Source of the DNA: Candidatus Heimdallarchaeota archaeon | GTDB taxonomy: Archaea > Asgardarchaeota > Heimdallarchaeia > Heimdallarchaeales > Heimdallarchaeaceae | Direction: 5' to 3' | Length of the DNA stretch: 64,000 nt | NCBI GenBank assembly: GCA_021399345.1 | Contig: JAAFKI010000175.1 | Span: 1 to 64,000, forward strand | Part shown: positions 1 through 64,000 of the stretch, one piece after another | Layout of the letters: each line of letters opens with the position of its first letter | Numbering within the stretch: the stretch's first letter is position 1 | Program-made: the position numbers and the translations under genes | Notes under the pieces: generated by a model | Told to the model about the DNA's origin: nothing | The model's database searches: none | What the model saw: the letters and a program-made list of their open reading frames with translations, nothing else

Positions 1-51
1 AATTGACAGTGAACCAAAAATCATCACTAAACCAATTATTTTATCATTCAT
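1..51 (-). CDS. 5' part of a membrane protein running off the window; probably A/V-ATP synthase subunit K (c)
   Basis: ATG at 51-49 preceded by GGAG; reads MNDKIIGLVMIFGSLSI (hydrophobic); directly downstream of subunits H and F. Confidence 0.45.
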   Translation of the reverse strand, partial: MNDKIIGLVMIFGSLSI

Positions 52-104
52 TGTAATATTCTCCAACAGAAATAAGAGATAACAATCTTAAAGACTTTTC
101 CCAT

Positions 105-434
105 TTACATCTCAATATCGATACCTAAAGCCATTTTGATTAAGGCTCGCACCTTATCTTCAGCACCTTCATACTGTGCTTTCTTACCTGGGACTTCAAC
201 AATAACTGGATAGGGATTTAGTTTTATTCTCCTTAAAATAGCCTCATTTGCTTTTGCTACTTCCTCTGTAATAATAAGAATGGCAATTTCAGGATCACCA
301 GATAATGTTCTCAAAAGTGATCCTGCTTTATCTGGTTCTTCTGTAAAAACTTGGGATATTCCAGATAATTTGAAACCCAATGATGTTTCTTCATCACCAA
401 TGCTTACAATTTTGTTTCTTGTTGGAGAACTCAT
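105..434 (-). CDS. atpF: A/V-type ATP synthase subunit F
   Basis: IGDEETSLGFKLSGI, IAILIITE, PVIVEVP, IKMALGIDI; start probably MSSPTRNK. Confidence 0.92.
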   Translation of the reverse strand: MSSPTRNKIVSIGDEETSLGFKLSGISQVFTEEPDKAGSLLRTLSGDPEIAILIITEEVAKANEAILRRIKLNPYPVIVEVPGKKAQYEGAEDKVRALIKMALGIDIEM

Positions 435-454
435 GTAAATCACATATTATTGAA

Positions 455-775
455 TTATAAAACTTCAGAGAGAACTACATCAATAGCTTTTTTCTCAACT
501 TGTTTTGCCTTTTCTTTGAATTTGTTTTGATTTTCTTCAAATTCCTTATTCATTGAAGTAAATTCTTTTTCAACTCTATCTTCAGCACCAGAAAGGATTT
601 TTTCAGCTTTTTCTTTAGCCTGAATTTCCGCATCTCGAACCTTTAATACGGAAGTTTTCTCTGCTTCTAAAATAGCATTTTGTTTAGATGCTTCGGTTTG
701 TTTGATTTTTGCTTCACAATCTCTCTCTGTTTTTCTTATTATTTTTAGAAACTCAACGCTCATTGTATCTACCAC
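455..775 (-). CDS. A-type ATP synthase peripheral-stalk subunit H (G-like)
   Basis: ~100-aa charged coiled coil ending AIDVVLSEVL, co-oriented upstream of subunit F. Confidence 0.75.
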   Translation of the reverse strand: MVDTMSVEFLKIIRKTERDCEAKIKQTEASKQNAILEAEKTSVLKVRDAEIQAKEKAEKILSGAEDRVEKEFTSMNKEFEENQNKFKEKAKQVEKKAIDVVLSEVL

Positions 776-900
776 GATAAATTGTCCAGTTAAATGAATC
801 CATAAATTACTCTTTTAAAAGATTCTGTTGCACCTTGATATCTTAAAGGATATGATGATATGACGAAAAAGATTTATTCCAACACACAAATAGATGACCA

Positions 901-2265
901 ATGAAAAGAAAATATTTTGGCACAAACGGGATAAGAGGCGTAGTTGGTGAGTTAATTACTCCCGATTTTGTTTCCAGAATAAGTTCAGCCATTGCTTCGT
1001 ACATGCTAAATAAGGGTACAATGGTGATAGGTTCTGATTCGAGGTTAAGTAGTCCTTCTCTCAAAGAAATTGTTATTTCCAGTTTCTTAGCACGAGGAAT
1101 AGAAGTTATAGATTTGGGAATAGTACCAACTCCATTAGTACAATTTGCAGTCCCCCATTTACACGCAAATATGGGTATAGTTGTAACTGCTAGCCACAAT
1201 CCTCCAGAATTTAATGGTCTCAAGGTAATAGATTCAGACGGAATAGAGATTGAAATAGCAAAACAGAAGGGAATAGAAGAAACCTATGAAGCTGAAACCT
1301 ATCAAGATGGAAAAACTGAGACGACCAAAAACATAACAAAAATGAATCTAATACCAGAATTCATAAACCAAATTATTGGGCTTGTAGATGTTGATCTAAT
1401 ACAAAAAAGAAAACTTACAGCTGTTGTTGATGGAGGAAACGCTGTAGGAAGCTTAGTTACACCCTACATATTAAGGAATCTTGGAATAAGAGTTGTTTCA
1501 GTCAATTGTCAGCTCGACGGTAAGTTCCCAGGAAGAGGTGTTGAACCTGATCCAAGGAAACTTAGAGTGATGGGGTATGCGGCCAATCAAGTTAAAGCTG
1601 ATTTTTCTGTAGGACATGATGGAGATGCAGATCGCGCAATATTCGGGGATGAAAATGGAAAAATCTATTTTGGCGATAAATCAATTGCACTTTTTGAAAG
1701 ATGGATATTACAGAATTCTGTTAACAAGCACTTTGTTACTCCTGTTAGTTCCTCTTCAGCAATTGTTGATATTGCAGAAGATCTTGGTGGAACAGTCACT
1801 TGGACACCTGTTGGATGTATCTATGTAAGCCGAAAAATGATTGCAACTAATAGCATTCTAGGAGGGGAGGAAAATGGGGGGTTGTTTTATGCACCTCATC
1901 AAAGTGTTAGGGATGGAATGATGGCAGCAGCTTTGATGGCAAATATTTTAGCGGAATCCAAGAATACCTTGAGTGATTTAATATCCGAATTACCCCAGTA
2001 CTATCAAGCTAAAGAAAAAATTCAATGTTCGAATAATCTGAAAGAGCTAGTAATGGAACATATCAAAACCAATGTTCAAGCTGATGAAGTTATCTTGCTT
2101 GATGGTGTTAAACTCATATTTTCTGACAGTTGGGTTCTTATAAGACCTTCTGGAACAGAACCAATTTTCAGAATCTTTGTGGAGGCCAAGAGTAAGGAAA
2201 AAGTAGAAATTTTATTGCAAGATAGTTTAAAGTTGGTTGCTAAATCAATACAAAAATATCAATGA
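901..2265 (+). CDS. glmM: Phosphoglucosamine mutase / phosphomannomutase
   Basis: FGTNGIRG, TASHNP, DGDADR, GGEENG, IRPSGTEP motifs. Confidence 0.9.
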   Translation: MKRKYFGTNGIRGVVGELITPDFVSRISSAIASYMLNKGTMVIGSDSRLSSPSLKEIVISSFLARGIEVIDLGIVPTPLVQFAVPHLHANMGIVVTASHNPPEFNGLKVIDSDGIEIEIAKQKGIEETYEAETYQDGKTETTKNITKMNLIPEFINQIIGLVDVDLIQKRKLTAVVDGGNAVGSLVTPYILRNLGIRVVSVNCQLDGKFPGRGVEPDPRKLRVMGYAANQVKADFSVGHDGDADRAIFGDENGKIYFGDKSIALFERWILQNSVNKHFVTPVSSSSAIVDIAEDLGGTVTWTPVGCIYVSRKMIATNSILGGEENGGLFYAPHQSVRDGMMAAALMANILAESKNTLSDLISELPQYYQAKEKIQCSNNLKELVMEHIKTNVQADEVILLDGVKLIFSDSWVLIRPSGTEPIFRIFVEAKSKEKVEILLQDSLKLVAKSIQKYQ

Positions 2266-2398
2266 TGAACTTAGAAAGAGATTACTACTAGTTTTATCGC
2301 TCTTTTAAGTAAAGGGACTTATTCATTAAAAGAGAGAGATTTAACAAAACTTAAAAAAAGAAATCGTTAAGTTGGGTAGCGAACAGAGAGTATAAAAG

Positions 2399-4186
2399 AT
2401 GACTACGGCTAATACTGAACAAATCGGTTTAATCGATAGAATCTCTGGACCAGTCGTTCAAGCTTCTAATATGCGAGGCTCTAAGCTATATGATGTAGCA
2501 AGAGTAGGTGAGGAAAAGCTAGTAGGGGAAATTATCAGACTTACTGGCGATTTAGCAACGATTCAAGTTTATGAAAATACTGAGGGGTTAACTCCTGGAG
2601 AACCTGTCCATTTAACAAACGCACCTCTTTCTGTTGAACTTGGACCAGGCTTAATGAGACAAATTTTTGACGGAATTCAAAGACCATTACCTGTAATTCG
2701 AGAAGTCTCCGGTGACTTTATCGCCAGAGGAATTGAGATACCAGGTTTAGATCACAAGAAATTGTGGGATTTTGCACCTAGTTTAAAGGTAGGGGATAAG
2801 GTCGTTGGAGGAGATATTTTGGGTGAAATTCCAGAAACTCCAACTGTAGATTTCAAGTTGATGGTTCCTCCGAATATTCAAGGAAAATTAGAATTCATTG
2901 CACAAAGAGGAGATTATACTGTAGATGATTTATCAGCAACTGTTATTACACCAACAGGGGATAAAGTTGATTTACAATTCCATCATAGATGGCCAGTAAG
3001 ACAACCTAGACCATATCATCAGAGATTACCTTCTAATGTTCCTTTAATAACAGGACAGAGAATCTTTGATACAATAGCTCCTATAGCTAAAGGTGGTACA
3101 GGAGCGATTCCTGGAGGGTTTGGAACAGGTAAAACTGTCAGTCAACACCAATTAGCAAAATGGTCTGATGCTAAAATTGTGGTTTATGTTGGTTGTGGTG
3201 AGAGAGGAAATGAGATGACTGATGTTCTCATGGAGTTTCCAAAACTAGTAGATCCATATACAGGAGGACCTTTGATGGATCGTACAGTATTGATTGCCAA
3301 CACATCAAATATGCCTGTAGCTGCTAGAGAAGCGAGTGTCTACACTGGTATCACACTGGCAGAATTCTTCCGTGACATGGGTTACGATGTTGCAATGATG
3401 GCAGATAGTACAAGTCGTTGGGCCGAAGCTATGAGAGAAATCTCAGGACGTTTAGAAGAAATGCCCGGTGAAGAATCATTTCCAGCTTATCTTGCTTCAA
3501 GAATTGCAGAATATTATGAGAGGGCAGGTCGTGTTTTAACAATTGGCTCTAAACCAAGAGAAGCCAGTATTTCTGTAGTTGGTGCAGTCAGTCCTCCTGG
3601 TGGAGATTTCAGCGAACCAGTTACACAAAACACACTAAGAATTGTCAAGGTGTTCTGGGCACTTTCAAAAGATTTAGCTAGCCGCAGACATTTTCCTGCT
3701 ATCGATTACTTACTAAGTTATACTCTTTATTGGTCAGCTTTAGAAGATTATTATTCAGATAATGTTAGTCCCGAATTTCCTGAATTGCGTGCAGAGGCTT
3801 TAGCACTTCTCCAAAAGGATAAAGAGTTGCAAGATATTGTTGCTCTGGTTGGACCTGATGCTTTACCTCCAAGTGAAAAAATTATTCTTGAAACAGCAAG
3901 AATGCTTAAGGAGGATTTCTTACAACAAAATGCATTTCATGAAACAGATAGTTTCTGCAGCTTGGAGAAACAATATCTTATGTTGAAAACAATTCTACGA
4001 TTTTACGAAAAAGCTCAAGACCTCTACAGACGAGGGGCGATTGTGTCAGATATTTTTGAGCATGAATTAGTTATTAGAATTGCAAGAATGAAATACATTG
4101 AAAGAAGTGAAATTGAAACAAGCTTAAACGAGTTGATGAAAGAAATAGATGGCTTAACAATTCAAGCCTTTGGTGTGGAGGATTAA
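2399..4186 (+). CDS. atpA: A/V-type ATP synthase subunit A
   Basis: GGFGTGKT P-loop, [18 protein letters not shown]; 595 aa, no intein. Confidence 0.98.
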
Positions 4187-4188
4187 AA

Positions 4189-5631
4189 ATGACAATTCAA
4201 GAAAAATATGAAACTAGAGAATTTAAAACAGTCACTGAAGTTTCAGGGCCTTTGATGTTTGTAGATCTAAAAGGAATGGGTGGTGTATCTTATGGTGAAA
4301 TTGCTGAAATTACCACCACAACTGGAGAAAAGAGAAGAGGTCAAGTTCTAGATGTGTCTAAGAATCTCGCAATTATTCAATGTTTTGAAGGTACTTCCGG
4401 TCTTGAAACAAAAGACACCACATGTAGGTTTCTTGGAGAAACCATGAAAATAGGCGTCAGTTCTGAGATGCTTGGTAGAGTATTCAATGGTAGAGGTGAA
4501 GTCATAGATGGTGGAGGGGATATAGTACCAGACAAAATTCTAGATATCACTGGATCACCAATAAATCCTTCTGCTAGACAGTATCCTAAAGAGTTCATAG
4601 AAACAGGTATTAGTACAATTGATATTCTATTAACACTAGTAAGAGGACAAAAACTACCATTATTCAGTGGGAGTGGTCTTCCACATAATATGTTAGCAGC
4701 TCAAATTGCTAGACAAGCAAAAGTTCTCGGGACAGAAGAGGATTTCGCAGTAATCTTCTCCGCAATGGGAATCACAGCAGACGAAGCAAGATTCTTCAGA
4801 GATGATTTTGAACAAACCGGTGCTTTGGACAAAGTTGTTCTTTTCCTTAATTTGGCAGATGATCCTGCAATTGAACGACTTTTAACACCTCGTCTTGCTT
4901 TAACAGCAGCAGAACATCTTGCATATGATCACGATTATCATGTACTTGTTATTCTCACCGATATAACAGCATATGCAGAATCTCTTCGTGAAGTTGCTGC
5001 AGCTCGAAGCGAAGTTCCTAGCAGAAGAGGTTATCCTGGTTATATGTATTCAGATTTCTCAACAATATACGAGAGAGCGGGAAAAATACATGGAAAGAAA
5101 GGTTCAATCACACAAATCCCAATATTAACATTACCAAACTACGACATAACTCATCCCGTACCAGATCTTACAGGATATATAACTGAAGGACAAGTGTATG
5201 TAGATATTGGATTAAACAGAAAGGGATTATATCCACCAATTAATCCACTGCCTTCACTTTCTAGATTGATGAAAGATACAATTGGACAGGGTTCAACAAG
5301 AAGTGATCACAAATTTGTTCAAGATCAGTTATATGCACTTTATGCTACAGGGAAAGACTTGAGAGATCTTGTTGCTGTAGTTGGAGATGAATCTCTTTCA
5401 GATATAGATAAGAAGACTCTCGAATTTGCAGAGCTTTTTGAACAAAAATTCATCAACCAAGATTATTATGAGGACAGATCAATTTTCGAATCGTTAGATA
5501 TTGGTTGGGAATTATTAGGAACTTTTGATGACCCTCACAGAGTGCTAAAGCGTATTCCTTCTGAATTTATTGATAAATTCCATCCGACTAAAAGGGATAA
5601 GAAAACAGACTTCAATACTGTAAACATATAA
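4189..5631 (+). CDS. atpB: A/V-type ATP synthase subunit B
   Basis: [35 protein letters not shown]. Confidence 0.98.
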
Positions 5632-5660
5632 TTCTTTTCCCTTTTCTTTCTTTTATTCTA
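5632..5660 (+). terminator. T-rich archaeal terminator after atpB
   Basis: ttcttttcccttttctttcttttattc directly after the stop codon. Confidence 0.55.
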
Positions 5661-5789
5661 ATACTACACAATCATAGTCATTTGTTTTCAGCCATTTTTT
5701 CACTTTCAAAAACTTATCAGTTTTGTCAATTGAGCTAGAAAAAAACAAGGGATTCAGGTTTCGAATTCCACTACAACCACTTTATATCC

Positions 5790-6311
5790 TTAGTTAATAT
5801 CTATACATTTTTTGTATTTTCCTCGAGTATATGTAAGCATATCAGGGTATCCTTTTTCCTTCCATTCTTCATCCAGATGAACTGCTATTACTTCTCCTAT
5901 GAACAAATCATGAGAACCAAGGTCAACAACTTGATGTAGTTTACATTCCATACTCACTGGACATTCAACTATGTAAGGGGTTTTAATTTCAATACTCTTA
6001 CCTTTTGTGAAATTGCATTCTTTCCACTTATTGAAGTCTTTACCTGATTTTGTTCCACAGAATTCAACCTGAGTAAGCATTTCTGTTGTAGGAATATTAA
6101 GAACAAATTCCTTAGAATTTTTTATTAAATCATATGAAAATCTTGCTTTTCTGATTGCTATGGAAACATATGGTGGATTAGAACTGCTTGTTCCACCCCA
6201 GGCTAAAGTGATAATAGATTCATTCTTTTTATGTTTCACTGATACTAACATTACTGGATTTGGATAAAGAGCTGAGCTTGGACTTTCTTGTAGTTTTTTC
6301 ATATATATCAT
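5790..6311 (-). CDS. Flavin reductase-like (flavoredoxin) protein
   Basis: YPNPVMLV, CGTKSGKD, ECPVSMEC, GSHDLFIGEV. Confidence 0.9.
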   Translation of the reverse strand: MIYMKKLQESPSSALYPNPVMLVSVKHKKNESIITLAWGGTSSSNPPYVSIAIRKARFSYDLIKNSKEFVLNIPTTEMLTQVEFCGTKSGKDFNKWKECNFTKGKSIEIKTPYIVECPVSMECKLHQVVDLGSHDLFIGEVIAVHLDEEWKEKGYPDMLTYTRGKYKKCIDIN

Positions 6312-6352
6312 TTTATTTAGAAATTAATAAAAAATAAACTTTCTTGATATTT

Positions 6353-6901
6353 TCATGCTTCGCCTAATTTTTCAGTTGATTTCATTAGTGCACCAATGTT
6401 TGAAGGTGTGAAGAAGCCATCAAAATCACCAAAACGCTGGATATATTCAATGATATGATTAGCTGTTTCGGTAGGTAATGTGAATATCTGTTTAATTCCC
6501 TCTTCTTCGCTTCCAATTATATCCTCTGTAGTGAATTTTACCCCTTTGTTCTTTTGAATTTCTACTACTTTTTCTATATCACGTACTAAATATGCAAGAT
6601 GGTGGATTCTTCCTCCATATTTCTTTACATAGTTTTCAACTATAGAATCTTCAGCTAATCCTTCGCTTACAACTATTACTGGTAATGTATCGTGAAGCTT
6701 AAGTGTACTTGTTGTAGCCATCATCGAAATAACTTTGAAAGTTTTATATTCTTTATAGGGAACTAAGTCTGCAATTTCTTTCATTGTTTTTTCTCTTTGC
6801 CCCATTTTAACTCGATAAGCAACATGATCCAGCTTAATTACTAGGTCATCTAAACTCGTATTCTCAACCTCGTCTTCTGCTCTTTTTAAATCAGGAATCA
6901 T
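6353..6901 (-). CDS. VOC-superfamily metalloenzyme resembling the catalytic domain of 4-hydroxyphenylpyruvate dioxygenase
   Basis: LDHVAY, IHHLAY, QIFT, EYIQR, GFF..SNIGALM (His/His/Glu ligand pattern); start probably MIPDLK. Confidence 0.7.
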   Translation of the reverse strand: MIPDLKRAEDEVENTSLDDLVIKLDHVAYRVKMGQREKTMKEIADLVPYKEYKTFKVISMMATTSTLKLHDTLPVIVVSEGLAEDSIVENYVKKYGGRIHHLAYLVRDIEKVVEIQKNKGVKFTTEDIIGSEEEGIKQIFTLPTETANHIIEYIQRFGDFDGFFTPSNIGALMKSTEKLGEA

Positions 6902-7021
6902 ATTGGAAACACCTTTTAATCTTGTTAAAATGAAAATAGCATCAAATAAACTTTTGTGATTATTCAAAAATTCATGGATTACAAATTTATATTCTCAAAA
7001 CTAATTTAGTCCTAGATTAAG

Positions 7022-7702
7022 ATGAATCTTGAAGAGATATTGAATGAGCTGAAATCTCAAAGCAATCCAGCCAATGTAAAAGGAATGATTAGATTTGGTA
7101 TAAATCCTGATAAGATTCTTGGAGTAAGAATACCAATTCTACGTAAAATGGCAAAGAAAATTAAAAAGAATCACAAGCTTGCTCAACAATTGTGGGATTT
7201 TGGGTATAGAGAGACTATGATTCTGGGTGCTATGATTGATAATCCTTCACAAGTAACACAAACCCAAATGGAAGATTGGGTCTCTTCTCCTTATTTCACA
7301 TATTGGGAAATTGTTGATCAGACTTGTATGAATCTTTTCTATCTGACAGATTATGCATACATAAAGGCTACTGAATGGAGTAGTAGAAAAGAAGAATTTG
7401 TAAAAAGAGCAGCATTTGCATTAATCGCTGTTATTGCTTGGAAAGATAAAGAAGCAGATGATAAAAAACTGCTACAATTCTTTCCTTTTATTGAGAAGGA
7501 ATCAATTGATGACAGAAACAATGTAAAAAAGGCTGTAAGTTGGGCTTTGAGACAAACTGGAAAGAGAAACTTAAATCTAAACAAAAAAGCTATTGAATTA
7601 GCTAAGGAGATTCAGAAGAAAGATTCTAAAAGTGCAAAATGGATTGCTAAAGATGCTATAAAAGAATTAGAAAGTGATTCAATTCAGTCGAGATTCAGCT
7701 AA
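7022..7702 (+). CDS. DNA alkylation repair protein (AlkD-like)
   Basis: GVRIPILRKMAK, WEIVD, VKKAVSWALRQTGKRN. Confidence 0.9.
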   Translation: MNLEEILNELKSQSNPANVKGMIRFGINPDKILGVRIPILRKMAKKIKKNHKLAQQLWDFGYRETMILGAMIDNPSQVTQTQMEDWVSSPYFTYWEIVDQTCMNLFYLTDYAYIKATEWSSRKEEFVKRAAFALIAVIAWKDKEADDKKLLQFFPFIEKESIDDRNNVKKAVSWALRQTGKRNLNLNKKAIELAKEIQKKDSKSAKWIAKDAIKELESDSIQSRFS

Positions 7703-7716
7703 AATGAAAGAATGTA

Positions 7717-8343
7717 TTATTTTTCTCCTTTCATTATTTTTCTAGTTTTGTCTCTTATCTCATTCATTTCGATAATCTTTTCCTTTAACACTTGTTTTAG
7801 CTGCTCATTATCAAAAGATTCTAATCTTCCCTCACAATGCTCACACTCAAAATTGTTATCCATTGCTTCTTGAAAAGTAACTCTAGGGCATTCAGGATTA
7901 TTGCATGTGAAGAACATATTTCCTTCTTCGTAAGTCAATCTTTCCTGTAGTTTCTCCATAACTTCTTGCTGCTTTCTCTCAACAAACACGTCAATCCTTT
8001 CTGGATGCAAGGTCCAGAAGTAAACAAACCACCCAGTGGACTTATCCCTAATCCTTCTAAAAGTTGCAAGTTGGAGATCATACAATTTATAGAGAGATTT
8101 TCTCACTTGATTTAGACGCATATCAAGTTTTTCAGAAATCTCCTCATCTGTAGTTTCTTGATCTGCATTTAACAGAACTAAAGTAACTTTTCTTACCTCT
8201 TCTCCCGCAATATCATCAACAACGTCTATGAGAGTTTGTCTTTGTCGTTCTGAAATATTTATCTTCGATGCCACTTTAACAGAATTGACATCTCCATCCT
8301 CATCAAAATTATCAACTGCTTCCCTAGACATGGACAATCTCAC
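7717..8343 (-). CDS. tfe: Transcription factor E alpha
   Basis: TDEEIS..VRKSLYKL wHTH, GWFVYFW, Zn ribbon C..C/CEHC. Confidence 0.93.
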   Translation of the reverse strand: MRLSMSREAVDNFDEDGDVNSVKVASKINISERQRQTLIDVVDDIAGEEVRKVTLVLLNADQETTDEEISEKLDMRLNQVRKSLYKLYDLQLATFRRIRDKSTGWFVYFWTLHPERIDVFVERKQQEVMEKLQERLTYEEGNMFFTCNNPECPRVTFQEAMDNNFECEHCEGRLESFDNEQLKQVLKEKIIEMNEIRDKTRKIMKGEK

Positions 8344-8516
8344 ACATAATAAATTATGATATTATTTAACAAAATGTTATGTATTTAAGCCTTCTTTAAT
8401 TTTCTCTTATGGGGGTAATTTTTTTCTAACACAAAATAGAGTGTTTTTGAATTCTTAATGTGATGCAATCCTAGATGTAGTAAAAAAATAAATAAAGAGG
8501 AAGAAGAAACAGCATT

Positions 8517-9701
8517 TTGATGAGTGTAGTTAAGCAAAAAACAGATCAAGCAGTCAAGATTTTAAACGAATTAGGTATAGATTTGTGGTTGATTTATATT
8601 AGAAAAACATCAGAAATTCATGATCCAAGCTTATATTTTCTTTTGGAAGATACTTGGTTAACTTGGCAATCAGCTATTATTATTAGTAAAAAAGGTCAAA
8701 AAATTGTCATTTGTGGAAGATATGATGCTGTGAATGTAGAATCATCAGGGATTTATGATAGAGTAATAAGCTATGATGAAAGTATAAAAGAGCCATTACT
8801 TAAAATCTTGAATGAATTAAAACCTCAAAGTATAGCTATCAATTATTCAGAGGATAACATCGCAGCAGATGGATTAACACATGGTATGTGGCTTAGATTA
8901 AACAAAATGCTAGAAGGTACAAAGTATCTTAACAAACTAATTTCTTCAGAGGATCTTCTAGCAGCTTTAAGGGGTAGAAAAACAGTACTAGAACTAGAAA
9001 AAATAAGAGAGGCTGTTGATTTTAGTGAACTAGGGCACAAAAAAGTTAGTGAGACTGCAAAAATCGGCATGTCTGAAGAAGAAATAGAAAAAATGCTCTT
9101 AGAATTTACTAAGGAAAATAATCTAACTGTTTCTTATCCACCTTTAGTCCACGTTGGTCCATCTACATCAATAGGACATGGAAAAGCTTCTTCTGACATT
9201 AAAATCAAGAAAGGTGATTTAATTAATGTTGATTACGGTGTCTTTTTTGAGGGATATGCATCAGACCTCCAAAGAATGAACTATGTATTACAAGATGGTG
9301 AAGATATACCTCCAACAGAAGTCAGAAGAGCTTTTGAAACAGTTATCAAGGCAATTAATGCTGGTGCAGAAAAACTAAAACCAGGTGTCCAAGGTTGGGA
9401 AGTTGATAATGTTGCACGTAAGTTGGTTACCGATGCAGGATACCAAGAATTCATGCACGCACTTGGACATCAAATAGGTCGAAATGTTCACGATGGAGGT
9501 TGTCTGTTAGGTCCAAGATGGGAAAAATACGGAAAATCTGTAATGTATAAGGTTGAGGAAGGACAAGCATTTACTTTAGAACTACATGTTTATGTTGAAA
9601 ATCATGGTTACTGTAGCGTTGAAGAGGATGTTATAGTAACAAAGGATGGTTGTGAGTTTCTTTCGGATAGACAATTAGAACTAACTTTACTAAAGCTATA
9701 A
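8517..9701 (+). CDS. Xaa-Pro aminopeptidase (M24 family)
   Basis: VDYG..GYASD, HALGHQIG.NVHD, TLE, VEEDV metal ligands. Confidence 0.9.
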   Translation: MMSVVKQKTDQAVKILNELGIDLWLIYIRKTSEIHDPSLYFLLEDTWLTWQSAIIISKKGQKIVICGRYDAVNVESSGIYDRVISYDESIKEPLLKILNELKPQSIAINYSEDNIAADGLTHGMWLRLNKMLEGTKYLNKLISSEDLLAALRGRKTVLELEKIREAVDFSELGHKKVSETAKIGMSEEEIEKMLLEFTKENNLTVSYPPLVHVGPSTSIGHGKASSDIKIKKGDLINVDYGVFFEGYASDLQRMNYVLQDGEDIPPTEVRRAFETVIKAINAGAEKLKPGVQGWEVDNVARKLVTDAGYQEFMHALGHQIGRNVHDGGCLLGPRWEKYGKSVMYKVEEGQAFTLELHVYVENHGYCSVEEDVIVTKDGCEFLSDRQLELTLLKL

Positions 9702-9727
9702 TTCAGAATAAATATAAGTGTCTAACA

Positions 9728-10993
9728 ATGTTAAAGAATATGAAGATTGCTTTCCGAAAGACTATCATTGTTCTTGCAATGTTCTTCTTTCTATTTTCTA
9801 GTGAATCGCAGGTTTACTCCACAGATGCTGAAGATTTCGATAATCCAATTGAAACCTATGCAGTTCTTTTTGATCAATTTGCAGTTGAGGTAAACGGCAC
9901 ACTTATGGGATCAGCTATTGAATTGAAAGATTCTCTTCTTCAAATAGGCTGGTCTAACGACAACATTTCATTGTTTATAGGAGATGAAAATCTTACAAAA
10001 ACAATTTTCCTTGAGCAACTAAATTACTTGGAACAAGAAGTTGATGAAAATGATTTGGTTTTCATTTATATCACAGCTCATGGTCACACTTATTGTCGAG
10101 ACGTATTGGATTTCAACAGCTGGTTTCAAGCAGAGTTCGATCAAATTGGAACAGCTAATAAAGTCTATTTGATGGAATCTTGTTATGGTGGAGAATTTGT
10201 GAGACTTTTTTCAGGAAGATGTTATGCAATGAGTAGTGTAAGCCCATTTGAACTTGCAATCGCTTATATTCCTGATGAAAATGGTACATGGACTTTAAGT
10301 GAACCTCCTTTTGCGGGAGGTATTTCCTCACATTTCTGGGCTAAAGCATTGACAAATATTTCTGCTGATTCGTCTCTTGACGGTGTAATAAGCTTAAATG
10401 AGATGTATTTGTATTCATTACCACTTATCAGGAATTGTTATAATGAAACATTTGAAGCAGATCCTAGTTTAGCAGATTATATAAAATCCGTAGCAGGGTA
10501 CACAGAAAACTATCCCATGCCAACTGTCTTGAATAACTTATATTATGATTTAACCTTAAACGCTACAGATTTCATTCTAAACCATGAAAAATATGTCTGG
10601 GAAGATGATGTAAAAGTACCTATCATTAATAGTCAAAATATAATATATTACACCGATGAAGCAACAGTTGATGTGATTTTTGAATTAAGTGATAGATCAG
10701 ATTTTAACTATTACTGCTATGTAGATTTAGATTTGAAAACATGGGGAAGTCATGGAGCAACCATGTTGAACTCTTGGGATTACACATTTAGTTTATCAAT
10801 TGATGAGAAACGGGATTATAATGTTACCATTGCAGTTGTTGATGAATGGGGCAATGAAAATACTAATTTTACCTTGGTGAAATATGTTGGTGATAGCAAA
10901 GAAGCTTCATATGGTTCTATTTCTTCTCTGATAGCAATTGTGTTTTTACCAATAATTATGCTCTACTATCGAACTAAAAGAAGAAAAGATTAA
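9728..10993 (+). CDS. Exported, C-terminally anchored clan CD (caspase/legumain-like) cysteine peptidase
   Basis: Signal peptide; FIYITAHG and MESCYGG His-Cys dyad; beta-rich domain; C-terminal TM helix plus RTKRRKD tail. Confidence 0.72.
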   Translation: MLKNMKIAFRKTIIVLAMFFFLFSSESQVYSTDAEDFDNPIETYAVLFDQFAVEVNGTLMGSAIELKDSLLQIGWSNDNISLFIGDENLTKTIFLEQLNYLEQEVDENDLVFIYITAHGHTYCRDVLDFNSWFQAEFDQIGTANKVYLMESCYGGEFVRLFSGRCYAMSSVSPFELAIAYIPDENGTWTLSEPPFAGGISSHFWAKALTNISADSSLDGVISLNEMYLYSLPLIRNCYNETFEADPSLADYIKSVAGYTENYPMPTVLNNLYYDLTLNATDFILNHEKYVWEDDVKVPIINSQNIIYYTDEATVDVIFELSDRSDFNYYCYVDLDLKTWGSHGATMLNSWDYTFSLSIDEKRDYNVTIAVVDEWGNENTNFTLVKYVGDSKEASYGSISSLIAIVFLPIIMLYYRTKRRKD

Positions 10994-11039
10994 ATAAGTA
11001 TGGTTGAATTTCTCAAATATCGTTGAGACTTCCATAATT

Positions 11040-11154
11040 GCGGGGATAATCAAGTGGTCAACGATGACGGACTCAAGATCTATCAAGAGTCATTGGCTAG
11101 ATGGGACATCCGTTCCTTAGTGGTTCGGGAGTTCGAATCTCCCTCCCCGCACCA
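11040..11154 (+). tRNA. tRNA-Leu(CAA) with 30-nt intron (11078-11107) at 37/38
   Basis: Acceptor GCGGGGA/TCCCCGC+ACCA; anticodon CAA 11074-11076; BHB with bulges AGA and ACA; long variable arm; TTCGAAT. Confidence 0.95.
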
Positions 11155-11234
11155 TTTTTCTTTAATTTTGTAACTTTTTATTGAACTTGTTTTATAACAA
11201 CATTTTTTTAAAGAGTAGTTCTCAAAACTCAATC

Positions 11235-11420
11235 ATGTCTAAAATACCTTATCCAACAACAAAGTTCCTGAAGGTTAAATGCACTAGCTGTAACAATGAG
11301 CAAATAATATTTGATTCTGCTAAAATTGTTGTTAAATGCACTGTTTGTGAAGAAGATTTAGCTCAACCTCGTGGTGGTAAAGCTAAGATATTGGGTGAGA
11401 TAGTAGAAGTACTGTCTTAA
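11235..11420 (+). CDS. rps27e: Ribosomal protein eS27
   Basis: FLKVKCTSC..QIIF..CTVC..PRGGKAKI; ATG at 11235. Confidence 0.96.
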   Translation: MSKIPYPTTKFLKVKCTSCNNEQIIFDSAKIVVKCTVCEEDLAQPRGGKAKILGEIVEVLS

Positions 11421-11432
11421 TATTAAGAATTT

Positions 11433-12011
11433 TCACTCTTTTAATTCAATATTTTCAGTAATGCCTTTTATTACAAGACCTTTTGCGTTTTCCTTTGGTA
11501 GTAAACAAACATCTTCAATTTCAAAAGGTCCATATGTTTTACCATCCAAACCTTTGATTTTTTCTTTTGTACTTTGTATGAATCTAACTGCCACAAAATC
11601 TATTTCATCATCTAAATCTGTATCTTCACCAGTTACTGAGGGTAAACTCAAATCAGTGTATGCGACATCTTTTGGTGAAAAGACATCTTTTCGATAAATA
11701 TCATATACTTGTTTCATTCTTTCATAGAAATTTTGCTCCTCTCGAGCAAGATTCACATTTACCTCTTGTTTACTCATAACGATTTGGATAATTTTACTTG
11801 TTCTAAGTTTTAGTAAATCATTAATCACATATTTTAATCGATGTAATCTCTCTTCTAGTATCTTCTTGATAAGAGGATTAATTTCTTCTTTAGATTTGAC
11901 TGTTCTCACTTTCAAAAAATCTCTCATAGCACCATAGAAAGCTTCATTCATGGGAGTTAGTTGTTCTTTTTCCCGTTCTTCTTTCCATTTATTTTGAATT
12001 TTATCAAACAC
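11433..12011 (-). CDS. GINS complex subunit (Gins15-type)
   Basis: Helical A domain (LRTSKII), C-terminal B domain GLDGKTYGPF..EDVCLLP.ENA; adjacent to PCNA. Confidence 0.85.
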   Translation of the reverse strand: MFDKIQNKWKEEREKEQLTPMNEAFYGAMRDFLKVRTVKSKEEINPLIKKILEERLHRLKYVINDLLKLRTSKIIQIVMSKQEVNVNLAREEQNFYERMKQVYDIYRKDVFSPKDVAYTDLSLPSVTGEDTDLDDEIDFVAVRFIQSTKEKIKGLDGKTYGPFEIEDVCLLPKENAKGLVIKGITENIELKE

Positions 12012-12076
12012 AATGCTTCCTCAGTCAATTAGTAAGAAATAAAGAATAATCTCCCTCTTTAGTTTTAGCTTTCTTC

Positions 12077-12862
12077 TTAATCCTCAATTTCTTCGCTTTC
12101 TTCTATTCTTGGTGCAACAAAGTAAATCAGATGTCCTTTATCTTCAATTTCATACACCAATCTAATTGGTTGTTCTCGATTGAATGACATTCTAACATAA
12201 TCAGAAGAACGTATACCTCTTAGAAAGTTTGAAAGAAAATCAAGTGAGTACATTGCTTCGGATTCTCCAGAAACTAGAAAAGCCCCTGTTTCCATTTCTT
12301 CACTTTGAGGTTCAATGAAAGTATCCATTTCCTTTGTATCACTTTCTGCTCCGAAGAAGATACCTTCTTCCTTTGCTCTTATTTTCAAGTAATCACTTAC
12401 CATTTCTGCATCTTTTAGAACTTGCTGAATAAATGATGCTTTAATCTCAAAATTTGTATCAAATTCAATGTGAATGGAATCTGGAATATTTCCTTCTTCT
12501 GGAATATCAATTATTGATAGAGCAAATTTTCTTTGCTGATTTTGTCCTATAAATTCTACAACAAATCTTTTTGTTGTATCATCGAAAGACATTCTTAGCT
12601 GCTCATTAGTCTTTGCTGTTTTTAATATTGTATTCAATGTTTCCAAACTCAAACCTATAGGATCAGCATCCTTAGCTTCATATTTTTGAAAAGCTTCCTT
12701 TTTCATGAAGAAATCTATCATGGAAATGCGAGTTGCATCAAAAGCTTTAATTCGGATACCATCCTCTTCGACATTTATTCTGCTTTCTGCAACTATTGAA
12801 CTTATAATTGACACTATATTGGACATCAATTTCGCGTCTTCTAATACCATTTGAAAAGCCAT
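12077..12862 (-). CDS. pcn: PCNA sliding clamp
   Basis: AFDATRISMI, AMYSLDFL, YFVAPRIE. Confidence 0.95.
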   Translation of the reverse strand: MAFQMVLEDAKLMSNIVSIISSIVAESRINVEEDGIRIKAFDATRISMIDFFMKKEAFQKYEAKDADPIGLSLETLNTILKTAKTNEQLRMSFDDTTKRFVVEFIGQNQQRKFALSIIDIPEEGNIPDSIHIEFDTNFEIKASFIQQVLKDAEMVSDYLKIRAKEEGIFFGAESDTKEMDTFIEPQSEEMETGAFLVSGESEAMYSLDFLSNFLRGIRSSDYVRMSFNREQPIRLVYEIEDKGHLIYFVAPRIEESEEIED

Positions 12863-12956
12863 TATTATACCCCAATACTTTTACTTAAATTATGAATTTA
12901 CCTCTTTTTCTCTTTTTATCTTTTCACTATATAAGGGAATCGTCTATCAAAACCTA

Positions 12957-13319
12957 TCATGTATTAACTCTTCTTAAGGATTGCTCAAGTTCATTTATTT
13001 GTTTGTAAACTTCTAAATCTACACCATTGAAATTCTGAATAAATGAACCTCTCATTTGTTTCTCAGGATGCAATTCCACATACCCAAGAGCTCGTATTTG
13101 TAAACCTTCCTTAAGATCAACACTAATATTTTCTGGCAGGATTATTGTAATTTGTTCATATCCATCATCAAGTAGTATTGCTAAATCTGTAATTTCTGCT
13201 ATCTTGCCCACTATTCGGTATTTACCAGGTTTTTGAATCTCTGCAATATTTACATCAATGAACGGTTTATCTTTGTAGGGTTTTTCAAAATCTGATTCAC
13301 TCATTAAAGTTACATCCAA
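12957..13319 (-). CDS. Single OB-fold protein, RPA14/RPA3-like
   Basis: YRIVGKI, LLDDG, IRALG strands plus C-terminal helix (VDLEVYKQINELE); between TFS and PCNA. Confidence 0.6.
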   Translation of the reverse strand: MDVTLMSESDFEKPYKDKPFIDVNIAEIQKPGKYRIVGKIAEITDLAILLDDGYEQITIILPENISVDLKEGLQIRALGYVELHPEKQMRGSFIQNFNGVDLEVYKQINELEQSLRRVNT

Positions 13320-13673
13320 TTAATCGTATTCTCTCCAAGTTTTATCACATTTGGTGCAACGGAAGAATCTTGTTGGTGATTCATCAGCACTTCTTGTTTG
13401 TATCATCCAAAAACTGACTTTTTGAATCTTTTTGCAGTCTTCGCAATACTTGTCTTCTGTGGGTTTTGTTGAATCTGCTTTTGTTTCATCAAATACTGTT
13501 GTCATCTCTTTAATTAAGTTGTGTTCGACTTCCTCAGTAAAGGCTACTTCTTCATTTTCACCTAAATCACGTTTAAATCCGCATTTAAGGCAAATTAGAA
13601 TAGTTTCATTATTTTTATTTTTTTCAGTATGAAGTAATTTTCCACATTTGGGACAGAAATCCAAGCATATCAC
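13320..13673 (-). CDS. tfs: Transcription elongation factor TFS
   Basis: FCPKCG, QTRSADESPTRFFRCTKC with intact DE dyad; start may be TTG at 13664. Confidence 0.93.
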   Translation of the reverse strand: MICLDFCPKCGKLLHTEKNKNNETILICLKCGFKRDLGENEEVAFTEEVEHNLIKEMTTVFDETKADSTKPTEDKYCEDCKKIQKVSFWMIQTRSADESPTRFFRCTKCDKTWREYD

Positions 13674-13794
13674 CTACTTTCTTCTTAAATACAGTAATTT
13701 TCAGTTATACCAAGTCTATTTAAGCTCATAGAAAAATGTTTTTGAATTTGTCTTCTTTTATCAGTTTAAATTCAACCTCCTATGGTGAACAAAT

Positions 13795-14322
13795 TTGTCA
13801 ACATGCGAAATGTGTGGTAGTGAGATATACGCGAGACCAATTACAATAAAGATAGAAGGAGCTGAATTATTAGTTTGTCCAGCTTGTGCCAAACACGGAA
13901 AACCAGTTGTTAAGAGATCACCAAAGAAACCAACAGCTAGTTCTAGAACCTCGCCTTCACGTTCAGCATATACTCCAAGAACATCCACTTCATCACAACC
14001 TCGAAGAAGAGAGAGATTTGGTAGTGAAAAGGAGCTTGTTACTGATTATGCTGAAAAACTAAGATTAGCTAGACAAAAAATGAAGCTTACTCAGAAGGAA
14101 GTTTCAATTCAAACTAAAATATCTGTATCTGAATTACAAAGTCTTGAAACTGGTAAGATGAGACCATCAGATGATTTAATTAGTAGATTAGAAAAGTTCT
14201 ACAATATTAAAATGACTGAGGAAATTCAAGCTTATGGTTCAAAAGACCAAAAAAAGGGTTCAGCATTTCAAACCTTAGGTGACATAGTAGTAATCAAAAA
14301 GAAGAAGGATGAGGAAGAGTAA
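13795..14322 (+). CDS. mbf1: Archaeal multiprotein bridging factor MBF1
   Basis: CEMCG..IEGAELLVC..C Zn ribbon, HTH, TLGD motif. Confidence 0.93.
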   Translation: MSTCEMCGSEIYARPITIKIEGAELLVCPACAKHGKPVVKRSPKKPTASSRTSPSRSAYTPRTSTSSQPRRRERFGSEKELVTDYAEKLRLARQKMKLTQKEVSIQTKISVSELQSLETGKMRPSDDLISRLEKFYNIKMTEEIQAYGSKDQKKGSAFQTLGDIVVIKKKKDEEE

Positions 14323-14337
14323 TTTTCTTTTTAGCTC

Positions 14338-14550
14338 TCATGAAAGTGAAATAACTTCAATTTTTGATGAGAGATCACTAATTATTGCTTCTGCTTCTTT
14401 CAGAGGAAGTTTAATTGTATAAAGCCTCTTCTTTGTTCTAAATTTGAGCTTGATATCGCTTTTATGACGTTTTGTTCTCAATTCACCTTTCTGGTCTATA
14501 GTTAGCTGAATAATTTCTTCTAATCTATCTTTAGTTATTTCGCTAGGCAT
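14338..14550 (-). CDS. rpl38e: Ribosomal protein eL38
   Basis: MPSEI start, KLKFRTKKRLYT motif, 70 aa. Confidence 0.85.
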   Translation of the reverse strand: MPSEITKDRLEEIIQLTIDQKGELRTKRHKSDIKLKFRTKKRLYTIKLPLKEAEAIISDLSSKIEVISLS

Positions 14551-14660
14551 TTGCAGTCGAGTTGTGTCACTTAAATTTTCTTAAAAAAGTTTTGATATAA
14601 GGTTTTTACTGAATTTCAACAAAATATAAAAAATGAACAGGATTCTTTAGTTAGAGAAAG

Positions 14661-15191
14661 ATGGAAAATTCAATTATTCCTACAAAAGATCAGTGTATGT
14701 ATATCTTGAAAAAATACAAGACTCCAAACACTGTAATTCAACACTGTTTAATAGTTACAGGTATTGTTGAAGAGTTCTGTTTGAAGATACCACAAGTTAA
14801 CAGAAAAATCGCTATTGCAGGGGCTATGTTGCATGACATCGGTAGAACTATTAATCATTCTATTTCTCATGCAATAAATGGTGCTGAAATTCTAGAAAAA
14901 GAGAATATTGATTCGAGAATCATTGCAATAGTCAGGAACCACATTGGAACAGGAATAGTCAAAGAAGAAGCAAAAAAACTAGGATTACCCTCAGAAGATT
15001 ACGTCCCTGAAACACTAGAAGAAGAAATTGTTTCATATTCTGATAATCTTACATCAGGTAACGATAAATGCTCTTTTGAGGAAAAGCTTGATCACTTCAT
15101 TCAAAAATTTGGAGAAGAATCTCACGTTGTTAAAGGATTTTTCAGACAAAAAAAATTACTTAACAGTTTAATAAAATTAAATAAAGTATAA
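14661..15191 (+). CDS. HD-domain phosphohydrolase (HDIG)
   Basis: HC, LHDIGR, H..GA, HIGTG, PETLEEEIVSYSD. Confidence 0.88.
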   Translation: MENSIIPTKDQCMYILKKYKTPNTVIQHCLIVTGIVEEFCLKIPQVNRKIAIAGAMLHDIGRTINHSISHAINGAEILEKENIDSRIIAIVRNHIGTGIVKEEAKKLGLPSEDYVPETLEEEIVSYSDNLTSGNDKCSFEEKLDHFIQKFGEESHVVKGFFRQKKLLNSLIKLNKV

Positions 15192-15205
15192 AAAGAGGGA
15201 TATTT

Positions 15206-16408
15206 TCAAATATATCCAGTTGTTACTCGGGCAGTTGTTTCTTTATCTCCAGTGATTTTCTTTATAGCATCGACGAAATCTTGATTTACAACGTGATCTC
15301 TCTCTGTACGTATAGCAAACATTCCTGCTTCTGTACAGATGTTTTTGATGTCGGCCCCACTGCCACCTTCTGTCATTTGAACCAAATATTTTATATCCAC
15401 ATCTCCCTTAATATTCATCCCTTTAGTGTGAATCTTGAATATCACAGTTCTACTTTCTGCATTTGGAAGAGGTGTTTCTATAATTCTATCAAATCTACCA
15501 GGTCTTAGCATCGCGGAATCTAAAATATCTATCCGGTTAGTGGCTGCAATAATTTTAACGTCTCCTCTAGCATTGAAACCATCTAATTCTGAAAGAAGCT
15601 GCATTAAGGTTCTTTGAACCTCTCTATCACCACTAGTAGCAAGGTCTATTCTTCTACTTCCTATTGCATCCAATTCATCAATAAATAAAACACTTGGAGC
15701 ATTTTCCCTAGCAAATTCGAAAATTTCTCTTACTAACCTTGCACCATCACCAATGAATTTTTGCACAAGTTCACTCCCTATCAATCGAATGAAAGAAGCT
15801 TGAGTTTCGTTAGCAACTGCTTTAGCTAGCAAAGTTTTTCCAGTCCCAGGAGCTCCATGTAAAAGCACTCCTTTTGGAGGATCTATACCTATTTTCTCAA
15901 ATAACTCTGGCTTCAACAGAGGCAATTCAACTGTTTCTATAATCTCTTGTATCTGAGCATCTAGACCACCAATATCCACATATCTTTCAGTTGGTTTTTC
16001 GAGGAGTTCCATCTTTTGAACCATGGGGTCATACGAAGCAGGCAAGATATTTACAATAGCAAAAGTTCTTTGATTTAGTGCAACACGAGTATCAGGTTTC
16101 AGATTGTTTATATCAACTTGACGTGAGATTGATACAACAAGATTTGGACCTGTTGTGCTTCTAACTACAGCTGTTTTGTTATCAAGTGTTTCCACGATAT
16201 AACCCATAAAAAGCGGAGGAGATCTTAACCTTTCAAGTTCTACTTTCAGATTGTTTACTTCTCGTTGAAGTCTCAATCTTTCGCTTTCTACCATCTGTTT
16301 TTCTGTTTCTAACTGTCTTGCTTGTCTTTCTAAGTGATGAGCATATGAAATTAAATAAGCAGGATCATTTTGATCTGGTTCAGAACTTTCTTTTGACAGT
16401 CTTAGCAC
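15206..16408 (-). CDS. pan: Proteasome-activating nucleotidase
   Basis: Coiled coil-OB-AAA+; [19 protein letters not shown]; C-terminal GYI. Confidence 0.96.
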
Positions 16409-16585
16409 CCTCGGTATTTCTCAGTATTTTCTTATCTAAATAAATATAAAAGTCTATATATAATATACTTTACTTATTGTTTTAATTCATTAATTAATTG
16501 TTTTGTTAAGTATTCTATCCTCTGCGAAAAAACTACTAAACAACCAAATCAGCAACTTTAAGTGTATTTTAAATTAATTACCGGT

Positions 16586-17116
16586 ATGAAACTAGCTGTA
16601 CTCCGGTTATCACATAGAGTTGTAAGAGACAAGAGAATCTCTACACATTTGGCATTAACAGCTAGAGCTTTTGGAGCATCTGAATTTTTCTACACAGGAG
16701 ATCATGATACACATGTGGAAGACAGTATTCAAAAAATACAGCAAGAATGGGGAGGAAATTTATCTGCAACACACATTGGAAAACCTTGGAATTTCTTGAA
16801 AGATTGGAAGAAACAAGGTGGAGTAGTGATTCATCTAACGATGTATGGTATTGAGCTATCCGATAAATTACAGGAAATCCAAGATTTGGAGAAGGAGGAG
16901 ATTCTGATTGTGGTTGGTGGAGTTAAAGTTCCGGGTCAAGTTTTCGAACTCGCAGATTATAATATAGCGATTGGAAATCAACCACATAGCGAAGTTGCAG
17001 CACTTGCAGTTTTTCTTGATAGGATTACAGAAGGAGAAGCAAGAAAACAAAAATTCCAAGATGCAAATTATGAAATTGTTCCTATGGAGAGGGGAAAGCA
17101 AGCCAATAAGATTTAA
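16586..17116 (+). CDS. trm56: tRNA (cytidine(56)-2'-O)-methyltransferase
   Basis: LRLSHR..RDKRISTH, HLTMYG, NQPHSEVAALA. Confidence 0.95.
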   Translation: MKLAVLRLSHRVVRDKRISTHLALTARAFGASEFFYTGDHDTHVEDSIQKIQQEWGGNLSATHIGKPWNFLKDWKKQGGVVIHLTMYGIELSDKLQEIQDLEKEEILIVVGGVKVPGQVFELADYNIAIGNQPHSEVAALAVFLDRITEGEARKQKFQDANYEIVPMERGKQANKI

Positions 17117-17128
17117 GGTGATAAAAAT

Positions 17129-17920
17129 ATGCAAAAAATAATTACTCTTGAAAAAACCTACATTGTTGCTAAGCATAGTTCAGAAAAAGCTTTTACTTAC
17201 ATATTAAACAAAGAGTTTGAGAATTTAGATGTAAAAGTTAAGGGAATAAGTTTCACTAAGGAAAGATATGCCGAAGTTACATTAGAAGGGGAAGATGAGG
17301 AAATAGCTAAAAATATCTTAATAAAAAATTATGGAACAATACGAAGCATTGGAGATTTGCAAGAGGGAGATGCTATTTATGGTAGATTTAGAGAGGTAGG
17401 GGAAGTTAAGTTTGGTTTGTTCATAGACTGTGGTATAACAAGCACAACCCAAAACATAGATGCCTTGTATCCATTATTCGAGATGAGAGAGCAATTGACT
17501 CAAGGCAAAAAAGTTCCTCTAATGAATATGGTTAGAGCATATGGTTTCATAGATAATTTACCAATGTTCTTTGAGATAATAAAAAAACAAGTCCTAGGAT
17601 CTAAAGTTTGGGTTAAACTTTCTGAAGAATCCCTCAAATGGTTGAAAAGTGCATTAAAAGAAAAGAAAGAGTCATTAATTATCTGTGGAACCACAAGAAG
17701 AAAGATAAAGCATGCCCTTATCGGTTCAAATCATGCCGAAGACATTGAAGTAATAGAAAGAATAGGTTTACTTGAATATAGACTAATTTGTAAAAGAGGA
17801 ACTAGAGCAGATGGTTTGATTCCTGAATTAGGGTATCTCTTAGGAAGAGCAAAGATTGGAGCTCAAGTTCCTAGCAGGGTAAAAGAATTAACTAAAGTCC
17901 AAAAAGAGGCGGAAGGTTGA
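17129..17920 (+). CDS. DUF2110-like conserved archaeal protein
   Basis: GEVKFGLFID, IERIGLLE..LICK.GT.A.GLI; follows trm56. Confidence 0.7.
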   Translation: MQKIITLEKTYIVAKHSSEKAFTYILNKEFENLDVKVKGISFTKERYAEVTLEGEDEEIAKNILIKNYGTIRSIGDLQEGDAIYGRFREVGEVKFGLFIDCGITSTTQNIDALYPLFEMREQLTQGKKVPLMNMVRAYGFIDNLPMFFEIIKKQVLGSKVWVKLSEESLKWLKSALKEKKESLIICGTTRRKIKHALIGSNHAEDIEVIERIGLLEYRLICKRGTRADGLIPELGYLLGRAKIGAQVPSRVKELTKVQKEAEG

Positions 17921-18051
17921 GAATTAGAAAACCATTTCAATTCATCAGAAAACAACTTTTATTCACTCTGTAGGCAATCTATAAAAATTCTAATTCTAAA
18001 ATGATACTATGAATATGGAAGAAATTGCTGAGATCTTAAAAAACGATGTAA

Positions 18052-18609
18052 TTAATCTTCTTTTATTTGACTAAGGTACAGCTTTCTGAATTTGTTAACT
18101 TTAGGTTCAATTACGACTCTACAGTATGGTTGTGATGAATTAAGCTTAAAGTAATTCTGATGATATTCCTCTGCTTGGTAGAATTTATCAAACGAAGTTA
18201 CCTCTGTAACTATGGGATTACTCCATTTCTTTGAGCTATTCAATACAGAGATCATCTCTTCAATAATCTTCTTTTGTTCTTCAGAATGATAAAATATTGC
18301 AGATTTATATTGAGAACCAACATCATTACCTTGGCGGTTCAATGTAGTTGGATCATGTATCGTAAAGAAGAGTTCTAGAATTTCTTTGAATGTAACTATT
18401 TCTGGATTGAATATTATTTGAACAACTTCTGCATGACCTGTTGACCCCGAGCAAACCTGTTCATATGTAGGATTATCAATTTTACCTCCAGAATAACCTG
18501 ATTCTGCTGTTTCTACGCCTTTTAATTCTCTATAAACAGCTTCAATACACCAAAAGCATCCCCCACCTAGTGTAATAGTTTCCATATCTATTTCGTCTGT
18601 CATTTTCAA
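18052..18609 (-). CDS. msrA: Peptide methionine sulfoxide reductase A
   Basis: GGGCFWC, HDPT.LNRQGND, AEEYHQNY. Confidence 0.96.
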   Translation of the reverse strand: MKMTDEIDMETITLGGGCFWCIEAVYRELKGVETAESGYSGGKIDNPTYEQVCSGSTGHAEVVQIIFNPEIVTFKEILELFFTIHDPTTLNRQGNDVGSQYKSAIFYHSEEQKKIIEEMISVLNSSKKWSNPIVTEVTSFDKFYQAEEYHQNYFKLNSSQPYCRVVIEPKVNKFRKLYLSQIKED

Positions 18610-18701
18610 ATCTCTTTTTGTTATTATAAAGAAAAGAACTCACTAAATTAAAGAATGTTTGAAATTAATTAAAGACTAGTATTGACCAAAAGGAGAAGTA
18701 G

Positions 18702-18779
18702 TGGTGGGGCAGAGCGGAGTTGAACCGCTGACTTCCTCGGTGTAAGCGAGGTATCATAACCAGGCTAGATCACTGCCCC
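18702..18779 (-). tRNA. tRNA-Val(TAC), no intron
   Basis: GGGGCAG/CTGCCCC+ACCA; anticodon arm CCTCG-CTTACAC-CGAGG. Confidence 0.96.
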
Positions 18780-18914
18780 TTGTTTTGTTGGTTATATTTC
18801 TTCTGCTAGTTGTTTTCATTTTAAACTTTTGGTTAATTAATTTTACTTTCTGCTGCTACTCTTACGATTTACTTATATATTTCTCTGTATAGATTTGAAG
18901 GTGGAGAAAGCCCT

Positions 18915-19727
18915 ATGTCTGATACTGAGGAACTTACCTTAAAGCTTAAAGCTCTTGGTTTAACTCAATATGAGGTTAAAACTTTAATCACTTTAGTAGC
19001 TCTTTCATCTTCTACTGCAGAAGAAATTCACAAACAGACAGACATCCCCACACCAAGAATTTATGACACTATTGACAACTTAGAGAAAAAAGGATTGGTT
19101 CGAACAATATCAGGGAGACCCAAGCGTTTTGAAGTAATTACTCTAAAGAAGGGATTGGATAACCTTCTAAGATTTAAAGAGCAAGAATATCACGATGAAC
19201 TTGATAAGATGGCAACAGTTTCACAGGAAATCATGTCTCTTTTAAGTGATCCAGAGTATCAATCAAAATTAGTTATCAAACCAGATGAACTACTTGAAGC
19301 ATACTCTTCTCTGGAAGAGATGCAGCTAAAGACTAAGGATATTATTAGAAAAGGAGAGAAAGAGATATCGATTTTTACTAATGTCTTCTATTGGTATGAT
19401 GATGTCAAAAAAGAAATCAAAGATGCACTAGATAAAGGAGTTAAAGTTAGAGTCATAATGAGTATAGACGATTCCAAATCAAAAGATGTTGCAAGAAATC
19501 TTCTGGATATAGGTGCTCAAGTAAGAAGTATTACAGAGGGAAATGTTCTAGCTCGTGGTACTTTAGTAGATGAAGAACAAGTTGTCTTTGTTATTTGGGT
19601 TTCACCAGTTAAACATGAGAAGTATGTTTATCGTCCCCACTTCTCCTCTAATTCTGGAATCATTGAGATTTTTTCCAATAATTTTGAACATTTGTGGGTG
19701 AAGAGTAAAGAAATTTCCTTTGAATAA
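18915..19727 (+). CDS. TrmB-family transcriptional regulator
   Basis: LGLTQYE..IPTPRIYD..LEKKGLV..GRPKRF wHTH plus C-terminal effector domain. Confidence 0.9.
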   Translation: MSDTEELTLKLKALGLTQYEVKTLITLVALSSSTAEEIHKQTDIPTPRIYDTIDNLEKKGLVRTISGRPKRFEVITLKKGLDNLLRFKEQEYHDELDKMATVSQEIMSLLSDPEYQSKLVIKPDELLEAYSSLEEMQLKTKDIIRKGEKEISIFTNVFYWYDDVKKEIKDALDKGVKVRVIMSIDDSKSKDVARNLLDIGAQVRSITEGNVLARGTLVDEEQVVFVIWVSPVKHEKYVYRPHFSSNSGIIEIFSNNFEHLWVKSKEISFE

Positions 19728-19747
19728 TCTTTCTGGAAGTAAAAATT

Positions 19748-20872
19748 ATGATTGATTTGGACGAACAAAACCGCATTATTGAAATTGATAAATCTAATCA
19801 ACTTCAAATTCTTGAGAAGTGGTCATCTCTGTTTAAAGAGGCTCGAGAAAATAGTCTAAAAACAGTTATTCCTGAAAAAATACTTTGGAAAGATAAGAGT
19901 ATAAAATATGTTGAACCGTCCAACATAGTAGTTTGTGGAATGGGGGGTTCAGCTATTGCAGGTGATTATTTATCCAGTTTGTTAAAAAACGAACTCAAAA
20001 TTCCAATTTTAGTTAATAGAGACTATTACTTACCTGCTTTCAGTAACAGCTCTACCTTGATTATATGTGTTAGTTATTCAGGAAACACAGAAGAAACTCT
20101 CTCTTGTTTCAAAGACGCTCTTACTAAAGGTACTATGATTATAACTATCTCTTCAGGGGGGCTTTTGGAAAAACTCTCTAAGAAGTGTAATGTACCTCAC
20201 ATAAAAATACGAGAGGGAATACCACCTAGAACAGGTTTACCCTTAATTTACACGTCTCTTCTAACAATATTAGAAAAATTCAAACTTATCGAAGACATGA
20301 GCAATGATTTTGAGGAAACAGAGAAAATATTGGCAGAATTATCTGTTGAATATTCTCCTGAAAAAAAGACGGAAGGAAATTTCGCAAAGAAGATTGCTTA
20401 TGGATTATACAATAAACTACCCCTATTTGTGGGTCATACTATCTATTCTCCTGTATCCTACAGAGCTAAATCAGAACTAAACGAAAATAGCAAAATAATG
20501 GCAATTAGTGAAGAGGTTCCAGAACAGAATCATAATGGTATCGTTGCTTGGGATAATCCCAATATTGTGTTAAACAATGTGGCGGTAATCTTAATCAGAG
20601 ATAAAAAGGAATCAAACCCCATTAAAGTCAGAATGGAACAATTAAAGAAAATAATCGAACAAAAAACAGAAAAGGTTCTAGAATTATATCCAAAAGGAGA
20701 ATCTAAATTAGCTAAACAAATTAGTTTAACCTACCTAATTGATATAACAAGCATATACCTTGCAGTACTATACGAAGTTGATCCATCTATTACTCCAAGT
20801 ATTGATAATCTAAAGGAAGTGCTAAAAAAGAAACTTAATCTCCAGGATAAAATTGAAAAGGAATTTGAGTAA
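19748..20872 (+). CDS. Bifunctional phosphoglucose/phosphomannose isomerase
   Basis: GMGGS, SYSGNTEET, SSGG, ENSK, PEQNHN. Confidence 0.92.
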   Translation: MIDLDEQNRIIEIDKSNQLQILEKWSSLFKEARENSLKTVIPEKILWKDKSIKYVEPSNIVVCGMGGSAIAGDYLSSLLKNELKIPILVNRDYYLPAFSNSSTLIICVSYSGNTEETLSCFKDALTKGTMIITISSGGLLEKLSKKCNVPHIKIREGIPPRTGLPLIYTSLLTILEKFKLIEDMSNDFEETEKILAELSVEYSPEKKTEGNFAKKIAYGLYNKLPLFVGHTIYSPVSYRAKSELNENSKIMAISEEVPEQNHNGIVAWDNPNIVLNNVAVILIRDKKESNPIKVRMEQLKKIIEQKTEKVLELYPKGESKLAKQISLTYLIDITSIYLAVLYEVDPSITPSIDNLKEVLKKKLNLQDKIEKEFE

Positions 20873-20978
20873 ACTGCTTAAACCCTCCTTTTACAGATTA
20901 TCCAATAGAAAGTTTTAATAAGGAAATCATTTTTACTTATTTAGAGTAAAAACCAGTGAAATACTTTAAGTGTTGCTT

Positions 20979-22805
20979 ATGTGTGGAATTGTCGGAATTG
21001 TTCAACAGCAAGAAACAAAGATAGGAAAGACCATTATAGAAGCTTTAACCAAACTGGAATATAGAGGATATGATAGTGTAGGTATCGCATCTATTCTCGA
21101 TAATAAGGTTTTGATTACCAAAGATCAGGGAAAGATATCTGAAGTAACAGAAAGGATTGATATCAATAAGATAAAGGGGAAAATTGCTATAGGTCATACA
21201 CGTTGGGCAACTCATGGTCCTCCAACTAAAGAAAATGCTCATCCACACATCGATTGCAGTGGAGAAATATCAGTAATCCATAACGGAATTATAGAAAATT
21301 TTCGAGCATTAAAAGAAGAATTATTGAATCAAGGACACTCATTTCAATCAGAAACAGATACAGAAATAATCCCACATATGATAGAACAATTGGTGAAAAA
21401 AGAAGGCGTTTCATTGAAAGAAGCCATAATTCAAGTGGTTAGAAGAATTGAAGGTACATTTGCAATATGTGTTGTGTCTAGCATTGAACCAGACAAAATC
21501 TTTTGTGCAAAACGAGACAGTCCATTGGTTATAGGAATTAATTCAGATAGAATGTTTTGTGCATCAGATATTCCTGCATTTCTAGATAAAACACGAAAAG
21601 TAGTTCTCTTACATGATGATGAATTCGTTACATTATCTTCAAAAGGATATGAAATCATTGACTTTAACACAATGGAGAAAATACAGAGAAAACCACACAT
21701 AGTCTCTTGGAAACCAGAAATGGCACAAAAAGCAGGTTTCCCACATTTTATGTTAAAAGAAATACATGAACAACCAAACTCCCTAGCAGATTATATTAGA
21801 ATAAAGCAACCCTCACTTACCAGAATTGCAGAAAAAATCTATAAAGCAGAAAAAATCTTTCTTTTAGCAGCTGGAACAGCTCACTATTCTACTCTAACAG
21901 GGGAGCATTTGATTAGAAGGTATGCAAAAAAATCTTGTAGTTCAATCATTGCCTCAGAATATGATTCGATTACTAGTTTAATTGATGAAGATACAGTAAT
22001 CTTACCTGTGAGTCAAAGTGGGGAGACAATGGACACAATAATGGCAATCAAGAGTGCTAAAGAGCTAGGTGCATCAATACTCTCAGCTGTTAATGTAATC
22101 GGGAGTACAATCACTCGTCATTCTGAAGAAGTATTGTATTTGTATGCAGGACCAGAGATAGGTGTAGCAGCAACAAAAACTTACACTGCTCAAACAATTG
22201 CAATGTGGGATATAGGTTTGGAACTTGGAAAACTCTCAGGAGAATTAAACAACTCCGAATACTCTGCAGCTAGAAAGCTGTTCCAAGAAATACCTACTGT
22301 TGTCAAACAAACCATTGTTAGAAATGAGTCAAGAGCTAATCATATTGCTTCATGGTTTGCTAAGAAGAACAGCAGTTTCTATTTAGGAAGAGGATTAAAT
22401 CTACAAACAGCAAATGAGGGGGCACTAAAGATGAAAGAAATAGCCTATATTCACAGTGAATCATATCCAGCAGGAGAATCAAAACATGGACCAATAGCTC
22501 TAGTGGAAGAAGATTATCCGGTAGTATTCGTGGTGCCGAAGGATCAAACAAACAAAAAGATGATCAGTAATATCATGGAGATGAAAGCAAGAGGGGCAAC
22601 AGCAATAGTAGTGATGGAGGAGGGAGACAGAGACGTAGAGGATTTGGCAAAATGGAAATTAGAAATACCTAAAGGATATTCAGAAATGTTATCGACAATA
22701 CCATTCATTATTCCGCTACAGCATCTAGCGTACTATACAGCTGTGAGAAAAGGATGTTCTGTTGATACTCCAAAAAACTTGAGCAAAACTTTGACAGTAC
22801 TTTAA
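20979..22805 (+). CDS. glmS: Glutamine-fructose-6-phosphate transaminase
   Basis: N-terminal MCGIVG, HTRWATHG, SQSGET, KHGP, PKNLSK. Confidence 0.97.
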   Translation: MCGIVGIVQQQETKIGKTIIEALTKLEYRGYDSVGIASILDNKVLITKDQGKISEVTERIDINKIKGKIAIGHTRWATHGPPTKENAHPHIDCSGEISVIHNGIIENFRALKEELLNQGHSFQSETDTEIIPHMIEQLVKKEGVSLKEAIIQVVRRIEGTFAICVVSSIEPDKIFCAKRDSPLVIGINSDRMFCASDIPAFLDKTRKVVLLHDDEFVTLSSKGYEIIDFNTMEKIQRKPHIVSWKPEMAQKAGFPHFMLKEIHEQPNSLADYIRIKQPSLTRIAEKIYKAEKIFLLAAGTAHYSTLTGEHLIRRYAKKSCSSIIASEYDSITSLIDEDTVILPVSQSGETMDTIMAIKSAKELGASILSAVNVIGSTITRHSEEVLYLYAGPEIGVAATKTYTAQTIAMWDIGLELGKLSGELNNSEYSAARKLFQEIPTVVKQTIVRNESRANHIASWFAKKNSSFYLGRGLNLQTANEGALKMKEIAYIHSESYPAGESKHGPIALVEEDYPVVFVVPKDQTNKKMISNIMEMKARGATAIVVMEEGDRDVEDLAKWKLEIPKGYSEMLSTIPFIIPLQHLAYYTAVRKGCSVDTPKNLSKTLTVL

Positions 22806-22859
22806 AATTACTAAATAAGAAAAGGATATAATTAGGAAAAGACAAAGGTGTAAAAGAAA

Positions 22860-24080
22860 ATGAAAGCAGTAATTCTTGCAGGTGGTAAAGGAATTGACCT
22901 TTTTCCACTTACTCAAACTAGACCCAAACCAATGATTACACTTCTTGGTAAACCTATTCTAGAATATTTGATTAAAGAATTAAAAGAAGTTGGTTTAACT
23001 GATATTTTAATAGTTACAGGATATAAGGGAGAACAAATTAGGAATTATTTCGGAAAAGGTAAAGATTTCGGTGTTTGTATTCACTATGCAGATCAAGGGG
23101 ATAAGGAAGGTATAGTTGCAGCAATATTGGCTGCAGAAGAATATATCAATGATGATTCTAGATTTTTGCTCTTATTTAGCGACATTGTTTCTGAGAAGGG
23201 TCTAATTCAGAGGACTCTCAATGCTTATGAAAATACTCAATCTGATATGACCATGACCCTTACTCTTCAAGGTGATACAGGAAATTTTGGTATTGTTGAA
23301 ATAGATTCTATGGGAATGGTCAAAAAAGCAGGCATCAAAACAGCTGAATTATCTTCTCGCAGCAAATATGTTGATGCTGGCTGTTTTATCATTAAAACAG
23401 ATATCTTTGAGGAAATAAGAAACGGTGCTTCCTTAGGGCAAGCTATCAACAATCGCATTGAAAAGGGTGATAAAGTAGCAGCTGCCATCTGGGAAAAAGA
23501 ATGGATAGACATCGGAAAACCATGGAATATCATAGAAGCAAATAAACTACTACTATCAAAAGTTAAAGAAACCAGAATTGCTAGTGACGTTATCATAGGT
23601 GCCAATGTCGAATTGAAAAACTCGGTAATAATTGAAAGTGGAACAGAAATAAGTTCTGGCGCAGTTCTCAATGGACCGCTCTATATTGGACCCAATAGCT
23701 ATATTGGAAACAATACTCTAGTTCGTGACCATTGTTCTATAGGTGAAGGAACAATAGTTGGTTTTGGAAGCGAAATTAAGAATTCAGTTCTTTTTGAAGG
23801 AGCTAAAATCTTTGGTTTGTGTTATGTTGGTGATAGTGTAATAGGTAAAAATACTATTCTGTCTTCAGGAGTTATCACAGTAAATACTGAAACACCACGA
23901 AAAGAGATTGAGATGGATGTAGGTGGAAAGGCTCTATCTACAGGTCTTACTAAACTTGGTGCCATCATTGGAGATAACTGTGAGATAGGTGTTAATTGTC
24001 TAATCTGCCCTGGAAGAAAAATCGCCTCAGGAAGTGTTGTTTCTTCTGGAACTTCAGTAAAAACTGATATCAAAAATTAG
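22860..24080 (+). CDS. glmU: Bifunctional sugar-1-phosphate nucleotidyltransferase/acetyltransferase (archaeal GlmU-like)
   Basis: AVILAGG.G..L.PLT.TRPKP plus hexapeptide-repeat domain; follows glmS. Confidence 0.85.
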   Translation: MKAVILAGGKGIDLFPLTQTRPKPMITLLGKPILEYLIKELKEVGLTDILIVTGYKGEQIRNYFGKGKDFGVCIHYADQGDKEGIVAAILAAEEYINDDSRFLLLFSDIVSEKGLIQRTLNAYENTQSDMTMTLTLQGDTGNFGIVEIDSMGMVKKAGIKTAELSSRSKYVDAGCFIIKTDIFEEIRNGASLGQAINNRIEKGDKVAAAIWEKEWIDIGKPWNIIEANKLLLSKVKETRIASDVIIGANVELKNSVIIESGTEISSGAVLNGPLYIGPNSYIGNNTLVRDHCSIGEGTIVGFGSEIKNSVLFEGAKIFGLCYVGDSVIGKNTILSSGVITVNTETPRKEIEMDVGGKALSTGLTKLGAIIGDNCEIGVNCLICPGRKIASGSVVSSGTSVKTDIKN

Positions 24081-24147
24081 ATTTAGTATTAAAAAATATT
24101 AAAGAAAGAAAAAAGAAAGTAAAGAGTTTCTACTTTTTTTTGATTTT

Positions 24148-24423
24148 TTAGTAATCAAAGTCAGTAATTTCTAACAGGGTAATTATCTGCAACAACATAG
24201 TTCTAGCATGGGCTGGGCAATTAGGATCTTGCGATATTTCATCAAGGATTTCAATTGCATTGTTAGCTTTCACTGCTAAACTTAGCTCTGGATCTGGTTC
24301 TCTTATTATCTCCAGCGAATTTGTTGCTGCTCTTCTAATATTCCTTGGGACTGTTGTATCCTCACTTATTCTTTCCAAAAGCTGTACTGCTTCATCTATT
24401 TGTTCGAGGGTCTCATCGTTCAT
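24148..24423 (-). CDS. UPF0147-family archaeal protein
   Basis: DTTVPRNIRRAA, DPNCPAHART. Confidence 0.9.
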   Translation of the reverse strand: MNDETLEQIDEAVQLLERISEDTTVPRNIRRAATNSLEIIREPDPELSLAVKANNAIEILDEISQDPNCPAHARTMLLQIITLLEITDFDY

Positions 24424-24550
24424 TTTAATACCCCTTTCAAAAGTTATGGTCAGTATCTTTCTTACACTCTATTTTTTAATCATTTCGGTTTAAAAGAAAA
24501 TAATAAATAAAAATAATCGATGTTTCTTTAAAAGGTTGTATTTCGTTTGT

Positions 24551-25495
24551 TTATTGATTTAACCACTTCACATAATCAACGATTCCTTCTTCTATGGAGA
24601 TTTTAGCATCCCAACCTAAGGATTGCAGTTTCAAAGTATCAACTGAAGTAAACACTACATCCCCCTTCCATCCCCTCTTTCCTCCTGTAAAAGTGAAGTT
24701 GACTTCTTCTAAACCTAATGCTTCTGACATATTGATAGCTACTTGTTTTACTGTAGTTTGCTCATCTGAACTAACATTGTAAACATCAAATCCCTTCTTC
24801 ATCTTTGTATGAGTCACATCAAAAGCATTTATTGTGTCATTTATATGTAGATAGGTTTTTGTTTGAGATCCATCCCCAAGAATTTCTAAATTACTTGGAT
24901 CTTTCTTCAACTTATTGTAGAAATCAAACATAACACCATGTGTAGAACGAGGTCCATAGATGTTTCCTAATCTCAAAGAGACTATATCAATACCGTATAA
25001 TGAGGAATAACTTGAACAATACATTTCTGCTGCGGCTTTTGCAGCGCCGTAGTTACTAATTGGTTTCAATTGATAATTTTCAGGTGTTGGATAAATTTCT
25101 GGTTCGCCGTAAACTGTTCCAAGAGAGCTAGCAAAAATAAGTTTTGAGATTTCTTTTTTTCTCATAAATTCTAATATGTTGAACGTCCCAAGTATATTAA
25201 CTTCAAAATCAAAACGTGGATCACTAACGCTTAATTTTACATCTGCTTGTGCAGCTAAATGGAATACATATTCAAAATCACTGTCCAATTCCATTAATTT
25301 ATCATAATCTCTGACATCTGTTTTACTAAAGGTGGCAGTGCCATTCTCTATGTGGGATTTGAGATACCTTAAATCGGTTTTTGCAGACAAATCATCTACT
25401 ACTGTTACATGGAATCCTTTCTTAATCAATAGATCCACTAAATAGGAACCAATAAAACCACACCCTCCAGTTATTAGAACATTCTTTGAAATAAT
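24551..25495 (-). CDS. NAD-dependent epimerase/dehydratase (GalE-like), apparent ATT start
   Basis: Rossmann VLITGGCGFIGS lies upstream of the ORF-track start; YGAAK; only ATT codons follow the AAGGAGG element. Confidence 0.88.
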   Translation of the reverse strand: MISKNVLITGGCGFIGSYLVDLLIKKGFHVTVVDDLSAKTDLRYLKSHIENGTATFSKTDVRDYDKLMELDSDFEYVFHLAAQADVKLSVSDPRFDFEVNILGTFNILEFMRKKEISKLIFASSLGTVYGEPEIYPTPENYQLKPISNYGAAKAAAEMYCSSYSSLYGIDIVSLRLGNIYGPRSTHGVMFDFYNKLKKDPSNLEILGDGSQTKTYLHINDTINAFDVTHTKMKKGFDVYNVSSDEQTTVKQVAINMSEALGLEEVNFTFTGGKRGWKGDVVFTSVDTLKLQSLGWDAKISIEEGIVDYVKWLNQ

Positions 25496-25512
25496 AAAAA
25501 CCTCCTTGAAAA

Positions 25513-26778
25513 CTAATTAATAGCTTTAGCAAAATTTTCAAGTGCAGTCAAGAATATTTCGATTTCTTCCATTGTATTGTAAATATATAGTGAAGCACGA
25601 GTTACTCCATCTCCTTTAGCAGGACTCATACCTATTTGATATTGAAATGGGTGCACACACATGTTTCCAGATCGCATTAGAATCTTATTATGTGGCAACA
25701 TTTCGTTGAAATACTCCGTAACATCATTGTGATTCATAGAATCTGATTTTGGCCTAAATGATACAAGAGCTGCTCTTTGTTTATAATCAAGAGGGCCAAG
25801 AACTTCAAATTTTTCTAATTCTAGAACTCCTTCCAAAAGTCTTCTTGAGAAAGCTTGTTCTCTTTTGTGTATGTTATCCAACCCTATTTTTTGTAAGTAG
25901 TCAACAGCTGCACCAGCTCCTAACATGCCACCATAGTTTTGTAATCCTGCCTCGAATTTGTGTGGTGGTGGTAGGTATTTTGGAATAATTTTACCATCTC
26001 TATAGACAACATCCTCAATTACATCACCACCTACAAGAAACATTCCTAGTTTTTCTAGTAGTTCATATTTGCCGTATAGAATACCAACACCTGTGGGACC
26101 ACATGCTTTGTGAACACTCAAAACACTGAAATCAACATCCAATTTTTGTACATCTAACTTATGATGAGGTGCATATTGAGCTTCATCAGAAACCACCCAA
26201 GCTCCATGTTCATGAGCGATTTTAACAATGTCTTCTAAAGGTGCAATGGTTCCGGTAAGGTTTGAAGCATGTACAAATGATACAATCTTAGTTTTATCAT
26301 CTATTTTTTCTTCAAAATCAGTTAGGTCAAAAGTACCATCAGATTTTGCATTTACAATTCGCAATTCACTCCCAGTTTCTTGACATTTCTTGAAGAACGG
26401 GAGCATTCCACTATGATGTTCTAAAGATGTTGTGACAACATTTTCATCTTTCTTTATTGGAAGAGTGGCAGCAACAATGTTCAAACCTTCTGTTGCATTT
26501 CGCGTCCAAACAATTTCATTTGAGCTTTTTGCATTGATAAATGATGCAAGCTTCTGCCTTGATTCTTCAGTAAGTAAACTTGTTTCAATACCAAGGCTAT
26601 GAGTTGACCTTCCCGCGCCACCACAAGCCCCTAGATATTTGTAGTAATATTCCATAGCTTCCCAAACTTGAACTGGTTTGAGTGCCATACATGCTGAATC
26701 AAAATAAATTAGGCTTTTCCCTTCGTAAAGTTCATTTAAAACGGGAAAATCTTTTCTAATACGAGACCAAACAACCAT
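25513..26778 (-). CDS. sufS: Cysteine desulfurase, SufS-type
   Basis: IRKDFP, EHHS, DEAQ, SVHKACGP PLP lysine, RSGNMC catalytic Cys. Confidence 0.85.
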   Translation of the reverse strand: MVVWSRIRKDFPVLNELYEGKSLIYFDSACMALKPVQVWEAMEYYYKYLGACGGAGRSTHSLGIETSLLTEESRQKLASFINAKSSNEIVWTRNATEGLNIVAATLPIKKDENVVTTSLEHHSGMLPFFKKCQETGSELRIVNAKSDGTFDLTDFEEKIDDKTKIVSFVHASNLTGTIAPLEDIVKIAHEHGAWVVSDEAQYAPHHKLDVQKLDVDFSVLSVHKACGPTGVGILYGKYELLEKLGMFLVGGDVIEDVVYRDGKIIPKYLPPPHKFEAGLQNYGGMLGAGAAVDYLQKIGLDNIHKREQAFSRRLLEGVLELEKFEVLGPLDYKQRAALVSFRPKSDSMNHNDVTEYFNEMLPHNKILMRSGNMCVHPFQYQIGMSPAKGDGVTRASLYIYNTMEEIEIFLTALENFAKAIN

Positions 26779-26790
26779 TTTTATCACACT

Positions 26791-27030
26791 TTATTTGTCT
26801 GGATCTGAGAGGAGCTTCCACTCAAACCCTTCTACTGTCCATTTTCTCTTGACGATTCCTTCTTCAACTAATTGTTTTCCTGCCAAAATTACATCCCCAC
26901 CTGAGGAACATCCAGCACATAAATCAGGAAAAAGATCCCTCATAGCCATAATCTCTTTTGTAGTAGCAGGATTTTTCTTCCTTAAGATTTTAAGTACACA
27001 TTGAACATTACGTTCTTCGAAGTCGCTCAT
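26791..27030 (-). CDS. Small winged-helix-like protein with CxxC
   Basis: PATTKEI..CAGCSSG..LVEEGIVKR..FEWKL; stop lies just upstream of sufS. Confidence 0.6.
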   Translation of the reverse strand: MSDFEERNVQCVLKILRKKNPATTKEIMAMRDLFPDLCAGCSSGGDVILAGKQLVEEGIVKRKWTVEGFEWKLLSDPDK

Positions 27031-27101
27031 AGTATCAAATAGTTAGTCTTAATTGTAAATTTAAATCATTCTACTCTTGTAACCTAAAATCAATATTAAA
27101 T

Positions 27102-28010
27102 TTAGAAAAACTCAGAGAGAGATTTTTGACCCTTTAGCTTCAAGGGTTTTTCAGAAAAAATCATCAAATGGCCATTAATTTTTGAAAGATTAGTAACATA
27201 ATAGCTGTTATTTACTCTGGTAACTAAGAGCTTTCCCTTTACTCCAACAATTATCCCAGTAACTTGTAGTGTTTTTTCAACTTCATTTAATATTGGATTT
27301 ACATCCAATGAAGGAATATCCCCATAATATGAAGATAGGCTTATTTCCTTACGTAATAAGTCTGATGGCTCTGATACAAGAGATTGATTTTCTAGATATG
27401 ACAAAACATCCTTTGTTAATTTTCTAAAATCAGGCAGAGAACGAGTGAGATTATAATTCAATTTTTTCGCTTTTGTTGCTTTTCGTATTGTTTGTGATAT
27501 ACCTAAATCTGAGGAAATTTGTTTTTCAATTGTACGGGCTTCAAATCCATTTTTAACTCTAAGGATTTCTATTGCTACATCAGCTCCTTGATTCATCCAC
27601 CTCTTTAAAGGGTTAAATGAAACACCAACTTTCACGTCATTTGCAATAAGGGCAAGATAAACTGAGCTTTTGTGAGTTTTACAATATTCATAAGCTGCTG
27701 AATTAGCACAATTCCCAAAAGGCTTTGATGCATCACAAAAGAGGAAACAGCGTTGAAAATCTTGTTGTTCACAGGTGTAACATCTATTGTATTGATCAGT
27801 AACTGAATTGTTACAAAAGTAATATTCTTCCTTATTTATTGAATGTCCTATACATATTTTTTCTTCAGATATTGTTACGTTAAAAGAATCACCCGGAGAA
27901 AGAGATTTCTTTATTATTTCGTTAGAATTATGATTTGGTTTTCTCAGAAAAAGAAAGGCAAAAGGAAAGGTTGAAGGATTCCATTTAACAGCTGTTAAGT
28001 GCTCCATCAT
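27102..28010 (-). CDS. DUF2797-like Cys-rich protein with C-terminal PIP box
   Basis: ICIG, CYTC, VYLA..VKVGVS..RWMNQGA, GVKGKLL; ends QKSLSEFF. Confidence 0.75.
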   Translation of the reverse strand: MMEHLTAVKWNPSTFPFAFLFLRKPNHNSNEIIKKSLSPGDSFNVTISEEKICIGHSINKEEYYFCNNSVTDQYNRCYTCEQQDFQRCFLFCDASKPFGNCANSAAYEYCKTHKSSVYLALIANDVKVGVSFNPLKRWMNQGADVAIEILRVKNGFEARTIEKQISSDLGISQTIRKATKAKKLNYNLTRSLPDFRKLTKDVLSYLENQSLVSEPSDLLRKEISLSSYYGDIPSLDVNPILNEVEKTLQVTGIIVGVKGKLLVTRVNNSYYVTNLSKINGHLMIFSEKPLKLKGQKSLSEFF

Positions 28011-28026
28011 AGAATTCCCCTTAGTA

Positions 28027-29466
28027 TTATTCAGACATTACAAGTATATGTTCTTCTCCAGCAGATAGTTGTTTTTGACATTCTTCAAAAATCAAATATA
28101 TTTTTTCTTTGAGCTGAGTAGAAATAATTCCTTTATCTGTTAAATGATCAATAAGACCTTCATCGATAGTTTTTATCTCTTCTTCCTTTTTAACTAAAAG
28201 TAGTCCTAAGTCAATATATCTGAGTTTTCCACCACTGCAAAGCTCTATGGGTGTCACTATTTTTACTGTTTCACCTAAAAGATTGTCGTCTCGAAGAATC
28301 TTCATATGTAGCGACCAACTGTTTTCTTTGGCAATTATGGAGGAAGTATCACCCTGACTAATATCTATATCAAGACTATAATGGACACCTCGAGAGGATC
28401 TAAAGCTTCTTTTGATGATTAGAACATCATCTGACCAACTTAACTGACCTAAGATTCTTTCTTGGGGAGGAGAAGTCAATTTATATTCTTGCAAATACAT
28501 AATAGAATTATCACTGAAGTCGTTATCTAAAATAATATCTTTAAGGATAGTCGATATCTTACTTCCATCTAAATCTTCTGCAATTCTTTCAGCAAAAGTT
28601 GTAGTAAGTTTTAGTTCTTGTGAGTAAGCCATGAACCAGTGATACATAGGTATTGTTGGAATTACCTTGTTTCTGATTTCTGTAAGTCTTTCCTTGGCAT
28701 CTTTAACTAGCAAAACATGAGCAACAGTTTGTCCAGCTTGTAATATTCCAGGCCCATATGACGAACCAGAGATTAGTAAGTCAAGTTCTTCGGCTCTTTG
28801 AACGAGTTGATCAATGTCAGCCTGAATTGCTTCTTGAGGAGCTTTAGTGGCACTAGTTCTCATAATTAAACCGTGATCTTGAGGACGCAAATTTTTACCT
28901 AACTCAAATAATTTATCTCTATCCTCTTTAGGTAATTTTCTTGAAACTCTGACAAAATTCGCGTATCTTTCTAATATTACAGATTGACCAGGAAAATGAA
29001 TAACTGTTGAACAAACAGGTAATTGATCTTCAAATATGTTAAGTTGTTTAATTTGAACTACTACTTTTTGCCCCCGATGGAAACTTGAACCGAATAAAAT
29101 AGCATTGACATTTTCTCCTATATCTATTACTGAAAGATTTTTCTCACTATTTACATGCACAACCTTACCGTTGTAAACGGCGTGTAACTGAATTGGGTGT
29201 TGGAGAATTATTGAATTAGGAATTTGTTTATGAAACAAAGCAGTAATTGAGGAAACATATTCTTCATCTCCTTCTATGGAGATTCCATAACCTCCTAAAA
29301 TGTCCTGAATTTCAATATCATAAGGAGCCAGTTTTTCTTCAATTTTGAATAGAGAAAGTTGTTCTGAAAGAGGTTGAACAAGTTCAAAGTTTAAATTTTC
29401 AGACACTAATTTGATTAGTGCAACATCATAAATACTTCTTACACGAAATGTTGGAGATACCATCAC
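28027..29466 (-). CDS. FAU-1 / RNase E-G-like RNA-binding protein
   Basis: FRVRSIY..AL, S1-like domain, VRVSRKL, GLIMRTSA, TPIEL..YIDL. Confidence 0.8.
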   Translation of the reverse strand: MMVSPTFRVRSIYDVALIKLVSENLNFELVQPLSEQLSLFKIEEKLAPYDIEIQDILGGYGISIEGDEEYVSSITALFHKQIPNSIILQHPIQLHAVYNGKVVHVNSEKNLSVIDIGENVNAILFGSSFHRGQKVVVQIKQLNIFEDQLPVCSTVIHFPGQSVILERYANFVRVSRKLPKEDRDKLFELGKNLRPQDHGLIMRTSATKAPQEAIQADIDQLVQRAEELDLLISGSSYGPGILQAGQTVAHVLLVKDAKERLTEIRNKVIPTIPMYHWFMAYSQELKLTTTFAERIAEDLDGSKISTILKDIILDNDFSDNSIMYLQEYKLTSPPQERILGQLSWSDDVLIIKRSFRSSRGVHYSLDIDISQGDTSSIIAKENSWSLHMKILRDDNLLGETVKIVTPIELCSGGKLRYIDLGLLLVKKEEEIKTIDEGLIDHLTDKGIISTQLKEKIYLIFEECQKQLSAGEEHILVMSE

Positions 29467-29536
29467 AAAGTCACCTATAGGCAGAAATTAACTGCACTGA
29501 ATAAAAACTTAATGAAATAAAAGTTTGAGAAATCAT

Positions 29537-29619
29537 TGGAGCCAGGACGGGGATTTGAACCCCGGAGGCTAATGCCAGAGGTTTTCGAGACCCCCGCCGT
29601 ACCACTTGGCTATCCTGGC
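29537..29619 (-). tRNA. tRNA-Ser(CGA)
   Basis: GCCAGGA/TCCTGGC+TCCA; loop CTCGAAA; long variable arm; TTCAAAT. Confidence 0.95.
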
Positions 29620-29649
29620 ATTAAAGGGTAAAATAGATAATTGTGAGGA

Positions 29650-30240
29650 TTAAAAACGGATAAATTGTCTACTACCACAGTTAGTACAACCTGTAGAAGA
29701 GCAATTGGAACAGTAATGCTTTCCACATTTAGCGCATTTAGAGGCTGCTTTATTACTGCAATTAGTGCACCCTCTTATGCCTATACGATGACTAATTTTT
29801 ACTCCAGCATAAATACTACCAATAACTACACCTATCCCAATTATAGATAAAAGAATTGGACGAATTATTCTCCAAGCTTGTGATGTGTCTGGAGAAGAAT
29901 CTTTCACCAATTTTACTACGGTTGTATCATAATATTCGACTAAATTCCCCACTGGATCAACCCATGTAATATAGGGTTTCACTTCACCTATCATCATCCC
30001 AATAATCTCATCAATAAAATTGACATTTATTACTCCTGGGTTCACAGTAATTCTGAAAGGACCATCTGCAGTATAATTATTGGAAAATTCTCCATTTATC
30101 CAGCTTTCAAAAGCCACATCAACAATATCATCATACTCCACCCCATAAAGCTGGTCATAGGCTTCTACTGTTGTGAACTGAGTAAGAACTAACAACGATA
30201 TAACAACAAGTAATAGTGTATAATGGAAGCGACGACTCAT
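29650..30240 (-). CDS. Single-pass membrane protein: signal peptide, FKBP-like ectodomain, TM helix, cytoplasmic 8-Cys zinc finger (paralog 2)
   Basis: MSRRFHYTLLLVV..VEA; DDIVDVAF..ING..PFRITV..FIDEIIGMMIGEVK; TM; C-x2-C-x7-C-x2-C-x4-C-x2-C-x4-C-x2-C. Confidence 0.75.
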   Translation of the reverse strand: MSRRFHYTLLLVVISLLVLTQFTTVEAYDQLYGVEYDDIVDVAFESWINGEFSNNYTADGPFRITVNPGVINVNFIDEIIGMMIGEVKPYITWVDPVGNLVEYYDTTVVKLVKDSSPDTSQAWRIIRPILLSIIGIGVVIGSIYAGVKISHRIGIRGCTNCSNKAASKCAKCGKHYCSNCSSTGCTNCGSRQFIRF

Positions 30241-30292
30241 TAAGGAGAGAGAAGTAAGAAAACTTAAAAGAATTTCGAAGGGACACATCAAA

Positions 30293-30925
30293 TCATTTGA
30301 ATCTAATGAGGGATCTTCCTTTGCAATTTGGACAACCACTAGAATAACAGCTATCGCAAAATGCTTGACCACAGTTCTTACAAGTACCTAGAGCACTTTT
30401 TTTGCAAACCATACATCGTTTACCGAAAATCTTAGGATAAAAACGATAACCTCCATAAATTAGGAATATTGCCCCTGCTGTCCCTAAAATTCCTCCACCT
30501 ATCACAAGAACCCAATATCCGAAACTTTTCGTTGGTGGTTCAGTTGGAAGTTCAGTAACATGATAACCATTAATCTTGTAAATCTGGAGATTATAATAGG
30601 TTAAAGCTAGACCTACATAAGGTCCGTAAATAAAACCGTCCTCAGGTATTAGATCAACTTTGTCCTTTATTTCTCCGTTTCTCATGCCAATAAGGTGTTG
30701 ATATAGACCAAGAGGATCAATGCTAGTAGTTCTGATAACTATTTTAACAGGATCTTCCTCATCGCGTTCTTCAACAAGCGATCCATTAACATACAGCTGG
30801 TAGCCATAATCAAGAAGGTCCCCATCCTCTACAACATATTTATCCGCAGAAGCAGGAGTACTAACTATTGATAACCCTACAATCAGAGGTACAACAAACA
30901 TGAATAATAGAGCATATCGCTTCAT
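30293..30925 (-). CDS. Single-pass membrane protein: signal peptide, FKBP-like ectodomain, TM helix, cytoplasmic 8-Cys zinc finger (paralog 1)
   Basis: MKRYALLF..ASA; VEDGDLLDYGYQLYVNG..GLYQHLIGMRNGEIK..IPEDGF; TM; same Cys spacing as paralog 2. Confidence 0.78.
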   Translation of the reverse strand: MKRYALLFMFVVPLIVGLSIVSTPASADKYVVEDGDLLDYGYQLYVNGSLVEERDEEDPVKIVIRTTSIDPLGLYQHLIGMRNGEIKDKVDLIPEDGFIYGPYVGLALTYYNLQIYKINGYHVTELPTEPPTKSFGYWVLVIGGGILGTAGAIFLIYGGYRFYPKIFGKRCMVCKKSALGTCKNCGQAFCDSCYSSGCPNCKGRSLIRFK

Positions 30926-30979
30926 CAAGAACAATTGACTATTGAAATAATAAAAAGCTATCGAATAAAAAGATATAAA

Positions 30980-31119
30980 TGGCGAGGCAGCCGGGATTTG
31001 AACCCGGGTCGAAGGAGTTCGGCATTCAATGCAAGACTGCAAGGAATTTGACAGTCCCCCATCATTAACCAGAGATGGTACACAACCTTTCTCTTTAGGC
31101 CAGGCTAAACTACTGCCCC
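30980..31119 (-). tRNA. tRNA-Asp(GTC) with two 31-nt introns (31065-31095 at 21/22; 31018-31048 at 37/38)
   Basis: GGGGCAG/CTGCCTC+GCCA; removing both BHB-bounded inserts gives a normal archaeal tRNA-Asp. Confidence 0.92.
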
Positions 31120-31226
31120 AAGTTTTTATCTCCCGTTTCTTTTCTTACTTTATTTTTTAAATATGTCGGTTTATTCCAAAACAGTTATCGTCTAGTAATA
31201 TTTTGAATTATCATAGTATAAAGTAA

Positions 31227-31463
31227 CTACATGAAATCTTCTAATCCTACTTGTTTCTTGGTTCTCTGAAAATCCTTCAGTTCCTTATCCTTCTGGTCAA
31301 TGAACCATTGTTTAATGAGTTTGGTTGCAGGATCAACAACAGATTTAGGTATCCAGATAGGAGTATCAACAAAACCATCAATGAGAGCAAGAAAAGCTTT
31401 CTCAGTCTCTATATCTACCTTACCTAACAAATAATCTGAATACTTACTCTGTTTCTTTTCCAT
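31227..31463 (-). CDS. Small hypothetical protein with PIP-box-like C-terminus
   Basis: 78 aa; ETEKAFL, WIPKSVV; ends QVGLEDFM. Confidence 0.65.
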   Translation of the reverse strand: MEKKQSKYSDYLLGKVDIETEKAFLALIDGFVDTPIWIPKSVVDPATKLIKQWFIDQKDKELKDFQRTKKQVGLEDFM

Positions 31464-31566
31464 GTCAAAAAGAAAAAGAGATTTGGGTTTATAATTATGA
31501 AGGTAATTGTTTATCTATCTTGTATTATCTCACTTCTCTTATTGAACAAATGTAAGAATCTACAAG

Positions 31567-32367
31567 ATGAAAATCTATTTATCAAATAAAGAAAATCATC
31601 ACAATATAATGTCAATAGATAACTCCAATATCGAAGTGATGCCTGTTAAGTATGATTTCTATAGCAAATTAATGAAAGTTATATTGGATAATGCAAACCA
31701 ATTCAGAAAAGATGCACAATTACTTAGAGAAAAACTTTCCTTTGGACATGCATACTCGTTAGCTATTTTAGGTTTTGAAGAATTGAGTAAATGTTGGTTT
31801 GTTTTTGGTCTATTCCTTGGAGAGTATGAAGCATCTGATGACATTGTTTCTGATATTACTAGTGTTCATCTGACCAAACAAGAATTAGGTTGGCAGATTA
31901 TTGCAATGATTGTTATGATGGAATGGTTTGAGGAAACCCAATTTCAAGATGAAATTCAAGAACTCTTCAAACAGTTGACAAAAGGTGTTATTAATCTTGA
32001 AACTTACACAAAGAAATATATGAAATTTGCAGAAAGGGAAAGTAACTCATCTGATCTTGCACAACGAGTTCTTAAGTTAGAAGAAGTTAGCAAAAAACTT
32101 GAAGCAGATAATAAGTATATGATGAAAAAAAAGAATGAGGGATTCTATGTTGATTTTGATTTAATAAAAAGAAAAATTACAAGTTCCCCTGATAAATTTA
32201 TTTTAGGCGACATACAATTTATTGATACATTCGATGGCTTTTATCTTTATACTGAAGAATTGTTCAAAGCAATTTTAGATAATCTCAAACGAAAAAGTAT
32301 TCAAGAAGCTTTAAAGAATACAAGAGCAATGTTTAGGCGACTCAGAAATCATTTAGTATTAAAATAG
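31567..32367 (+). CDS. AbiV-family (HEPN) protein
   Basis: NANQF..DAQLL..HAYSLAILGFEELSK, H..KQ, GFYVD; start may be ATG at 31609. Confidence 0.8.
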   Translation: MKIYLSNKENHHNIMSIDNSNIEVMPVKYDFYSKLMKVILDNANQFRKDAQLLREKLSFGHAYSLAILGFEELSKCWFVFGLFLGEYEASDDIVSDITSVHLTKQELGWQIIAMIVMMEWFEETQFQDEIQELFKQLTKGVINLETYTKKYMKFAERESNSSDLAQRVLKLEEVSKKLEADNKYMMKKKNEGFYVDFDLIKRKITSSPDKFILGDIQFIDTFDGFYLYTEELFKAILDNLKRKSIQEALKNTRAMFRRLRNHLVLK

Positions 32368-32507
32368 GTTCATAAATGAGATATTCAGTTAGTCAATCTA
32401 ATGTTTTGTTTTACTACAGGGTATTTTTGAGAAACTATTAAATACCTATTTACAGTATTTTAAGAATATTACTTGAGAGATAGCTTGAGATAAGGAGGGA
32501 AATTCAA

Positions 32508-32870
32508 ATGGGTAATAGGGAAGAACATATTTCATTAGGAATGGCAATTGGGGCACCTATTATAATTGGTATGTTGGTAGGATTTGCTGATAGTTTTGCT
32601 GCAGGTTTATGGCAAGCTCTCTTAGGATTATTTCTTTTAGCTGTTGGATCTGTTCTACCTGATTGGTTGGAACCTCCTACACATTGGAATCACAGACAAG
32701 AAAATCACTCTAAAGAAACTCTATATGGAACAGGCATCTTTTCTGCTGTTTCAATTGTTCTAGTTATTCTTCATGACTCGGCATGGATAATATTATTTGG
32801 TTTACTTTTTGGTTACTCTTTACATTTGCTTCTAGATTCTACAACTAAAATGGGATTACCAGATGAATAA
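32508..32870 (+). CDS. Membrane-bound metal-dependent hydrolase (YdjM-like)
   Basis: N-terminal His, GSVLPD, HR..HS, GYSLHLLLD. Confidence 0.85.
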   Translation: MGNREEHISLGMAIGAPIIIGMLVGFADSFAAGLWQALLGLFLLAVGSVLPDWLEPPTHWNHRQENHSKETLYGTGIFSAVSIVLVILHDSAWIILFGLLFGYSLHLLLDSTTKMGLPDE

Positions 32871-33033
32871 TAATTTAATCAAACCCATACTTTGATGATA
32901 GATAGTAAGGTAAGCACTAAAGCAATTAAAGTAAGAAAGAGTTCTTAAAAGTTGAACAAAACGCAATTTAAACCGTTTTAGTAATTAAATACTCACTAAA
33001 AACTTAAATAATTTAACACTAATTTTAAACAAT

Positions 33034-33396
33034 TTGTCTATTGGTGAGAAAAATGAAAAACAGAATTCAGATAATCAACCCTCTATTAAGAAAAGGGAAC
33101 TAACAAGGGAACAACCATTCAAACCTGATGATATTTGTAAAACCTATTGTTCTTTAAGTAATAATAAGCAAGAGTGTTCAAAAGTCAGAAAAGAAGCAAG
33201 AAATGCGTGTTCGTTACTGCTTAAAAGATACTCCGGAAATAGAATAGAACAAGCTATACTTGGGGAAACAGGTTTTTCTTTAGAAGATTTATTGAAGCAA
33301 GTTCTGAAAGAGAAAAAACTGAAAGATAATGACAAAGTAGTCCTTTGTGCACAAAGAGAATTAACTAATCAACTAATGAAAATCAAGGTAAAATGA
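33034..33396 (+). CDS. Hypothetical protein with clustered Cys
   Basis: 120-aa ORF, TTG start, AT-rich upstream region. Confidence 0.5.
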   Translation: MSIGEKNEKQNSDNQPSIKKRELTREQPFKPDDICKTYCSLSNNKQECSKVRKEARNACSLLLKRYSGNRIEQAILGETGFSLEDLLKQVLKEKKLKDNDKVVLCAQRELTNQLMKIKVK

Positions 33397-33419
33397 ATAA
33401 TTTCTAAAAACTAATACAG

Positions 33420-33639
33420 TTATGTTCTCTCCAACTTATTCAAAACACTTTTTATGCGCATAATAAAACTTTCATCAGTTTCTTTTTTGAGAGCTTCTTT
33501 TAAAAGTTCTATCGCTCTAGGATTTCCTTCAAATCCTTCAAGGGTTTCTAATGCTTCTAGTCTAACACTCTCATTTTCATCTTCAAGTGCTTTAATGAGG
33601 TGTTTAACTGCTATGGGGTCAACAAATAGTTTTAGTCAT
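33420..33639 (-). pseudogene. HEAT/PBS-lyase repeat gene remnant with 1-nt frameshift
   Basis: Minus frame reads DPIAVKHLIKALEDENESVRLEALETL..NPRAIELLKEALKKETDE; the ATG at 33639 is one base out of frame across an A4 run. Confidence 0.7.
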
Positions 33640-33714
33640 CTCAATTTTCTCTGATTTCTCTTAGTACGAATAATTATAAATTCAAAGACTGTAGGTAAAG
33701 CTTGAAACCAAACG

Positions 33715-34638
33715 ATGAAAATACTAGTGCTTAGTGATATTGGTTGGTGGAGACGTCCTCCTAAATATGATTGCAGTGATGATAGTCCTTTGTATAGAAT
33801 TCTATCTTCTTACTTAAAAGAGATAATCATGGAATTGAAGCCTTCCTTTATTTTCTTAGGAGGTGACTTGATTGATAGAGTACCAGAACCTCCAGAAGAG
33901 GTTTTTCAAGAGTTAATAGAACTGTTGTATTTCATTAATGATAAGAAAATCTATTGCTTTTTGGTTGAAGGAAACCACGATTATAAATTCTATCCGAGAA
34001 TTGTAAAGAAGATTGAGAAACTGGAATATGTAATAGATATATCAGATAAAACTATACAAATAAACAAATTCAAATTCCTTGGGATTTCGTATCAAACATC
34101 CAAAAAGCTGCCTAAATTACAAGAGCTAATAATGAATAATCCACAGAAAATTGATTTTGTGCTAGCACATGCAGAATTATCTAGAAGAGTTATGCTTTTC
34201 AAACTTAACACTAGATTCATTATTACAGGACATTTCAGATCATATTTTTATCAATTGAGAGATAAGATTATTCTAGCTACGGATGTTTTTCCATACTATT
34301 ATGCTATAGTCGATTACGATGGCATCGAAGATAAAATTGTCCTTTATTATGAGGATGAGATAAGCATTGAAGGGATTCTAAAAGATAAAAATCTTATCAC
34401 TAAAAAAGATAAGAGGAATAAGTATCAAAAAGAATATGCTGAGGATTCCAAAAGAAAGATGTCGCTTCTTATGCAAGCTGAGGAGAGGCAGGATAGCGTT
34501 TCTGATGAAGAAATGGGTCAGATTATTTATAATCTAATGAAGGATGGAATTTCGGAATATCTAATATATGATTATCTAAAATGTAGAATAAATATCTGTA
34601 TACAATGCGGAAAAGTATATCCAAACTTAAAGAGTTAG
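33715..34638 (+). CDS. Calcineurin-like metallophosphoesterase with stop-interrupted C-terminal C2H2 zinc finger
   Basis: LSDI, GGDLID, GNHD, LAH, TGH motifs; CIQCGKVYPNLKS*KEHISSH. Confidence 0.8.
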   Translation: MKILVLSDIGWWRRPPKYDCSDDSPLYRILSSYLKEIIMELKPSFIFLGGDLIDRVPEPPEEVFQELIELLYFINDKKIYCFLVEGNHDYKFYPRIVKKIEKLEYVIDISDKTIQINKFKFLGISYQTSKKLPKLQELIMNNPQKIDFVLAHAELSRRVMLFKLNTRFIITGHFRSYFYQLRDKIILATDVFPYYYAIVDYDGIEDKIVLYYEDEISIEGILKDKNLITKKDKRNKYQKEYAEDSKRKMSLLMQAEERQDSVSDEEMGQIIYNLMKDGISEYLIYDYLKCRINICIQCGKVYPNLKS

Positions 34639-35064
34639 AAGGAACACATTTCTTCTCATAAGAAACTTTAGAACGAATTAATTATTTCTTGATTGAAGTT
34701 CAAGTTCGATGTCTCTTTTTTTCCTTTCCTTTTGCATAGAACTTAAAAACCATCTTCCAGTTCATTGTTCTCTATTTAGCTCATTCCCCAATTGGTTTAT
34801 AAAGGTGAAAACCATGTTTTTAAAGAACTTTGAAGTTTTTACCACTTTTAAAATGCATTTTACAGATATATTACTGAAGCTAGCTCACTTGATATTTATT
34901 TAATCTAGATAGGTATTTTATATAACTCTTCTTCCTTGATTTGGCACAAAATTTCTGTGGTGCTTATAACATCAACACTCTTCTATAATTTAGATAGGCA
35001 AGAATTACACCCGTAGTAAACCCAAACCCGTAATTCTTCGCTTATCACCAAAAAGAAAAAGGAG

Positions 35065-35202
35065 TTGAAAAGAGAAGAAGTTGATTGTCAGGATTTCCAT
35101 TTTGAGAATCTGAAGCAATTTTACACGTAGTACTATCGGTGGTTCCTCTACAGGTTTTAAATGTTAAGACTAGAAGAGAAACCATCGATTACAACTTTTC
35201 AA
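35065..35202. ncRNA. Structured non-coding element upstream of tnpB
   Basis: TTGAAAAG/CTTTTCAA enclosing helix; inner hairpins 35085-35119 and ATCGGTGGTT/AACCATCGAT (35135-35189). Confidence 0.4.
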
Positions 35203-35225
35203 AATAGGTTTCCAAGTTTATTTCA

Positions 35226-36788
35226 ATGAAACAATTTCAGGAAGTGAAATTTATGACTATCGAAGCAAGTAATAAACAAAAACAATCAGCATCTGAAGAC
35301 AAGAATCTGGTAAAACATGGAGAAGTCAAAAGCACAACTCAAGCACCATTAGCTACATTCTATGAGGTTATACCTTTGAGAATCAAGACGGAATTAATGT
35401 CTGTTCGAGAGTGTGAAAGGTTGCGAAGAATAACCGAAAGAGATACTAGAATCATCCAGCACTACCTTAGAATCATCAAACACAATGAGGAGAAAATTCT
35501 ACGAAAAGATGGTAAAGTCAACACTTCCCTTCTGGATAATTTGACCCTAACCACTTCTTTGAACACGAAGAACAAGTTACGAACTTCCGTTCCTCACGAC
35601 TTGAAGAAGCGTTATCCCCGTTGTTCACATGATGAATTCCAAGAATGCAGAGACAAAGCTATTTGGACTTACGAGAGTTGGAAAGCACAGCAAGATGTTT
35701 CTAAAAAGGAACTGAGTAGACCTGAATTCAAGAAGAAAACTCCTCGACCCATGTTCAAAGGAAAAGAAGGCAGAGGTACTTTTCAGATACATTTCAAACT
35801 TGATAATACTGATGCTAGACTTTGGCTGGAGTTAAGGGATTCGCTTGATACAAAACGATCTGACACTCGAACCCATCAGAGACTATGGCTACCATTAGCT
35901 TACTCACCTTACCATGAAAAGAGGTTGAAACTAGAGAACATCAAGATGGTGGAACTAGTATATAAATCCAAAGAACAGCAATGGTGGGCACATTTTACCC
36001 AACATATTTCTGTCCCAAGTTATCAATCCACTCTTTCACCTGCAGTGTTAGGAGTAGATCTGGGAATAAAGAAAACAGCTGTTGCTGTGTTACTTAATCC
36101 TACAGGTAAAGTAATCATGGATGAAATCCGCTTTATCGTTGATAAGGAGAGGCAGTCAAAAATATGGCAACTTAGTAGACAGATCAAAGAAACTCAGAGG
36201 AAGTTGAATAAAAGTCTCAACAACCGTCAGCATACTAAACAGCTTAACAATACACTCTTCCGTCTACGTAGAAGACGACGTTCTATTACAGAACAAGAAC
36301 TAGGATTTGCAGTTAACCAATTGGTTGATTTCATCCTTCAGTTGAAGAAGAGGTATAATCTGTTTGTGTCTGTTGGCTATCCTAAGTATATCCAGAGACG
36401 TCAACCTCGAGGTAGTGGAAACAAATCCTTACGTAAGCAAGTGCATAAGTGGTGTTATCGCTACTTTATCATTAAGCTGAGAAACCAGCTAGCTAAGTAT
36501 GGATTTGAACCGTATCGAGTGGTAGCTGTTAATGAAAGTTGGACCTCTAAAAGATGTTCCAGATGTAATTCTACAAACACTACCCGTACAGGACAAGGAC
36601 AGTTCAATTGCCATGATTACAACTACGAACTAGATGCCGACTTGAACGGAGCAAAAAACATAGGGAAGAGGTTGATTAGGTATGCGTTAAAACCAAACTT
36701 CAGCAGTATCAAAGATCTACTGACAGAAGAATGCTATCCTATACAACACTACAAGTGTTTCCTGCCCTTAGGTCAATGGCTTAAGTGA
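35226..36788 (+). CDS. tnpB: TnpB-family RNA-guided nuclease with rearranged RuvC-II
   Basis: GVDLG (D278), VSVGYP (G384), VNESWTSKRCSRC (E437), DADLNGAKNI (D472). Confidence 0.9.
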   Translation: MKQFQEVKFMTIEASNKQKQSASEDKNLVKHGEVKSTTQAPLATFYEVIPLRIKTELMSVRECERLRRITERDTRIIQHYLRIIKHNEEKILRKDGKVNTSLLDNLTLTTSLNTKNKLRTSVPHDLKKRYPRCSHDEFQECRDKAIWTYESWKAQQDVSKKELSRPEFKKKTPRPMFKGKEGRGTFQIHFKLDNTDARLWLELRDSLDTKRSDTRTHQRLWLPLAYSPYHEKRLKLENIKMVELVYKSKEQQWWAHFTQHISVPSYQSTLSPAVLGVDLGIKKTAVAVLLNPTGKVIMDEIRFIVDKERQSKIWQLSRQIKETQRKLNKSLNNRQHTKQLNNTLFRLRRRRRSITEQELGFAVNQLVDFILQLKKRYNLFVSVGYPKYIQRRQPRGSGNKSLRKQVHKWCYRYFIIKLRNQLAKYGFEPYRVVAVNESWTSKRCSRCNSTNTTRTGQGQFNCHDYNYELDADLNGAKNIGKRLIRYALKPNFSSIKDLLTEECYPIQHYKCFLPLGQWLK

Positions 36789-37124
36789 TTCTGCAAAGAA
36801 TACATCGTTTAGTAAAATTCGGTGTGCGAGGTCAAGAATCCGTCATCTCACTAATTAGACTGATTCGATAATGAGTGACCTTAATCAGGAGATGATTCCT
36901 TTGAACAGCTTGCTGTTCCAGAGACTGGTACTGTATTTTATGAGAGGTTTTTCTTTTCATTACTTACAGTTTCGTACGACGACAATCCATGCCACGCCAG
37001 TTTAGGAGGAGTTTTGAAAGAATCTGCTTGAAAACTTAGGTTTTTGTGTAGAGACTAACTCATCATAGGCCAGGCTTAACTACAAATTAAGTCTGACTAC
37101 AACCTCTCCCTCCTTTTTTCTTTT
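36787..37124 (+). ncRNA. Candidate omega/reRNA scaffold downstream of tnpB
   Basis: Consecutive helices GATTCT/AGAATC, TCATCTC/GAGATGA, GAACAG-CTTG-CTGTTC, GACTGG/CCAGTT, ACTGTA/TACAGT, AGGAGG/CCTCCT, CAGGCTTAA/TTAAGTCTG, then a T tract. Confidence 0.6.
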
Positions 37125-37197
37125 ACACTTGTCGTTTAGTATAACGAGAAACTCAATAGAACATCAACTAACATAGATAAAAAAGAAATTCAATGTT

Positions 37198-37770
37198 TTA
37201 ATCTAACCCAAATTCTACTCTCTTTCGTTCTACATCTTTCATTAGTTCCTGCGCAAAGGTTCTGAATGCATCCTCTACTTTTTCACCTGTTTTTGCTGAT
37301 GTAATAAAGAAAGAATCTTTTGGTATATTTAACTCTTGAATAATGGTATCAATATTTTCTTGTGAAACAGCAATTTGTTCATTTAAATCTGCTTTGTTTC
37401 CTATAAGGAAGTATATTGCATCTTCTTCAACACTCTCTAAACCTTTCTTCCATGCTTTCAAAGAACTTAAAGTGTTATTTCTTGTGAGATCATAAACTAA
37501 AAAACACCCTCTTGCTCCTCGATAGAATTTTTCTCTAACTGATGCAAATCGTTCTTGTCCGCCTATATCACTTATTAGAAACAACACTTCATCATTTTCA
37601 ACAAATAATTGTTTGCTTAGAATGTCTACTCCTATTGTCATAAGATATGATGCTTGGAATCGGTTGTGTACAAATCTAGTAATAAGAGAGCTTTTACCTA
37701 CTCCTGGGTCTCCTAGTAGAACTATTTTGAAAATATACTTCTTGCCTTGCCCCTCGTCTTCAGTCATCAT
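37198..37770 (-). CDS. Rab-like small GTPase (eukaryotic signature protein)
   Basis: FKIVLLGDPGVGKSS, TIGVD, DIGGQERF, YRGA, NKAD, TSAKTG; no C-terminal Cys. Confidence 0.93.
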   Translation of the reverse strand: MMTEDEGQGKKYIFKIVLLGDPGVGKSSLITRFVHNRFQASYLMTIGVDILSKQLFVENDEVLFLISDIGGQERFASVREKFYRGARGCFLVYDLTRNNTLSSLKAWKKGLESVEEDAIYFLIGNKADLNEQIAVSQENIDTIIQELNIPKDSFFITSAKTGEKVEDAFRTFAQELMKDVERKRVEFGLD

Positions 37771-37836
37771 TTTCCCCTTGTCAATTCTCTTTTCGTATTT
37801 TTTTATTAAGTTTGTGCTTGTCTTTGCTTGTTTTTT

Positions 37837-38250
37837 CTAATTATTAAACATTTTAACTAGTTCTACTGCTGTTTCTTCAGCTAATTCTATCTTAGGTGGA
37901 ATCAAGTTTAAACCATCTTCAGGAAATCGAGGTACTAAGTGGAAGTGTATGTGATCAAGTATTTGTCCTGCATCTCTACCATTGTTCTGAATAATATTCA
38001 AGCCTGTAGCTCCGGTTATTTGCTTTAATTTACTTGTAATTTCAGGTATTTTTTTTGTAAAATTCATTTCAGTTTCTGATAAATCGAATATTTGTTCAAG
38101 GTGTTTCTTTGGCACGAACAAACTATGACCTTTTGACATGGGATATATATCTAGAAATACTTTAATTTCGTCATCCTCATAGAGAGTATAGCTTGGCAAT
38201 TCACCTTTCACAATCTTACAAATAAGACATTCTTCATCCATATCAATCAT
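37837..38250 (-). CDS. HIT-family hydrolase
   Basis: CLIC, GHSL.VPK.H, AGQ..HIHFH. Confidence 0.93.
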   Translation of the reverse strand: MIDMDEECLICKIVKGELPSYTLYEDDEIKVFLDIYPMSKGHSLFVPKKHLEQIFDLSETEMNFTKKIPEITSKLKQITGATGLNIIQNNGRDAGQILDHIHFHLVPRFPEDGLNLIPPKIELAEETAVELVKMFNN

Positions 38251-38327
38251 GCTCTCTTCTTTTCCTAGTGGTTTACTTATCTTACTTTTCAGTTTTTTGT
38301 ATTGCAGCTGAAATAGTAAACAAAAAT

Positions 38328-39392
38328 CTATGAAACTTCAACATTTAATCCTTTGTCTTGATATAGGATATAGGCATTACCTCCGGCACGTATTATTGCT
38401 TGGGCAACCTCTTTTTGCTTTTCTGGAGAATAGGCTAGGAATGAACCACCATTTCCGCTCCCTAATAGTTTACAAGCAAGGGCTCCAGCGTTTTTTGCGC
38501 TTAAAATTAATTCTTGCATCTGATTTGTGACATTTTCAAAATAGTTTTGTTGGAAATGGTGATGGGAATCGATTAATTCAACTAGTTCCTCTGGTTTAAA
38601 TTCCTGGTTTTTCATTTTACGATATCCATCTCTTACAACATCCCTAATTCCTAAAACAGCTACTAGTCTTTGTAATTTTTTACTAGTATTTTCTTTATAC
38701 GCTTGATGTACTTCACTAAAGGATGAAGATTGTAAATCAAAGGAAGTATCTCTTTTGTTCATTATTTCTATTCCTTGATTTATCTCCTCTTTCCTCTTTC
38801 TTATCGTTTGAATAGTTTCTTTTTTTGTTAAAGTATCACCAATAACTATACCAGTAAGTTTAGTATCAAGTTTTTCGAGCTTGTAAGGTTCCCTACACTC
38901 TAAATGGAGCATATCTCCAAACACACTGGCATATTGATCCATCATTCCTCCCGGTTCTCCCAAGTTTACTACTTCTGCTAAATATGCATTCCATGCCAAT
39001 TCTTTCTCTGTTAAATTTGAATCTGAGGCTTTATCAAAAAACCCAACCAAGGCCGAACAAAGTGCAGATGAAGAGGAGAGTCCTTTCCCTATTAGGATGT
39101 TGGAATTAACTTCAACGTTCGCCCCAAAGTTCTTTGGAAGATATTTTTGAAAAATATTGAAAACAGAACGAATATAATCTCTTTTTTCGTTTAGTGGCTG
39201 TGTTTCATTACTAAACTTAACTTCTTTACCTAAATCTGTTAGTGTGAATTTAATAATTCCACTATTGTTTGTTTTGCCTTTAACTTCTATTCTTTGGTTG
39301 ACTGCAATAGTTATAACTTCAAGGTTCATGTAATCTACATCTTCACCAAAAAGACAAACTCTTCCAGGAGAAGACGAAATTATCTCTAGCAT
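38328..39392 (-). CDS. GHMP-family sugar kinase (galactokinase-like)
   Basis: PGRVCLFGEDVDY, GKGLSSSSA, GMMDQ, GSGNGG. Confidence 0.85.
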   Translation of the reverse strand: MLEIISSSPGRVCLFGEDVDYMNLEVITIAVNQRIEVKGKTNNSGIIKFTLTDLGKEVKFSNETQPLNEKRDYIRSVFNIFQKYLPKNFGANVEVNSNILIGKGLSSSSALCSALVGFFDKASDSNLTEKELAWNAYLAEVVNLGEPGGMMDQYASVFGDMLHLECREPYKLEKLDTKLTGIVIGDTLTKKETIQTIRKRKEEINQGIEIMNKRDTSFDLQSSSFSEVHQAYKENTSKKLQRLVAVLGIRDVVRDGYRKMKNQEFKPEELVELIDSHHHFQQNYFENVTNQMQELILSAKNAGALACKLLGSGNGGSFLAYSPEKQKEVAQAIIRAGGNAYILYQDKGLNVEVS

Positions 39393-39393
39393 T

Positions 39394-40734
39394 CTACTCC
39401 GTCCATTTCTCTTGATATTCGGTAGCTGCCCTCTTTACTTTTTCAATATCAATAGTCAAATAGTTTCCATCTTGAAAAACAATTTCCCCATCAATCATAG
39501 TCATACTTACATCTTTACCACTAGCTGAATAAACTAAATGGGAAACTGGGTTGTAAAGAGGAAAAGAGTTTACTTCATCAATATTAGCCATTACTAAATC
39601 AGCTTTTTTCCCTACTTCAACTGAGCCTATCTCTGTTCCCCAGTTTATAGCTTGAGCTCCCTCTATTGTTGCCATTCTAAGAACTTTCTCTGCAGGTAAA
39701 GCCAGTTCATCTAGATGTTTAATCTTCTGTAAAAATGCAGCTAAACGCATATCTTGAAACATATCAAAATTATTATTACATGGAGGACCATCTGTCCCAA
39801 TCCCAACAATAATCCCCAACTTATGATATCGTAAAACATCACATATTCCTGAAGCCAATTTACTGTTACTGCTAGGATTGTGAGTTATTCGGGTATTTGT
39901 TTGTTCAACTAAATTATATTCATCATCATCTAGCCATATTCCATGAGCTAGTATTGTTTCTGAGCCTAGAGCATCTAGTTTTTTCAGCGATCTAAAATAG
40001 CTATCTCCAAATATTCTTACAACTTCTGCACATTCAGCTTGAGATTCTGAAGCGTGTGAATGAATCATTAGATCATCATATTCGTCTTTTGTCTCCACAA
40101 CAAGTTTCATCAATTCAGATGAACAGGATAGAAGAAATCTTGGATTTAAAGAATATTTAACTCTCCCATTTTGTGTTTGATGATATTCATCAATTTGCTT
40201 TCTAGCAGATTCAATTACTGTTTCAGCATCTTCAATTATTATTTCCGGAAAATCATTACTGTAATCCATCAGCATTTTACCGATTCTTGTCCTGATTCCA
40301 ATTTCTTGTGCTGCTTTAATTCCAGAATCTGAATCATGATTAGTAAGCATATCATTTGCTGTAGAAGTACCTGTTCTTATCATTTCAGCAAAACCTAGAA
40401 GTGATGAATTGTATACTTCTTCTGCAGTAAACTGAGCTTCTCCTGGTAAAACCACCTTCTTTAACCAATCTAGAAGGGCATAATCATCCGCCTTTCCTCT
40501 TAGAAATGTTTGAACACTGTGACTATGTGTGTTTACTAAACCTGGGAGTAAAATTTTGTTGTTTCCGTCAATTATTTTTGTTGCTGAAAATTCCTTATGA
40601 ATTTCCTTTTTTGTTCCCACACCATGAATTAATCCATTAGACACATAAACAGCAGCATCTTTGATAATACTGTTTTTTTGATTGCAGGTAACTATTATAT
40701 CCGCTTCTAAGATTGTATCTTTCAACTTGACCAT
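39394..40734 (-). CDS. Amidohydrolase-family nucleoside/purine deaminase (MtaD-like)
   Basis: PGLVNTHSH, HASES, LAHG, GTDG, GKKADL; start MVKLK at 40734. Confidence 0.88.
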   Translation of the reverse strand: MVKLKDTILEADIIVTCNQKNSIIKDAAVYVSNGLIHGVGTKKEIHKEFSATKIIDGNNKILLPGLVNTHSHSVQTFLRGKADDYALLDWLKKVVLPGEAQFTAEEVYNSSLLGFAEMIRTGTSTANDMLTNHDSDSGIKAAQEIGIRTRIGKMLMDYSNDFPEIIIEDAETVIESARKQIDEYHQTQNGRVKYSLNPRFLLSCSSELMKLVVETKDEYDDLMIHSHASESQAECAEVVRIFGDSYFRSLKKLDALGSETILAHGIWLDDDEYNLVEQTNTRITHNPSSNSKLASGICDVLRYHKLGIIVGIGTDGPPCNNNFDMFQDMRLAAFLQKIKHLDELALPAEKVLRMATIEGAQAINWGTEIGSVEVGKKADLVMANIDEVNSFPLYNPVSHLVYSASGKDVSMTMIDGEIVFQDGNYLTIDIEKVKRAATEYQEKWTE

Positions 40735-40800
40735 TGGTTTAATTGGGAATAGCTTAATAAATCCTCTTTTTTTTGTATTTTTACAGAGGAGATAGAATCT

Positions 40801-41457
40801 ATGGCAAATGATGAGATAGCAAAGTTGACAGAAGATATCGTCATATGTGAAGCTTGCCACCTGAAGGATAGTAGGACTCAAGTTGTTCCAGGTCTCTATG
40901 GTCCAAAGAATGGTTTGTGTATAATTGGGGAAGCACCAGGTTATCATGAAGATAAACAAGGTATACCTTTTGTTGGTAGATCAGGTAAGCTACTTGACAA
41001 TATGCTCTCAGGTATTGGTTTAGAAAGGAAGAAGGATCTGAGTATCCTTAATGTAGTAAAATGCCGTCCAACTACAGAAGATAAAAACAATAGAACACCA
41101 ACGAATTCAGAGTTGAAGTTCTGTGGTGAGAGATGGTTATTCAAACAATTGAAATTACTATCACCAAAACTTATTGTAACCATTGGTTCAATAGCCTTGA
41201 GGTTCTTCATTCCCTCTGCGGCAGTAACTAAGTATGTTGGAAAATCTTATGACACAGATCTTGGAATAAAATTGTATGTAACATATCATCCTGCATACAT
41301 TCTACGTAACTATAACTTAATGGATGTTTACAATGAACATTTCGAAGGTATTAAGAATTTATACCTAAATCTCTTAAATCAAAATAAAATAGCTTCTGAT
41401 AACAAGAGATCAATCAAAGGACAAGGAGAACAGAAATCTTTGACAGATTTTCTGTAA
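40801..41457 (+). CDS. udg: Family 4 uracil-DNA glycosylase with PIP box
   Basis: C..C, GEAPG, PFVG, KCRP, YHPA; ends QKSLTDFL. Confidence 0.93.
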   Translation: MANDEIAKLTEDIVICEACHLKDSRTQVVPGLYGPKNGLCIIGEAPGYHEDKQGIPFVGRSGKLLDNMLSGIGLERKKDLSILNVVKCRPTTEDKNNRTPTNSELKFCGERWLFKQLKLLSPKLIVTIGSIALRFFIPSAAVTKYVGKSYDTDLGIKLYVTYHPAYILRNYNLMDVYNEHFEGIKNLYLNLLNQNKIASDNKRSIKGQGEQKSLTDFL

Positions 41458-41530
41458 ACTTGTAAAAGCTTCATAATGATGATTTCTTTCTATAAAAGAA
41501 TAATTTATAATCAGAATTGAGACCGATTAA

Positions 41531-42925
41531 ATGATGAAGAAAAAGTTTAAGCTGTTTGGTACAGCTGGAATAAGAGGTCGTTTTGGTACTAAGGTTACAG
41601 CTGAACTCACAATTCAAGTTAGTCAAGCGGTTGCTCAACTCTATTCTTCTGAGGGAATTCTTATTGGTCACGATGCAAGAACATCATCAGAAGCCTTAAG
41701 TCAATTTGCCTCTGCATCACTCTCATTATCAGGAGTTAAAGTTTACAAAATTGGTTTGTGCACATTTCCAGTTATCGCCAATCTAACTTTGAATTCTAAA
41801 CATTCAGTTGCTGTTTATATTACTGCTTCTCATAATCCACCTACAGACAATGGAATTAAGGTACTAAGAAATGGGAGAGAATTTACACTCCAAGAGCAAA
41901 ATCAGATCGAAGACCTAATTATAGAAAGAGATGGAAATGCAAAACTCATACATCATGAAGTCTGGGACAATATTGAACCACAATTAGAGGTTTTAGATGC
42001 AAATAATCAATATTTCAAAAGGATAACAGAAGCAGTTCAAATTAATGGAGAGGGAAGGAAGGTTATACTTGATTGTGCCAATGGTCCCATGTCAGAACTT
42101 GCACCGTTAATATTAACACATTATGGATTCCTACCAACAACAATTAATTCGCATATAGATGGATCTTTTCCAGGAAGACTTGCAGAACCCAGTCCGGAAA
42201 ATCTTACAACACTCATAGAACTTTGTAAGAAAGAAAATGTTCTAGGAGCAGCTTTTGATGGTGATGGGGACAGACTAGCCATCATTAACGAACAAGGAGA
42301 ATTTGTTGAATTATCTAGAATAAATGCACTGTTGGCTACATATGCCATAAATGAAGGGGGACCTGGAAAGATTATAATTAGTATAGATTCATCAACTACA
42401 ATTGACAAAACTGTAGAGAAAATAGGCGGAGAAGTTATAAGAACAAAATTAGGAGAACTTCACACAAAAGGTCAAGAGTTAATTAAATCTAATGAAAAGG
42501 TCATTTTCGCAGCTGAACCTTGGAAACCCATCTTTCCTAAATGGGGTTTCTGGATAGATGGACTATATTCTTTAGTTAAAATTTTGAAAGTGATTGTAAG
42601 CGGTCAAACTACTGTTTCTGAGATAATGAAGGATATTCCATTACATATTGCTAAGAGAAATGCTTACCTAGTAGACCAAGAAAGGGTTGAAACTATATTC
42701 GATGATTGTAAAACCAAACTTAGATTTTCTCTTGAAAATGAAAGTAGAAAAGAGCTAACTATTGATGGACTACGTTATGATATGGATGATGGTACTTGGA
42801 TCTTGATAAGAAAATCAGGAACAGAGCCTAAAATAAGAATATATTATGAATCCCCTACTCAGAATCGTTTTGAGTGGATTGAAAACATTGTTAAAGATTT
42901 AGAAATAATAATCAAAGAAAAGTGA
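41531..42925 (+). CDS. Second alpha-D-phosphohexomutase-family enzyme
   Basis: FGTAGIRG, TASHNP, DGDGDR, RKSGTEP; sugar loop AAEPWK (atypical). Confidence 0.88.
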   Translation: MMKKKFKLFGTAGIRGRFGTKVTAELTIQVSQAVAQLYSSEGILIGHDARTSSEALSQFASASLSLSGVKVYKIGLCTFPVIANLTLNSKHSVAVYITASHNPPTDNGIKVLRNGREFTLQEQNQIEDLIIERDGNAKLIHHEVWDNIEPQLEVLDANNQYFKRITEAVQINGEGRKVILDCANGPMSELAPLILTHYGFLPTTINSHIDGSFPGRLAEPSPENLTTLIELCKKENVLGAAFDGDGDRLAIINEQGEFVELSRINALLATYAINEGGPGKIIISIDSSTTIDKTVEKIGGEVIRTKLGELHTKGQELIKSNEKVIFAAEPWKPIFPKWGFWIDGLYSLVKILKVIVSGQTTVSEIMKDIPLHIAKRNAYLVDQERVETIFDDCKTKLRFSLENESRKELTIDGLRYDMDDGTWILIRKSGTEPKIRIYYESPTQNRFEWIENIVKDLEIIIKEK

Positions 42926-43308
42926 GATATATGGTATCAGATGTGATAAAAAAAGAGCTAAGATTAACCAACGAAAGACTAAGAATTACAATAGTGGTTT
43001 TATTATTCTGGGTCATACTAACTACCTTAGATATTATAGGAATAATTAATTTGGATACAGCAGGATCTGGATTCCTAATTTATGCAATCATGGCAGCTTC
43101 AGCCATCATTTTTCTGATTTTAGCTTTAGGTATTCAAGCTGAACCACTACTTAAACAAGTAATAAAAAATAGAAAAGAGATTAACAAGTTTTGGGAATCT
43201 GAAGAGAAATTAAAACCAAGTATTGAAAAAAGAACCAAAATTAGTGAGGTTATTTTGATTTTTGCAATACTATTGATGATGGTTTCTTTACTCTTTGTGG
43301 TGGTATAG
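42922..43308 (+). CDS. Small three-TM membrane protein
   Basis: Three hydrophobic segments; abuts the mutase stop. Confidence 0.6.
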   Translation: MRYMVSDVIKKELRLTNERLRITIVVLLFWVILTTLDIIGIINLDTAGSGFLIYAIMAASAIIFLILALGIQAEPLLKQVIKNRKEINKFWESEEKLKPSIEKRTKISEVILIFAILLMMVSLLFVVV

Positions 43309-43559
43309 AACTTCTAGCTTTAACTCAATGAAAATAGCTGATTCAAACTAGACAAACCCATATTTTCTTTCTTTAAAGAGTCAATCAATTAATTGATACA
43401 CCACCTTCTTACAAGTTCTAGTAAATCTTCCAGTCGAAGAAGAGGGGTTTTGAAAGAACCAAAGGTCACTGAAAGTATTCACTACCTTATTAGAAGGAAC
43501 AAATTACTAACTAAGCTAATGAAATATCCTTATTTACTACTAGATTTTGATTTATATGG

Positions 43560-44321
43560 ATGGCTAGAAATAATTCTTCTGAATTCTCAATATTCTTTGA
43601 TGATGGAGGGGTAATGAATGACAATAAATTACGTGGCATTCAGTGGCAGAAAATGATAGGGGATTTTTTTTCACCAAAGTATGGGGGAGAATCTCATAAA
43701 TGGAGTGAAGCGAACTTTGAATTCATAAATGAAATTATGGCAGAATATACTGAAGCTGCAGAAAATGAAGAATTAATTGAGTATAACGATTATTATTCAG
43801 ATTTTATTTTGAGATGGGTAACTAGTATGTTTGAGTATGTAGGAGTTAAAGTTCCCCCTGAAGAGATGCACAACAAAATCTACTTTGAAGTAATAGAAGC
43901 TATAACGCCTAATATCAAAGCCTCTTTTCCAGGGGTGGTTGAAGCAATTAAAAACCTTCATAGCCAAGGGTTTAGACTGTTTACTTCTTCAGGAGAACAC
44001 TCAGTTGAACTAAAAGGATACTTAAGGGGAATGAGGTTAAAAGACTGTTTCGAAAACTTCTATGGATCAGATTTAGTAAATACTCATAAGAGCGACGAGG
44101 TTTTCTATGATAGGATTTTCAAGGAAATTAATTTAGATCCCAAAAGAGCAATAGTAATTGATGACAAACCTATTTTCTTGGAATTTGCTGAAAAGATTGG
44201 AGCAAATGTTGTTCAAGCTTGTTTAACAGGAGAATTCGAACCATCATATAGATACTATGTGGAAAATATGAATGAATTACCAGAAGTAATAATTAAGCTT
44301 CTAAAAAAAGTAAAAAAATAG
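43560..44321 (+). CDS. HAD-superfamily hydrolase
   Basis: FFDDGGV, TSSG, K, VIDDK motifs. Confidence 0.82.
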   Translation: MARNNSSEFSIFFDDGGVMNDNKLRGIQWQKMIGDFFSPKYGGESHKWSEANFEFINEIMAEYTEAAENEELIEYNDYYSDFILRWVTSMFEYVGVKVPPEEMHNKIYFEVIEAITPNIKASFPGVVEAIKNLHSQGFRLFTSSGEHSVELKGYLRGMRLKDCFENFYGSDLVNTHKSDEVFYDRIFKEINLDPKRAIVIDDKPIFLEFAEKIGANVVQACLTGEFEPSYRYYVENMNELPEVIIKLLKKVKK

Positions 44322-44331
44322 AAAAGAGGAA

Positions 44332-45840
44332 TTATTCTTTGTCATAAATTCCTTTGTATGGTGCTCTTTCACCTTTCATATACCTCTTATGAGGATCTTT
44401 GATAAACCATGCAATAAGAATACCTATTGAGAAAAGTACAAGTAAACTTGCAAGTGCAATTCTCATTGGAATGGCTTGTTCAACTATTTCTGGAGATTGG
44501 AAGTAAGGATCAGTAAGGAAAATCACTAAACCAAATAAAAGAGGAGATACAATTGCACTTACTCTTCCAGCTATTTTTTGGAAACCACCATATTGTGCAA
44601 GTTTTGAAGGTGGTGCAAGAACCATAATGAATTGTCTTCCAACTATCCAAATTCCTCCAAAACCTATTCCAATGAATATCGCGCCAAACCATATTACCCA
44701 GGAAGGTATTGTGAATGCACCTACATCCAATCCACTTAGGACGAAAATGACTATCGCAATAAACCAGGACATGGCAACTCCTAGGAATAGTTTTTTTGGT
44801 CCTAATCTATTCATAAGTCTTCCAACAAGAATACCAAAGATTATAGAAAATACTATTCCTCCTAGAATAATATAGTTTGTCATTCCCTCAAGTGCGGGTC
44901 CACCCATAATTGAAACCACAGGTACCATATAGAGAATCGTTGTATTTGCAGCATCTGTGATGAAAAACCAAGCTAAGAAGAACAACCATGAATTTCTGTC
45001 GGAGATAATTTCTTTAAGCGAAGTTTTGAAAGCAGTTAATGATGATTTCAAATGCTCTCTTGGTGTCATCTTTTCCTCAGGAGGATTTTGTACCTCTTTA
45101 TGGAAGAAGTAAGGAATGCTGATCAAAATTATGACGACAGCTGATACTACAAATAAATATCTTAATCCGCCATAGTTTATAGTATTTGGATCAATAATTA
45201 CTCCCCCTACTTCCCAGATTCCGGTATCTACTTGAGTATGTGGACCAAATAAGCTGGGAAGACCTATGACTATACTTATCATTATTGCAATTACTGAGCC
45301 AAAAGCTGCAAGTGCACCACCGATGGCCTGCATAAAACCTCTCTTTTCTGTTTCAGCAATGAAAGGAATTTGAGCGTCATAAAACATTCGACCTGCTTGA
45401 TAACAGAAATTTGCAATAACAAATAGGATACATGCCCACCAAAAGTTTGCCCAAACTGTGATTAATGCGGTCGTGGTTACCATTATTCCTGCTGAAATAA
45501 GCACCGCTGGCTTTCTTTTCCCAACTTTATCTGAGATAGCACCCAAAATTGGTCCAAATATAGCAATCAAAAGATTTGAACCAGCCATAAATACAGACAT
45601 TACAATAAATACTGTGGGGAACCTCCAACCCATTTGGACACCCAATAACAAAACAAATGGAGTGAATGCTAAACTTATTACCGATTGTGAGAAGAAAGTA
45701 TCAGCCATATCATAGCTATACCATAGCCAAGCATTTCGTGAACTTGTCTGTTTTGATTCTAAAGCAGTTTCTCTAATATCATTTTTATCTATAACAACTT
45801 CTTCATGTGACAATTTTTTCACCTTAAATATGTCTCTCAA
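44332..45840 (-). CDS. MFS transporter (Atg22/BtlA-like)
   Basis: W.SYD.A, GAISD..G.RK, FYDA, about 12 TM segments. Confidence 0.85.
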   Translation of the reverse strand: MRDIFKVKKLSHEEVVIDKNDIRETALESKQTSSRNAWLWYSYDMADTFFSQSVISLAFTPFVLLLGVQMGWRFPTVFIVMSVFMAGSNLLIAIFGPILGAISDKVGKRKPAVLISAGIMVTTTALITVWANFWWACILFVIANFCYQAGRMFYDAQIPFIAETEKRGFMQAIGGALAAFGSVIAIMISIVIGLPSLFGPHTQVDTGIWEVGGVIIDPNTINYGGLRYLFVVSAVVIILISIPYFFHKEVQNPPEEKMTPREHLKSSLTAFKTSLKEIISDRNSWLFFLAWFFITDAANTTILYMVPVVSIMGGPALEGMTNYIILGGIVFSIIFGILVGRLMNRLGPKKLFLGVAMSWFIAIVIFVLSGLDVGAFTIPSWVIWFGAIFIGIGFGGIWIVGRQFIMVLAPPSKLAQYGGFQKIAGRVSAIVSPLLFGLVIFLTDPYFQSPEIVEQAIPMRIALASLLVLFSIGILIAWFIKDPHKRYMKGERAPYKGIYDKE

Positions 45841-45926
45841 AGGAGAATATTGTTCAATTTGTACTAGTTTATTTTAAAGATTCACCTAAAATGTAAGAAA
45901 AATCAATTTTTTCGAGCTTTTCATTC

Positions 45927-46933
45927 TTAACGATGAAGTTTTTTCTCGAAATCCCTAAGAGAAGGAGGAAGTTCATCATTCACAGTTACTTTACTGAACT
46001 CTAATGTTACTAACCCCATTAATCTCTCTCTTTTGGATTCATCTGTCTTCATGAAGATGAATCGACTAAACGGCATTTCCGCAGCTATTTTTGGGTAAGT
46101 AATTTGATCATGGACTTTGTCTTGAGTGCCATTGATAACAAACACTTCTTTTGTTATTCCAGAAATATTGCCAAAGAGTTCAAAATCTCTTACAGATTCT
46201 GCAGCTTTCTTCCATTTCCAAGGTTCTGCATTAGCTATAAAATTTTCAGCTCTCTTTCTTTGGATTTTCTCATTCATACCTCTCATTTGAAGTCTTCTAA
46301 GTACAGGTTTCATCATCCTAATAGCAAATACAGGTAGGAAAGGAGTTACGTATCTCAGAAACCATTTTGGAAACCATAGAGTATGCATAGGGTCATGAGT
46401 AATTACAGTAGGGGCATCAATAGTTCCATCTATTAAACCATGTAAAACTATTGCTCCACCCCAACAAGTACCAAAGAGAACAAAGTCATCTTTATCTAAT
46501 TCTAGGAAATTAATCACATCTCGAATATCTTTAGCTTTTTGACTCATATCCAATTTTGCTTTCTTTCTATCCAATTTACTACTTCTCTTCTCACGAGTTT
46601 CGACATAATAGCACTCAACCTTATCATGGATGACTTCATAAAAATCCACATACCCCATTTCAGTTCCTCCCCAGCCAGGAACAAAAACTAAAGGACGTTT
46701 TGATATTGGATTGGCAGGTCTAAAATGATATATTCGAATTTCCCCATCATCAACAGGAGCATAAGGATTTCAGTTGTACTACTCTCCCAAAAATCTGGAA
46801 CATTTCTTTCAGTAGCTGTGAGCATCTCGTGAACTTGTTGTTCTAATTCAGGAGTTATATCAAGCACAGATTGTTCCTTCTGTAGAGTTTCGTCAATTGG
46901 TTTCTCCATGTACTTTTTCTCGAAAACACTCAT
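45927..46933 (-). pseudogene. Alpha/beta hydrolase split by a 1-nt deletion near 46762 (pseudogene or sequence error)
   Basis: Frame 1 ..STTEIL continues in frame 2 as YAPVDDGEIRIYHF..LVFVPGWGG; GTCWGG elbow; GTQDKVH. Confidence 0.8.
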
Positions 46934-47085
46934 TATTAAACTTGTTATTCACCTAAATTAATAAATAATATGACCAATCTGAAAAGTGTTCTAGATTACA
47001 AGGAAAAATAGTCTCCACCTTATTAGAAGAGTTAGTATCTTTGAAAATAACCTTGTTGTTTAGGTCACTTTCTGGTCAAGGGACC

Positions 47086-47565
47086 TTACTGCAAGGTTTT
47101 CTTCTTTCTAATAAATTTCATGACAAATATAGAACCGATTGCTATGATAAGAGAAGTAGCTAGAAGTATTAAGAAGAAAATAAAGTCAGCATCACTATTA
47201 TTAAGAATTATTGAGTATTTATCGAGAATAAAGTAAACGCCAATTCCAATAGCAACAATTCCCAAAGCTGAAGACATGAAGACTAAGATATTCAAACTTC
47301 TTTTCTGACTATGTTGAGCACCATAATAAACAAATAAAGCACAAATTATTGGAATCGGAACTTCAAAAAACCAAACTCCATTAGGCATTTGCTTAAAGAA
47401 ATCTTCAACAAAATCAAAAGCTGATTCCATGCTTGTAAGTAAAAGAAAAACCAATGTTACAGTATAAACAAGTGCTAAAACAGCTGAAATCCATGGAGGT
47501 GTTTTAATTTTGGGATTGGATTTTAGATTTTGTACTTCTTCTATACTCATATAGTTTTGCACCAC
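47086..47565 (-). CDS. Four-TM membrane protein
   Basis: Four hydrophobic segments, basic C-terminus. Confidence 0.65.
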   Translation of the reverse strand: MVQNYMSIEEVQNLKSNPKIKTPPWISAVLALVYTVTLVFLLLTSMESAFDFVEDFFKQMPNGVWFFEVPIPIICALFVYYGAQHSQKRSLNILVFMSSALGIVAIGIGVYFILDKYSIILNNSDADFIFFLILLATSLIIAIGSIFVMKFIRKKKTLQ

Positions 47566-47668
47566 TATTAGATTGAAGTGAGTTGCATTAAATAAATTCT
47601 TGGTGTGAGATGTTGTCTCATCATTATGTATATAAAATGCAAGGTAAGGTTAAACTTCGGAGATTTAA

Positions 47669-48142
47669 ATGACTAAAGCAAGAGTTGAAACTAACAAGGG
47701 AACTTTTACAATAGAATTCTTTGATGACCAAACACCTAATACTGTCAAGAACATTGTTTCATTGGCACAATCAGGTTTCTATAATGGAGTTAAATTCCAT
47801 AGAGTTATACCAGATTTTGTTGTTCAAGGAGGAGATCCTACAGGAACAGGTGGAGGTGGACCTGGATACCAAATCGCTGATGAGGTAAATAATCCAGTAC
47901 AAATACATGTTCTAGGAGCTCTAAGTATGGCCAATTCTGGACCAAATACAAATGGATCACAGTTTTTTATTGTGTTGAATCCTAATAGTTGTAAGCACTT
48001 GAATAACAAACATACTGTTTTTGGTAAAGTTGTTGATGGAATGAATGTGGTTAATAGGATAAATCAAGGAGATCATATGATCAAAGTAACAGTTGAGGAA
48101 GAATCAGATTTAATCAAGAACCATCAACTCAAGAAACTATAG
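47669..48142 (+). CDS. Cyclophilin-type peptidyl-prolyl isomerase
   Basis: FHRVIPDFVVQGGDP, SMANSGPNTNGSQFFI, HTVFG. Confidence 0.96.
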   Translation: MTKARVETNKGTFTIEFFDDQTPNTVKNIVSLAQSGFYNGVKFHRVIPDFVVQGGDPTGTGGGGPGYQIADEVNNPVQIHVLGALSMANSGPNTNGSQFFIVLNPNSCKHLNNKHTVFGKVVDGMNVVNRINQGDHMIKVTVEEESDLIKNHQLKKL

Positions 48143-48223
48143 TAAGGTCAAAAAGCCAATTAATTATTTTTCTTATTCTATTTTTTATTTTTCAAATTAG
48201 TAAAATGATGATAAAAGAGAAAA

Positions 48224-48337
48224 TGGTGGCTTGAGGGGGTCTCGATCCCCCGACTTCGAGATAGCTCATCTTCGACATTCTAGCCCTTATTATACAAGAT
48301 TATGAGTCTCGCACTCTGCCGACTGAGTTACCAAGCC
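48224..48337 (-). tRNA. tRNA-Met(CAT), elongator-type, 38-nt intron (48263-48300) at 37/38
   Basis: GGCTTGG/TCAAGCC+ACCA; BHB CTCA/TGAG with bulges TAA and CTA; anticodon stem CGAGA/TCTCG. Confidence 0.92.
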
Positions 48338-48443
48338 TTTTCTAAAATCTGAACATGAAGTCTTATTTTTAATTCTTTTGTTCTTAATCATGCTTGAAAT
48401 TCAGTGGAATGTTTATCATATTACTTAAGCTATAATTAAAACT

Positions 48444-48692
48444 ATGTCGAGACGAAAATCAAAGGTTTATACTGATGAAAAAGGATACAAAAAATATAGT
48501 AATAGCAGCAAGCCGGTTCACAGACATCTTGCCGAGAAAAAATTGGGAAGAAAATTAGAACCCGGAGAGGTAGTGCATCACAAGAATAGAAATAAGCAAG
48601 ATAATCGAAGAAGTAACTTATGGGTATTTAGAAGCCAGAAGGAGCATGACAGAGCACACAGAAAAGACAAGAAAAAATATGGTAGATGGTAA
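48444..48692 (+). CDS. Small HNH endonuclease-domain protein
   Basis: VHRHLAE..VVHHKNRNKQDNRRSNL..H..H. Confidence 0.85.
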   Translation: MSRRKSKVYTDEKGYKKYSNSSKPVHRHLAEKKLGRKLEPGEVVHHKNRNKQDNRRSNLWVFRSQKEHDRAHRKDKKKYGRW

Positions 48693-48768
48693 AATATAAC
48701 AATTGTTCCTGCTATAATGCAAAGTCCATTAGAATATTTCCTATATTACTTTTCAATAATACTTAAAC

Positions 48769-49023
48769 ATGCCAAAGGAAGGATATACTACAGGGAAGGA
48801 ATCTAAAATCGTTAAAGACCAGGGTGTGAGTGACTACTATGTCATTGTCACTCGTGTTGAAAGAAGAGACTATCACTATAGAGTTAATGCAATCAATGAA
48901 GAACAAGCTATAGAATTTGCAGTTGATGAATATAATCCTATAACTGAAAAAGATATCATCTCACTTGAAGATCAATTTGTTGAAACACTTGATTGGGAAG
49001 CTAGAGTGGAAGAAAATCTCTAA
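48769..49023 (+). CDS. Small acidic hypothetical protein (DpnD/PcfM-like pattern)
   Basis: YYVIVTRVE..YRVNAINEEQAIEFA..Y. Confidence 0.5.
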   Translation: MPKEGYTTGKESKIVKDQGVSDYYVIVTRVERRDYHYRVNAINEEQAIEFAVDEYNPITEKDIISLEDQFVETLDWEARVEENL

Positions 49024-49040
49024 AAAACAAATTTCATTAA

Positions 49041-49223
49041 TCATAACCATTTATTCAAAACTTCTTCTGCTCCTTGTAACAAATCCCCGAGCACTTTTCT
49101 ATCTTCATTTTCTTCTAGTTCTACCTTTCTATTCTCCAGCCATCTAAAGAGAGTAGCACTTAGCTGTTCCTCGAGTTCAGATATAATTCCAAACTTAATT
49201 CCATAGTCTGATTCTTCTGCCAT
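49041..49223 (-). CDS. Small acidic helical hypothetical protein
   Basis: 60 aa from MAEESDY. Confidence 0.5.
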   Translation of the reverse strand: MAEESDYGIKFGIISELEEQLSATLFRWLENRKVELEENEDRKVLGDLLQGAEEVLNKWL

Positions 49224-49385
49224 TATACTCAACAAGTATTTTTTCAATATATTCTCTTGTAATTCCCCGGTAGTATTAGGAAATAACGTTATTATTATCA
49301 AATAATTAATGGTGAAATTGGTTAACAAAGACAAAATTTGCAATTTTTAGACTAAAATAAATAAAATAAAAATAGTAAAGGGCTA

Positions 49386-50060
49386 CTAATTTTGTTCTTT
49401 GTCCGCTGCTTGCGCTTCATCTACCTGTTCTTCGCCCTCTTGCACTTCATCTACTTGTTCTTCGCCCTCTTGCACTTCATCTACTTGTTTTTTGCTCTTT
49501 TGCACTACTTTTAAGAATTGTTTACCAGTCTTCTGCATTTCTTTTACGAGTTCTTCGCCTTTGCCTATCTTGTATTTGCATGGAGTTGGAAATCGATCTG
49601 CTCCTCTTTTTAATGCATCGAGAGTTATATAGTAGTTTTCAACAGAAGTTCTAACAGTAACTAGTTCTTGTCCCTCTTTTACTCTTGCAGCTCTATCTGT
49701 TGGTTTTCCAAAAGATTTTCTCATTCCATCTTGAATTCTATCAGCACCTGCTACTGCCATCATTTTATTTTCTCTTAGAATGTGATGTGGATGTATTCTA
49801 ATTGTCATGTGATAGTTTTCAACTCCTAAGTGTCTTTGAAGGTGCCTATTAACTGCGATTCTTGTAGCTTCTAGAGCAGTATGTCTAATCTGACATTTAT
49901 CCTTTGAAACAAGATGAACATGTAAAGGAAAATCCCCTTGTCTATTTCCAGAATCATATGCCCTGATTCTTGAGTCAGGTACTCCTCTAACATACTTTCC
50001 GACTCTTGTATTTGCCGGCCCTCTTACTCTTGTATAGCATCTCGCTGGTCTTTTACCCAT
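49386..50060 (-). CDS. rpl10e: Ribosomal protein uL16 (L10e) with acidic repeat tail
   Basis: MGKRPARCY, ALEATR, AGADRIQDGMR.SFGKP. Confidence 0.96.
   Translation of the reverse strand: MGKRPARCYTRVRGPANTRVGKYVRGVPDSRIRAYDSGNRQGDFPLHVHLVSKDKCQIRHTALEATRIAVNRHLQRHLGVENYHMTIRIHPHHILRENKMMAVAGADRIQDGMRKSFGKPTDRAARVKEGQELVTVRTSVENYYITLDALKRGADRFPTPCKYKIGKGEELVKEMQKTGKQFLKVVQKSKKQVDEVQEGEEQVDEVQEGEEQVDEAQAADKEQN
49409..49489. repeat. 30-nt tandem repeat (~2.7 copies) encoding QVDEVQEGEE
   Basis: Unit cttgcacttcatctacttgttcttcgccct, near-perfect copies. Confidence 0.9.
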
Positions 50061-50076
50061 TTTTTTCAACCTTACC

Positions 50077-50646
50077 TTATCTAGCTGATAGAGCAATTCT
50101 CTCTATCTCTTGTTTCTTCTTAACTGCTGCGCTAGCTTGATCGCCAGTTGCTGCAACTATTAATTCCTCAGCAACAACTTCTTCAACACTTTTGATATTG
50201 TTGAAACTCTTTTGTTTTATCGCATTAGCCATGAATCGTAATGATAAGTCAACCCTTCTCAGTGGTGATACATCAACTGCTATATGTTGTGCTACTCCAC
50301 CATAAGTTAAACGAGTTGTTTCTTCTCTTGGTGCTACATTACAAATTGCATCTATAAGAACTTGAACAGGATTCTTCCCAGTTCTTTCGTGTATAATCTC
50401 AAATGCAACTCTAACAATGTTTATTGCTCTTTGCTTCTTTCCAGCATTCTTTCCTTTTTTCATTAATTTGTTAATGAATCTTTCAACGATATTCATTTCT
50501 GCTTTTTTGAAACGTTGAACTTGGTATCTTCCACCAGAATGAGGGAAATATACTGGTTTAAGAGAGATGTATCTTTTTAACCCTACGTCAGATACCTCTA
50601 CTTCACTTAAATCCCATTTACCGAAGAGCTTAATTTCGTCACTCAT
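50077..50646 (-). CDS. rps7: Ribosomal protein uS7
   Basis: KLFGKW, IVERFINKLM, APREE, AVDVSPLRRVD, ERIALSAR. Confidence 0.97.
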   Translation of the reverse strand: MSDEIKLFGKWDLSEVEVSDVGLKRYISLKPVYFPHSGGRYQVQRFKKAEMNIVERFINKLMKKGKNAGKKQRAINIVRVAFEIIHERTGKNPVQVLIDAICNVAPREETTRLTYGGVAQHIAVDVSPLRRVDLSLRFMANAIKQKSFNNIKSVEEVVAEELIVAATGDQASAAVKKKQEIERIALSAR

Positions 50647-50771
50647 TTTGAATCCTCTTCAACTAATTTAGCAAGCCAAGTTTCGTTTAAAAATCTAATG
50701 TTGGAAGACAGAATACACTAAAGCAGTAATAGTTAAAGAATAAAAAAGAAGAAATCCCTCCTTAAATTCAT

Positions 50772-51821
50772 CTATACTTTTAATTTCATCATTACCCAGG
50801 GAGCAAGAAGAATAACTAATGGACCAAGAATTGCGTATCCTATCAAATCAAGTGTCAATTCTATTCCATTCCATCCAACATTAATAATTATTAAACCAAA
50901 TAATTCAGATAAGCTGAAATAGAAAGCAGCAAAGAAGGCAGCACCTATTAAGATTCTTGCAAGATACTTCCACCATTTGTCAATATCTGTATGAAAATTC
51001 ACTAATTTACCTTCTATTGCATAGGATATAGAAACTGTTGTGAAGAGGGTTATCAGTTTCAAAGATTCAGATATAAGCTCAGAATCATTTTCAACTCTAT
51101 TGTATTGGAGGAAAATTACAGGTACTGCGAAAACAATGAACATTGCGATACAAAGAAGTATTTTAACAAATGTTGTTCTAGAATCTATAAAATTTTCAAC
51201 TGGATCTTTGATAAGAAGGTATACTGCTAGGATTATTAACGCTATTCCAAGTCCCATAATCACATCTGTAAACCAATGTTCTCTGAGAGCAATTCTAGAA
51301 AAACCGATTAGAAATGCAAAAATTAATCCAACCACAACCATCCACCATTTTCTGATAAGAATCATCAAAGAACCCCAGAAAGTCGTACTCATCTGAGTAT
51401 GACCACTTGGTATTCCTGATGAAATTTCATCAGCAGGTTGAAATAATGTTTCTTCCGGATTATGACCATATTGTAAACTTGTTTCTGGTCTATCTAAATT
51501 AAACGCAGCTTTAGTTGAAACGTTTATTACTGTTGAAGTTACCAACAAAATCATTGCCCTGTAAGTCTTCTTTTTGTCATATAGATAATAAAATAGAAGC
51601 AAAATCCCAATATAAACTAAAGCTTCCCCAAGAAAGGAAATGATGTACATAATCCCCCCAAATACTTTACTTCTATTGTTATAGAAGAAATTAGTTAGAG
51701 ATTCATCAACAGGATTATTATGAGTTAAAGGGTTGAAACTGTATACTATGGTAATTGCCGCTACAATAGAAGCAACACCTATAGAAATCAAAGTAATAGC
51801 AATTACGTTACGTTTTTTCAT
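50772..51821 (-). CDS. PAP2-family membrane phosphatase
   Basis: K..RP, PSGH, SRIAL.EHW.TD. Confidence 0.9.
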   Translation of the reverse strand: MKKRNVIAITLISIGVASIVAAITIVYSFNPLTHNNPVDESLTNFFYNNRSKVFGGIMYIISFLGEALVYIGILLLFYYLYDKKKTYRAMILLVTSTVINVSTKAAFNLDRPETSLQYGHNPEETLFQPADEISSGIPSGHTQMSTTFWGSLMILIRKWWMVVVGLIFAFLIGFSRIALREHWFTDVIMGLGIALIILAVYLLIKDPVENFIDSRTTFVKILLCIAMFIVFAVPVIFLQYNRVENDSELISESLKLITLFTTVSISYAIEGKLVNFHTDIDKWWKYLARILIGAAFFAAFYFSLSELFGLIIINVGWNGIELTLDLIGYAILGPLVILLAPWVMMKLKV

Positions 51822-52078
51822 AATTGCACAGTTTGATTACAGAAATAATTAAACCCTTTGTGATAAGTTTTCTTCTACATAGCGCATTATTTTCGTATTA
51901 TTTATGTGGTATTGTTTCAGACATGATCTATAGAATTCCCTTTCTCAAAGATTCTCATCTTTTTTTCACAACCTACTTGGAATGGCAATTTGAATAATAT
52001 ATTTTATCACTCACCCTATCAAATTGAAACTATAATTATTGGGAAAAAATAAAATAGGATTAACAGAAGTACAGAGCT

Positions 52079-52855
52079 GTGATCAAAATGGGTATGTATA
52101 AAGATCTTGAAGGGAAAAGAGTTGTTGTTACTGGGGGGGCCAGTGGTATTGGATTGGCAACTGCCCAACGATTTGTTAATGAAGGTTCAAAGGTTGTTAT
52201 CATTGATTGGAATAAAGAAGAGTTAACCAAAGTTTTATCTCTTATTCCTGAACTCAAAGGAGGGGAGTATGCTGATGTCAGTAATCCAGAAGATGTTAAA
52301 CTTGCGTTTGAAAAAATAGATGAAATTCTGGGAGGTATTGATATTCTAATTTCAAATGCAGGAATAAGTTATCGCAACTCATTTTTGAAGATTGATTATG
52401 AACAATGGTCCAAAGTTCTTCGTGTAAATTTAGATGGGATGTTCCTTTGTTCCAAAGAAGCAATAACAAGAATGAAAAAACAACAATCAGGAGTTGTTTT
52501 GCTAACCGCTTCCACTAATGGAATTGAAGGACATCCTCTATATGCTGATTATAATAGTTCAAAGGCAGGAGTTATCCTCCTAACCAAATCGTTAGCTCTA
52601 GAATTTGCTCCATGGTTACGAGTAAATGCCATCTGTCCAGGTTATGTTCTTACGCCAATGCAAAAAGCAGAATATACACCTGAAATGTTGGAAGTGGTTA
52701 ATTCAAAAATACCTTTGAACCGTCATGCAGCCCCAGAGGAAGTAGCTAATTTATTCGCATTTTTATCCTCATCAGAAGCCGCATATATTACAGGACAATC
52801 AATAGCTATTGATGGTGGAGAAACAGCAGGACCATATACACCGCTAGACGAGTAA
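52079..52855 (+). CDS. Short-chain dehydrogenase/reductase
   Basis: TGGASGIG, NAG, YNSSK, CPGY. Confidence 0.93.
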   Translation: MIKMGMYKDLEGKRVVVTGGASGIGLATAQRFVNEGSKVVIIDWNKEELTKVLSLIPELKGGEYADVSNPEDVKLAFEKIDEILGGIDILISNAGISYRNSFLKIDYEQWSKVLRVNLDGMFLCSKEAITRMKKQQSGVVLLTASTNGIEGHPLYADYNSSKAGVILLTKSLALEFAPWLRVNAICPGYVLTPMQKAEYTPEMLEVVNSKIPLNRHAAPEEVANLFAFLSSSEAAYITGQSIAIDGGETAGPYTPLDE

Positions 52856-52867
52856 TTTAGTAAATTA

Positions 52868-53689
52868 TTGGATAAAAGCAAAAAGGAAGTAAAACTCATG
52901 AACAATAAAAACAATCGGATTTCAAACATGGTTTCTTTGGAGGGTAAAATTGCACTTATTACAGGTGCAGCATCTGGCATCGGGTTAGCAACTGCAAAAT
53001 TACTTGCAGAAGCAGGTGCTATTGTGGCATTACTTGACATTAATGAAATGGATGGTATTAATGCTGCTAATCAGATTAAGGAGTCAGGAGGAAAAGCTAA
53101 GTTCTTCTTATGTGATGTAACTTCTGATTCTGATTGTAAGAAAACTGTTGAAACAATTCATGAAGAATATGGGAAACTTAATATTCTTTTCAACAACGCA
53201 GGTGTGATTCGTCGAAAAACTGTTCTAAATTTAGAGGAAGAAGATTGGGATTTAACAATTGATGTTAACTTGAAGTCGATTTATTTGCTTTCTCGGCAGG
53301 TTATCCCTATTATGATTAAAGGTAACGGGGGGAGTATTATCAACAATGGATCTGGCTGGGGTATAAAAGGCGGATCTGATGCAGTGGCTTACTGTGCAGC
53401 AAAAGGAGGTGTTGTAAATATGACTCGAGCTATGGCAATTGATCATGGTAAACATGGGATCAGAGTCAACTGTGTATGCCCTGGGGATATTGATACTCCA
53501 CTCTTGCGAGGAGAAGCAAAACAATTAGGTGTTGATGATGAAGAGTTCATGCGAGAAGCTGCTGATCGACCTCTTAATCGTGTAGGTAAACCATTAGACG
53601 TAGCTAAAACAGTTCTCTATCTTGCTAGTGACCTTTCAAGCTGGGTAACTGGTACTTCCATAATTGTTGATGGTGGGGGTTTAGCTTAA
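52868..53689 (+). CDS. Short-chain dehydrogenase/reductase
   Basis: TGAASGIG, NNAG, YCAAK, CPGDIDT; true start may be a later ATG. Confidence 0.93.
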   Translation: MDKSKKEVKLMNNKNNRISNMVSLEGKIALITGAASGIGLATAKLLAEAGAIVALLDINEMDGINAANQIKESGGKAKFFLCDVTSDSDCKKTVETIHEEYGKLNILFNNAGVIRRKTVLNLEEEDWDLTIDVNLKSIYLLSRQVIPIMIKGNGGSIINNGSGWGIKGGSDAVAYCAAKGGVVNMTRAMAIDHGKHGIRVNCVCPGDIDTPLLRGEAKQLGVDDEEFMREAADRPLNRVGKPLDVAKTVLYLASDLSSWVTGTSIIVDGGGLA

Positions 53690-53738
53690 TTTGAATTTCA
53701 AAAAAATCACATACTCGTTTATGTTGGAGGTATAATTT

Positions 53739-55151
53739 ATGAATAAAAAGAGAAATTTGGTTCACCCTTACATTCCAAATTCCGTTCCAGAAATAAAGAA
53801 ACAAATGTTGGAAGAAATTGGTGTTAAGGATATTGACACCCTATATGAGGACATCCCAGAGGATTTGAGATTTACAGGTGAGATGAATTTACCAGATCCC
53901 CTTCCTTCAGAATATGCTTTAGAAAGGCATGTTAGTCAACTATTAGCAAAAAATCAAACATGTCAAGAAAATCTTAGTTTCTTAGGAGGAGATTGTTGGC
54001 AACATTATGTTCCTGCAATATGTGATGAAATCAATCAACGCGCGGAATTTTTAACCGCTTATGCAGGTGAGCCCTATGAAGATCATGGAAGATTTCAAAC
54101 ACTTTTCGAATATGCTAGTATGATGGGAGAACTTCTAGATATGGATGTTGTAAATGTACCAACATATGATTGGGGGCAAGCTGCTAGTACTTCTATAAGA
54201 ATGGCTGCAAGAATTACAAAACGCACTGAAGTATTAGTTGCAGAATCAATCTCACCAGATAGGTTGTTAATAATCAGAAATTACTGCAAGCCAATTATAA
54301 AAATTGAATTGGTCAAATATGATAAAAAAACTGGAAAACTTGATATTGATGATTTAAAAGCAAAAATATCATCTAATACAGCAGGTATCTATTTTGAGAA
54401 TCCTTCATATCTTGGTTGTATAGAAGATCAAGGTAAGATTATCTCAGATATTGCTCATACACATGGTGCATTAAGTCTTATTGGAGTTGATCCAATTTCT
54501 TTGGGAATATTGATTCCTCCAAGTAACTATGGAGCAGATATTGTTTGTGGAGACATCCAAGGACTAGGTATGCATATGCAATATGGTGGAAGTCTTGCAG
54601 GTTTTATTGCGACTAGGGATGAAGAAAGATTTGTGATGGAGTATCCTTCGCGTCTTTTTGGGATAACTACTACAGCTGTTGAGGGTGAGCATGGTTTTGG
54701 TGATGTAACTTATGACCGAACATCCTTTCATGATAGAATTGAAGGCAAGGAGTTCATTGGTACAGCAACTGCTTTGTGGGGGATTACTGCAGGTGTGTAT
54801 TTGGCGCTAGTTGGACCACAGGGCATTCAAGAATTAGGAAAATTAATCATGCAAAAGTCACAATATGCTATGAAGAAACTTTCAGAGATTGAAGGAGTAA
54901 GCATTCCATTCTTTACGTCATCTCACTTCAAAGAATTTGTTGTAGACTTTAGTACCTCTAGTAAAATGGTTAAAGAAGTGAATAAAGCTTTACTAGAAGA
55001 AGGAATTTTTGGTGGAAAAGATATTTCAAAGGAGTTTCCAGAATTGGGGAACTGTGCTGTTTATTGTATTACTGAGATTCATACCAAGGAAGATATTGAT
55101 AGACTTGTCCATGCGGTGGATGAATGTTTGAAAAAGGAGGAACCAAAATGA
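53739..55151 (+). CDS. gcvPA: Glycine-cleavage P-protein subunit 1-like (divergent)
   Basis: PYIP..ML..IG, EFLTAY, FENPSYLG, GADIVCG, FKEFVV; canonical YTPYQPE motif replaced. Confidence 0.82.
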   Translation: MNKKRNLVHPYIPNSVPEIKKQMLEEIGVKDIDTLYEDIPEDLRFTGEMNLPDPLPSEYALERHVSQLLAKNQTCQENLSFLGGDCWQHYVPAICDEINQRAEFLTAYAGEPYEDHGRFQTLFEYASMMGELLDMDVVNVPTYDWGQAASTSIRMAARITKRTEVLVAESISPDRLLIIRNYCKPIIKIELVKYDKKTGKLDIDDLKAKISSNTAGIYFENPSYLGCIEDQGKIISDIAHTHGALSLIGVDPISLGILIPPSNYGADIVCGDIQGLGMHMQYGGSLAGFIATRDEERFVMEYPSRLFGITTTAVEGEHGFGDVTYDRTSFHDRIEGKEFIGTATALWGITAGVYLALVGPQGIQELGKLIMQKSQYAMKKLSEIEGVSIPFFTSSHFKEFVVDFSTSSKMVKEVNKALLEEGIFGGKDISKEFPELGNCAVYCITEIHTKEDIDRLVHAVDECLKKEEPK

Positions 55152-56698
55152 GCAGGAAAAACAAAGTAAGAAATTTCCACCAAGCTAAATGGGATGAACC
55201 AGTAATTTTTGAATTAAGTAACAAAGGAGAACGGGGTATTCTATTTCCTGAGATTGAGAAAGAGATAGAAATGGATATTGGTGATGGAATCTCTAATTTA
55301 CCCAAAAATATGGTAAGAGAACAACCTCCTAATCTACCAGAGCTTTCTCAAATGCAAGTCCTAAAACACTATCTTCGATTATCACAGCAAACCCTAGGAG
55401 CTGATTTGAATGTTGATATCGGCCAAGGAACATGTACGATGAAATATAGTCCAAAAATAAATGAAAAATTAGCTACATCTTCAAAGTTTACTGAACTTCA
55501 TCCATCACAAGATGAAACCACTGTTCAAGGAATTCTAGAAATAATCTATAAACTAGACTTATTTTTGAGGGAAATTTCAGGTTTAGACAAATTTACATTT
55601 CAACCAAGTGGGGGAAGCCAAGCAATATACACTATTGCTTCTATTATTCATGCTCACCATGAAGCATCAGGTGAATCAGAAAAACGTGATGAGATTATTA
55701 CTACGATGTTTTCCCATCCTTCAGATTCTGCAGCACCAATTGTTAAAGGTTACAAAATTATAAATATTTATCCAAATGAAGATGGCTTACCTGCTGTTGA
55801 AGCTTTAGAGAAAGCTGTTTCTAATCGTACTGCAGGACTATTAATCACCAACCCAGAAGATACAGGAATTTTTAATCCTAAAATAAGAGAATTTACACGA
55901 ATTGTCCACGAGGTTGGAGGAGTGTGTGGTTATGATCAAGCTAATGCTAATGGAATTTTAGGTATTACTAGAGCAAAAGAAGCAGGATTTGACCTTTGTT
56001 TCTTTAACCTACACAAGACCTTTTCTTCTCCTCATGGGTGTGGTGGCCCAGCAGCTGGAGCTCTTGGTGTAACTGAAGAATTTATAAAATATCTACCAAC
56101 TCCTTTAGTTGAATTTGATGAAAGTAAATACTTTTTCAATTACGACGTTCCCAGAAGCATAGGTAAAGTTAGAGCTTTTTATGGCGTAGTTCCAGCGATA
56201 TTGAAAGCATATTCTTGGATTATGAGTTTAGGTAGTAAAGGATTAAAAGAAGTATCTGAAGTCGCTGTACTCAATAATAACTATCTATTAAAGAAGGTGT
56301 TAGAACTTCGTGGTGCAAATGCTCCTTATGCAGAGGGAAGACACCGAATTGAACAAGTTCGTTATAGTTGGGATGAGCTTTACAGGGAAACTGGAGTTAC
56401 AACAGAGGACATAACTTGTCGCATGGTTGACTTTGGCTTTCATATGTGGTCTAGTCATCATCCTTTCATTGTTCCTCAACCTTTTACTCTAGAACCTACT
56501 GAATCTTACTCCAAAGCTGAGATTGACGAATATATTGCTGGACTAAAGAAGGTTGTAGAAGAAGCGTATGAAAACCCAGAATTAGTCAAGACTGCTCCTC
56601 ATAGAAGTGTTGTTCATAAAATTAATACAGATTCATTGAATGATCCTGCTAGATGGGCTATTACTTGGAGAGCATACTTAAAGAAAAGTAAAAAGTAA
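55148..56698 (+). CDS. gcvPB: Glycine-cleavage P-protein subunit 2-like (divergent)
   Basis: GTCTMKYSPKINE, NLHKTFSSPHGCGGP PLP lysine, LEPTES; ATGA overlap with gcvPA. Confidence 0.85.
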   Translation: MSRKNKVRNFHQAKWDEPVIFELSNKGERGILFPEIEKEIEMDIGDGISNLPKNMVREQPPNLPELSQMQVLKHYLRLSQQTLGADLNVDIGQGTCTMKYSPKINEKLATSSKFTELHPSQDETTVQGILEIIYKLDLFLREISGLDKFTFQPSGGSQAIYTIASIIHAHHEASGESEKRDEIITTMFSHPSDSAAPIVKGYKIINIYPNEDGLPAVEALEKAVSNRTAGLLITNPEDTGIFNPKIREFTRIVHEVGGVCGYDQANANGILGITRAKEAGFDLCFFNLHKTFSSPHGCGGPAAGALGVTEEFIKYLPTPLVEFDESKYFFNYDVPRSIGKVRAFYGVVPAILKAYSWIMSLGSKGLKEVSEVAVLNNNYLLKKVLELRGANAPYAEGRHRIEQVRYSWDELYRETGVTTEDITCRMVDFGFHMWSSHHPFIVPQPFTLEPTESYSKAEIDEYIAGLKKVVEEAYENPELVKTAPHRSVVHKINTDSLNDPARWAITWRAYLKKSKK

Positions 56699-56720
56699 GA
56701 ATTACAAAAGATGATTTGAG

Positions 56721-57836
56721 ATGAAAAAAGTAGGTTTAATTGTAAACCCCATTGCAGGTATGGGGGGTAAAGTTGGACTTAAAGGAACTGATGGGCAAGC
56801 CATCTTGGCAGAAGCCAAACGTATGGGAGCAGAACAAGTATCTCCTCAGCGTACTGTTAAAGCATTAGAAAGACTTATTCCACTCAAGAATGCAATTGAA
56901 ATCATTACCTATCCTCAAGAGATGGGAGAAGAAGTAGCAAATCAATGTGGTTTTAATCCTAAGGTTATAGGTTCCATTACTCAAGGAATGACTTCATCAG
57001 ATGACACTAAACAGGCATGTAAAGATTTGCTTAAGATGAAAATCGACCTTTTACTTTTTGCTGGAGGGGATGGAACTGCAAGAGACATTTACAATTCAAT
57101 TGGAAATGAAATTGTAGTACTAGGTATTCCAACTGGTGTTAAAATGCATTCATCTGTTTTTACCTACAATCCAATGAGAGCCGGAGACTTAGCAATGATT
57201 TACCTTCAAGGAAAAGTGAAAGAGCTAAAAGAAGCTGAAGTTATGGATGTTGATGAAGAAGCATTTAGAAATGGGTTTGTATCTGCAAAACTATACGGTT
57301 ACTTGAGGATTCCATTTGGGAAAAGATATACTCAAGGATTAAAAGCAGGGAGTCCTCCAACTGAAAAATATTCTCAAGAGGCGATAGCTCAAAAAATTAT
57401 AGATGATATGGAGAACGATTGTTTCTATATTATTGGACCAGGCACTACTACCAGAACTATCATGGAAAAATTAAACCTTGATTTTACTCTGTTAGGTGTA
57501 GACCTTCTTTATAGAAAGAAATTGATAGAAGAAGACCTTAATGAGAAAAAATTGCTGGAACATATAAAAGGAAAGAAAGCAAAATTAGTCATTACTCCTA
57601 TTGGGGGGCAAGGTTTCTTATTTGGTAGAGGTAATCAACAATTAAGTCCAAATGTGATTAAGGAAGTTGGAAAAGATAACATTATTGTAATAGCTACAAG
57701 CCATAAAATCAATTCATTAAATGGCCATCCGTTTTTAATAGATTCAGGAAATACCGAGCTAGATCGGTTATTGAGTGGTTATGTTATTGTCATTACTGGA
57801 TATCAAGAAAGTGTTGTTTATAGAGTAATTTCGTGA
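56721..57836 (+). CDS. ATP-NAD/AcoX kinase-family protein
   Basis: NPIAGMGG.VGLKGTDG, GGDGTARD, GVKMHS, GRGNQQ. Confidence 0.88.
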   Translation: MKKVGLIVNPIAGMGGKVGLKGTDGQAILAEAKRMGAEQVSPQRTVKALERLIPLKNAIEIITYPQEMGEEVANQCGFNPKVIGSITQGMTSSDDTKQACKDLLKMKIDLLLFAGGDGTARDIYNSIGNEIVVLGIPTGVKMHSSVFTYNPMRAGDLAMIYLQGKVKELKEAEVMDVDEEAFRNGFVSAKLYGYLRIPFGKRYTQGLKAGSPPTEKYSQEAIAQKIIDDMENDCFYIIGPGTTTRTIMEKLNLDFTLLGVDLLYRKKLIEEDLNEKKLLEHIKGKKAKLVITPIGGQGFLFGRGNQQLSPNVIKEVGKDNIIVIATSHKINSLNGHPFLIDSGNTELDRLLSGYVIVITGYQESVVYRVIS

Positions 57837-57908
57837 AAAACTGTCTTAACACCCTGTCCTTTATGTTTCTATGAGTTTAAATACTGATTTCAAGTTAATA
57901 TTAGTAAG

Positions 57909-58859
57909 ATGTCCCGTTATGCAACGTTGCTTTTACTTCTAAAACACATGGGATTTGTTAATGGGAGAGTACAGTTTCAAAAATTAATCTTCCTTTTGGA
58001 AAAAAATTATCATATTAAGACAGAATATGACTTTATTCCGTTCAAATTTGGTCCTTACTGCCAAGTTGTACAACAGGATATCCAACACCTTATTGATTAT
58101 GGGTATATAGAACACGAGGAAGTCGAAAAAACAGGTTCAGAAGTTCTCCATCGTTATCAAATTACTGAATATGGTGAGCAATACTTGTTAGAAAACGATT
58201 TTGGTGAGATATATGACCAAGTTATTCAAGATCTTTGTTATGATTTCAAGAATTACAGCTTACGTCAATTGATTGAATATGTTTATGATAATTATCCTGA
58301 GTTTACAACTCATTCACAAATCAAAGAAGAGTATTTCAATCTTAAACCAAAACAAGAAGATTTTACTTCTGCAGATAAACTTCTAGAAAGGAAACCGATT
58401 ATAACTCCTTCTTTCGTTAAATGGCTAGATGAAGAGATTAAAGAAACTACTAAAAAGTTAGAGGTTTCTGATGTCCCCATTGAAGAAAAAGCAGATGAAC
58501 TTCTAATAGATGATTTAGTCATTGAAATGTTAGATATTGCTTATGAAGACGTTGCAACAAAAGCACAGGAAATATCTACAAAAATCATGCTAGAGAGTTA
58601 TGCGGAGTCAGGCGATATCAATAATAAGATTTATTTCATTTTAGAAATTCTTGAAACTCTGTTAAGTACTCTTCAAGAAAAGGACATCATTGGTATTTAT
58701 ACAGAGTTTTCAAATACTAAAACCAATATTCAAATGCTTGATGAACTAATTGCATTGCATAGGACATCACTAAAATCAGATCTTGTAAGACTATTATTCG
58801 AATTTATTGAGGATGTGGGATTTTTCTTAGATAGTATTGATAGTATAATATCACTCTAA
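57909..58859 (+). CDS. YwgA/SocA-like winged-helix protein with acidic helical C-terminal domain
   Basis: GRVQFQKLIFLL, F.P.KFGPY, YQITEYG, YVYDNYP. Confidence 0.7.
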   Translation: MSRYATLLLLLKHMGFVNGRVQFQKLIFLLEKNYHIKTEYDFIPFKFGPYCQVVQQDIQHLIDYGYIEHEEVEKTGSEVLHRYQITEYGEQYLLENDFGEIYDQVIQDLCYDFKNYSLRQLIEYVYDNYPEFTTHSQIKEEYFNLKPKQEDFTSADKLLERKPIITPSFVKWLDEEIKETTKKLEVSDVPIEEKADELLIDDLVIEMLDIAYEDVATKAQEISTKIMLESYAESGDINNKIYFILEILETLLSTLQEKDIIGIYTEFSNTKTNIQMLDELIALHRTSLKSDLVRLLFEFIEDVGFFLDSIDSIISL

Positions 58860-58892
58860 AAGTATATAAAAAAAGAAGAAAAAAGAAGAATG

Positions 58893-61595
58893 TTAGTTCT
58901 TCAGTGTAGTGCGAGCTGCAGCAAGACGAGCTATTGGCACTCTAAATGGACTGCAAGATACATAGTCTAAACCAATTCTGTAACAGAAATCTATAGATTG
59001 TGGATCCCCGCCCTGTTCACCACATATGCCAAGTTCAAGGTCTGGGTTTGCCTCTTTTCCTTCATCTACAGTCATCTTCATCAGACGACCTACACCTGTT
59101 TCTTCAATTGAAACAAATGGATCAGACTCAAGAATACCCATTTCCATATATTTTGAGATAAATGAACCAGCATCATCTCTACTAAAACCTAATGCCATTT
59201 GATGAAGATCATTTGTTCCAAAACTAAAGAATTGAGCACCTTTGTCTCCACCTGCAATTTCACTGCTTGTCAAAGCTGCTCTTGGTACTTCAATCATTGT
59301 TCCAACAAGATACTTAAATTCAATACCTTCTTCTTGCATCACTTCCTTGGCAACACGGTCAATAATTGTTCTTTGATGTTCGAATTCTTTTTGGAATCCT
59401 ACAAGAGGAACCATTACCTCAGGAAATACTTTTTTACCACTTTTGATAACTTTAGCAGCTGCTTTGAATATTGCACGAGATTGCATTTCTGTAACAATTG
59501 GCATAGTAATTCCGAGTCTGCAACCTCTCAGACCGAGCATAGGATTTTGTTCTTTCATTTCTCTTACAACTTCTAGCATATCAGCTGTTTCCTTGAAATC
59601 TTCATCCTTCTTACCTGCTAGTTTTGCTTCAAAAATCTCAGTCATTAATTCTTCTTCACTTGGCAAGAATTCATGTAGAGGAGGATCAATCAAACGTATA
59701 ATAACAGGATAACCTTTTGAAACGTCAAATATACCTCTAAAATCTTCTTCTTGAACAGGCTCTAATTGATCAACATAGTGTTTTCTTTTTTCGTCATTTT
59801 TGGCTAAAATCATACCCCTGACTAAATCAAGATTATCAAAGAACATGTGTTCTGTTCTACATAAGCCTATACCCTTCGCTCCAAACTCTAAAGCTTTTAT
59901 GAACTGATCAGGTTTATCAGCATTAGCTTTCACACCAATTTTAGCGGCTTCATCACACCAATCCAAAATAGTTTTCATTGATTCTGGTAATTCAGCGGGA
60001 CGAGTGGGTAATTTGTCAGAATATATAGACCCATCATCACCATCTATAGTAATCCAATCTCCTTCTCTAACTACTAAACCATTTGCAGTAAGTGCGCGTT
60101 TCTCCACATCAATAGATATTCCACCTTTTTCACTACCAACAATACAAGCTTTACCTATTTGTCTAGCAACAATTGCAGCATGACTAGTTAGACCACCTTT
60201 CATTGTCAGAATACCTTCACTTGCAGCCATCCCATGGAAATCTTCAGGAGTGGTTTCAACTCTTACTAAGATCACATTTTGACCTTGTTCAGCAATTTCT
60301 TGTGCTCTATCTGCGTCAAAAATCGCTTTACCAGTTGCAGCAGCAGCACCGGCAGCTAACCCGGTACCAAGAAACTTATCCTTTACGTGTTCCTTAATTT
60401 GTTTTACTGGTGCATTTGGATCGATTTTACCCCAATCTATAGATGGGAACAAGGCGTTTTCTACATCACTTGGCTCTATTCGAAGGATTGCTTCTTCCTT
60501 GCTTATTGCACCTTCTTTTACCAAATCATAAGCAATTTGGCTTGCAGCAATACCTGTTCTTTTTCCACTTCTGGTTTGGAGCATGTAGAGTTTACCTTGT
60601 TGGATAGTGAATTCCATGTCTTGCATATCTCGGTATCTTTTCTCTAACAACTCAGAGATTTCAAATAGCTGGTTGTAAAGATCTGGCATTGTAGCTTTTA
60701 GATCTTTAATTGGTACTGGAGTACGAATTCCTGCTACAACATCTTCTCCCTGTGCATTTACTAAATATTCACCATAAAGTTTTTTCTCACCATCAGATGG
60801 ATTACGTGTAAATGCAACTCCGGTTGCAGATGTTTCTCCGAGATTACCATAAATCATTGTCATAACATTAACTGCGGTTCCTAAATCATGTGGAATACCT
60901 TGATGATTCCTATAATCAATTGCTCTTCTAGTGTTCCAGCTTCTGAAAACAGCTCGAATAGCATCATCTAGTTGTTTCCTTGGATCTTGAGGAAATTCCT
61001 CTCCCATATGCTCTTTGTAAATCACTTTGTACTTCTGTGTTAATTTCTTAAGCTCATCAGCAGGTATTTCTGTATCGTTTTCTACACCTAATTCATGTTT
61101 GAGCTTTTCCAGCTCTTTCTCAAAATGTACTTTGCTAACACCTTTCACAACATCAGCATACATGTACATGAAACGTCTATAAGAATCATAAGCAAATCTT
61201 GGATCATTTGAGATTTTAGCTAATCCTTCAACAGAAACATCATTCAAACCTAGGTTTAACACAGTATCCATCATACCAGGCATTGAGATTCTTGCCCCAG
61301 AGCGAACTGATACAAGTAAAGGATCTTCATTGTCACCTAATTTCTTACCCATATGTGTCTCCAGAGCTTCCAAAGCTTCATCTACTTCTGCCTTTAACCC
61401 GACTGGATACTCCTCATTATTAGCAAGAAAATGAAGACAGGCTTGAGTAGAAACAACAAATCCTGGTGGTACAGGTAAGCCTAATGAGGTCATTTCGGCT
61501 AGATTAGCACCTTTTCCACCAAGTAAGTTTTTCATATCTGCGCTTCCTTCGCAGACTTCTTTATCGAAAAATTTGTAAACATATTTTTCTGTCAT
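58893..61595 (-). CDS. ppdK: Pyruvate, phosphate dikinase
   Basis: LGGKGANL, TSHAA phospho-His, GLCRTEHM, SFGTNDL, ICGEQGG. Confidence 0.97.
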   Translation of the reverse strand: MTEKYVYKFFDKEVCEGSADMKNLLGGKGANLAEMTSLGLPVPPGFVVSTQACLHFLANNEEYPVGLKAEVDEALEALETHMGKKLGDNEDPLLVSVRSGARISMPGMMDTVLNLGLNDVSVEGLAKISNDPRFAYDSYRRFMYMYADVVKGVSKVHFEKELEKLKHELGVENDTEIPADELKKLTQKYKVIYKEHMGEEFPQDPRKQLDDAIRAVFRSWNTRRAIDYRNHQGIPHDLGTAVNVMTMIYGNLGETSATGVAFTRNPSDGEKKLYGEYLVNAQGEDVVAGIRTPVPIKDLKATMPDLYNQLFEISELLEKRYRDMQDMEFTIQQGKLYMLQTRSGKRTGIAASQIAYDLVKEGAISKEEAILRIEPSDVENALFPSIDWGKIDPNAPVKQIKEHVKDKFLGTGLAAGAAAATGKAIFDADRAQEIAEQGQNVILVRVETTPEDFHGMAASEGILTMKGGLTSHAAIVARQIGKACIVGSEKGGISIDVEKRALTANGLVVREGDWITIDGDDGSIYSDKLPTRPAELPESMKTILDWCDEAAKIGVKANADKPDQFIKALEFGAKGIGLCRTEHMFFDNLDLVRGMILAKNDEKRKHYVDQLEPVQEEDFRGIFDVSKGYPVIIRLIDPPLHEFLPSEEELMTEIFEAKLAGKKDEDFKETADMLEVVREMKEQNPMLGLRGCRLGITMPIVTEMQSRAIFKAAAKVIKSGKKVFPEVMVPLVGFQKEFEHQRTIIDRVAKEVMQEEGIEFKYLVGTMIEVPRAALTSSEIAGGDKGAQFFSFGTNDLHQMALGFSRDDAGSFISKYMEMGILESDPFVSIEETGVGRLMKMTVDEGKEANPDLELGICGEQGGDPQSIDFCYRIGLDYVSCSPFRVPIARLAAARTTLKN

Positions 61596-61705
61596 TGAAC
61601 TGACACCTTCGTCTTAAACTTCTAGTATTCATGTTTTTAAGCTTATGATTTATCAAATTTTCTTTTGTAAGACAAAACTTAACAAATATCTCGAAAAACA
61701 AACAT

Positions 61706-62518
61706 GTGAAAAACAAACTAATTCTACTTACAAATGATGATGGAATAAAGTCTTCAGGTCTTAATTCATTAAGAAATGAACTAAGTAAAATTGCAAATGT
61801 TGTATGTTTTGCACCAGCTGAAGCTAGTTCCGCTGTTTCAAAAGCACTAACTTTTCACAAACCTATAAGATTTTTTCCAGTAACTTTTGACGATGGAACA
61901 ACAGGATACAGTACAACCGGTTCCCCTGCAGATAATGTATTAGTAGGGTTTCATGTTTTAAAAAGAAAACCAGATATCGTTGTTAGTGGAATAAATTATG
62001 GGGACAACTCATCAATTCACTCTATACTCACCAGCGGTACTTGTGCTGCGGCTTTTGAGGCATACTTTAACAATGTCCCTGCGATAGCATTCTCAGCTGA
62101 TCTTTCAGAAGATTCTCAGATGATAGACCAAAGAGGTGTTGATTTTGGCAAAATAGCTAAAATTTCTGCAGAAATTGTCGATGCAGTTTTAGAATTGGAC
62201 TGGCCCAAAGATTTAGCCTTTCTAAATGTTAATTATCCAAAGGTCATATCTGACGAAACTAAGGTATATATTACATCTCCAACTCTTTACAAATACGACA
62301 ATTTTATGGTTGAAAAGAAGGATCCACGTAAACTTACTTATTTATGGTTATGGGGAGAAAAGAAAAAATCTTTTCCGGAAAATACAGATACTTGGGCAGT
62401 TGTTAATCAAAATAGTATTAGTATATCTCCTATTGGTTTAAATTTGCATCATACAACTGATTCGGCATCAAAGTTGCTTAATATCTTACAACAGCAGATT
62501 AAGGATAATATGCTTTAA
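61706..62518 (+). CDS. surE: 5'/3'-nucleotidase SurE
   Basis: LLTNDDG, GSPAD, SGIN.G.N, SGT, LNVNYP. Confidence 0.95.
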   Translation: MKNKLILLTNDDGIKSSGLNSLRNELSKIANVVCFAPAEASSAVSKALTFHKPIRFFPVTFDDGTTGYSTTGSPADNVLVGFHVLKRKPDIVVSGINYGDNSSIHSILTSGTCAAAFEAYFNNVPAIAFSADLSEDSQMIDQRGVDFGKIAKISAEIVDAVLELDWPKDLAFLNVNYPKVISDETKVYITSPTLYKYDNFMVEKKDPRKLTYLWLWGEKKKSFPENTDTWAVVNQNSISISPIGLNLHHTTDSASKLLNILQQQIKDNML

Positions 62519-62579
62519 TACATTAGACGATAGGAACTTCTTTATTCTTCCCTTTAAATACTAATATCTGGATAAGAAA

Positions 62580-63980
62580 GTGATTAGTTTGGCCATAGAA
62601 TCACGTGAATATCAAAATTTTATTGTTGATAGGATTTCATCATTGGTTGAATCAAATCACAGTGTTATTCTAGAATTGGATTGTGGTATGGGCAAACGAG
62701 TCTTAATGTATCGTCTCCTTACAGAGATTTTCAAAGAAAAGAAAATAGTTGTTTTTCTACAAACCCATTCATCATTAGAGGAAACAGCCAAGTATATTGA
62801 AAATGAATATGGCGGATTAAAGGGTTTAGCTGTTATCAAAAGTGGTTCTAATTCTCAATACAGAAAATATCTCATTGAAAACAACCGTGTGATTTTATCT
62901 TTACCTATTGTATTTTCTAATACAATCCAGAAATTTCCAGAGCTAAGTGAAGGAATTGAGATTATTATCATTAATGAAGTTGATCAAATCGTAAAAAGAA
63001 TGTCTCATCGAAGAATTTTGTGTGTCCCTTGGGGGAGACTTATACCCAATTTAGATAATGCAAAAATAGTTGGGATGAGTGGTACTCTCAGAGACGATCA
63101 TTTAGTCTTAGATGGCGATCAACTACAATTAAGAAATGAATTGAAAACGCTTATTGAGTTCATTCCAGACAGTGAAGTAATTACTATTGAAGACTTCATT
63201 GATACTGACATCAAGGAGCACATACAAGATACAGAAGTCATTATTCAGCCTGTTGAAGATACAAAAACTGCTAGAATCATTAATTTACTAACTGAAAATA
63301 TAGAAGAAATTAGGGAAAAAATAATTCAAGAGGTTAGTGAAACATCGCCAAAAGACAGTAATAAGTTACGCTCAAATTTCTACCATAGTCTTCCACTTCT
63401 TTCAGTTGAAACAGAACTTGTTGAAAAATTAAATAGGCTCCTTCTCCTCAGAAAATATGTTTATTCAATGCCCGCACATACTTATCGAAATTACTTAATA
63501 AGATATGGAATTGAAAAAAGTGAACTAGATGATTTACCTGAAATTAGTGGTAAAGAACTAGAAGTAATCAAGATAGCTAAAGAATATCAAAAAACCACAA
63601 TTCTTTGTTCCTTTCTTTCTACAGTTGAATCTCTATCACAACGTCTAATAAAAGAGAATTTTGAAGTTTTCAATGTAACGGGTAAAATCAAGAATAAGAT
63701 GGAGATTCTTGAAAATTTCAAGATGACAAATAAACAATCTGTTCTTATTATGTCACCTGTTGGAGAGAGAGATATAGACCTCCCTCATACTGAAATGATA
63801 ATCGTTTTTGACCTAGTGAATTCTCCGAAAACGGTTTACCAAAAGATGAAAAGAGGTCGTGGTGGCAAAGTTACTCTCCTATTTTATGATGAAACCTCTG
63901 AGAAAACGAAAGTTAAAAATGTTGTAGATAAGATAGCTGTACGCTATCCTTGGTCTCTCATATTCTTCATTAAGAGCTAA
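62580..63980 (+). CDS. Hef/FANCM-like SF2 helicase paralog with degenerate motifs
   Basis: IESREYQ, LDCGMGKR, INEVD, GMSGT, SPVGERDIDLP, YQKMKRGRG. Confidence 0.72.
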   Translation: MISLAIESREYQNFIVDRISSLVESNHSVILELDCGMGKRVLMYRLLTEIFKEKKIVVFLQTHSSLEETAKYIENEYGGLKGLAVIKSGSNSQYRKYLIENNRVILSLPIVFSNTIQKFPELSEGIEIIIINEVDQIVKRMSHRRILCVPWGRLIPNLDNAKIVGMSGTLRDDHLVLDGDQLQLRNELKTLIEFIPDSEVITIEDFIDTDIKEHIQDTEVIIQPVEDTKTARIINLLTENIEEIREKIIQEVSETSPKDSNKLRSNFYHSLPLLSVETELVEKLNRLLLLRKYVYSMPAHTYRNYLIRYGIEKSELDDLPEISGKELEVIKIAKEYQKTTILCSFLSTVESLSQRLIKENFEVFNVTGKIKNKMEILENFKMTNKQSVLIMSPVGERDIDLPHTEMIIVFDLVNSPKTVYQKMKRGRGGKVTLLFYDETSEKTKVKNVVDKIAVRYPWSLIFFIKS

Positions 63981-64000
63981 TCTGAATGAACTAATATAGT

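Follow-up and report, generated by a model that had tools for sequence, protein, structure and literature searches.

Tandem membrane-tethered FKBP-fold proteins with a cytoplasmic eight-cysteine finger in a Heimdallarchaeota genome: candidate surface foldases

Foldases tethered to a membrane are known, as are B-box-like fingers. Bacteria have membrane-anchored foldases outside the cytoplasm: PpiD and PrsA are parvulins at SecYEG or the membrane, and TlpA, ResA and CcmG are thioredoxins. B-box domains self-associate. The ligands of B-box 1 follow the consensus C-x2-C-x(7-10)-C-x2-C-x(4-5)-C-x2-C/H-x(3-6)-H-x(2-8)-C/H, and those of RING fingers the consensus C-x2-C-x(9-39)-C-x(1-3)-H-x(2-3)-C-x2-C-x(4-48)-C-x2-C. 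In humans, the ribosome-bound secretory translocon of the ER includes a transmembrane FKBP, FKBP11 (FKBP19), which acts as an adaptor and is not a proven isomerase (PDB 9n9j; PMC12804085). FKBP11 consists of a lumenal FKBP domain, a transmembrane (TM) helix and a basic cytosolic tail that adjoins uL22 and 28S rRNA H24, and serves as a ribosome-binding adaptor (PMC12804085). The two archaeal proteins described here, A and B, share with FKBP11 a signal peptide, an FKBP domain that is exported, a single TM helix and a cytosolic tail that is short and positively charged, and the model of A aligns with FKBP11 (9n9j_A) over 157 columns. The tail of FKBP11, however, is a basic helix without a zinc finger, and the likeness is one of layout only, no sequence kinship having been found beyond the general FKBP domain.

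The genes of A and B lie in tandem on the minus strand of the analysed window, a 64,000-nucleotide stretch of a Candidatus Heimdallarchaeota contig, between tRNA-Asp(GTC) and tRNA-Ser(CGA). Gene A (P0001, 210 aa) occupies 30293..30925 and gene B (P0002, 196 aa) 29650..30240, stop codons included. Both rest on an open reading frame and on orthologues, to which a structure model is added for A and the paralogy to A for B. The proteins are paralogues with 27% identity over their full length (E 3e-21), and the initial annotation of a divergent pair between two tRNA genes holds in each of its parts, the frames, their relationship and both tRNAs. The tandem is found in almost all genomes of the genus and family, an observation far beyond chance. 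Together with its surroundings (tRNA-Ser, an RNase_E_G-family gene and DUF2797) it is preserved at 50% identity. Among the genomes searched, only a part of the Heimdall class, which comprises the archaea closest to eukaryotes, carries the A/B family. The neighbourhood of the pair contains no genes for Sec, SRP or glycosylation.

The tRNA-Ser gene (29537..29619, minus strand), found by tRNA search, lies directly downstream of B and keeps its position in relatives. The tRNA-Asp gene (30980..31119, minus strand), directly upstream of A, carries two 31-nt introns (31095-31065 and 31048-31018) and was called neither by ARAGORN under default settings nor by Rfam at the gathering threshold. ARAGORN with the intron option proposed tRNA-Cys(GCA), a candidate with an implausible arm, and the brute-force removal of one or two segments fits His, Phe, Cys and Asp alike. 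The identity was settled as Asp by comparison with intron-less 78-nt orthologues in four relatives (L034, L036, L043 and L044).

Judging from their sequences, A and B are type-I membrane proteins in which a signal peptide is followed by an FKBP domain outside, one TM helix and a finger on the cytoplasmic side. In A, the putative signal peptide covers aa 1-27 (30845..30925, minus strand), with a model helix at residues 3-20 and an A-x-A site (..ASA/DK) at which cleavage would occur. The TM helix, aa 135-160 (30446..30523, minus strand), is part of a model helix spanning 135-167, and is followed by the basic residues R161, K165, K169 and R170. The TM helix of B, aa 125-147 (29800..29868, minus strand), is recognized in the sequence and aligns with that of A. 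The predicted orientation is accompanied by a strong asymmetry of charge: the ectodomains have net charges of -11 and -12, and the tails a mean of +8.6 over about 47 residues. N-glycosylation sequons are too few and too poorly conserved to serve as a check of topology. The layout had been proposed for both paralogues beforehand, and it is supported by sequence, by the alignment of B to A and by the model of A. A complex prediction for mature A (28-210) and mature B (27-196) with clade alignments, run without controls, scored 0.00 and speaks neither for nor against the heterodimer suggested earlier.

The ectodomain of A (aa 30-120; 30566..30838, minus strand) is, in its AlphaFold2 model, an FKBP fold, in which a sheet of five strands wraps round a short helix. 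The model has a pLDDT of about 90 within these residues, matches SlyD with a Foldseek probability of 1.00 (E 1.9e-5) and superposes on FKBP13 with a TM score of 0.75 and an rmsd of 2.3. Against the PDB, the family profile matched FKBPs and trigger factor with E values from 1e-9 to 5e-21, and the proposed FKBP/trigger-factor-like segment is thus borne out by structure and profile together. The Pfam model FKBP_C (PF00254) gave P0001 E 0.16 and 12.8 bits, below its cut-off of 21.1, and did not match P0002; it was matched by 28 of 44 relatives, the best at 8.7e-21. The corresponding domain of B (aa 28-113; 29902..30159, minus strand) matches the PPIase region of trigger factor at E 0.013. The fold of A is that of FKBP13/FKBP2 (4nnr, 2pbc), SlyD, archaeal FKBPs and the trigger-factor PPIase. 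A specific link to ER FKBPs was considered and rejected, as the family profile showed no preference in the PDB for them over archaeal FKBPs or trigger factor. A structural cluster search with the whole model of A returned generic FKBP clusters only. Compared with soluble and ER FKBPs, A and B have no insert-in-flap chaperone domain and are membrane-tethered with a zinc finger, and the active site is partly replaced in A and lost in B.

The active sites were mapped on Tyr26, Phe36, Asp37, Trp59, Tyr82 and Phe99, the residues of the catalytic and binding pocket of FKBP12. At these positions A has Tyr, Val, Glu (Glu52), Leu (Leu74), Phe (Phe98) and Tyr, and the Glu at the Asp37 position is invariant in 19 sequences of clade A. 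A may still isomerize prolyl bonds or at any rate bind proline peptides; its isomerase activity is uncertain in view of the replacements Phe36 to Val, Asp37 to Glu, Trp59 to Leu and Tyr82 to Phe. In clade B the Asp37 equivalent and the Tyr82 loop are gone, B itself having Asn at the former position, and by these alignments B would be a degenerate, non-catalytic paralogue. Distant family members retain the canonical site, with Tyr26, Phe36-Asp37, an aromatic residue at 59, Tyr82 and Phe99.

The cytoplasmic finger comprises aa 169-210 in A (30296..30421, minus strand; C171, 174, 182, 185, 190, 193, 198 and 201), ending in ..RSLIRFK, and aa 156-196 in B (29653..29775, minus strand; C158, 161, 169, 172, 177, 180, 185 and 188), ending in ..RQFIRF. 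The identically spaced tail noted at the outset is indeed exact in both, C-x2-C-x7-C-x2-C-x4-C-x2-C-x4-C-x2-C, and the eight cysteines are invariant in 24 orthologues. The 7/4/4 spacing occurs in 47 of 63 tails; across the 63, both x4 spacers are almost fixed. A178, G180, S195, R204, I207 and R208 are conserved on the finger surface. Where Cys6 is replaced by Ser, His stands two residues after the first ligand (C1+2) in 13 of 14 cases, all within a single clade. This covariation fits ligands 1, 2 and 6 in one zinc site.

The tail model (pLDDT 86.8) is one compact domain with a short C-terminal strand after the last knuckle. It matched only cross-brace domains, with TM scores by query of 0.5-0.65 and Z up to 4.2; these include PML B1, MID1 B-box 1, COL2, p62 ZZ and Ada2 ZZ, and the BIRC7, IDOL and SIAH1 RINGs are among the top matches. 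The finger is modelled as a minimal cross-brace, predicted to hold two zinc ions, with B-box, ZZ and RING folds nearest to it. That the tail would be a cross-brace rather than a double zinc ribbon had been suggested earlier; every top fold match of the prediction is a binuclear cross-brace, and no zinc-ribbon or DZR family in Pfam matched A or B at E values up to 10. Cross-brace fingers of this size include real E3 modules. A protein atlas search with the tail gave a best score of 0.82, which is chance level. FYVE-type lipid binding, marked by the motifs WxxD, (R/K)(R/K)HHCR and RVC, was also considered and rejected: among 63 tails WxxD occurs in 0, RVC in 0 and HHC in 1, and PF01363 gave E 8.8.

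By sequence, the ANCHR-like B-box PF22586 gave A and B E values of 0.0077 and 0.034 (16.8 and 14.7 bits, below the cut-off of 27), and the B-box PF00643 gave 0.15 and 0.9, below its curated cut-off. B-box models were matched in 7 of 44 relatives, the best at 4e-4, below curated cut-offs. The spacing of ligands 1-6 agrees with B-box 1, whereas the last ligand pair is C-x2-C and contains no His, and the finger lies close to the membrane in an exported enzyme, not in a TRIM-like protein. Of the likenesses proposed in the initial annotation, that to B-box 1 is supported, B-box 1 or the ANCHR-like B-box being the nearest sequence family, and that to RING finds no support at the level of sequence families, no RING model matching at E values up to 10.

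The tail is not confined to FKBPs. A census with the tail profile among proteins of 112-2000 aa gave 39 matches (see also P0069); those annotated by Pfam all have FKBP_C or thioredoxin/redoxin domains, the rest being unannotated. The two kinds of ectodomain bearing the tail are both extracytoplasmic folding catalysts. The thioredoxin form lies in a gene cluster with redoxins and a DsbD_TM protein; in the present genome, an assembly 88.6% complete, this sibling is represented by two tail relics, with no ectodomain found. Like PpiD, PrsA, TlpA, ResA and CcmG, these proteins would be folding catalysts kept on the outside of the cytoplasmic membrane, and the thioredoxin sibling has its gene beside that of DsbD_TM. 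The bacterial proteins differ in their N-terminal or lipid anchor and in having no cytoplasmic zinc finger. A cassette of TM helix and finger common only to FKBPs and exported thioredoxins or redoxins points to a foldase tag, and its presence on an exported thioredoxin suggests a docking tag carried by folding helpers of the cell surface, and not a ubiquitin ligase.

On balance we favour, somewhat above even chances, the reading that A and B are surface foldases tethered to the membrane, whose cytoplasmic finger serves for docking or assembly. A Sec signal peptide would bring the FKBP-fold domain, which is acidic, to the cell surface; a single helix would cross the membrane, and the very basic finger of about 40 residues would remain in the cytoplasm as a predicted cross-brace with two zinc ions. 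Most likely, A and B would help to fold secreted and surface proteins while tethered to the membrane. The finger would then be a docking or assembly module without catalytic output, holding the exported foldases at a cytoplasmic or membrane-proximal partner. Points that count against this reading are the lack of Sec, SRP or glycosylation genes around the pair, the replaced pocket residues and sub-threshold FKBP_C score of A, the purely architectural likeness to FKBP11, and the RINGs among the top fold matches of the tail.

Three other explanations have to be weighed against this one. A transmembrane E3 ligase, whose finger recruits an Asgard E2 in RING-like manner and couples the folding state at the surface to ubiquitylation, possibly with A active and B inactive as in RING heterodimers, would agree with the predicted cross-brace fold, with the RINGs among its best matches and with the strand beyond its last knuckle. 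Like the PA-TM-RING proteins (RNF13, GRAIL/RNF128), A and B combine an ectodomain, a TM helix and a cytosolic cross-brace finger, in clade A, moreover, the last knuckle is CPxC and ligand 6 is followed by an aromatic residue, and the genome has four E2-like genes, on contigs C110, C136, C184 and C123. Clade B, however, has neither the Pro nor the aromatic residue. Loop 1 has 7 residues in A and B against at least 9 in PA-TM-RING and RING-H2 fingers, the spacer between ligands 4 and 5 has 4 against 2-3, both off the RING spacing, and the central Trp segment and the conserved hydrophobic residue at C1+2 are missing. No RING model of Pfam matches either protein at E values up to 10, and a six-frame scan of the genome with zf-RING_2 (PF13639) at E up to 1 found 20 sites, all outside A and B, of which 14 exceed the cut-off. 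The genome thus already possesses at least 14 canonical RING-H2 domains, one of them beside an E2 gene on contig C136. RINGs contact E2 through a hydrophobic residue at C1+2 and through a Trp or other hydrophobic residue in the segment that separates ligands 6 and 7. The RING-H2 domains of this genome keep I, L or V at the first position and an invariant Trp in the segment, whereas C1+2 of the tails is polar and variable (H14, T13, V9, N6, K5); an hhalign comparison of the two sets reached 23.7% probability, with loop 1 shortened and the Trp segment deleted. By these sequence features the tail is not a member of the RING family. E2 genes occur in all 83 of 83 class genomes, including 17 genomes of three families without the A/B family, so that co-occurrence is uninformative, and the tail is also found on thioredoxin. 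A ligase is hence very improbable.

A transmembrane sensor, in which a peptide or unfolded-protein signal outside the cell is recognized by the degenerate FKBP domains and passed to the cytoplasm by the basic finger, for example through nucleic acid or a regulator, is scarcely better placed and must be called quite unlikely. The type-I layout does resemble that of receptors, clade B is strongly conserved despite the loss of its catalytic residues, and the finger is basic enough for nucleic-acid binding; yet no switching mechanism is obvious for one TM helix followed by some 40 residues, no regulator genes neighbour the pair, and the canonical isomerase site is kept by distant family members. 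That the cassette also occurs on a thioredoxin enzyme is easier to reconcile with a common tag than with a common signalling output. The sensor or E3-like function first suggested for the pair is not supported, in view of the unmatched RING models, the missing Trp segment and a cassette common only to exported thioredoxin/redoxin domains. The finger might instead serve for self-association or as a topogenic anchor alone, clustering the foldases or locking the C-terminus inside without an external partner. B-box 1 (PML, MID1) and ZZ among the nearest folds, the persistent tandem of A and B and the membrane-adjacent basic residues, in agreement with the positive-inside rule, would suit this explanation, which we consider unlikely: a few basic residues suffice as a topogenic signal, and a 40-residue finger with eight invariant cysteines and conserved surface residues would not be needed.

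For membrane-tethered foldases with a docking finger, the most attractive partner would be the ribosome-bound Sec translocon, by analogy with the basic cytosolic tail of FKBP11. That exported foldases of the FKBP and thioredoxin kinds dock through their basic zinc finger on the translating ribosome at the Sec translocon is a tentative proposal, which we advance as a possibility rather than an expectation. A literature search found no paper on an architecture of exported FKBP or thioredoxin, TM helix and cytoplasmic eight-cysteine finger, and the combination of such an ectodomain with one helix and a conserved, predicted two-zinc cytoplasmic finger appears to us to be new.

If the pair were an E3 ligase after all, it would be a proto-ERAD-like device, a possibility against which the evidence speaks. 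Should the finger bind the ribosome or translocon, these proteins would be an archaeal functional counterpart of the accessory factors of the ER translocon, and would help to show how folding beyond the membrane was arranged before there was an ER. With docking at ribosome and Sec, the closest archaeal relatives of eukaryotes would already have had a station for co-translational folding on the far side of the membrane, like the FKBP11-bearing translocon of the ER.

Gene A (P0001, 210 aa; 30925..30293, minus strand) and gene B (P0002, 196 aa; 30240..29650, minus strand) are neighbouring paralogues with 27% identity over a full-length alignment (E 3e-21). Both products start with a hydrophobic signal sequence with a small-x-small end (ASA before DK in A, VEA before YD in B), followed by an acidic ectodomain of ~90 residues (net charge -11 and -12, respectively), a single hydrophobic helix and then Arg and Lys. 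They end in a tail, predicted to be cytoplasmic, with the exact spacing C-x2-C-x7-C-x2-C-x4-C-x2-C-x4-C-x2-C. Directly downstream of gene B lies tRNA-Ser(CGA) at 29537-29619, followed at 27102-29466 (minus strand) by genes for a 479 aa RNase_E_G-family protein and for a second product of ~302 aa. These correspond to the RNase_E_G and DUF2797 genes in syntenic position in a relative (L046) and thus belong to a conserved block; the order tRNA-Ser, RNase_E_G-family gene, DUF2797 persists in a relative with 50% identity in the A protein. The gene pair, its layout, the Cys spacing and the flanking tRNA-Asp and tRNA-Ser genes are all as the initial annotation described them.

The tRNA upstream of gene A, which default ARAGORN and Rfam did not call, is a tRNA-Asp(GTC) with two 31-nt introns (31119..30980, minus strand), one in the D-arm region and the other at the canonical 37/38 site. 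Comparison with loci of the same genus and family (L034, L036, L043, L044, L022, L023, L032) revealed tRNA-Asp(GTC) genes of 78, about 108 or 140 nt, carrying 0, 1 or 2 introns, so that the introns are polymorphic for presence and absence. The anticodon loop of the intron-less 78-nt form, CTGTCAC, is unambiguous.

The family is restricted in range and strongly conserved within it. A word-indexed search returned 12 relatives of A and 15 of B, the few that carry a name being assigned to Heimdallarchaeota, Heimdallarchaeaceae or Kariarchaeaceae, and only 45 of 1.84 billion cluster representatives, scanned exhaustively, matched at E up to 0.001. When 400 genomes of the phylum were surveyed with the tail profile, strong matches (E below 1e-13) were present in 29/30 genomes of the window's own family and in 1/1 and 12/12 genomes of two other families within its order. 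Another family of the class had moderate matches (best about 1e-8 to 1e-10) in 19/22 genomes, and three other families of the class had none at E up to 0.001 (0/3, 0/2 and 0/12 genomes). In the genus, A and B as a rule stand in tandem, with a third tandem copy in three genomes. All eight Cys are invariant among 24 aligned orthologues.

The ectodomain has an FKBP fold according to structure prediction and profile comparison, as was first suspected from sequence motifs. The AlphaFold2 model of A has a mean pLDDT of 79.8 (about 90 over residues 30-120) and matched FKBP structures in Foldseek with probability 1.00, among them SlyD (E 1.9e-5) and FKBP13 (TM 0.75, rmsd 2.3); the match to FKBP11 as present in the ER translocon (9n9j) extended over 157 columns. 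Searched singly against Pfam/NCBIfam, P0001 and P0002 gave weak matches (FKBP_C, E 0.16; trigger-factor PPIase region, E 0.013). FKBP_C was matched by 28/44 family representatives (best 8.7e-21), and the family profile found FKBPs and trigger factor in the PDB with E values down to 5e-21. The canonical pocket pattern (DY, xFD, GF, KGY, LxF) is kept in distant members of the family. In clade A, to which gene A belongs, the pocket residues are Tyr42, Val51, Glu52, Leu74, Phe98 and Tyr110, and two of them, Glu52 (at the Asp37 position of FKBP12) and Leu74, do not vary among 19 sequences. In clade B, to which gene B belongs, Asn or Ile replaces Asp37 and the Tyr82 loop is deleted. These residues suggest that A may retain some activity or peptide binding and that B is most likely a pseudo-isomerase. 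One metagenomic representative, P0036 (791 aa), is highly repetitive, with a ~60 aa unit resembling gene A residues 12-78 occurring 11 times; it may be a genuine repeat protein or an artefact of assembly or translation.

The initial annotation regarded the tail as a cross-brace finger rather than a double zinc ribbon, and the predicted fold agrees. A confident model of the tail alone, based on 63 tail sequences (pLDDT 86.8), gave no significant match in Foldseek, the domain being very short; nearly all the matches listed are cross-brace domains with TM by query of 0.5-0.65, comprising RING/U-box (3lrq, IDOL, BIRC7, SIAH1), B-box 1 and 2 (MID1, PML, TRIM), ZZ (p62), FYVE and the piggyBac cross-brace finger. 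A fold search independent of Foldseek had a flat top at Z 4.0-4.2 (Ada2 ZZ, BIRC7 RING, COL2 B-box, p62 ZZ). Modelling thus supports a generic cross-brace fold, without any one family standing out. The only Pfam models above noise were the ANCHR-like B-box and zf-B_box, both under the cut-off, and a motif scan found no FYVE motifs in the tails. In a distant subfamily the sixth Cys is replaced by Ser, His or Asp, and 13/14 of the Ser variants have a His between Cys1 and Cys2; this covariation, seen in one clade, is suggestive of ligands 1, 2 and 6 sharing one zinc site, as in a cross-brace. The tail is predicted to bind zinc.

The tail is nevertheless outside the RING family, and the proposal that it is an E3 ligase module appears very improbable, since it has gained no positive support and the RING-defining features tested fail. 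No RING model was listed for A or B at E up to 10, and none of the 20 zf-RING_2 sites found by a six-frame scan of the genome at E up to 1 (14 above the curated cut-off) falls in either gene. Six genuine RING-H2 domains of the same genome, when aligned, have Ile, Leu or Val two positions after the first Cys, an invariant Trp between ligands 6 and 7, and CPxC. In the tails the former position is taken by His, Thr, Val, Asn or Lys, the hhalign comparison of the tails with the RING set (23.7% probability) deletes five loop 1 residues and the six-residue segment bearing the Trp, and clade B lacks both the Pro and an aromatic residue after ligand 6. None of the findings that the annotation said would refute it was made: the tail is not modelled as a double ribbon, an FKBP fold is predicted for the ectodomain, and E2 is present, with four E2-like genes in the genome; co-occurrence is uninformative, however, because E2 is found in 83/83 genomes of the class, including 17 from three families without A or B.

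The genome has its own set of such domains: at least 14 canonical RING-H2 domains exceed the Pfam cut-off, at C192:25335-27429 (L062) and 11 further sites, and three of them lie in adjoining genes of contig C192. On contig C136 a sub-threshold RING match is ~1.7 kb from an E2 gene. A 481 aa ORF with two adjacent weak B-box-like fingers (C123:62081-62293, plus strand; L007, L008, L063) is the best own-genome match of the ANCHR-like B-box model (E 0.0012), and an E2-like domain lies ~8 kb away on the same contig.

A census with the profile of 63 tails, against proteins of 112-2000 residues, retrieved 39 proteins, of which the Pfam-annotated ones were all FKBP_C or thioredoxin/AhpC-TSA/redoxin and the others unannotated. 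In P0069, the thioredoxin form (271 aa, with a WCPPC motif), TM helix plus tail are 49% identical to those of gene B; its gene is clustered with those of other redoxins and of a DsbD_TM protein. Among annotated proteins, the TM-finger cassette thus occurs only on FKBP and thioredoxin-type domains, the two classic types of catalyst for folding outside the cytoplasm. With a mean net charge of +8.6 (from +3 to +13) across about 47 residues, the tails are strongly basic. Related fingers are also present outside the class, in small tail-anchored proteins of 85-94 aa in which the finger is N-terminal and the TM helix C-terminal, the reverse of the order in A and B. In three of these loci from other Asgard genomes (L047, L048, L049; family f20) the spacing is C-x2-C-x7-C-x2-C-x4-C-x2-H...C-x2-C. 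Another (L053, G101:C36) has the finger N-terminal on a ~210 aa protein that looks GNAT acetyltransferase-like by eye. Fingers of this type are thus a module of wider distribution among Asgard archaea, often adjacent to a membrane. No thioredoxin ectodomain of the P0069 type was found in the window's own assembly. Two stop-bounded fragments of 29-31 aa (C35:3056-3145 and C12:3337-3423; L003 and L004, about 1500-1590, minus strand) contain only the last six Cys of a clade B or thioredoxin-type tail (..KCG.F.CSDCS..GCK.CGSRQFIRM), each beside a nucleotidyltransferase-like gene, the two genes being nearly identical. The fragments resemble the remains of a thioredoxin-TM-finger gene that was lost, or else a piece of a repeated element.

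A literature search found no description of an FKBP-TM-zinc finger architecture. The nearest functional precedent of the layout is human FKBP11, in which a single TM helix joins a lumenal FKBP domain to a conserved, basic tail in the cytosol, beside uL22 and 28S rRNA H24, and which serves as an adaptor for ribosome binding and may make no use of its catalytic site (PMC12804085). By this analogy the finger of A and B might dock specifically on the ribosome or translocon, although we consider so precise a partner rather unlikely. That the finger serves self-association or anchoring only is also unlikely, slightly more so, and that A and B are sensors, as first suggested, is doubtful indeed. On balance, it is somewhat more likely than not that A and B are surface foldases tethered to the membrane, with a finger for docking or assembly; docking on the ribosome or translocon would be a special case of this reading. 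As such, their foldase domains would act on unfolded chains as those leave the Sec channel, and the simplest role of a cytoplasmic tag shared by an isomerase and a thiol-disulfide enzyme would be to place or cluster them.

Follow-up and report, generated by a model that had tools for sequence, protein, structure and literature searches.

In the window, i.e., the whole 64,000-nucleotide stretch of a Heimdallarchaeial contig analysed here, a gene for divergent TnpB, the candidate RNA scaffold downstream of it, a short guide cassette and an oligo-T tract together make up, as judged from sequence comparison, the right-hand terminus shared by a family of genomic islands from Heimdallarchaeia in which no transposase or integrase could be recognised. 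The cassette following the putative scaffold matches the host site at or beside the point of island integration, and we regard it as somewhat more probable than not that TnpB, omegaRNA scaffold, built-in guide of ~21 nt and terminator act as an RNA-guided homing or retention module of the integrase-less island. The sequence-only reading of this DNA had drawn attention to the relocated catalytic glutamate of the protein; it is the genomic context of the gene that matters more. Positions of the individual features are collected in Table 1.

Table 1. Features of the island, its TnpB module and the targeted tRNA gene (positions in the window)
Feature	Position	Strand	Basis and remarks
tRNA-Asp(GUC) gene, two introns	30983..31119	-	Rfam RF00005, 31.4 bits against gathering score of 29; carries guide-matched sequence
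Non-canonical D-arm intron, ~31 nt	31066..31096	-	Comparison with sister loci L116, L110-L113; splits guide target after fourth base
Genomic island, ~6 kb	31120..37117	.	Missing from sister genomes whose flanks, left and right, share 93-97% identity with the window
78-aa ORF	31227..31463	-	Conserved; lies close to left end in related islands
AbiV-type HEPN protein, island cargo	31567..32367	+	Pfam PF18728, E 1.3e-16
HerA/DUF87-type ATPase, C-terminal fragment	33034..33396	+	tblastn, tblastx, alignment
Calcineurin-like metallophosphoesterase, island cargo	33715..34638	+	Pfam PF00149, E 3.2e-12
Conserved non-coding leader of TnpB module	34938..35225	+	BLASTN and MAFFT against nine copies
tnpB	35226..36788	+	Open reading frame, 520 aa from first ATG; probably 511 aa from M10 at 35253
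tnpB key residues			D278, RuvC-I (D-L-G); G384, canonical Glu position; E437, alternative Glu; D472, RuvC-III; zinc ligands C444, C447, C462, Y465
Candidate omegaRNA scaffold	36789..37062	+	18-copy alignment; starts after stop codon; ends in family-wide TAACTCA
Guide cassette	37063..37083	+	Matches tRNA-Asp gene at 20/21 positions
Post-guide segment and oligo-T tract	37084..37125	+	AAGTCTGACT..., common to window and C64 paralogue

BLASTN comparison of the window with G018:C301, G009:C182, G013:C157, G024:C28 and G006:C152 shows the island to be inserted DNA that these sister genomes lack. Homology to the sister genomes picks up again at ~37118, and the allele with the empty site was also seen in public run X2 as a loose end at position 37118. 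The left 60 nt of the island repeat, in diverged form, the native sequence that lies upstream of the tRNA gene, the exact left end of the island being ambiguous, and ~45 nt of native sequence are missing at the right junction; since 118 nt are likewise missing on the left side of G013:C80/C88, the insertions were not clean. All genomes compared are metagenome bins, four loci were resolved in them, and the related islands are incompletely assembled. The 78-aa ORF shares 81% DNA identity with a stretch of the G013:C84/C72 island located 550 nt inward from its left junction, and it is present also in L015, L019 and L020. The ATPase is represented in the window by a fragment, and in related islands the full-length gene (551-907 aa, the full-length forms matching Pfam PF01935) ends at or just before the TnpB module; a degenerate remnant of its last codons is retained in the window at 34921-34948, ahead of the leader, and contigs assembled from public runs have break points at 34921 and 34938. 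From the conserved left boundary of the module to the start codon of tnpB there are ~290 nt, and no inverted terminal repeats linking the two ends of the module were found.

Domains of transposases, integrases or recombinases were found neither in the ORFs of the 6-kb island nor in ~16 kb of the related G013 island, several large ORFs having no Pfam match. The absence of Y1 or serine transposase next to tnpB, claimed earlier, stands: the Y1 family has no match in the genome (88.6% complete) or beside distant family members, and the three serine recombinases of the genome sit on other contigs, none being near tnpB. The designation of this TnpB as "solo" holds in so far as a transposase does not adjoin it, but the gene constitutes the terminal module of a 6-kb island. 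Cas1 homologues were likewise not found in the genome at its 88.6% completeness or in the neighbourhoods examined, and no CRISPR repeat array was detected within 32900-37300, where a single cassette follows the scaffold.

By sequence, the product of tnpB is a divergent member of the TnpB class: Pfam PF07282 (TNB domain) scores 47.9 bits with the cut-off of 26.3 (E 1.5e-12), while the curated whole-protein models stay below their cut-offs, PF01385 (OrfB_IS605) giving 18.7 bits against 30.5 and NCBIfam NF040570 (guided_TnpB) giving 89.1 bits against 100 (E 3.4e-25, residues 131-482). Most homologues start at the equivalent of M10, implying the shorter length of 511 aa. The AlphaFold model (pLDDT 88, pTM 0.79) predicts the fold of TnpB and Cas12f, which provide the best Foldseek matches (AsCas12f, E 2.5e-16, TM by target 0.63-0.66; ISDra2 TnpB, TM 0.62), Fanzor2 being ranked 22nd. 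The catalytic residues are located where the initial reading placed them, i.e., D278 in GVDLG of RuvC-I, D472 in DADLNGA of RuvC-III, G384 in VSVGYP and, 53 residues on, E437 in VNESWTSKRC. The proposed replacement of the canonical RuvC-II glutamate by glycine was corroborated by alignment with canonical haloarchaeal TnpBs, where G384 falls opposite their catalytic Glu (FEEL) and E437 opposite their Pro (DPAYTS). In an alignment of 97 sequences (86 family members and 11 canonical outgroups), position 384 is occupied by Gly in 85 of the 86 family members and by Ser in the remaining one, and position 437 by Glu in all 86; the outgroups carry Glu at the equivalent of 384 and Pro, Ser or Ala at that of 437. 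Gly and Glu covary perfectly between the clades. D278, D472, C444, C447 and C462 are invariant across the 97 sequences, and in the D-L-G motif D278 and G280 are invariant with L279 found in at least 90% of the family. In the model G384 closes strand 378-385 (beta4) and E437 lies just past strand 432-436 (beta5); the shift of Glu from beta4 to beta5 was described for RIIr TnpBs (PMC10691335).

Six residues separate E437 from the zinc-finger ligand C444. The finger itself is not intact in the assembly, having Tyr at residue 465 against Cys in 96 of the 97 sequences. In two public runs every contig that spans base 36619 has G there (Cys465), so that Tyr465 is either an error of the assembly or a variant that is private or minor. 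The gene evolves under purifying selection (dN/dS ~0.2), the copies have diverged to 61-84% identity, and an in-frame stop interrupts 6 of ~18 near-full-length copies in the genus, including G013:C72. TnpBs with the same alternative-glutamate layout cut DNA in published tests, and a Fanzor loses its cleavage activity once its alternative Glu is mutated (PMC10530073). By its conserved residues the gene of the window is a candidate for an RNA-guided nuclease of the TnpB family, probably active. Full-length relatives were found only in Asgard archaea (Heimdall, Thor, Hod and Promethearchaeati), which bears out the suggested lineage in eukaryote-related archaea; no close relatives turned up in IMG/VR, its matches being distant and mostly canonical TnpBs.

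Downstream of the stop codon, the candidate scaffold covers 275 nt, with 97.3% of cells paired in the 18-copy alignment and with 12 compensatory pairs against 4.1 ± 1.4 in shuffled alignments (0 of 500 shuffles). Its 3′ end ACUCAU, which includes T37063, pairs with AUGAGU at 36872-36877. No Rfam family matches this RNA. Directly past the scaffold, at the same position in all 18 copies, a hypervariable cassette is located, and it is followed by an oligo-T tract, which is probably a terminator: 13 of the 18 copies have an oligo-T motif no more than 80 nt from the scaffold end, compared with 1.4% of random genome windows.

Correspondence between cassettes and host DNA recurs at other loci. The G013:C80 cassette matches at 19 of 20 positions the host DNA situated 27 nt further on, as well as the empty sites in four genomes; that of G013:C72 matches empty sites in at least 10 genomes; and that of G013:C65 is identical to G001:C14 over 24 of 24 positions. 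A tRNA-like stretch beside the latter target was considered, but it was not called as tRNA and is not recognised by Rfam. The cassette of the C64 paralogue had no convincing match in 25 genomes, and no empty site was found for it. At all four independent loci the matched host sequence is preceded by 5′-CCA, which can be regarded as an in silico candidate for the target-adjacent motif (TAM), while the scaffold itself ends in TCA; given the frequency of CCA in the genome (0.012), such coincidence is expected by chance with a probability of ~2e-8. The inserted block of G013:C80, like that of G013:C72, contains both the cassette and the oligo-T segment. At its left junction the C72/C84 island, with the 78-aa ORF of the window type nearby, keeps CCA and has the target recoded (MSLKFDSFRQPVYG vs MSLRFDSYRSPVYG in the native gene).

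For the window, the matched site belongs to the tRNA-Asp gene adjoining the island on its left. ARAGORN misses this two-intron gene, and its intron-less orthologue from a sister genome reaches 38 bits with the same Rfam model. On the plus strand the candidate TAM CCA occupies 31059-31061, the first four bases of the target (TCAT) occupy 31062-31065, and bases 5-21 are found at 31097-31113, beyond the D-arm intron. The window carries this intron, and so do G024 and G006, two genomes that have no island; G018, G009 and G013 are without it. Wherever the left junction is visible, the island supplies an altered copy of the gene end, be it an intron-bearing tRNA half or a recoded N-terminus.

Taken as a mechanism, the proposed homing or retention would begin with cleavage, by the TnpB-omegaRNA complex, of integration sites that are flanked by CCA and are either unoccupied or wild-type, for the window island within the D-arm of the tRNA-Asp gene. 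Repair of the cut would then copy or keep the island, which may bring a substitute, resistant to the guide, for the gene end that was damaged, and the occupied chromosome would no longer be cut; in the window the replacement would be the tRNA 5′ half with the junction read as an intron, and in the C72/C84 island the recoded N-terminus. Against this reading stand the unclean junctions, the D-arm intron of the two island-free genomes, the unmatched cassette of the C64 paralogue, Tyr465 of the assembly, the copies with in-frame stops and the small number of resolved loci. In its broadest form, the proposal sees TnpB-omegaRNA as the site-selecting and self-preserving device of Asgard integrase-less islands, which would use a built-in guide to cut unoccupied CCA-flanked host sites such as the tRNA-Asp gene or the outermost codons, first or last, of housekeeping genes, the islands being installed or retained by repair with guide-resistant replacement gene ends; this version we put forward tentatively, as a possibility somewhat short of probable.

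The same locus might be read in two other ways. An ordinary non-autonomous relic of an IS200/IS605-type TnpB element, whose 21 nt are the flank of an old insertion into tRNA-Asp and whose remaining island is unrelated neighbouring DNA, appears unlikely. It accords with the manner in which classical TnpB elements take the guide from DNA flanking their right end, with the lack of a transposase adjacent to tnpB and with the divergence and stop codons of the copies; moreover, the internal position of the cassette cannot be proved for the window island, because the native sequence there is T-rich too. In G013:C80 and G013:C72, however, the cassette and a further 27-131 nt belong to the inserted block, with host DNA following only after it, and the copies of the window and C64 have a common conserved segment past the variable cassette. 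Islands integrated at different sites repeat the gene order 78-aa ORF, ATPase, TnpB, the 2.1-kb module does not have the tRNA on its left, and sister genomes lack the whole 6 kb and not just the 2.1-kb element, by which comparison an insertion sequence at 34937-37063 was ruled out as the insertion unit.

The second possibility, a classical integrase-driven element targeting tRNA genes and gene ends with a replacement gene end, in which TnpB would be a passenger placed by the attachment site and the repeats would be att sites, we hold to be quite improbable. Elements of this kind are recognised by their integration into a tRNA gene, by the substitute they carry for the gene end that they displace and by the direct repeats at their flanks, and incomplete assembly of the islands, together with the large ORFs lacking Pfam matches, also speaks in favour of this reading. 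A parallel is offered by Caldiarchaeum (Sugahara et al., 2012; PMC3293823), where a tRNA gene with extra intron on one side and a stray intron-less 5′ tRNA fragment on the other flank a mobile element; that element encodes a recombinase and no TnpB, whereas in the window the fragment sits at the guide position of the omegaRNA. Tyrosine or serine recombinases were not found in the 6-kb island or in ~16 kb of the G013 island, and the repeated host sequence starts exactly one base past the scaffold end at four unrelated loci. The constant presence of CCA ahead of the host sequence resembles a TAM rule and is not a property of att sites, and the cassette is not contiguous with the host flank.

As to the glutamate itself, the combination of Gly with relocated Glu, taken initially for a mark of Fanzors and of a minority of prokaryotic TnpBs, turned out to be the published Ealt/RIIr/TnpB2 arrangement (PMC10691335, PMC10530073, PMC10711439), common to nearly all of the 150 closest cluster representatives, ordinary proteins of 350-450 aa included, and present in hundreds of prokaryotic clusters. 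By its motifs the TnpB of the window belongs to the known class with alternative glutamate and D-hydrophobic-G, for which the shifted Glu has already been described. The suggested relatedness to Fanzors fails at RuvC-I, where D-L-G is found instead of D-P-G, which together with Ealt forms the Fanzor fingerprint (PMC10711439). That the protein stands for a separate nuclease family of Asgard archaea, with a specific relationship to eukaryotic Fanzors or convergent with them, seems very improbable, even though the host is an Asgard archaeon, the protein is bigger than typical TnpBs, the alternative Glu precedes the zinc finger by six residues in both, and the family profile reaches mimivirus Fanzor2 better than ISDra2 TnpB (67 vs 38 bits). 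With the same profile Cas12f (101, 90 and 85 bits) and a TnpB (73 bits) outscore Fanzor2, no Fanzor1 structure is reached at E of 1 or better, and a phmmer search with residues 372-442 against PDB, aimed at aligning E437 with the Fanzor2 glutamate, gave nothing relevant. Published trees derive Fanzors from cyanobacterial IS607 "pro-Fanzors" (PMC10711439), and the TnpB of the window has a Heimdallarchaeial host and no IS607 serine TnpA partner. It shares with Fanzor1 and Fanzor2 the alternative Glu position and the overall architecture of RuvC and zinc finger, but it has neither D-P-G nor introns, nuclear localisation signals, a eukaryotic transposase as partner or a host among eukaryotes or giant viruses. 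Judged by these motifs and profiles, the relocated glutamate provides no Asgard-Fanzor link.

Canonical IS200/IS605 TnpBs, such as that of ISDra2, have the canonical Glu and belong to elements of ~1.5-2 kb with Y1 TnpA and a guide transcribed from the flank, without cargo or replacement gene end; a homing role was reportedly proposed for them by Meers and colleagues in 2023. The window island resembles these elements in having a candidate RNA-guided nuclease at the right end and a guide that matches the place where it sits, with the TAM lying beyond the insertion, which would make occupied sites immune, and differs in the alternative Glu, the internal guide, the cargo and the replacement gene end. 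Type V-K CRISPR-associated transposons employ Cas12k, a TnpB descendant, and a dedicated guide for the chromosomal attachment site, often beside a tRNA gene, the effector being nuclease-dead and combined with Tn7-type transposase proteins. Common to both systems is a mobile element carrying a dedicated guide to a chromosomal site, but the TnpB of the window keeps its catalytic residues and no transposase is seen.

The nearest counterparts are the rearranged TnpBs, namely the Ealt proteins with D-hydrophobic-G (Yoon et al., 2023; PMC10711439), TnpB2 and RIIr TnpBs, some RIIr branches being reported as nearly exclusive to archaea (Altae-Tran et al., 2023; PMC10691335). The TnpB of the window has in common with them the replacement of the canonical Glu by Gly, the Glu placed six residues ahead of the zinc finger, D-L-G in RuvC-I, the TnpB/Cas12f fold and a structured 3′ RNA. 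It departs from them in an N-terminus extended by ~100 residues, in a conserved tail at the C-terminus, in full-length relatives seen only among Asgard archaea and in a guide that is a cassette between conserved segments. TvTnpB of Thermoplasma volcanium, which belongs to TnpB2 (Jiang et al., 2023; PMC10530073), is accompanied by IS605 TnpA, while in the window Y1 TnpA is absent. The TnpBs of Cas1H-Asgard-1 and -2 (Altae-Tran et al., 2023) also have Asgard hosts and a hypervariable stretch 3′ of tnpB that comes after a conserved T and precedes a conserved motif. The published motif GTTCACTCA was not found downstream of the tnpB of the window, GTCTGACTAC in two copies of its family being only loosely similar, and no Cas1 was found in the genome (88.6% complete) or beside the family members examined.

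TnpB is usually viewed as a helper of small IS elements with the guide read from the flank. What is new here is a putatively self-contained cassette of guide and nuclease that caps islands of several genes, the guides corresponding to the sites where the islands themselves are integrated and CCA being consistently present. If the nuclease is active, the module would represent a nuclease-based counterpart to the homing guides of CRISPR-associated transposons and would offer a ready-made TAM and guide for a compact archaeal editor; two old ideas, namely the origin of tRNA introns from mobile elements and the protection against attack that such introns give to tRNA genes, would become directly testable. 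If the proposed mechanism is true, the islands would be natural RNA-guided homing elements resembling gene drive, and a concrete route would be given by which archaeal tRNA genes may gain non-canonical introns protective against RNA-guided nucleases.

The tnpB gene lies in a 6-kb island. Besides the TnpB module, this island contains genes for an AbiV HEPN protein, a YdjM-like membrane protein and a metallophosphoesterase, as well as a 78-aa ORF and an ATPase fragment. A free-standing IS was considered as the unit and rejected, since it is the ~31120-37117 block as a whole that is absent from sister genomes, which are 93-97% identical on both flanks. DNA homology common to nine related copies extends over ~34938-37062, and upstream of it nearly all copies carry the 3′ part of a HerA/DUF87 ATPase gene, which is either complete (551-907 aa) or reduced to a remnant; the window keeps a 120-aa fragment (33034-33396) and a few degenerate codons (34921-34948). 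HNH nucleases are encoded in ~16 kb of a fuller relative island, together with a type ISP restriction enzyme. The island junctions are not clean: on one side, 45 nt or 118 nt of the native DNA is absent. Some island ATPases bear N-terminal membrane segments, and they have in common a C-terminal domain of ~100 aa in which four cysteines are invariant and to which no Pfam family matches; the TnpB module is always found 3′ of the ATPase stop codon (loci L015, L016, L017 and L187), and the ~290 non-coding nt 5′ of tnpB (34938-35225), which may be a promoter, a leader or a second RNA, are as conserved across copies as the gene.

Island ATPases, defence-type cargo and putative guide cassettes (L, retrieved loci; G013 and G001, other genomes of the genus; C, their contigs)
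Feature	Location	Match	Remark
HerA/DUF87 island ATPase	L015:5711-8128		
HerA/DUF87 island ATPase	L017:4083-6761		
HerA/DUF87 island ATPase	L016:10899-12554		
HerA/DUF87 island ATPase	L187:326-3049		
AbiV HEPN protein	window 31567-32367		defence-type cargo
Type ISP restriction-modification enzyme; HNH nucleases	L187:7525-10776; L187:5709-6206		defence-type cargo, G013 relative island
Cassette, 21 nt, after scaffold	window 37063-37083	20/21 to tRNA-Asp bases 7-27	target within tRNA gene, island's left border
Cassette, 20 nt	G013:C80	19/20 to host DNA resuming past 27-nt T-rich piece	target, last codons of aIF5B-like gene
Cassette, 38-46 nt	G013:C72	empty sites in at least 10 genomes	target, first 13 codons of 512-aa gene
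Cassette	G013:C65	24/24 to TCCA-flanked site in G001	site in another genome of the genus

On its left the island is bordered by a tRNA-Asp(GUC) gene (30983-31119, minus strand), which Rfam finds and ARAGORN misses on account of its two introns, the canonical intron (33 nt) and another of ~31 nt in the D-arm. In intron-less sister genes the sequence matching the cassette is contiguous and CCA, the candidate TAM, stands just before it; in the window the 31-nt D-arm intron interrupts the match after base 4. Within the genus this intron is polymorphic between species, being present in G000 (the genome of the window), G024 and G006 and not in G018, G009 and G013. The guide-target match was resolved at four loci. 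Empty C80 sites in four genomes read ACCA and then the target; for C72, TCCA precedes the target in four of the five listed empty sites and ACTA in the fifth, and host DNA picks up 131 nt on, at target position 32. The frequency of CCA in this genome is 0.012, and the candidate scaffold itself ends with TCA, unlike the CCA before targets. For the cassette of the C64 paralogue no target match was found among 25 genomes.

At the left junction of the C72 island (contig C84) CCA is kept and the target after it is rewritten at positions 9-19, still coding for a near-identical N-terminus. A homologue of the window's 78-aa ORF lies 550 nt inside this junction, and the islands therefore form a single family sharing one layout. 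In the window, the island-side 5′ half of the tRNA runs into a diverged duplicate of the native upstream sequence, as would be expected if the island gave a new 5′ half and the junction now acts as an intron; the same route of intron gain was put forward for Caldiarchaeum tRNA-Thr (Sugahara et al., 2012; PMC3293823). The D-arm intron occurs also in two genomes devoid of the island; it may predate the island or have remained as a scar of it.

The candidate scaffold comprises 275 nt 3′ of the tnpB stop codon, kept in 18 copies and ending with an almost invariant TAACTCA and then T, after which hypervariable sequence starts. Its consensus fold has 35 pairs (97.3% of cells paired), and compensatory change affects 12 pairs versus 4.1 ± 1.4 in shuffles (0/500) and 1-3 in slid controls. 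In 13 of the 18 copies a tract that is first C-rich and then oligo-T lies within the next 80 nt, versus 1.4% of random windows from this genome; the window and the C64 paralogue have in common a short conserved segment past the variable part and ahead of the T tract. The scaffold hairpin GAACAG...CTGTTC (36903-36918) has a loop of 4 nt in the window and in G001:C3 and of 20-26 nt in most copies, being absent from four; it is a dispensable, variable stem.

The ORF at 35226-36788 (plus strand) is open over 520 aa, as the sequence-only reading stated, with D278, G384, E437 and D472 all found where it had placed them. The Cas12f1-like TNB (zinc-ribbon) domain passes the Pfam cut-off, and residues 131-482 match NCBIfam guided_TnpB with E 3.4e-25 and a score under the curated cut-off. 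G384 aligns with the catalytic Glu of canonical haloarchaeal TnpBs, and E437 with their Pro just before the Y-T-S lead-in to the zinc finger. Among 97 aligned sequences, these columns hold Gly in 85/86 and Glu in 86/86 family members, and Glu and Pro/Ser/Ala, respectively, in 11 canonical outgroups. In the AlphaFold model (pLDDT 88.2, pTM 0.79), the top Foldseek matches of which are Cas12f and TnpB complexes, G384 closes one RuvC strand and E437 comes directly after the next; E437 may thereby complete the catalytic triad. Pairwise dN/dS for five tnpB copies is ~0.2. The fourth zinc ligand, residue 465, is Tyr in the window versus Cys in 96/97 relatives; base 36619, A in the window, is read as G in contigs of two public runs, restoring Cys, so Tyr465 is either an assembly error or a variant that is private or minor.

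This Gly/Glu layout was named RuvC-II rearranged (RIIr) by Altae-Tran et al. (2023; PMC10691335), the biggest RIIr group having Gly in place of Glu and some branches being almost archaea-only, and TnpB2 by Jiang et al. (2023; PMC10530073), who reported DNA cutting by an archaeal example and loss of cleavage upon mutation of the alternative Glu in a Fanzor. An exhaustive profile search with the family gave 139 cluster representatives at E ≤ 1e-30. The swap, ascribed by the sequence-only reading to Fanzors and a minority of prokaryotic TnpBs, is common to nearly all of the best 150 representatives, 350-450-aa proteins included, and the relocated-Glu TnpB itself is an already known kind. The Fanzor-type relation proposed there is not supported: the Fanzor fingerprint combines the alternative Glu (Ealt) with D-P-G in RuvC-I, most prokaryotic Ealt proteins having D-hydrophobic-G (Yoon et al., 2023; PMC10711439), and the family, having D-L-G, therefore falls outside it. 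Cas12f and one TnpB outscore mimivirus Fanzor2 against the family profile, and Fanzor1 was not reached by it. Despite the alternative Glu, a Fanzor-related lineage is highly improbable. The search recovered full-length relatives only from bins of Heimdall, Thor, Hod and further Asgard archaea, and none was found in IMG/VR. One member, 37% identical, stands alone in the complete genome of Ca. Heimdallarchaeum aukensis (L106:6001-7455), between the ribosomal protein S12 gene and the rpoD/L18/L13/S9 cluster; another Heimdall member (P0134, L132:7001-9211) has 736 aa with an N-terminal extension giving faint winged-helix (MarR/TrmB) matches, and is surrounded by many small unannotated ORFs and adjoined by an RNase H-like gene.

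Three family copies (100%, 82% and 44% identity) are present in G000, with 21 TNB-domain hits in total. About 14 are ordinary TnpBs of 410-450 aa, and four more ORFs, of ~645 aa, make up a third, larger type (G000:C89:7023-9116, G000:C88:52107-52265, C129 and C4), one of them lying 1.8 kb from a serine recombinase fragment in an IS607-like arrangement. In sister genomes 6 of ~18 near-full-length family copies contain one in-frame stop codon (TAA or TAG), and short fragments are numerous genus-wide; the family is decaying in part. A search of G000 gave no hit to Y1 transposase or Cas1. A plain IS relic seems unlikely: the stop codons and the lack of an adjacent transposase speak for it, the absence of the island as one block from sisters against it. 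An integrase-driven element with TnpB as a passenger is rated as quite unlikely: G000 has three serine recombinases, all on contigs other than that of tnpB, and no recombinase was found in the window island or in ~16 kb of the fuller relative, assembly gaps and unannotated ORFs being present. Considering the cassette matches and the scaffold, we favour, with somewhat better than even confidence, a reading in which TnpB and the candidate RNA would constitute an RNA-guided homing or retention module. New here are a guide cassette at the terminus, the CCA rule, the setting in an island and replacement ends that would resist the guide, and these four features make the TnpB island worth an experiment.

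Follow-up and report, generated by a model that had tools for sequence, protein, structure and literature searches.

In a Candidatus Heimdallarchaeota archaeon, the DNA that overlaps the end of a tnpB gene and continues past it very probably specifies an omega RNA (reRNA), the guide RNA of a divergent TnpB family from Asgard archaea of the Heimdall group. An original prediction, made on the window analysed here (64,000 nucleotides of contig JAAFKI010000175.1), had placed a densely structured omega RNA of the upstream TnpB, with an unusually long scaffold, at 36787-37124. Identity and unusual length were both upheld, the scaffold being 302 nt in the window and 250-342 nt across the family. The span itself was wrong at both ends, as the scaffold occupies 36762-37063 and positions 37064-37124 do not belong to it.

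The tnpB product matched the Pfam Cas12f1-like TNB domain with an E value of 1.5e-12 and scored 89 bits against the NCBIfam model guided_TnpB, which is under the cut-off of that model. Throughout the clade, the Asp residues of RuvC-I and RuvC-III are preserved, as is an alternative Glu (VNESW). Fanzor1 has a rearranged RuvC glutamate, and the window clade can be likened to it in that the canonical RuvC Glu slot is a Gly and a conserved Glu lies just ahead of the zinc finger. The second zinc-finger pair is CxxY rather than CxxC in the window copy, alone in the clade, and judging from this sequence the Tyr that replaces one zinc-finger Cys may have impaired the protein; the zinc finger of the C64 copy is intact. 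Three copies of the family were found in the source genome, and 20 of the 61 related genomes searched carry copies; in 13 other copies, similarity to the window tnpB unit begins at 34937-34942, and at seven family loci the neighbour of tnpB is a HerA/DUF87 ATPase gene. Y1 TnpA (PF01797) was not found in four of the five genomes searched (G000, G013, G001 and G027), the single match being in G030; the genomes of this search were 88-93% complete. An IS200/IS605 transposon would call for a Y1 TnpA in the element or the genome to mobilise it, and assignment to that class was not supported by the PF01797 search. Serine-recombinase genes are present in these genomes, with no recombinase gene adjoining these tnpB genes. 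A 44%-identical TnpB clade also carries the 3' module and the right-end motif, the latter at the end of six loci.

The dense structure claimed originally proved to be a property of the + strand only: on the + strand the stretch 36787-37124 folded with an MFE of -87.6 kcal/mol, which none of 100 shuffles equalled (z -3.26), against a z of -0.67 on the - strand, and the corresponding z values for 36762-37063 were -2.50 and +0.48. G-U pairs had also been said to favour the + strand, and in many scaffold columns G-U indeed swaps with G-C or A-U, an alternation at the RNA level that fits the + strand only. The strand was therefore assigned on the fold z-scores and the G-U pairs, and is the same as that of tnpB, with the scaffold lying directly downstream and overlapping the 3' end of the gene. 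The 5' part of the RNA is a hairpin in the last tnpB codons (36767-36785), which would place its start at approximately 36762. An Rfam 15 scan of 34000-39000 returned no family, RAGATH-18 included, at E ≤ 1, and no conserved antisense ORF of at least 50 aa runs across the scaffold. Contigs of relatives from four metatranscriptomes span 36544-37006 at 86-98% identity and nothing beyond; their strand and ends are unreadable, they are possibly DNA carry-over, and they weigh neither in favour of an RNA nor against one.

Homologous loci (n=23, from the same genus) were aligned and three domains of the scaffold were tested apart, with 500 shuffles each. In each of the three domains the covariation score was above 500/500 shuffles, as the check for covariation that accompanied the original prediction had asked, and slid controls were far lower. 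The 5' domain had 97.3% of cells paired and 10 pairs changed on both sides (0/500 shuffles as high), the slid controls of its three-way junction reaching 23-48%. For the middle domain the values were 90.6% and 16 pairs (0/500 shuffles as high), with 32-43% when the P7/P8 multibranch was slid. The 3' domain had 83.6% of cells paired and 12 pairs changed on both sides, a count equalled or exceeded in 16/500 shuffles, and its covariation score was 0.327 against 0.197 shuffled (0/500 shuffles as high). P11 and the greater part of the middle domain escaped RNAalifold when it was run on plain MAFFT alignments, since the loops were misaligned; this misalignment was overcome with two covariance models.

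The stretch thus carries a structured, conserved scaffold with covariation among homologous loci (Table 1), in which entire helices are cleanly lost or lengthened between homologues. The GAAUCnGUC/GACnGAUUC hairpin is present in 18/23 loci and cleanly deleted in five, whereas P6, with 8/11 pairs changed on both sides, is missing in seven loci and longer in most homologues. The pair types in P7 are CG (12), UA (7) and UG (4), and P10 is 94.5% paired, with changes that are mostly one-sided (G-U/G-C). The long-range helix AUGAGU/ACUCAU (36871-36876/37058-37063) is paired in 23/23 loci and is so near to invariant, with one G-U change, that no covariation signal is possible; 12 homologues use it in their MFE fold, and four short variants (L015, L039, L041 and L030) lengthen it to 9 bp. 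Its 3' strand doubles as the DNA end of the element.

Several helices of the original prediction recur in this map. The hairpin at 36903-36918 was borne out as the optional module P6 and the multibranch at 36923-37002 as the covarying P7/P8. For the first helix, proposed at 36787-36840, the inner TACATCG/CGGTGTG stem corresponds to P3, but the outer GATTCT/AGAATC stem lacks covariation; GATTCT pairs locally with AGAAT over a GCAA loop instead, with six sequences changed on both sides. The stems TCATCTC/GAGATGA and CTGATT/AATCAG, although possible in the window copy, scored 0.048 for covariation, where the shuffles averaged 0.052 and 394/500 of these reached at least the same value, and homologues keep the hairpin at 36836-36866 in their place. 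The AGGAGG/CCTCCT closing helix crosses the element end, and homologues offer it no fixed partner; near the 3' end, the helices that are conserved are 37001-37018, 37023-37052 and the long-range helix.

Table 1. Positions in the window of the island, the tnpB unit and the modules of the probable omega RNA.
Feature	Position	Strand	Remarks
tRNA-Asp(GUC) gene	30983-31119	-	Anticodon-loop intron; 31-nt insertion 31066-31096; guide-matching segment 31097-31113
Island	31120-37117		~6 kb; not in close relatives; ends in tnpB and its probable RNA
tnpB unit left end and conserved 5' leader	34937-35225	+	Left boundary approximate
tnpB	35226-36788	+	520 aa; predicted divergent TnpB/Cas12f-like nuclease
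Probable omega RNA scaffold	36762-37063	+	302 nt; aligned in 23 loci; overlaps last 27 nt of tnpB ORF including stop codon
5' three-way junction	36764-36832	+	Closing pairs 36764-66/36830-32
P1 hairpin	36767-36785	+	Arm of 5' three-way junction, inside tnpB ORF
P2 hairpin	36788-36801	+	GCAA loop; arm of 5' three-way junction
P3 hairpin	36803-36824	+	Arm of 5' three-way junction
Optional hairpin GAAUCnGUC/GACnGAUUC	36836-36866	+	3 pairs changed on both sides
AUGAGU	36871-36876	+	5' strand of predicted long-range helix with last six bases of scaffold
P6 hairpin	36899-36923	+	Core 36903-36918, CUUG loop; optional module
P7	36924-29/36996-37001	+	Closes multibranch domain 36924-37001
P8	36930-35/36965-70	+	Within P7 multibranch; tip 36940-44/36956-60
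P10 hairpin UUUAGGA-GGAG-UUUUGAA	37001-37018	+	Most conserved sequence block
P11 long hairpin	37023-37052	+	11/13 pairs changed on both sides
Right-end motif ACTAACTCAT	37054-37063	+	Last six bases predicted to pair with 36871-36876
Putative guide	37064-37083	+	~20 nt; copy of antisense 5' part (D-arm) of tRNA-Asp
Spacer	37084-37102	+	Without counterpart in close relatives
Polypyrimidine tract	37103-37124	+	T6 run 37114-37119; predicted, likely archaeal terminator

Conservation over the 23 loci drops sharply at 37063, on a near-invariant AACTCAT, beyond which the sequence is locus-specific. An end of this type occurs in 23/23 loci, two of which deviate from it at one base (TACTCAT in L036 and AACTCGT in L013). 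The scaffold hence stops at the right end of the mobile element and does not reach the T tract as was first proposed. A drop in conservation had been expected to locate the guide, and it did so, the 20 nt that follow being a copy of a tRNA segment; a differently placed guide, which had been suggested for this RNA, is not supported, as the guide takes the usual position directly 3' of the scaffold. Since conservation ends at 37063 and is followed by locus-unique sequence with the tRNA copy, the order is the usual one of scaffold, 3' guide, about 30 nt and T tract.

The guide segment is 19/20 identical to the site in relatives, CCCCCAT followed by CATAGGCCAGGCTAAACTAC, and its sole other match in the source genome lies at 31097-31113. 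The Rfam tRNA score of the gene at this place is 31.4 bits in the window and 38 bits in relatives without the 31-nt insertion; ARAGORN missed the intron-bearing tRNA-Asp in both the window and the relatives. In the source genome, 3 nt separate the insertion from the motif-target junction. In G018, G009 and G013, the tRNA gene (homology to the window up to 31065 plus a shared 23-nt 5' part) is joined directly to 37118, while in G024 homology to the window continues to 31171. Homology resumes only at 37118 in four close relatives, and from 37098 in the more distant G020, where a degenerate fragment of tRNA occupies the corresponding place. The island carries genes for a HEPN AbiV-like protein and a metallophosphoesterase, and the remnant of a HerA-like ATPase gene. 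For larger elements (L027, L015, L037 and L036), the left boundaries either lay out of reach or were obscured by rearrangements and contig ends.

Among the informative loci, 10/11 have the first 12-24 nt past the right end matching a host site at or near the insertion. Eight flanks could be read directly (CCCAT, ACCAA, ACCAT, TCCAT, CTCAT, TTCAT, TCTTT and ACCTG) and five of these end in CAT; the guide corresponds to a DNA site that in unoccupied sites stands beside a short putative adjacent motif (TAM), a consensus of these eight sites only. Low-identity empty sites (72-79%, e.g. G001:C14) were too diverged for junction placement, and a genus-wide search with the right flank of the C64 copy gave no usable empty site. 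The right end of the element itself finishes in TCAT, resembling the motif beside most targets, so that self-cutting would have to be avoided in some way.

The window and loci L027, L009 and L012 depart from the prediction of the standard flank-as-guide model in that the guide there duplicates a host site and is not simply contiguous host DNA. Three sources of the duplicated guide were considered and rejected: an integrase-type crossover in a shared core predicts a reversed flank arrangement; under Campbell-type or gap-repair recombination with a host fragment borne on a plasmid, both copies should have an identical middle segment, which was not seen; and L027 is at odds with a long target-site duplication.

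These boundaries could also be read as those of a structure that acts as DNA, i.e. the right-end recognition region of a transposon or integrative element, bound by a recombinase as hairpins or duplex, in which the tRNA-like 20 nt would be an attachment-site remnant and TnpB would be uninvolved. The block does stop exactly at the boundary of the mobile unit, its last bases are near-invariant and, as in integrase-driven elements, the island lies at a tRNA gene and has tRNA sequence directly repeated at its two edges; the degenerate tRNA fragment retained in G020 points the same way. However, the alternating G-U pairs would turn into A-C mismatches in duplex DNA or on the opposite strand, and 300 nt with at least 10 covarying helices goes far beyond the end-recognition sites that are known. 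In the island no integrase turned up, Y1 transposase was not found in most genomes searched (4/5), and a simple core-crossover model would, by reasoning, predict the opposite arrangement of the flanks. We consider this explanation improbable. For the last 10 nt, a role as DNA end and a role in RNA are compatible.

A T tract follows approximately 50 nt past the scaffold end. Runs of at least six T occur within 140 nt after the right end in 22/23 loci, compared with 14% of random places and 30% of places after long ORFs. Oligo-T serves as a transcription terminator in archaea, and the tract probably terminates the guide RNA. In three loci the tract is absent from the matching empty site, which is unexplained; an origin as a copy of the left end of the element was rejected on the clean G001 left junction, which is without such a tract. 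More improbable still is that the stretch only gives the tnpB mRNA a structured terminator or 3' untranslated region for stability or regulation, guideless and with a tRNA match that is a by-product of the island location: it does follow the stop codon with the T tract next, and the window TnpB has an altered zinc finger, but conservation breaks off 50 nt ahead of the tract and not at it, the sequence just past the boundary matches host sites in 10/11 informative loci, and the layout (ORF-end overlap, conserved 3' tail predicted to pair into the core, then variable sequence) is that of known TnpB guide RNAs (PMC10097598, PMC11061315).

Taking the stretch as an omega RNA, we propose that it would be the 3' part of the tnpB transcript on the + strand, from the hairpin in the last codons (~36762). 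The scaffold of about 300 nt would comprise the three-way junction, two optional hairpins, the multibranch domain and two 3' hairpins, with the long-range helix returning the guide attachment point to the core. A guide of about 20 nt would begin at 37064, and transcription would most likely halt at the T run about 50 nt on. The complex of TnpB and RNA would then recognise guide-matching DNA beside a motif ending in CAT, the target being the D-arm region of tRNA-Asp as found in island-free relatives. TnpB is known to cut the unoccupied site, and a tRNA-Asp target in island-free relatives agrees with this role. A further proposal, which we regard as rather doubtful, is that the guide and terminator are carried within the mobile DNA and not read from the flank. 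The HerA-ATPase/TnpB element would retain a duplicate of one conserved host site, in this case tRNA-Asp, followed by a pyrimidine/T-tract terminator of its own, and would cut that site in element-free alleles or cells, driving its own integration or retention there, while the 31-nt insertion in tRNA-Asp would shield the host copy.

The adjacent motif here seems to end in CAT, that of ISDra2 being TTGAT, and the scaffold of the window family differs in having optional modules. The ISDra2 scaffold is reportedly much shorter than that of the window. As with the omega RNA of ISDra2 TnpB (IS200/IS605; PMC10097598), the RNA lies on the tnpB strand and overlaps the 3' end of the ORF, the scaffold stops at the transposon right end with the guide directly 3', and the guide-adjacent region would pair back into the core; unlike ISDra2, Y1 TnpA was not found in most genomes searched here, and almost all copies have a pyrimidine/T tract past the guide. 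The solved IS607 reRNA scaffold, RAGATH-18-derived, is 187 nt long and multi-domain with pseudoknots (PMC11061315). The window family resembles it in a long multi-domain scaffold, a 20-nt 3' guide, a TnpB without Y1 transposase and the existence of serine-recombinase genes in the genomes, but no Rfam family, RAGATH-18 among them, matches at E ≤ 1, the protein is longer (520 aa) and no recombinase gene adjoins tnpB. Fanzor omega RNAs (PMC11423790, PMC11832414) likewise have scaffold lengths that vary widely (PMC11423790), a likeness by description, and here the host is prokaryotic. Asgard Cas1-associated TnpB loci have a hypervariable region downstream of tnpB and then a conserved element, and the segment was suggested by the authors to be a possible guide (PMC10691335). 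The window family shares with them an Asgard TnpB and a variable segment past a conserved upstream base; it is set apart, by description, in that those loci have the downstream motif GTTCACTCA and Cas1 as the partner gene, whereas here a C/T-rich tract lies at a variable distance and a HerA/DUF87 ATPase is the neighbour in seven loci.

The analysis provides a covariation-backed, module-level guide RNA map for a TnpB family of Asgard archaea whose active site is rearranged in a Fanzor-like way, which is the information needed for reconstituting and minimising the enzyme. The scaffold is modular, with whole helices lost or grown within 250-342 nt, and the D-arm of tRNA-Asp is a concrete proposed natural target. 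The recurring pyrimidine/T tract, absent from three empty sites, points to some step in settling the element or insulating its RNA. With the insertion in the host tRNA-Asp, the long-standing suggestion that genes gain protection against mobile elements from tRNA introns can be tested directly; if the proposed shielding is true, the insertion would be a natural instance in which an RNA-guided nuclease is blocked by a tRNA intron.

The structured stretch directly downstream of tnpB proves to be a genuine omega RNA. Its scaffold is unusually long, as originally predicted, and is built of modules. The 3' flanks of 23 TnpB family members of the genus were compared by BLAST and MAFFT, and in all 23 loci similarity had a common 3' limit at window 37063 (the right end), beyond which the sequence differed locus by locus. 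The motif at this point was A(A/C)TAACTCAT, with one substitution each in loci L036 and L013, and the right-end AATAACTCAT also terminated six loci of a separate TnpB clade that is 44% identical to the window TnpB (the 44% clade). A hairpin in the last tnpB codons (36767-36785) was conserved, 44% clade included. The scaffold limits (table) were set by this hairpin and the shared 3' limit. On the left side, similarity among tnpB copies started at 34937-34942.

Features of the tnpB locus, its omega RNA and associated elements
Feature	Position	Strand	Description
tRNA-Asp gene	30983-31119	-	Rfam tRNA 31.4 bits; anticodon GUC
Island	31120-37117		about 6 kb; missing from four close relatives
tnpB ORF	35226-36788	+	520-aa product; Pfam Cas12f1-like TNB domain match
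Conserved RNA block (scaffold)	36762-37063	+	302 nt; 250 to 342 nt among homologues
5' domain			closing pairs, P1, P2 (GAUUCU-GCAA-AGAAU), P3, optional hairpin 36836-36866, long-range helix 36871-36876/37058-37063
Middle domain			P6, P7, P8
3' domain			P10, P11
HerA/DUF87 ATPase examples	L027:2-1219, L081:6890-8554, L075:4083-6761

Folding was compared with 100 shuffles per strand. The span first proposed (36787-37124) gave a z-score of -3.26 on the + strand (MFE -87.6 kcal/mol, no shuffle equally good) and -0.67 on the - strand (24 equally good); the conserved block gave -2.50 (2 equally good) and +0.48 (66 equally good), respectively. An Rfam scan of 34000-39000 gave no family match at E<=1.

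Covariation was examined in three separate domains, the 5' domain on a plain alignment of the 23 loci and the middle and 3' domains after realignment with covariance models R2 and R1, using 500 shuffles and slid controls. In the 5' domain 97.3% of cells were paired, with 10 pairs changed on both sides, and in the middle domain 90.6%, with 16 such pairs; no shuffle matched either, and slid controls reached 23-48% and 32-43%. The 3' domain had 83.6% of cells paired and 12 both-side-changed pairs, 11 of them in the 13-pair P11; 16 of the 500 shuffles met that count, and none equalled its covariation score (0.327 vs 0.197). Many columns switch between G-U and G-C or A-U, and entire helices are cleanly lost or lengthened in some homologues; both features point to an RNA on the + strand. 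Within the 23-locus set the hairpin 36836-36866 was lost in 5 homologues and P6 in 7, and 12 homologues carried an additional AUGAAGAA...UUCUUCAU hairpin. The long-range helix was paired in 23/23 loci and almost invariant, leaving no variation to score; it is plausible as a real pairing and is like the guide-adjacent pairing known in solved TnpB RNAs (PMC10097598, PMC11061315).

The helices proposed earlier were partly borne out. Support was obtained for the hairpin at 36903-36918, for the multibranch at 36923-37002 and for the inner part of the first helix (36787-36840), which stands as P3. The outer GATTCT/AGAATC pairing of that helix, TCATCTC/GAGATGA and CTGATT/AATCAG showed no covariation; they compete with P2 and the hairpin 36836-36866, which both covary. 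Jointly these three scored 0.048, whereas shuffles averaged 0.052 and 394 of 500 were equally high. The AGGAGG/CCTCCT closing helix was unconserved and spans the element end.

The drop in conservation at 37063 precedes the guide, which lies in the usual 3' position with the T tract beyond it, instead of being placed unusually after a scaffold extending to that tract. For the other tnpB loci the window's own genome (G000) served as the reference without insertion. Of 11 informative loci, 10 had a host site, located at the insertion or close to it, that matched the first 12-24 nt past the right end. Eight of these sites are preceded on the 5' side by the host sequences CCCAT, ACCAA, ACCAT, TCCAT, CTCAT, TTCAT, TCTTT and ACCTG; in four or five of them CAT is a host gene's start codon in antisense. 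At L010, L037 and L015 the target is single in the genome, the ordinary flank-as-guide case; at L027, L009, L012 and the window it is present as a second copy too. In the first three of these, the host's own site repeats the 19-22 nt that follow the right end and lies 47, about 128 and 273 nt farther downstream, respectively; the L009 guide copy is 20/20 identical to the G000 allele, the resident host copy having diverged.

The window guide (37064-37083) is CATAGGCCAGGCTTAACTAC. Elsewhere in G000 it matches only 31097-31113 (17 nt, one of them mismatched). This site is antisense to the 5' portion of a tRNA gene that is missed by ARAGORN and was assigned to tRNA-Asp because its anticodon loop reads GUC. 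Besides an intron in the anticodon loop, this gene has an insertion of 31 nt (31066-31096) at the D-loop's 3' edge. The insertion sits between CATCAT and AGGCC, 3 nt from the junction of right end and guide, and varies within the genus (G000, G024 and G006 have it; G018, G009, G013, G001 and G023 lack it); insertion-free genes score better as tRNA, at 38 bits. In four close relatives (G018, G009, G013 and G024; flanks 92-97% identical) the tRNA gene abuts window 37118 directly, and their site, ...GTCCCCCAT/CATAGGCCAGGCTAAACTAC, matches the guide at 19/20 positions with CCCAT immediately 5'.

Oligo-T terminates archaeal transcription, and the window run, which lies on the RNA strand, would be the obvious terminator of this omega RNA. 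A run of at least six T occurred within 140 nt past the right end in 22 of 23 loci, embedded in a C/T tract of at least 12 bases in 21 of them, against 14% of random 141-nt windows and 30% after long ORFs. In the 44% clade only two of six loci have such a run. The window run aligns with relatives' host DNA, in which 37064-37117 has no counterpart. At L037, L015 and L027 the tract is absent from the matching empty site (flank identity 89-98%), and no mechanism was found that explains this.

The window contig (C115) belongs to a 3.27-Mb Asgard MAG with three tnpB copies, the others on C64 (82% identical) and C121 (44%); 20 of 61 related genomes searched carry copies, to a maximum of 16 per genome. 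NCBIfam guided_TnpB scored 89 bits against the window TnpB, under the model cut-off, and solved Cas12f/TnpB chains resemble it by sequence in the C-terminal zinc-finger/RuvC-III part only. Across the clade the RuvC-I and RuvC-III Asp residues are retained, as is a Glu immediately preceding the zinc finger, and the canonical RuvC Glu slot is Gly. Compared with six other aligned members, the window TnpB alone has CxxY in place of the second CxxC (CHDYNY vs CHxCxY; 36580-36600, residues about 453-458), so that a single TGT-to-TAT change turns one zinc-finger Cys into Tyr.

Direct repeats that have diverged, comprising the 5' portion of the tRNA and the T-rich region upstream of it, flank the island. 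Besides tnpB it encodes a HEPN AbiV-like protein (31567-32367), small membrane proteins and a metallophosphoesterase; no integrase was found in it. A 96-nt block near its left edge (31228-31323) is 96% identical to a stretch within the G013:C81 island, has weaker matches on C64 and C119, and may be a left-end or repeat sequence common to these islands. In seven loci a HerA/DUF87 (TrwB-like) ATPase gene lies immediately upstream of tnpB, its stop codon within the conserved left-end motif of the tnpB unit; window ORF 33034-33396 is a leftover of the ATPase C-terminus only. This arrangement suggests that ATPase and TnpB belong to a larger mobile element, at least about 3.9 kb in size. In G001 a 3.9-kb ATPase-tnpB unit is a clean insertion. 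Y1 transposase was not found in four of five genomes searched, and resolvase-type genes are present but do not adjoin tnpB.

Other rearranged copies were observed. In L038 (G013:C72) a miniature version of the element, 131 nt long, lies 37-168 nt past the right end, with a left-end-like start, a pyrimidine tract and the last ~40 nt of scaffold ending AACTCAT, sitting at host AACTCAT just downstream of the full copy. The L077 and L079 copies (G013:C79 and C81) lie at break points joining regions separate in G000 (C169 and C55), either by rearrangement or by mis-join; about 164 bp of C169 occurs on both contigs. At L051 (G020:C1), a repeat of about 100 nt (1252-1360), which separates the tRNA gene from a degenerate fragment of a tRNA 5' part, has copies on G000 contigs C40, C59 and C19, and may be a small mobile repeat.

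Contigs from four metatranscriptomes span relatives' tnpB genes and 36544-37006 at 86-98% identity; as evidence of expression they are weak, since they give neither strand nor ends and may stem from carried-over DNA. For other Asgard tnpB genes, Altae-Tran et al. (PMC10691335) described a hypervariable downstream region. Worth pursuing here are the targeting of tRNA, the 31-nt insertion that the host's tRNA copy carries and the pyrimidine tract that recurs among loci.
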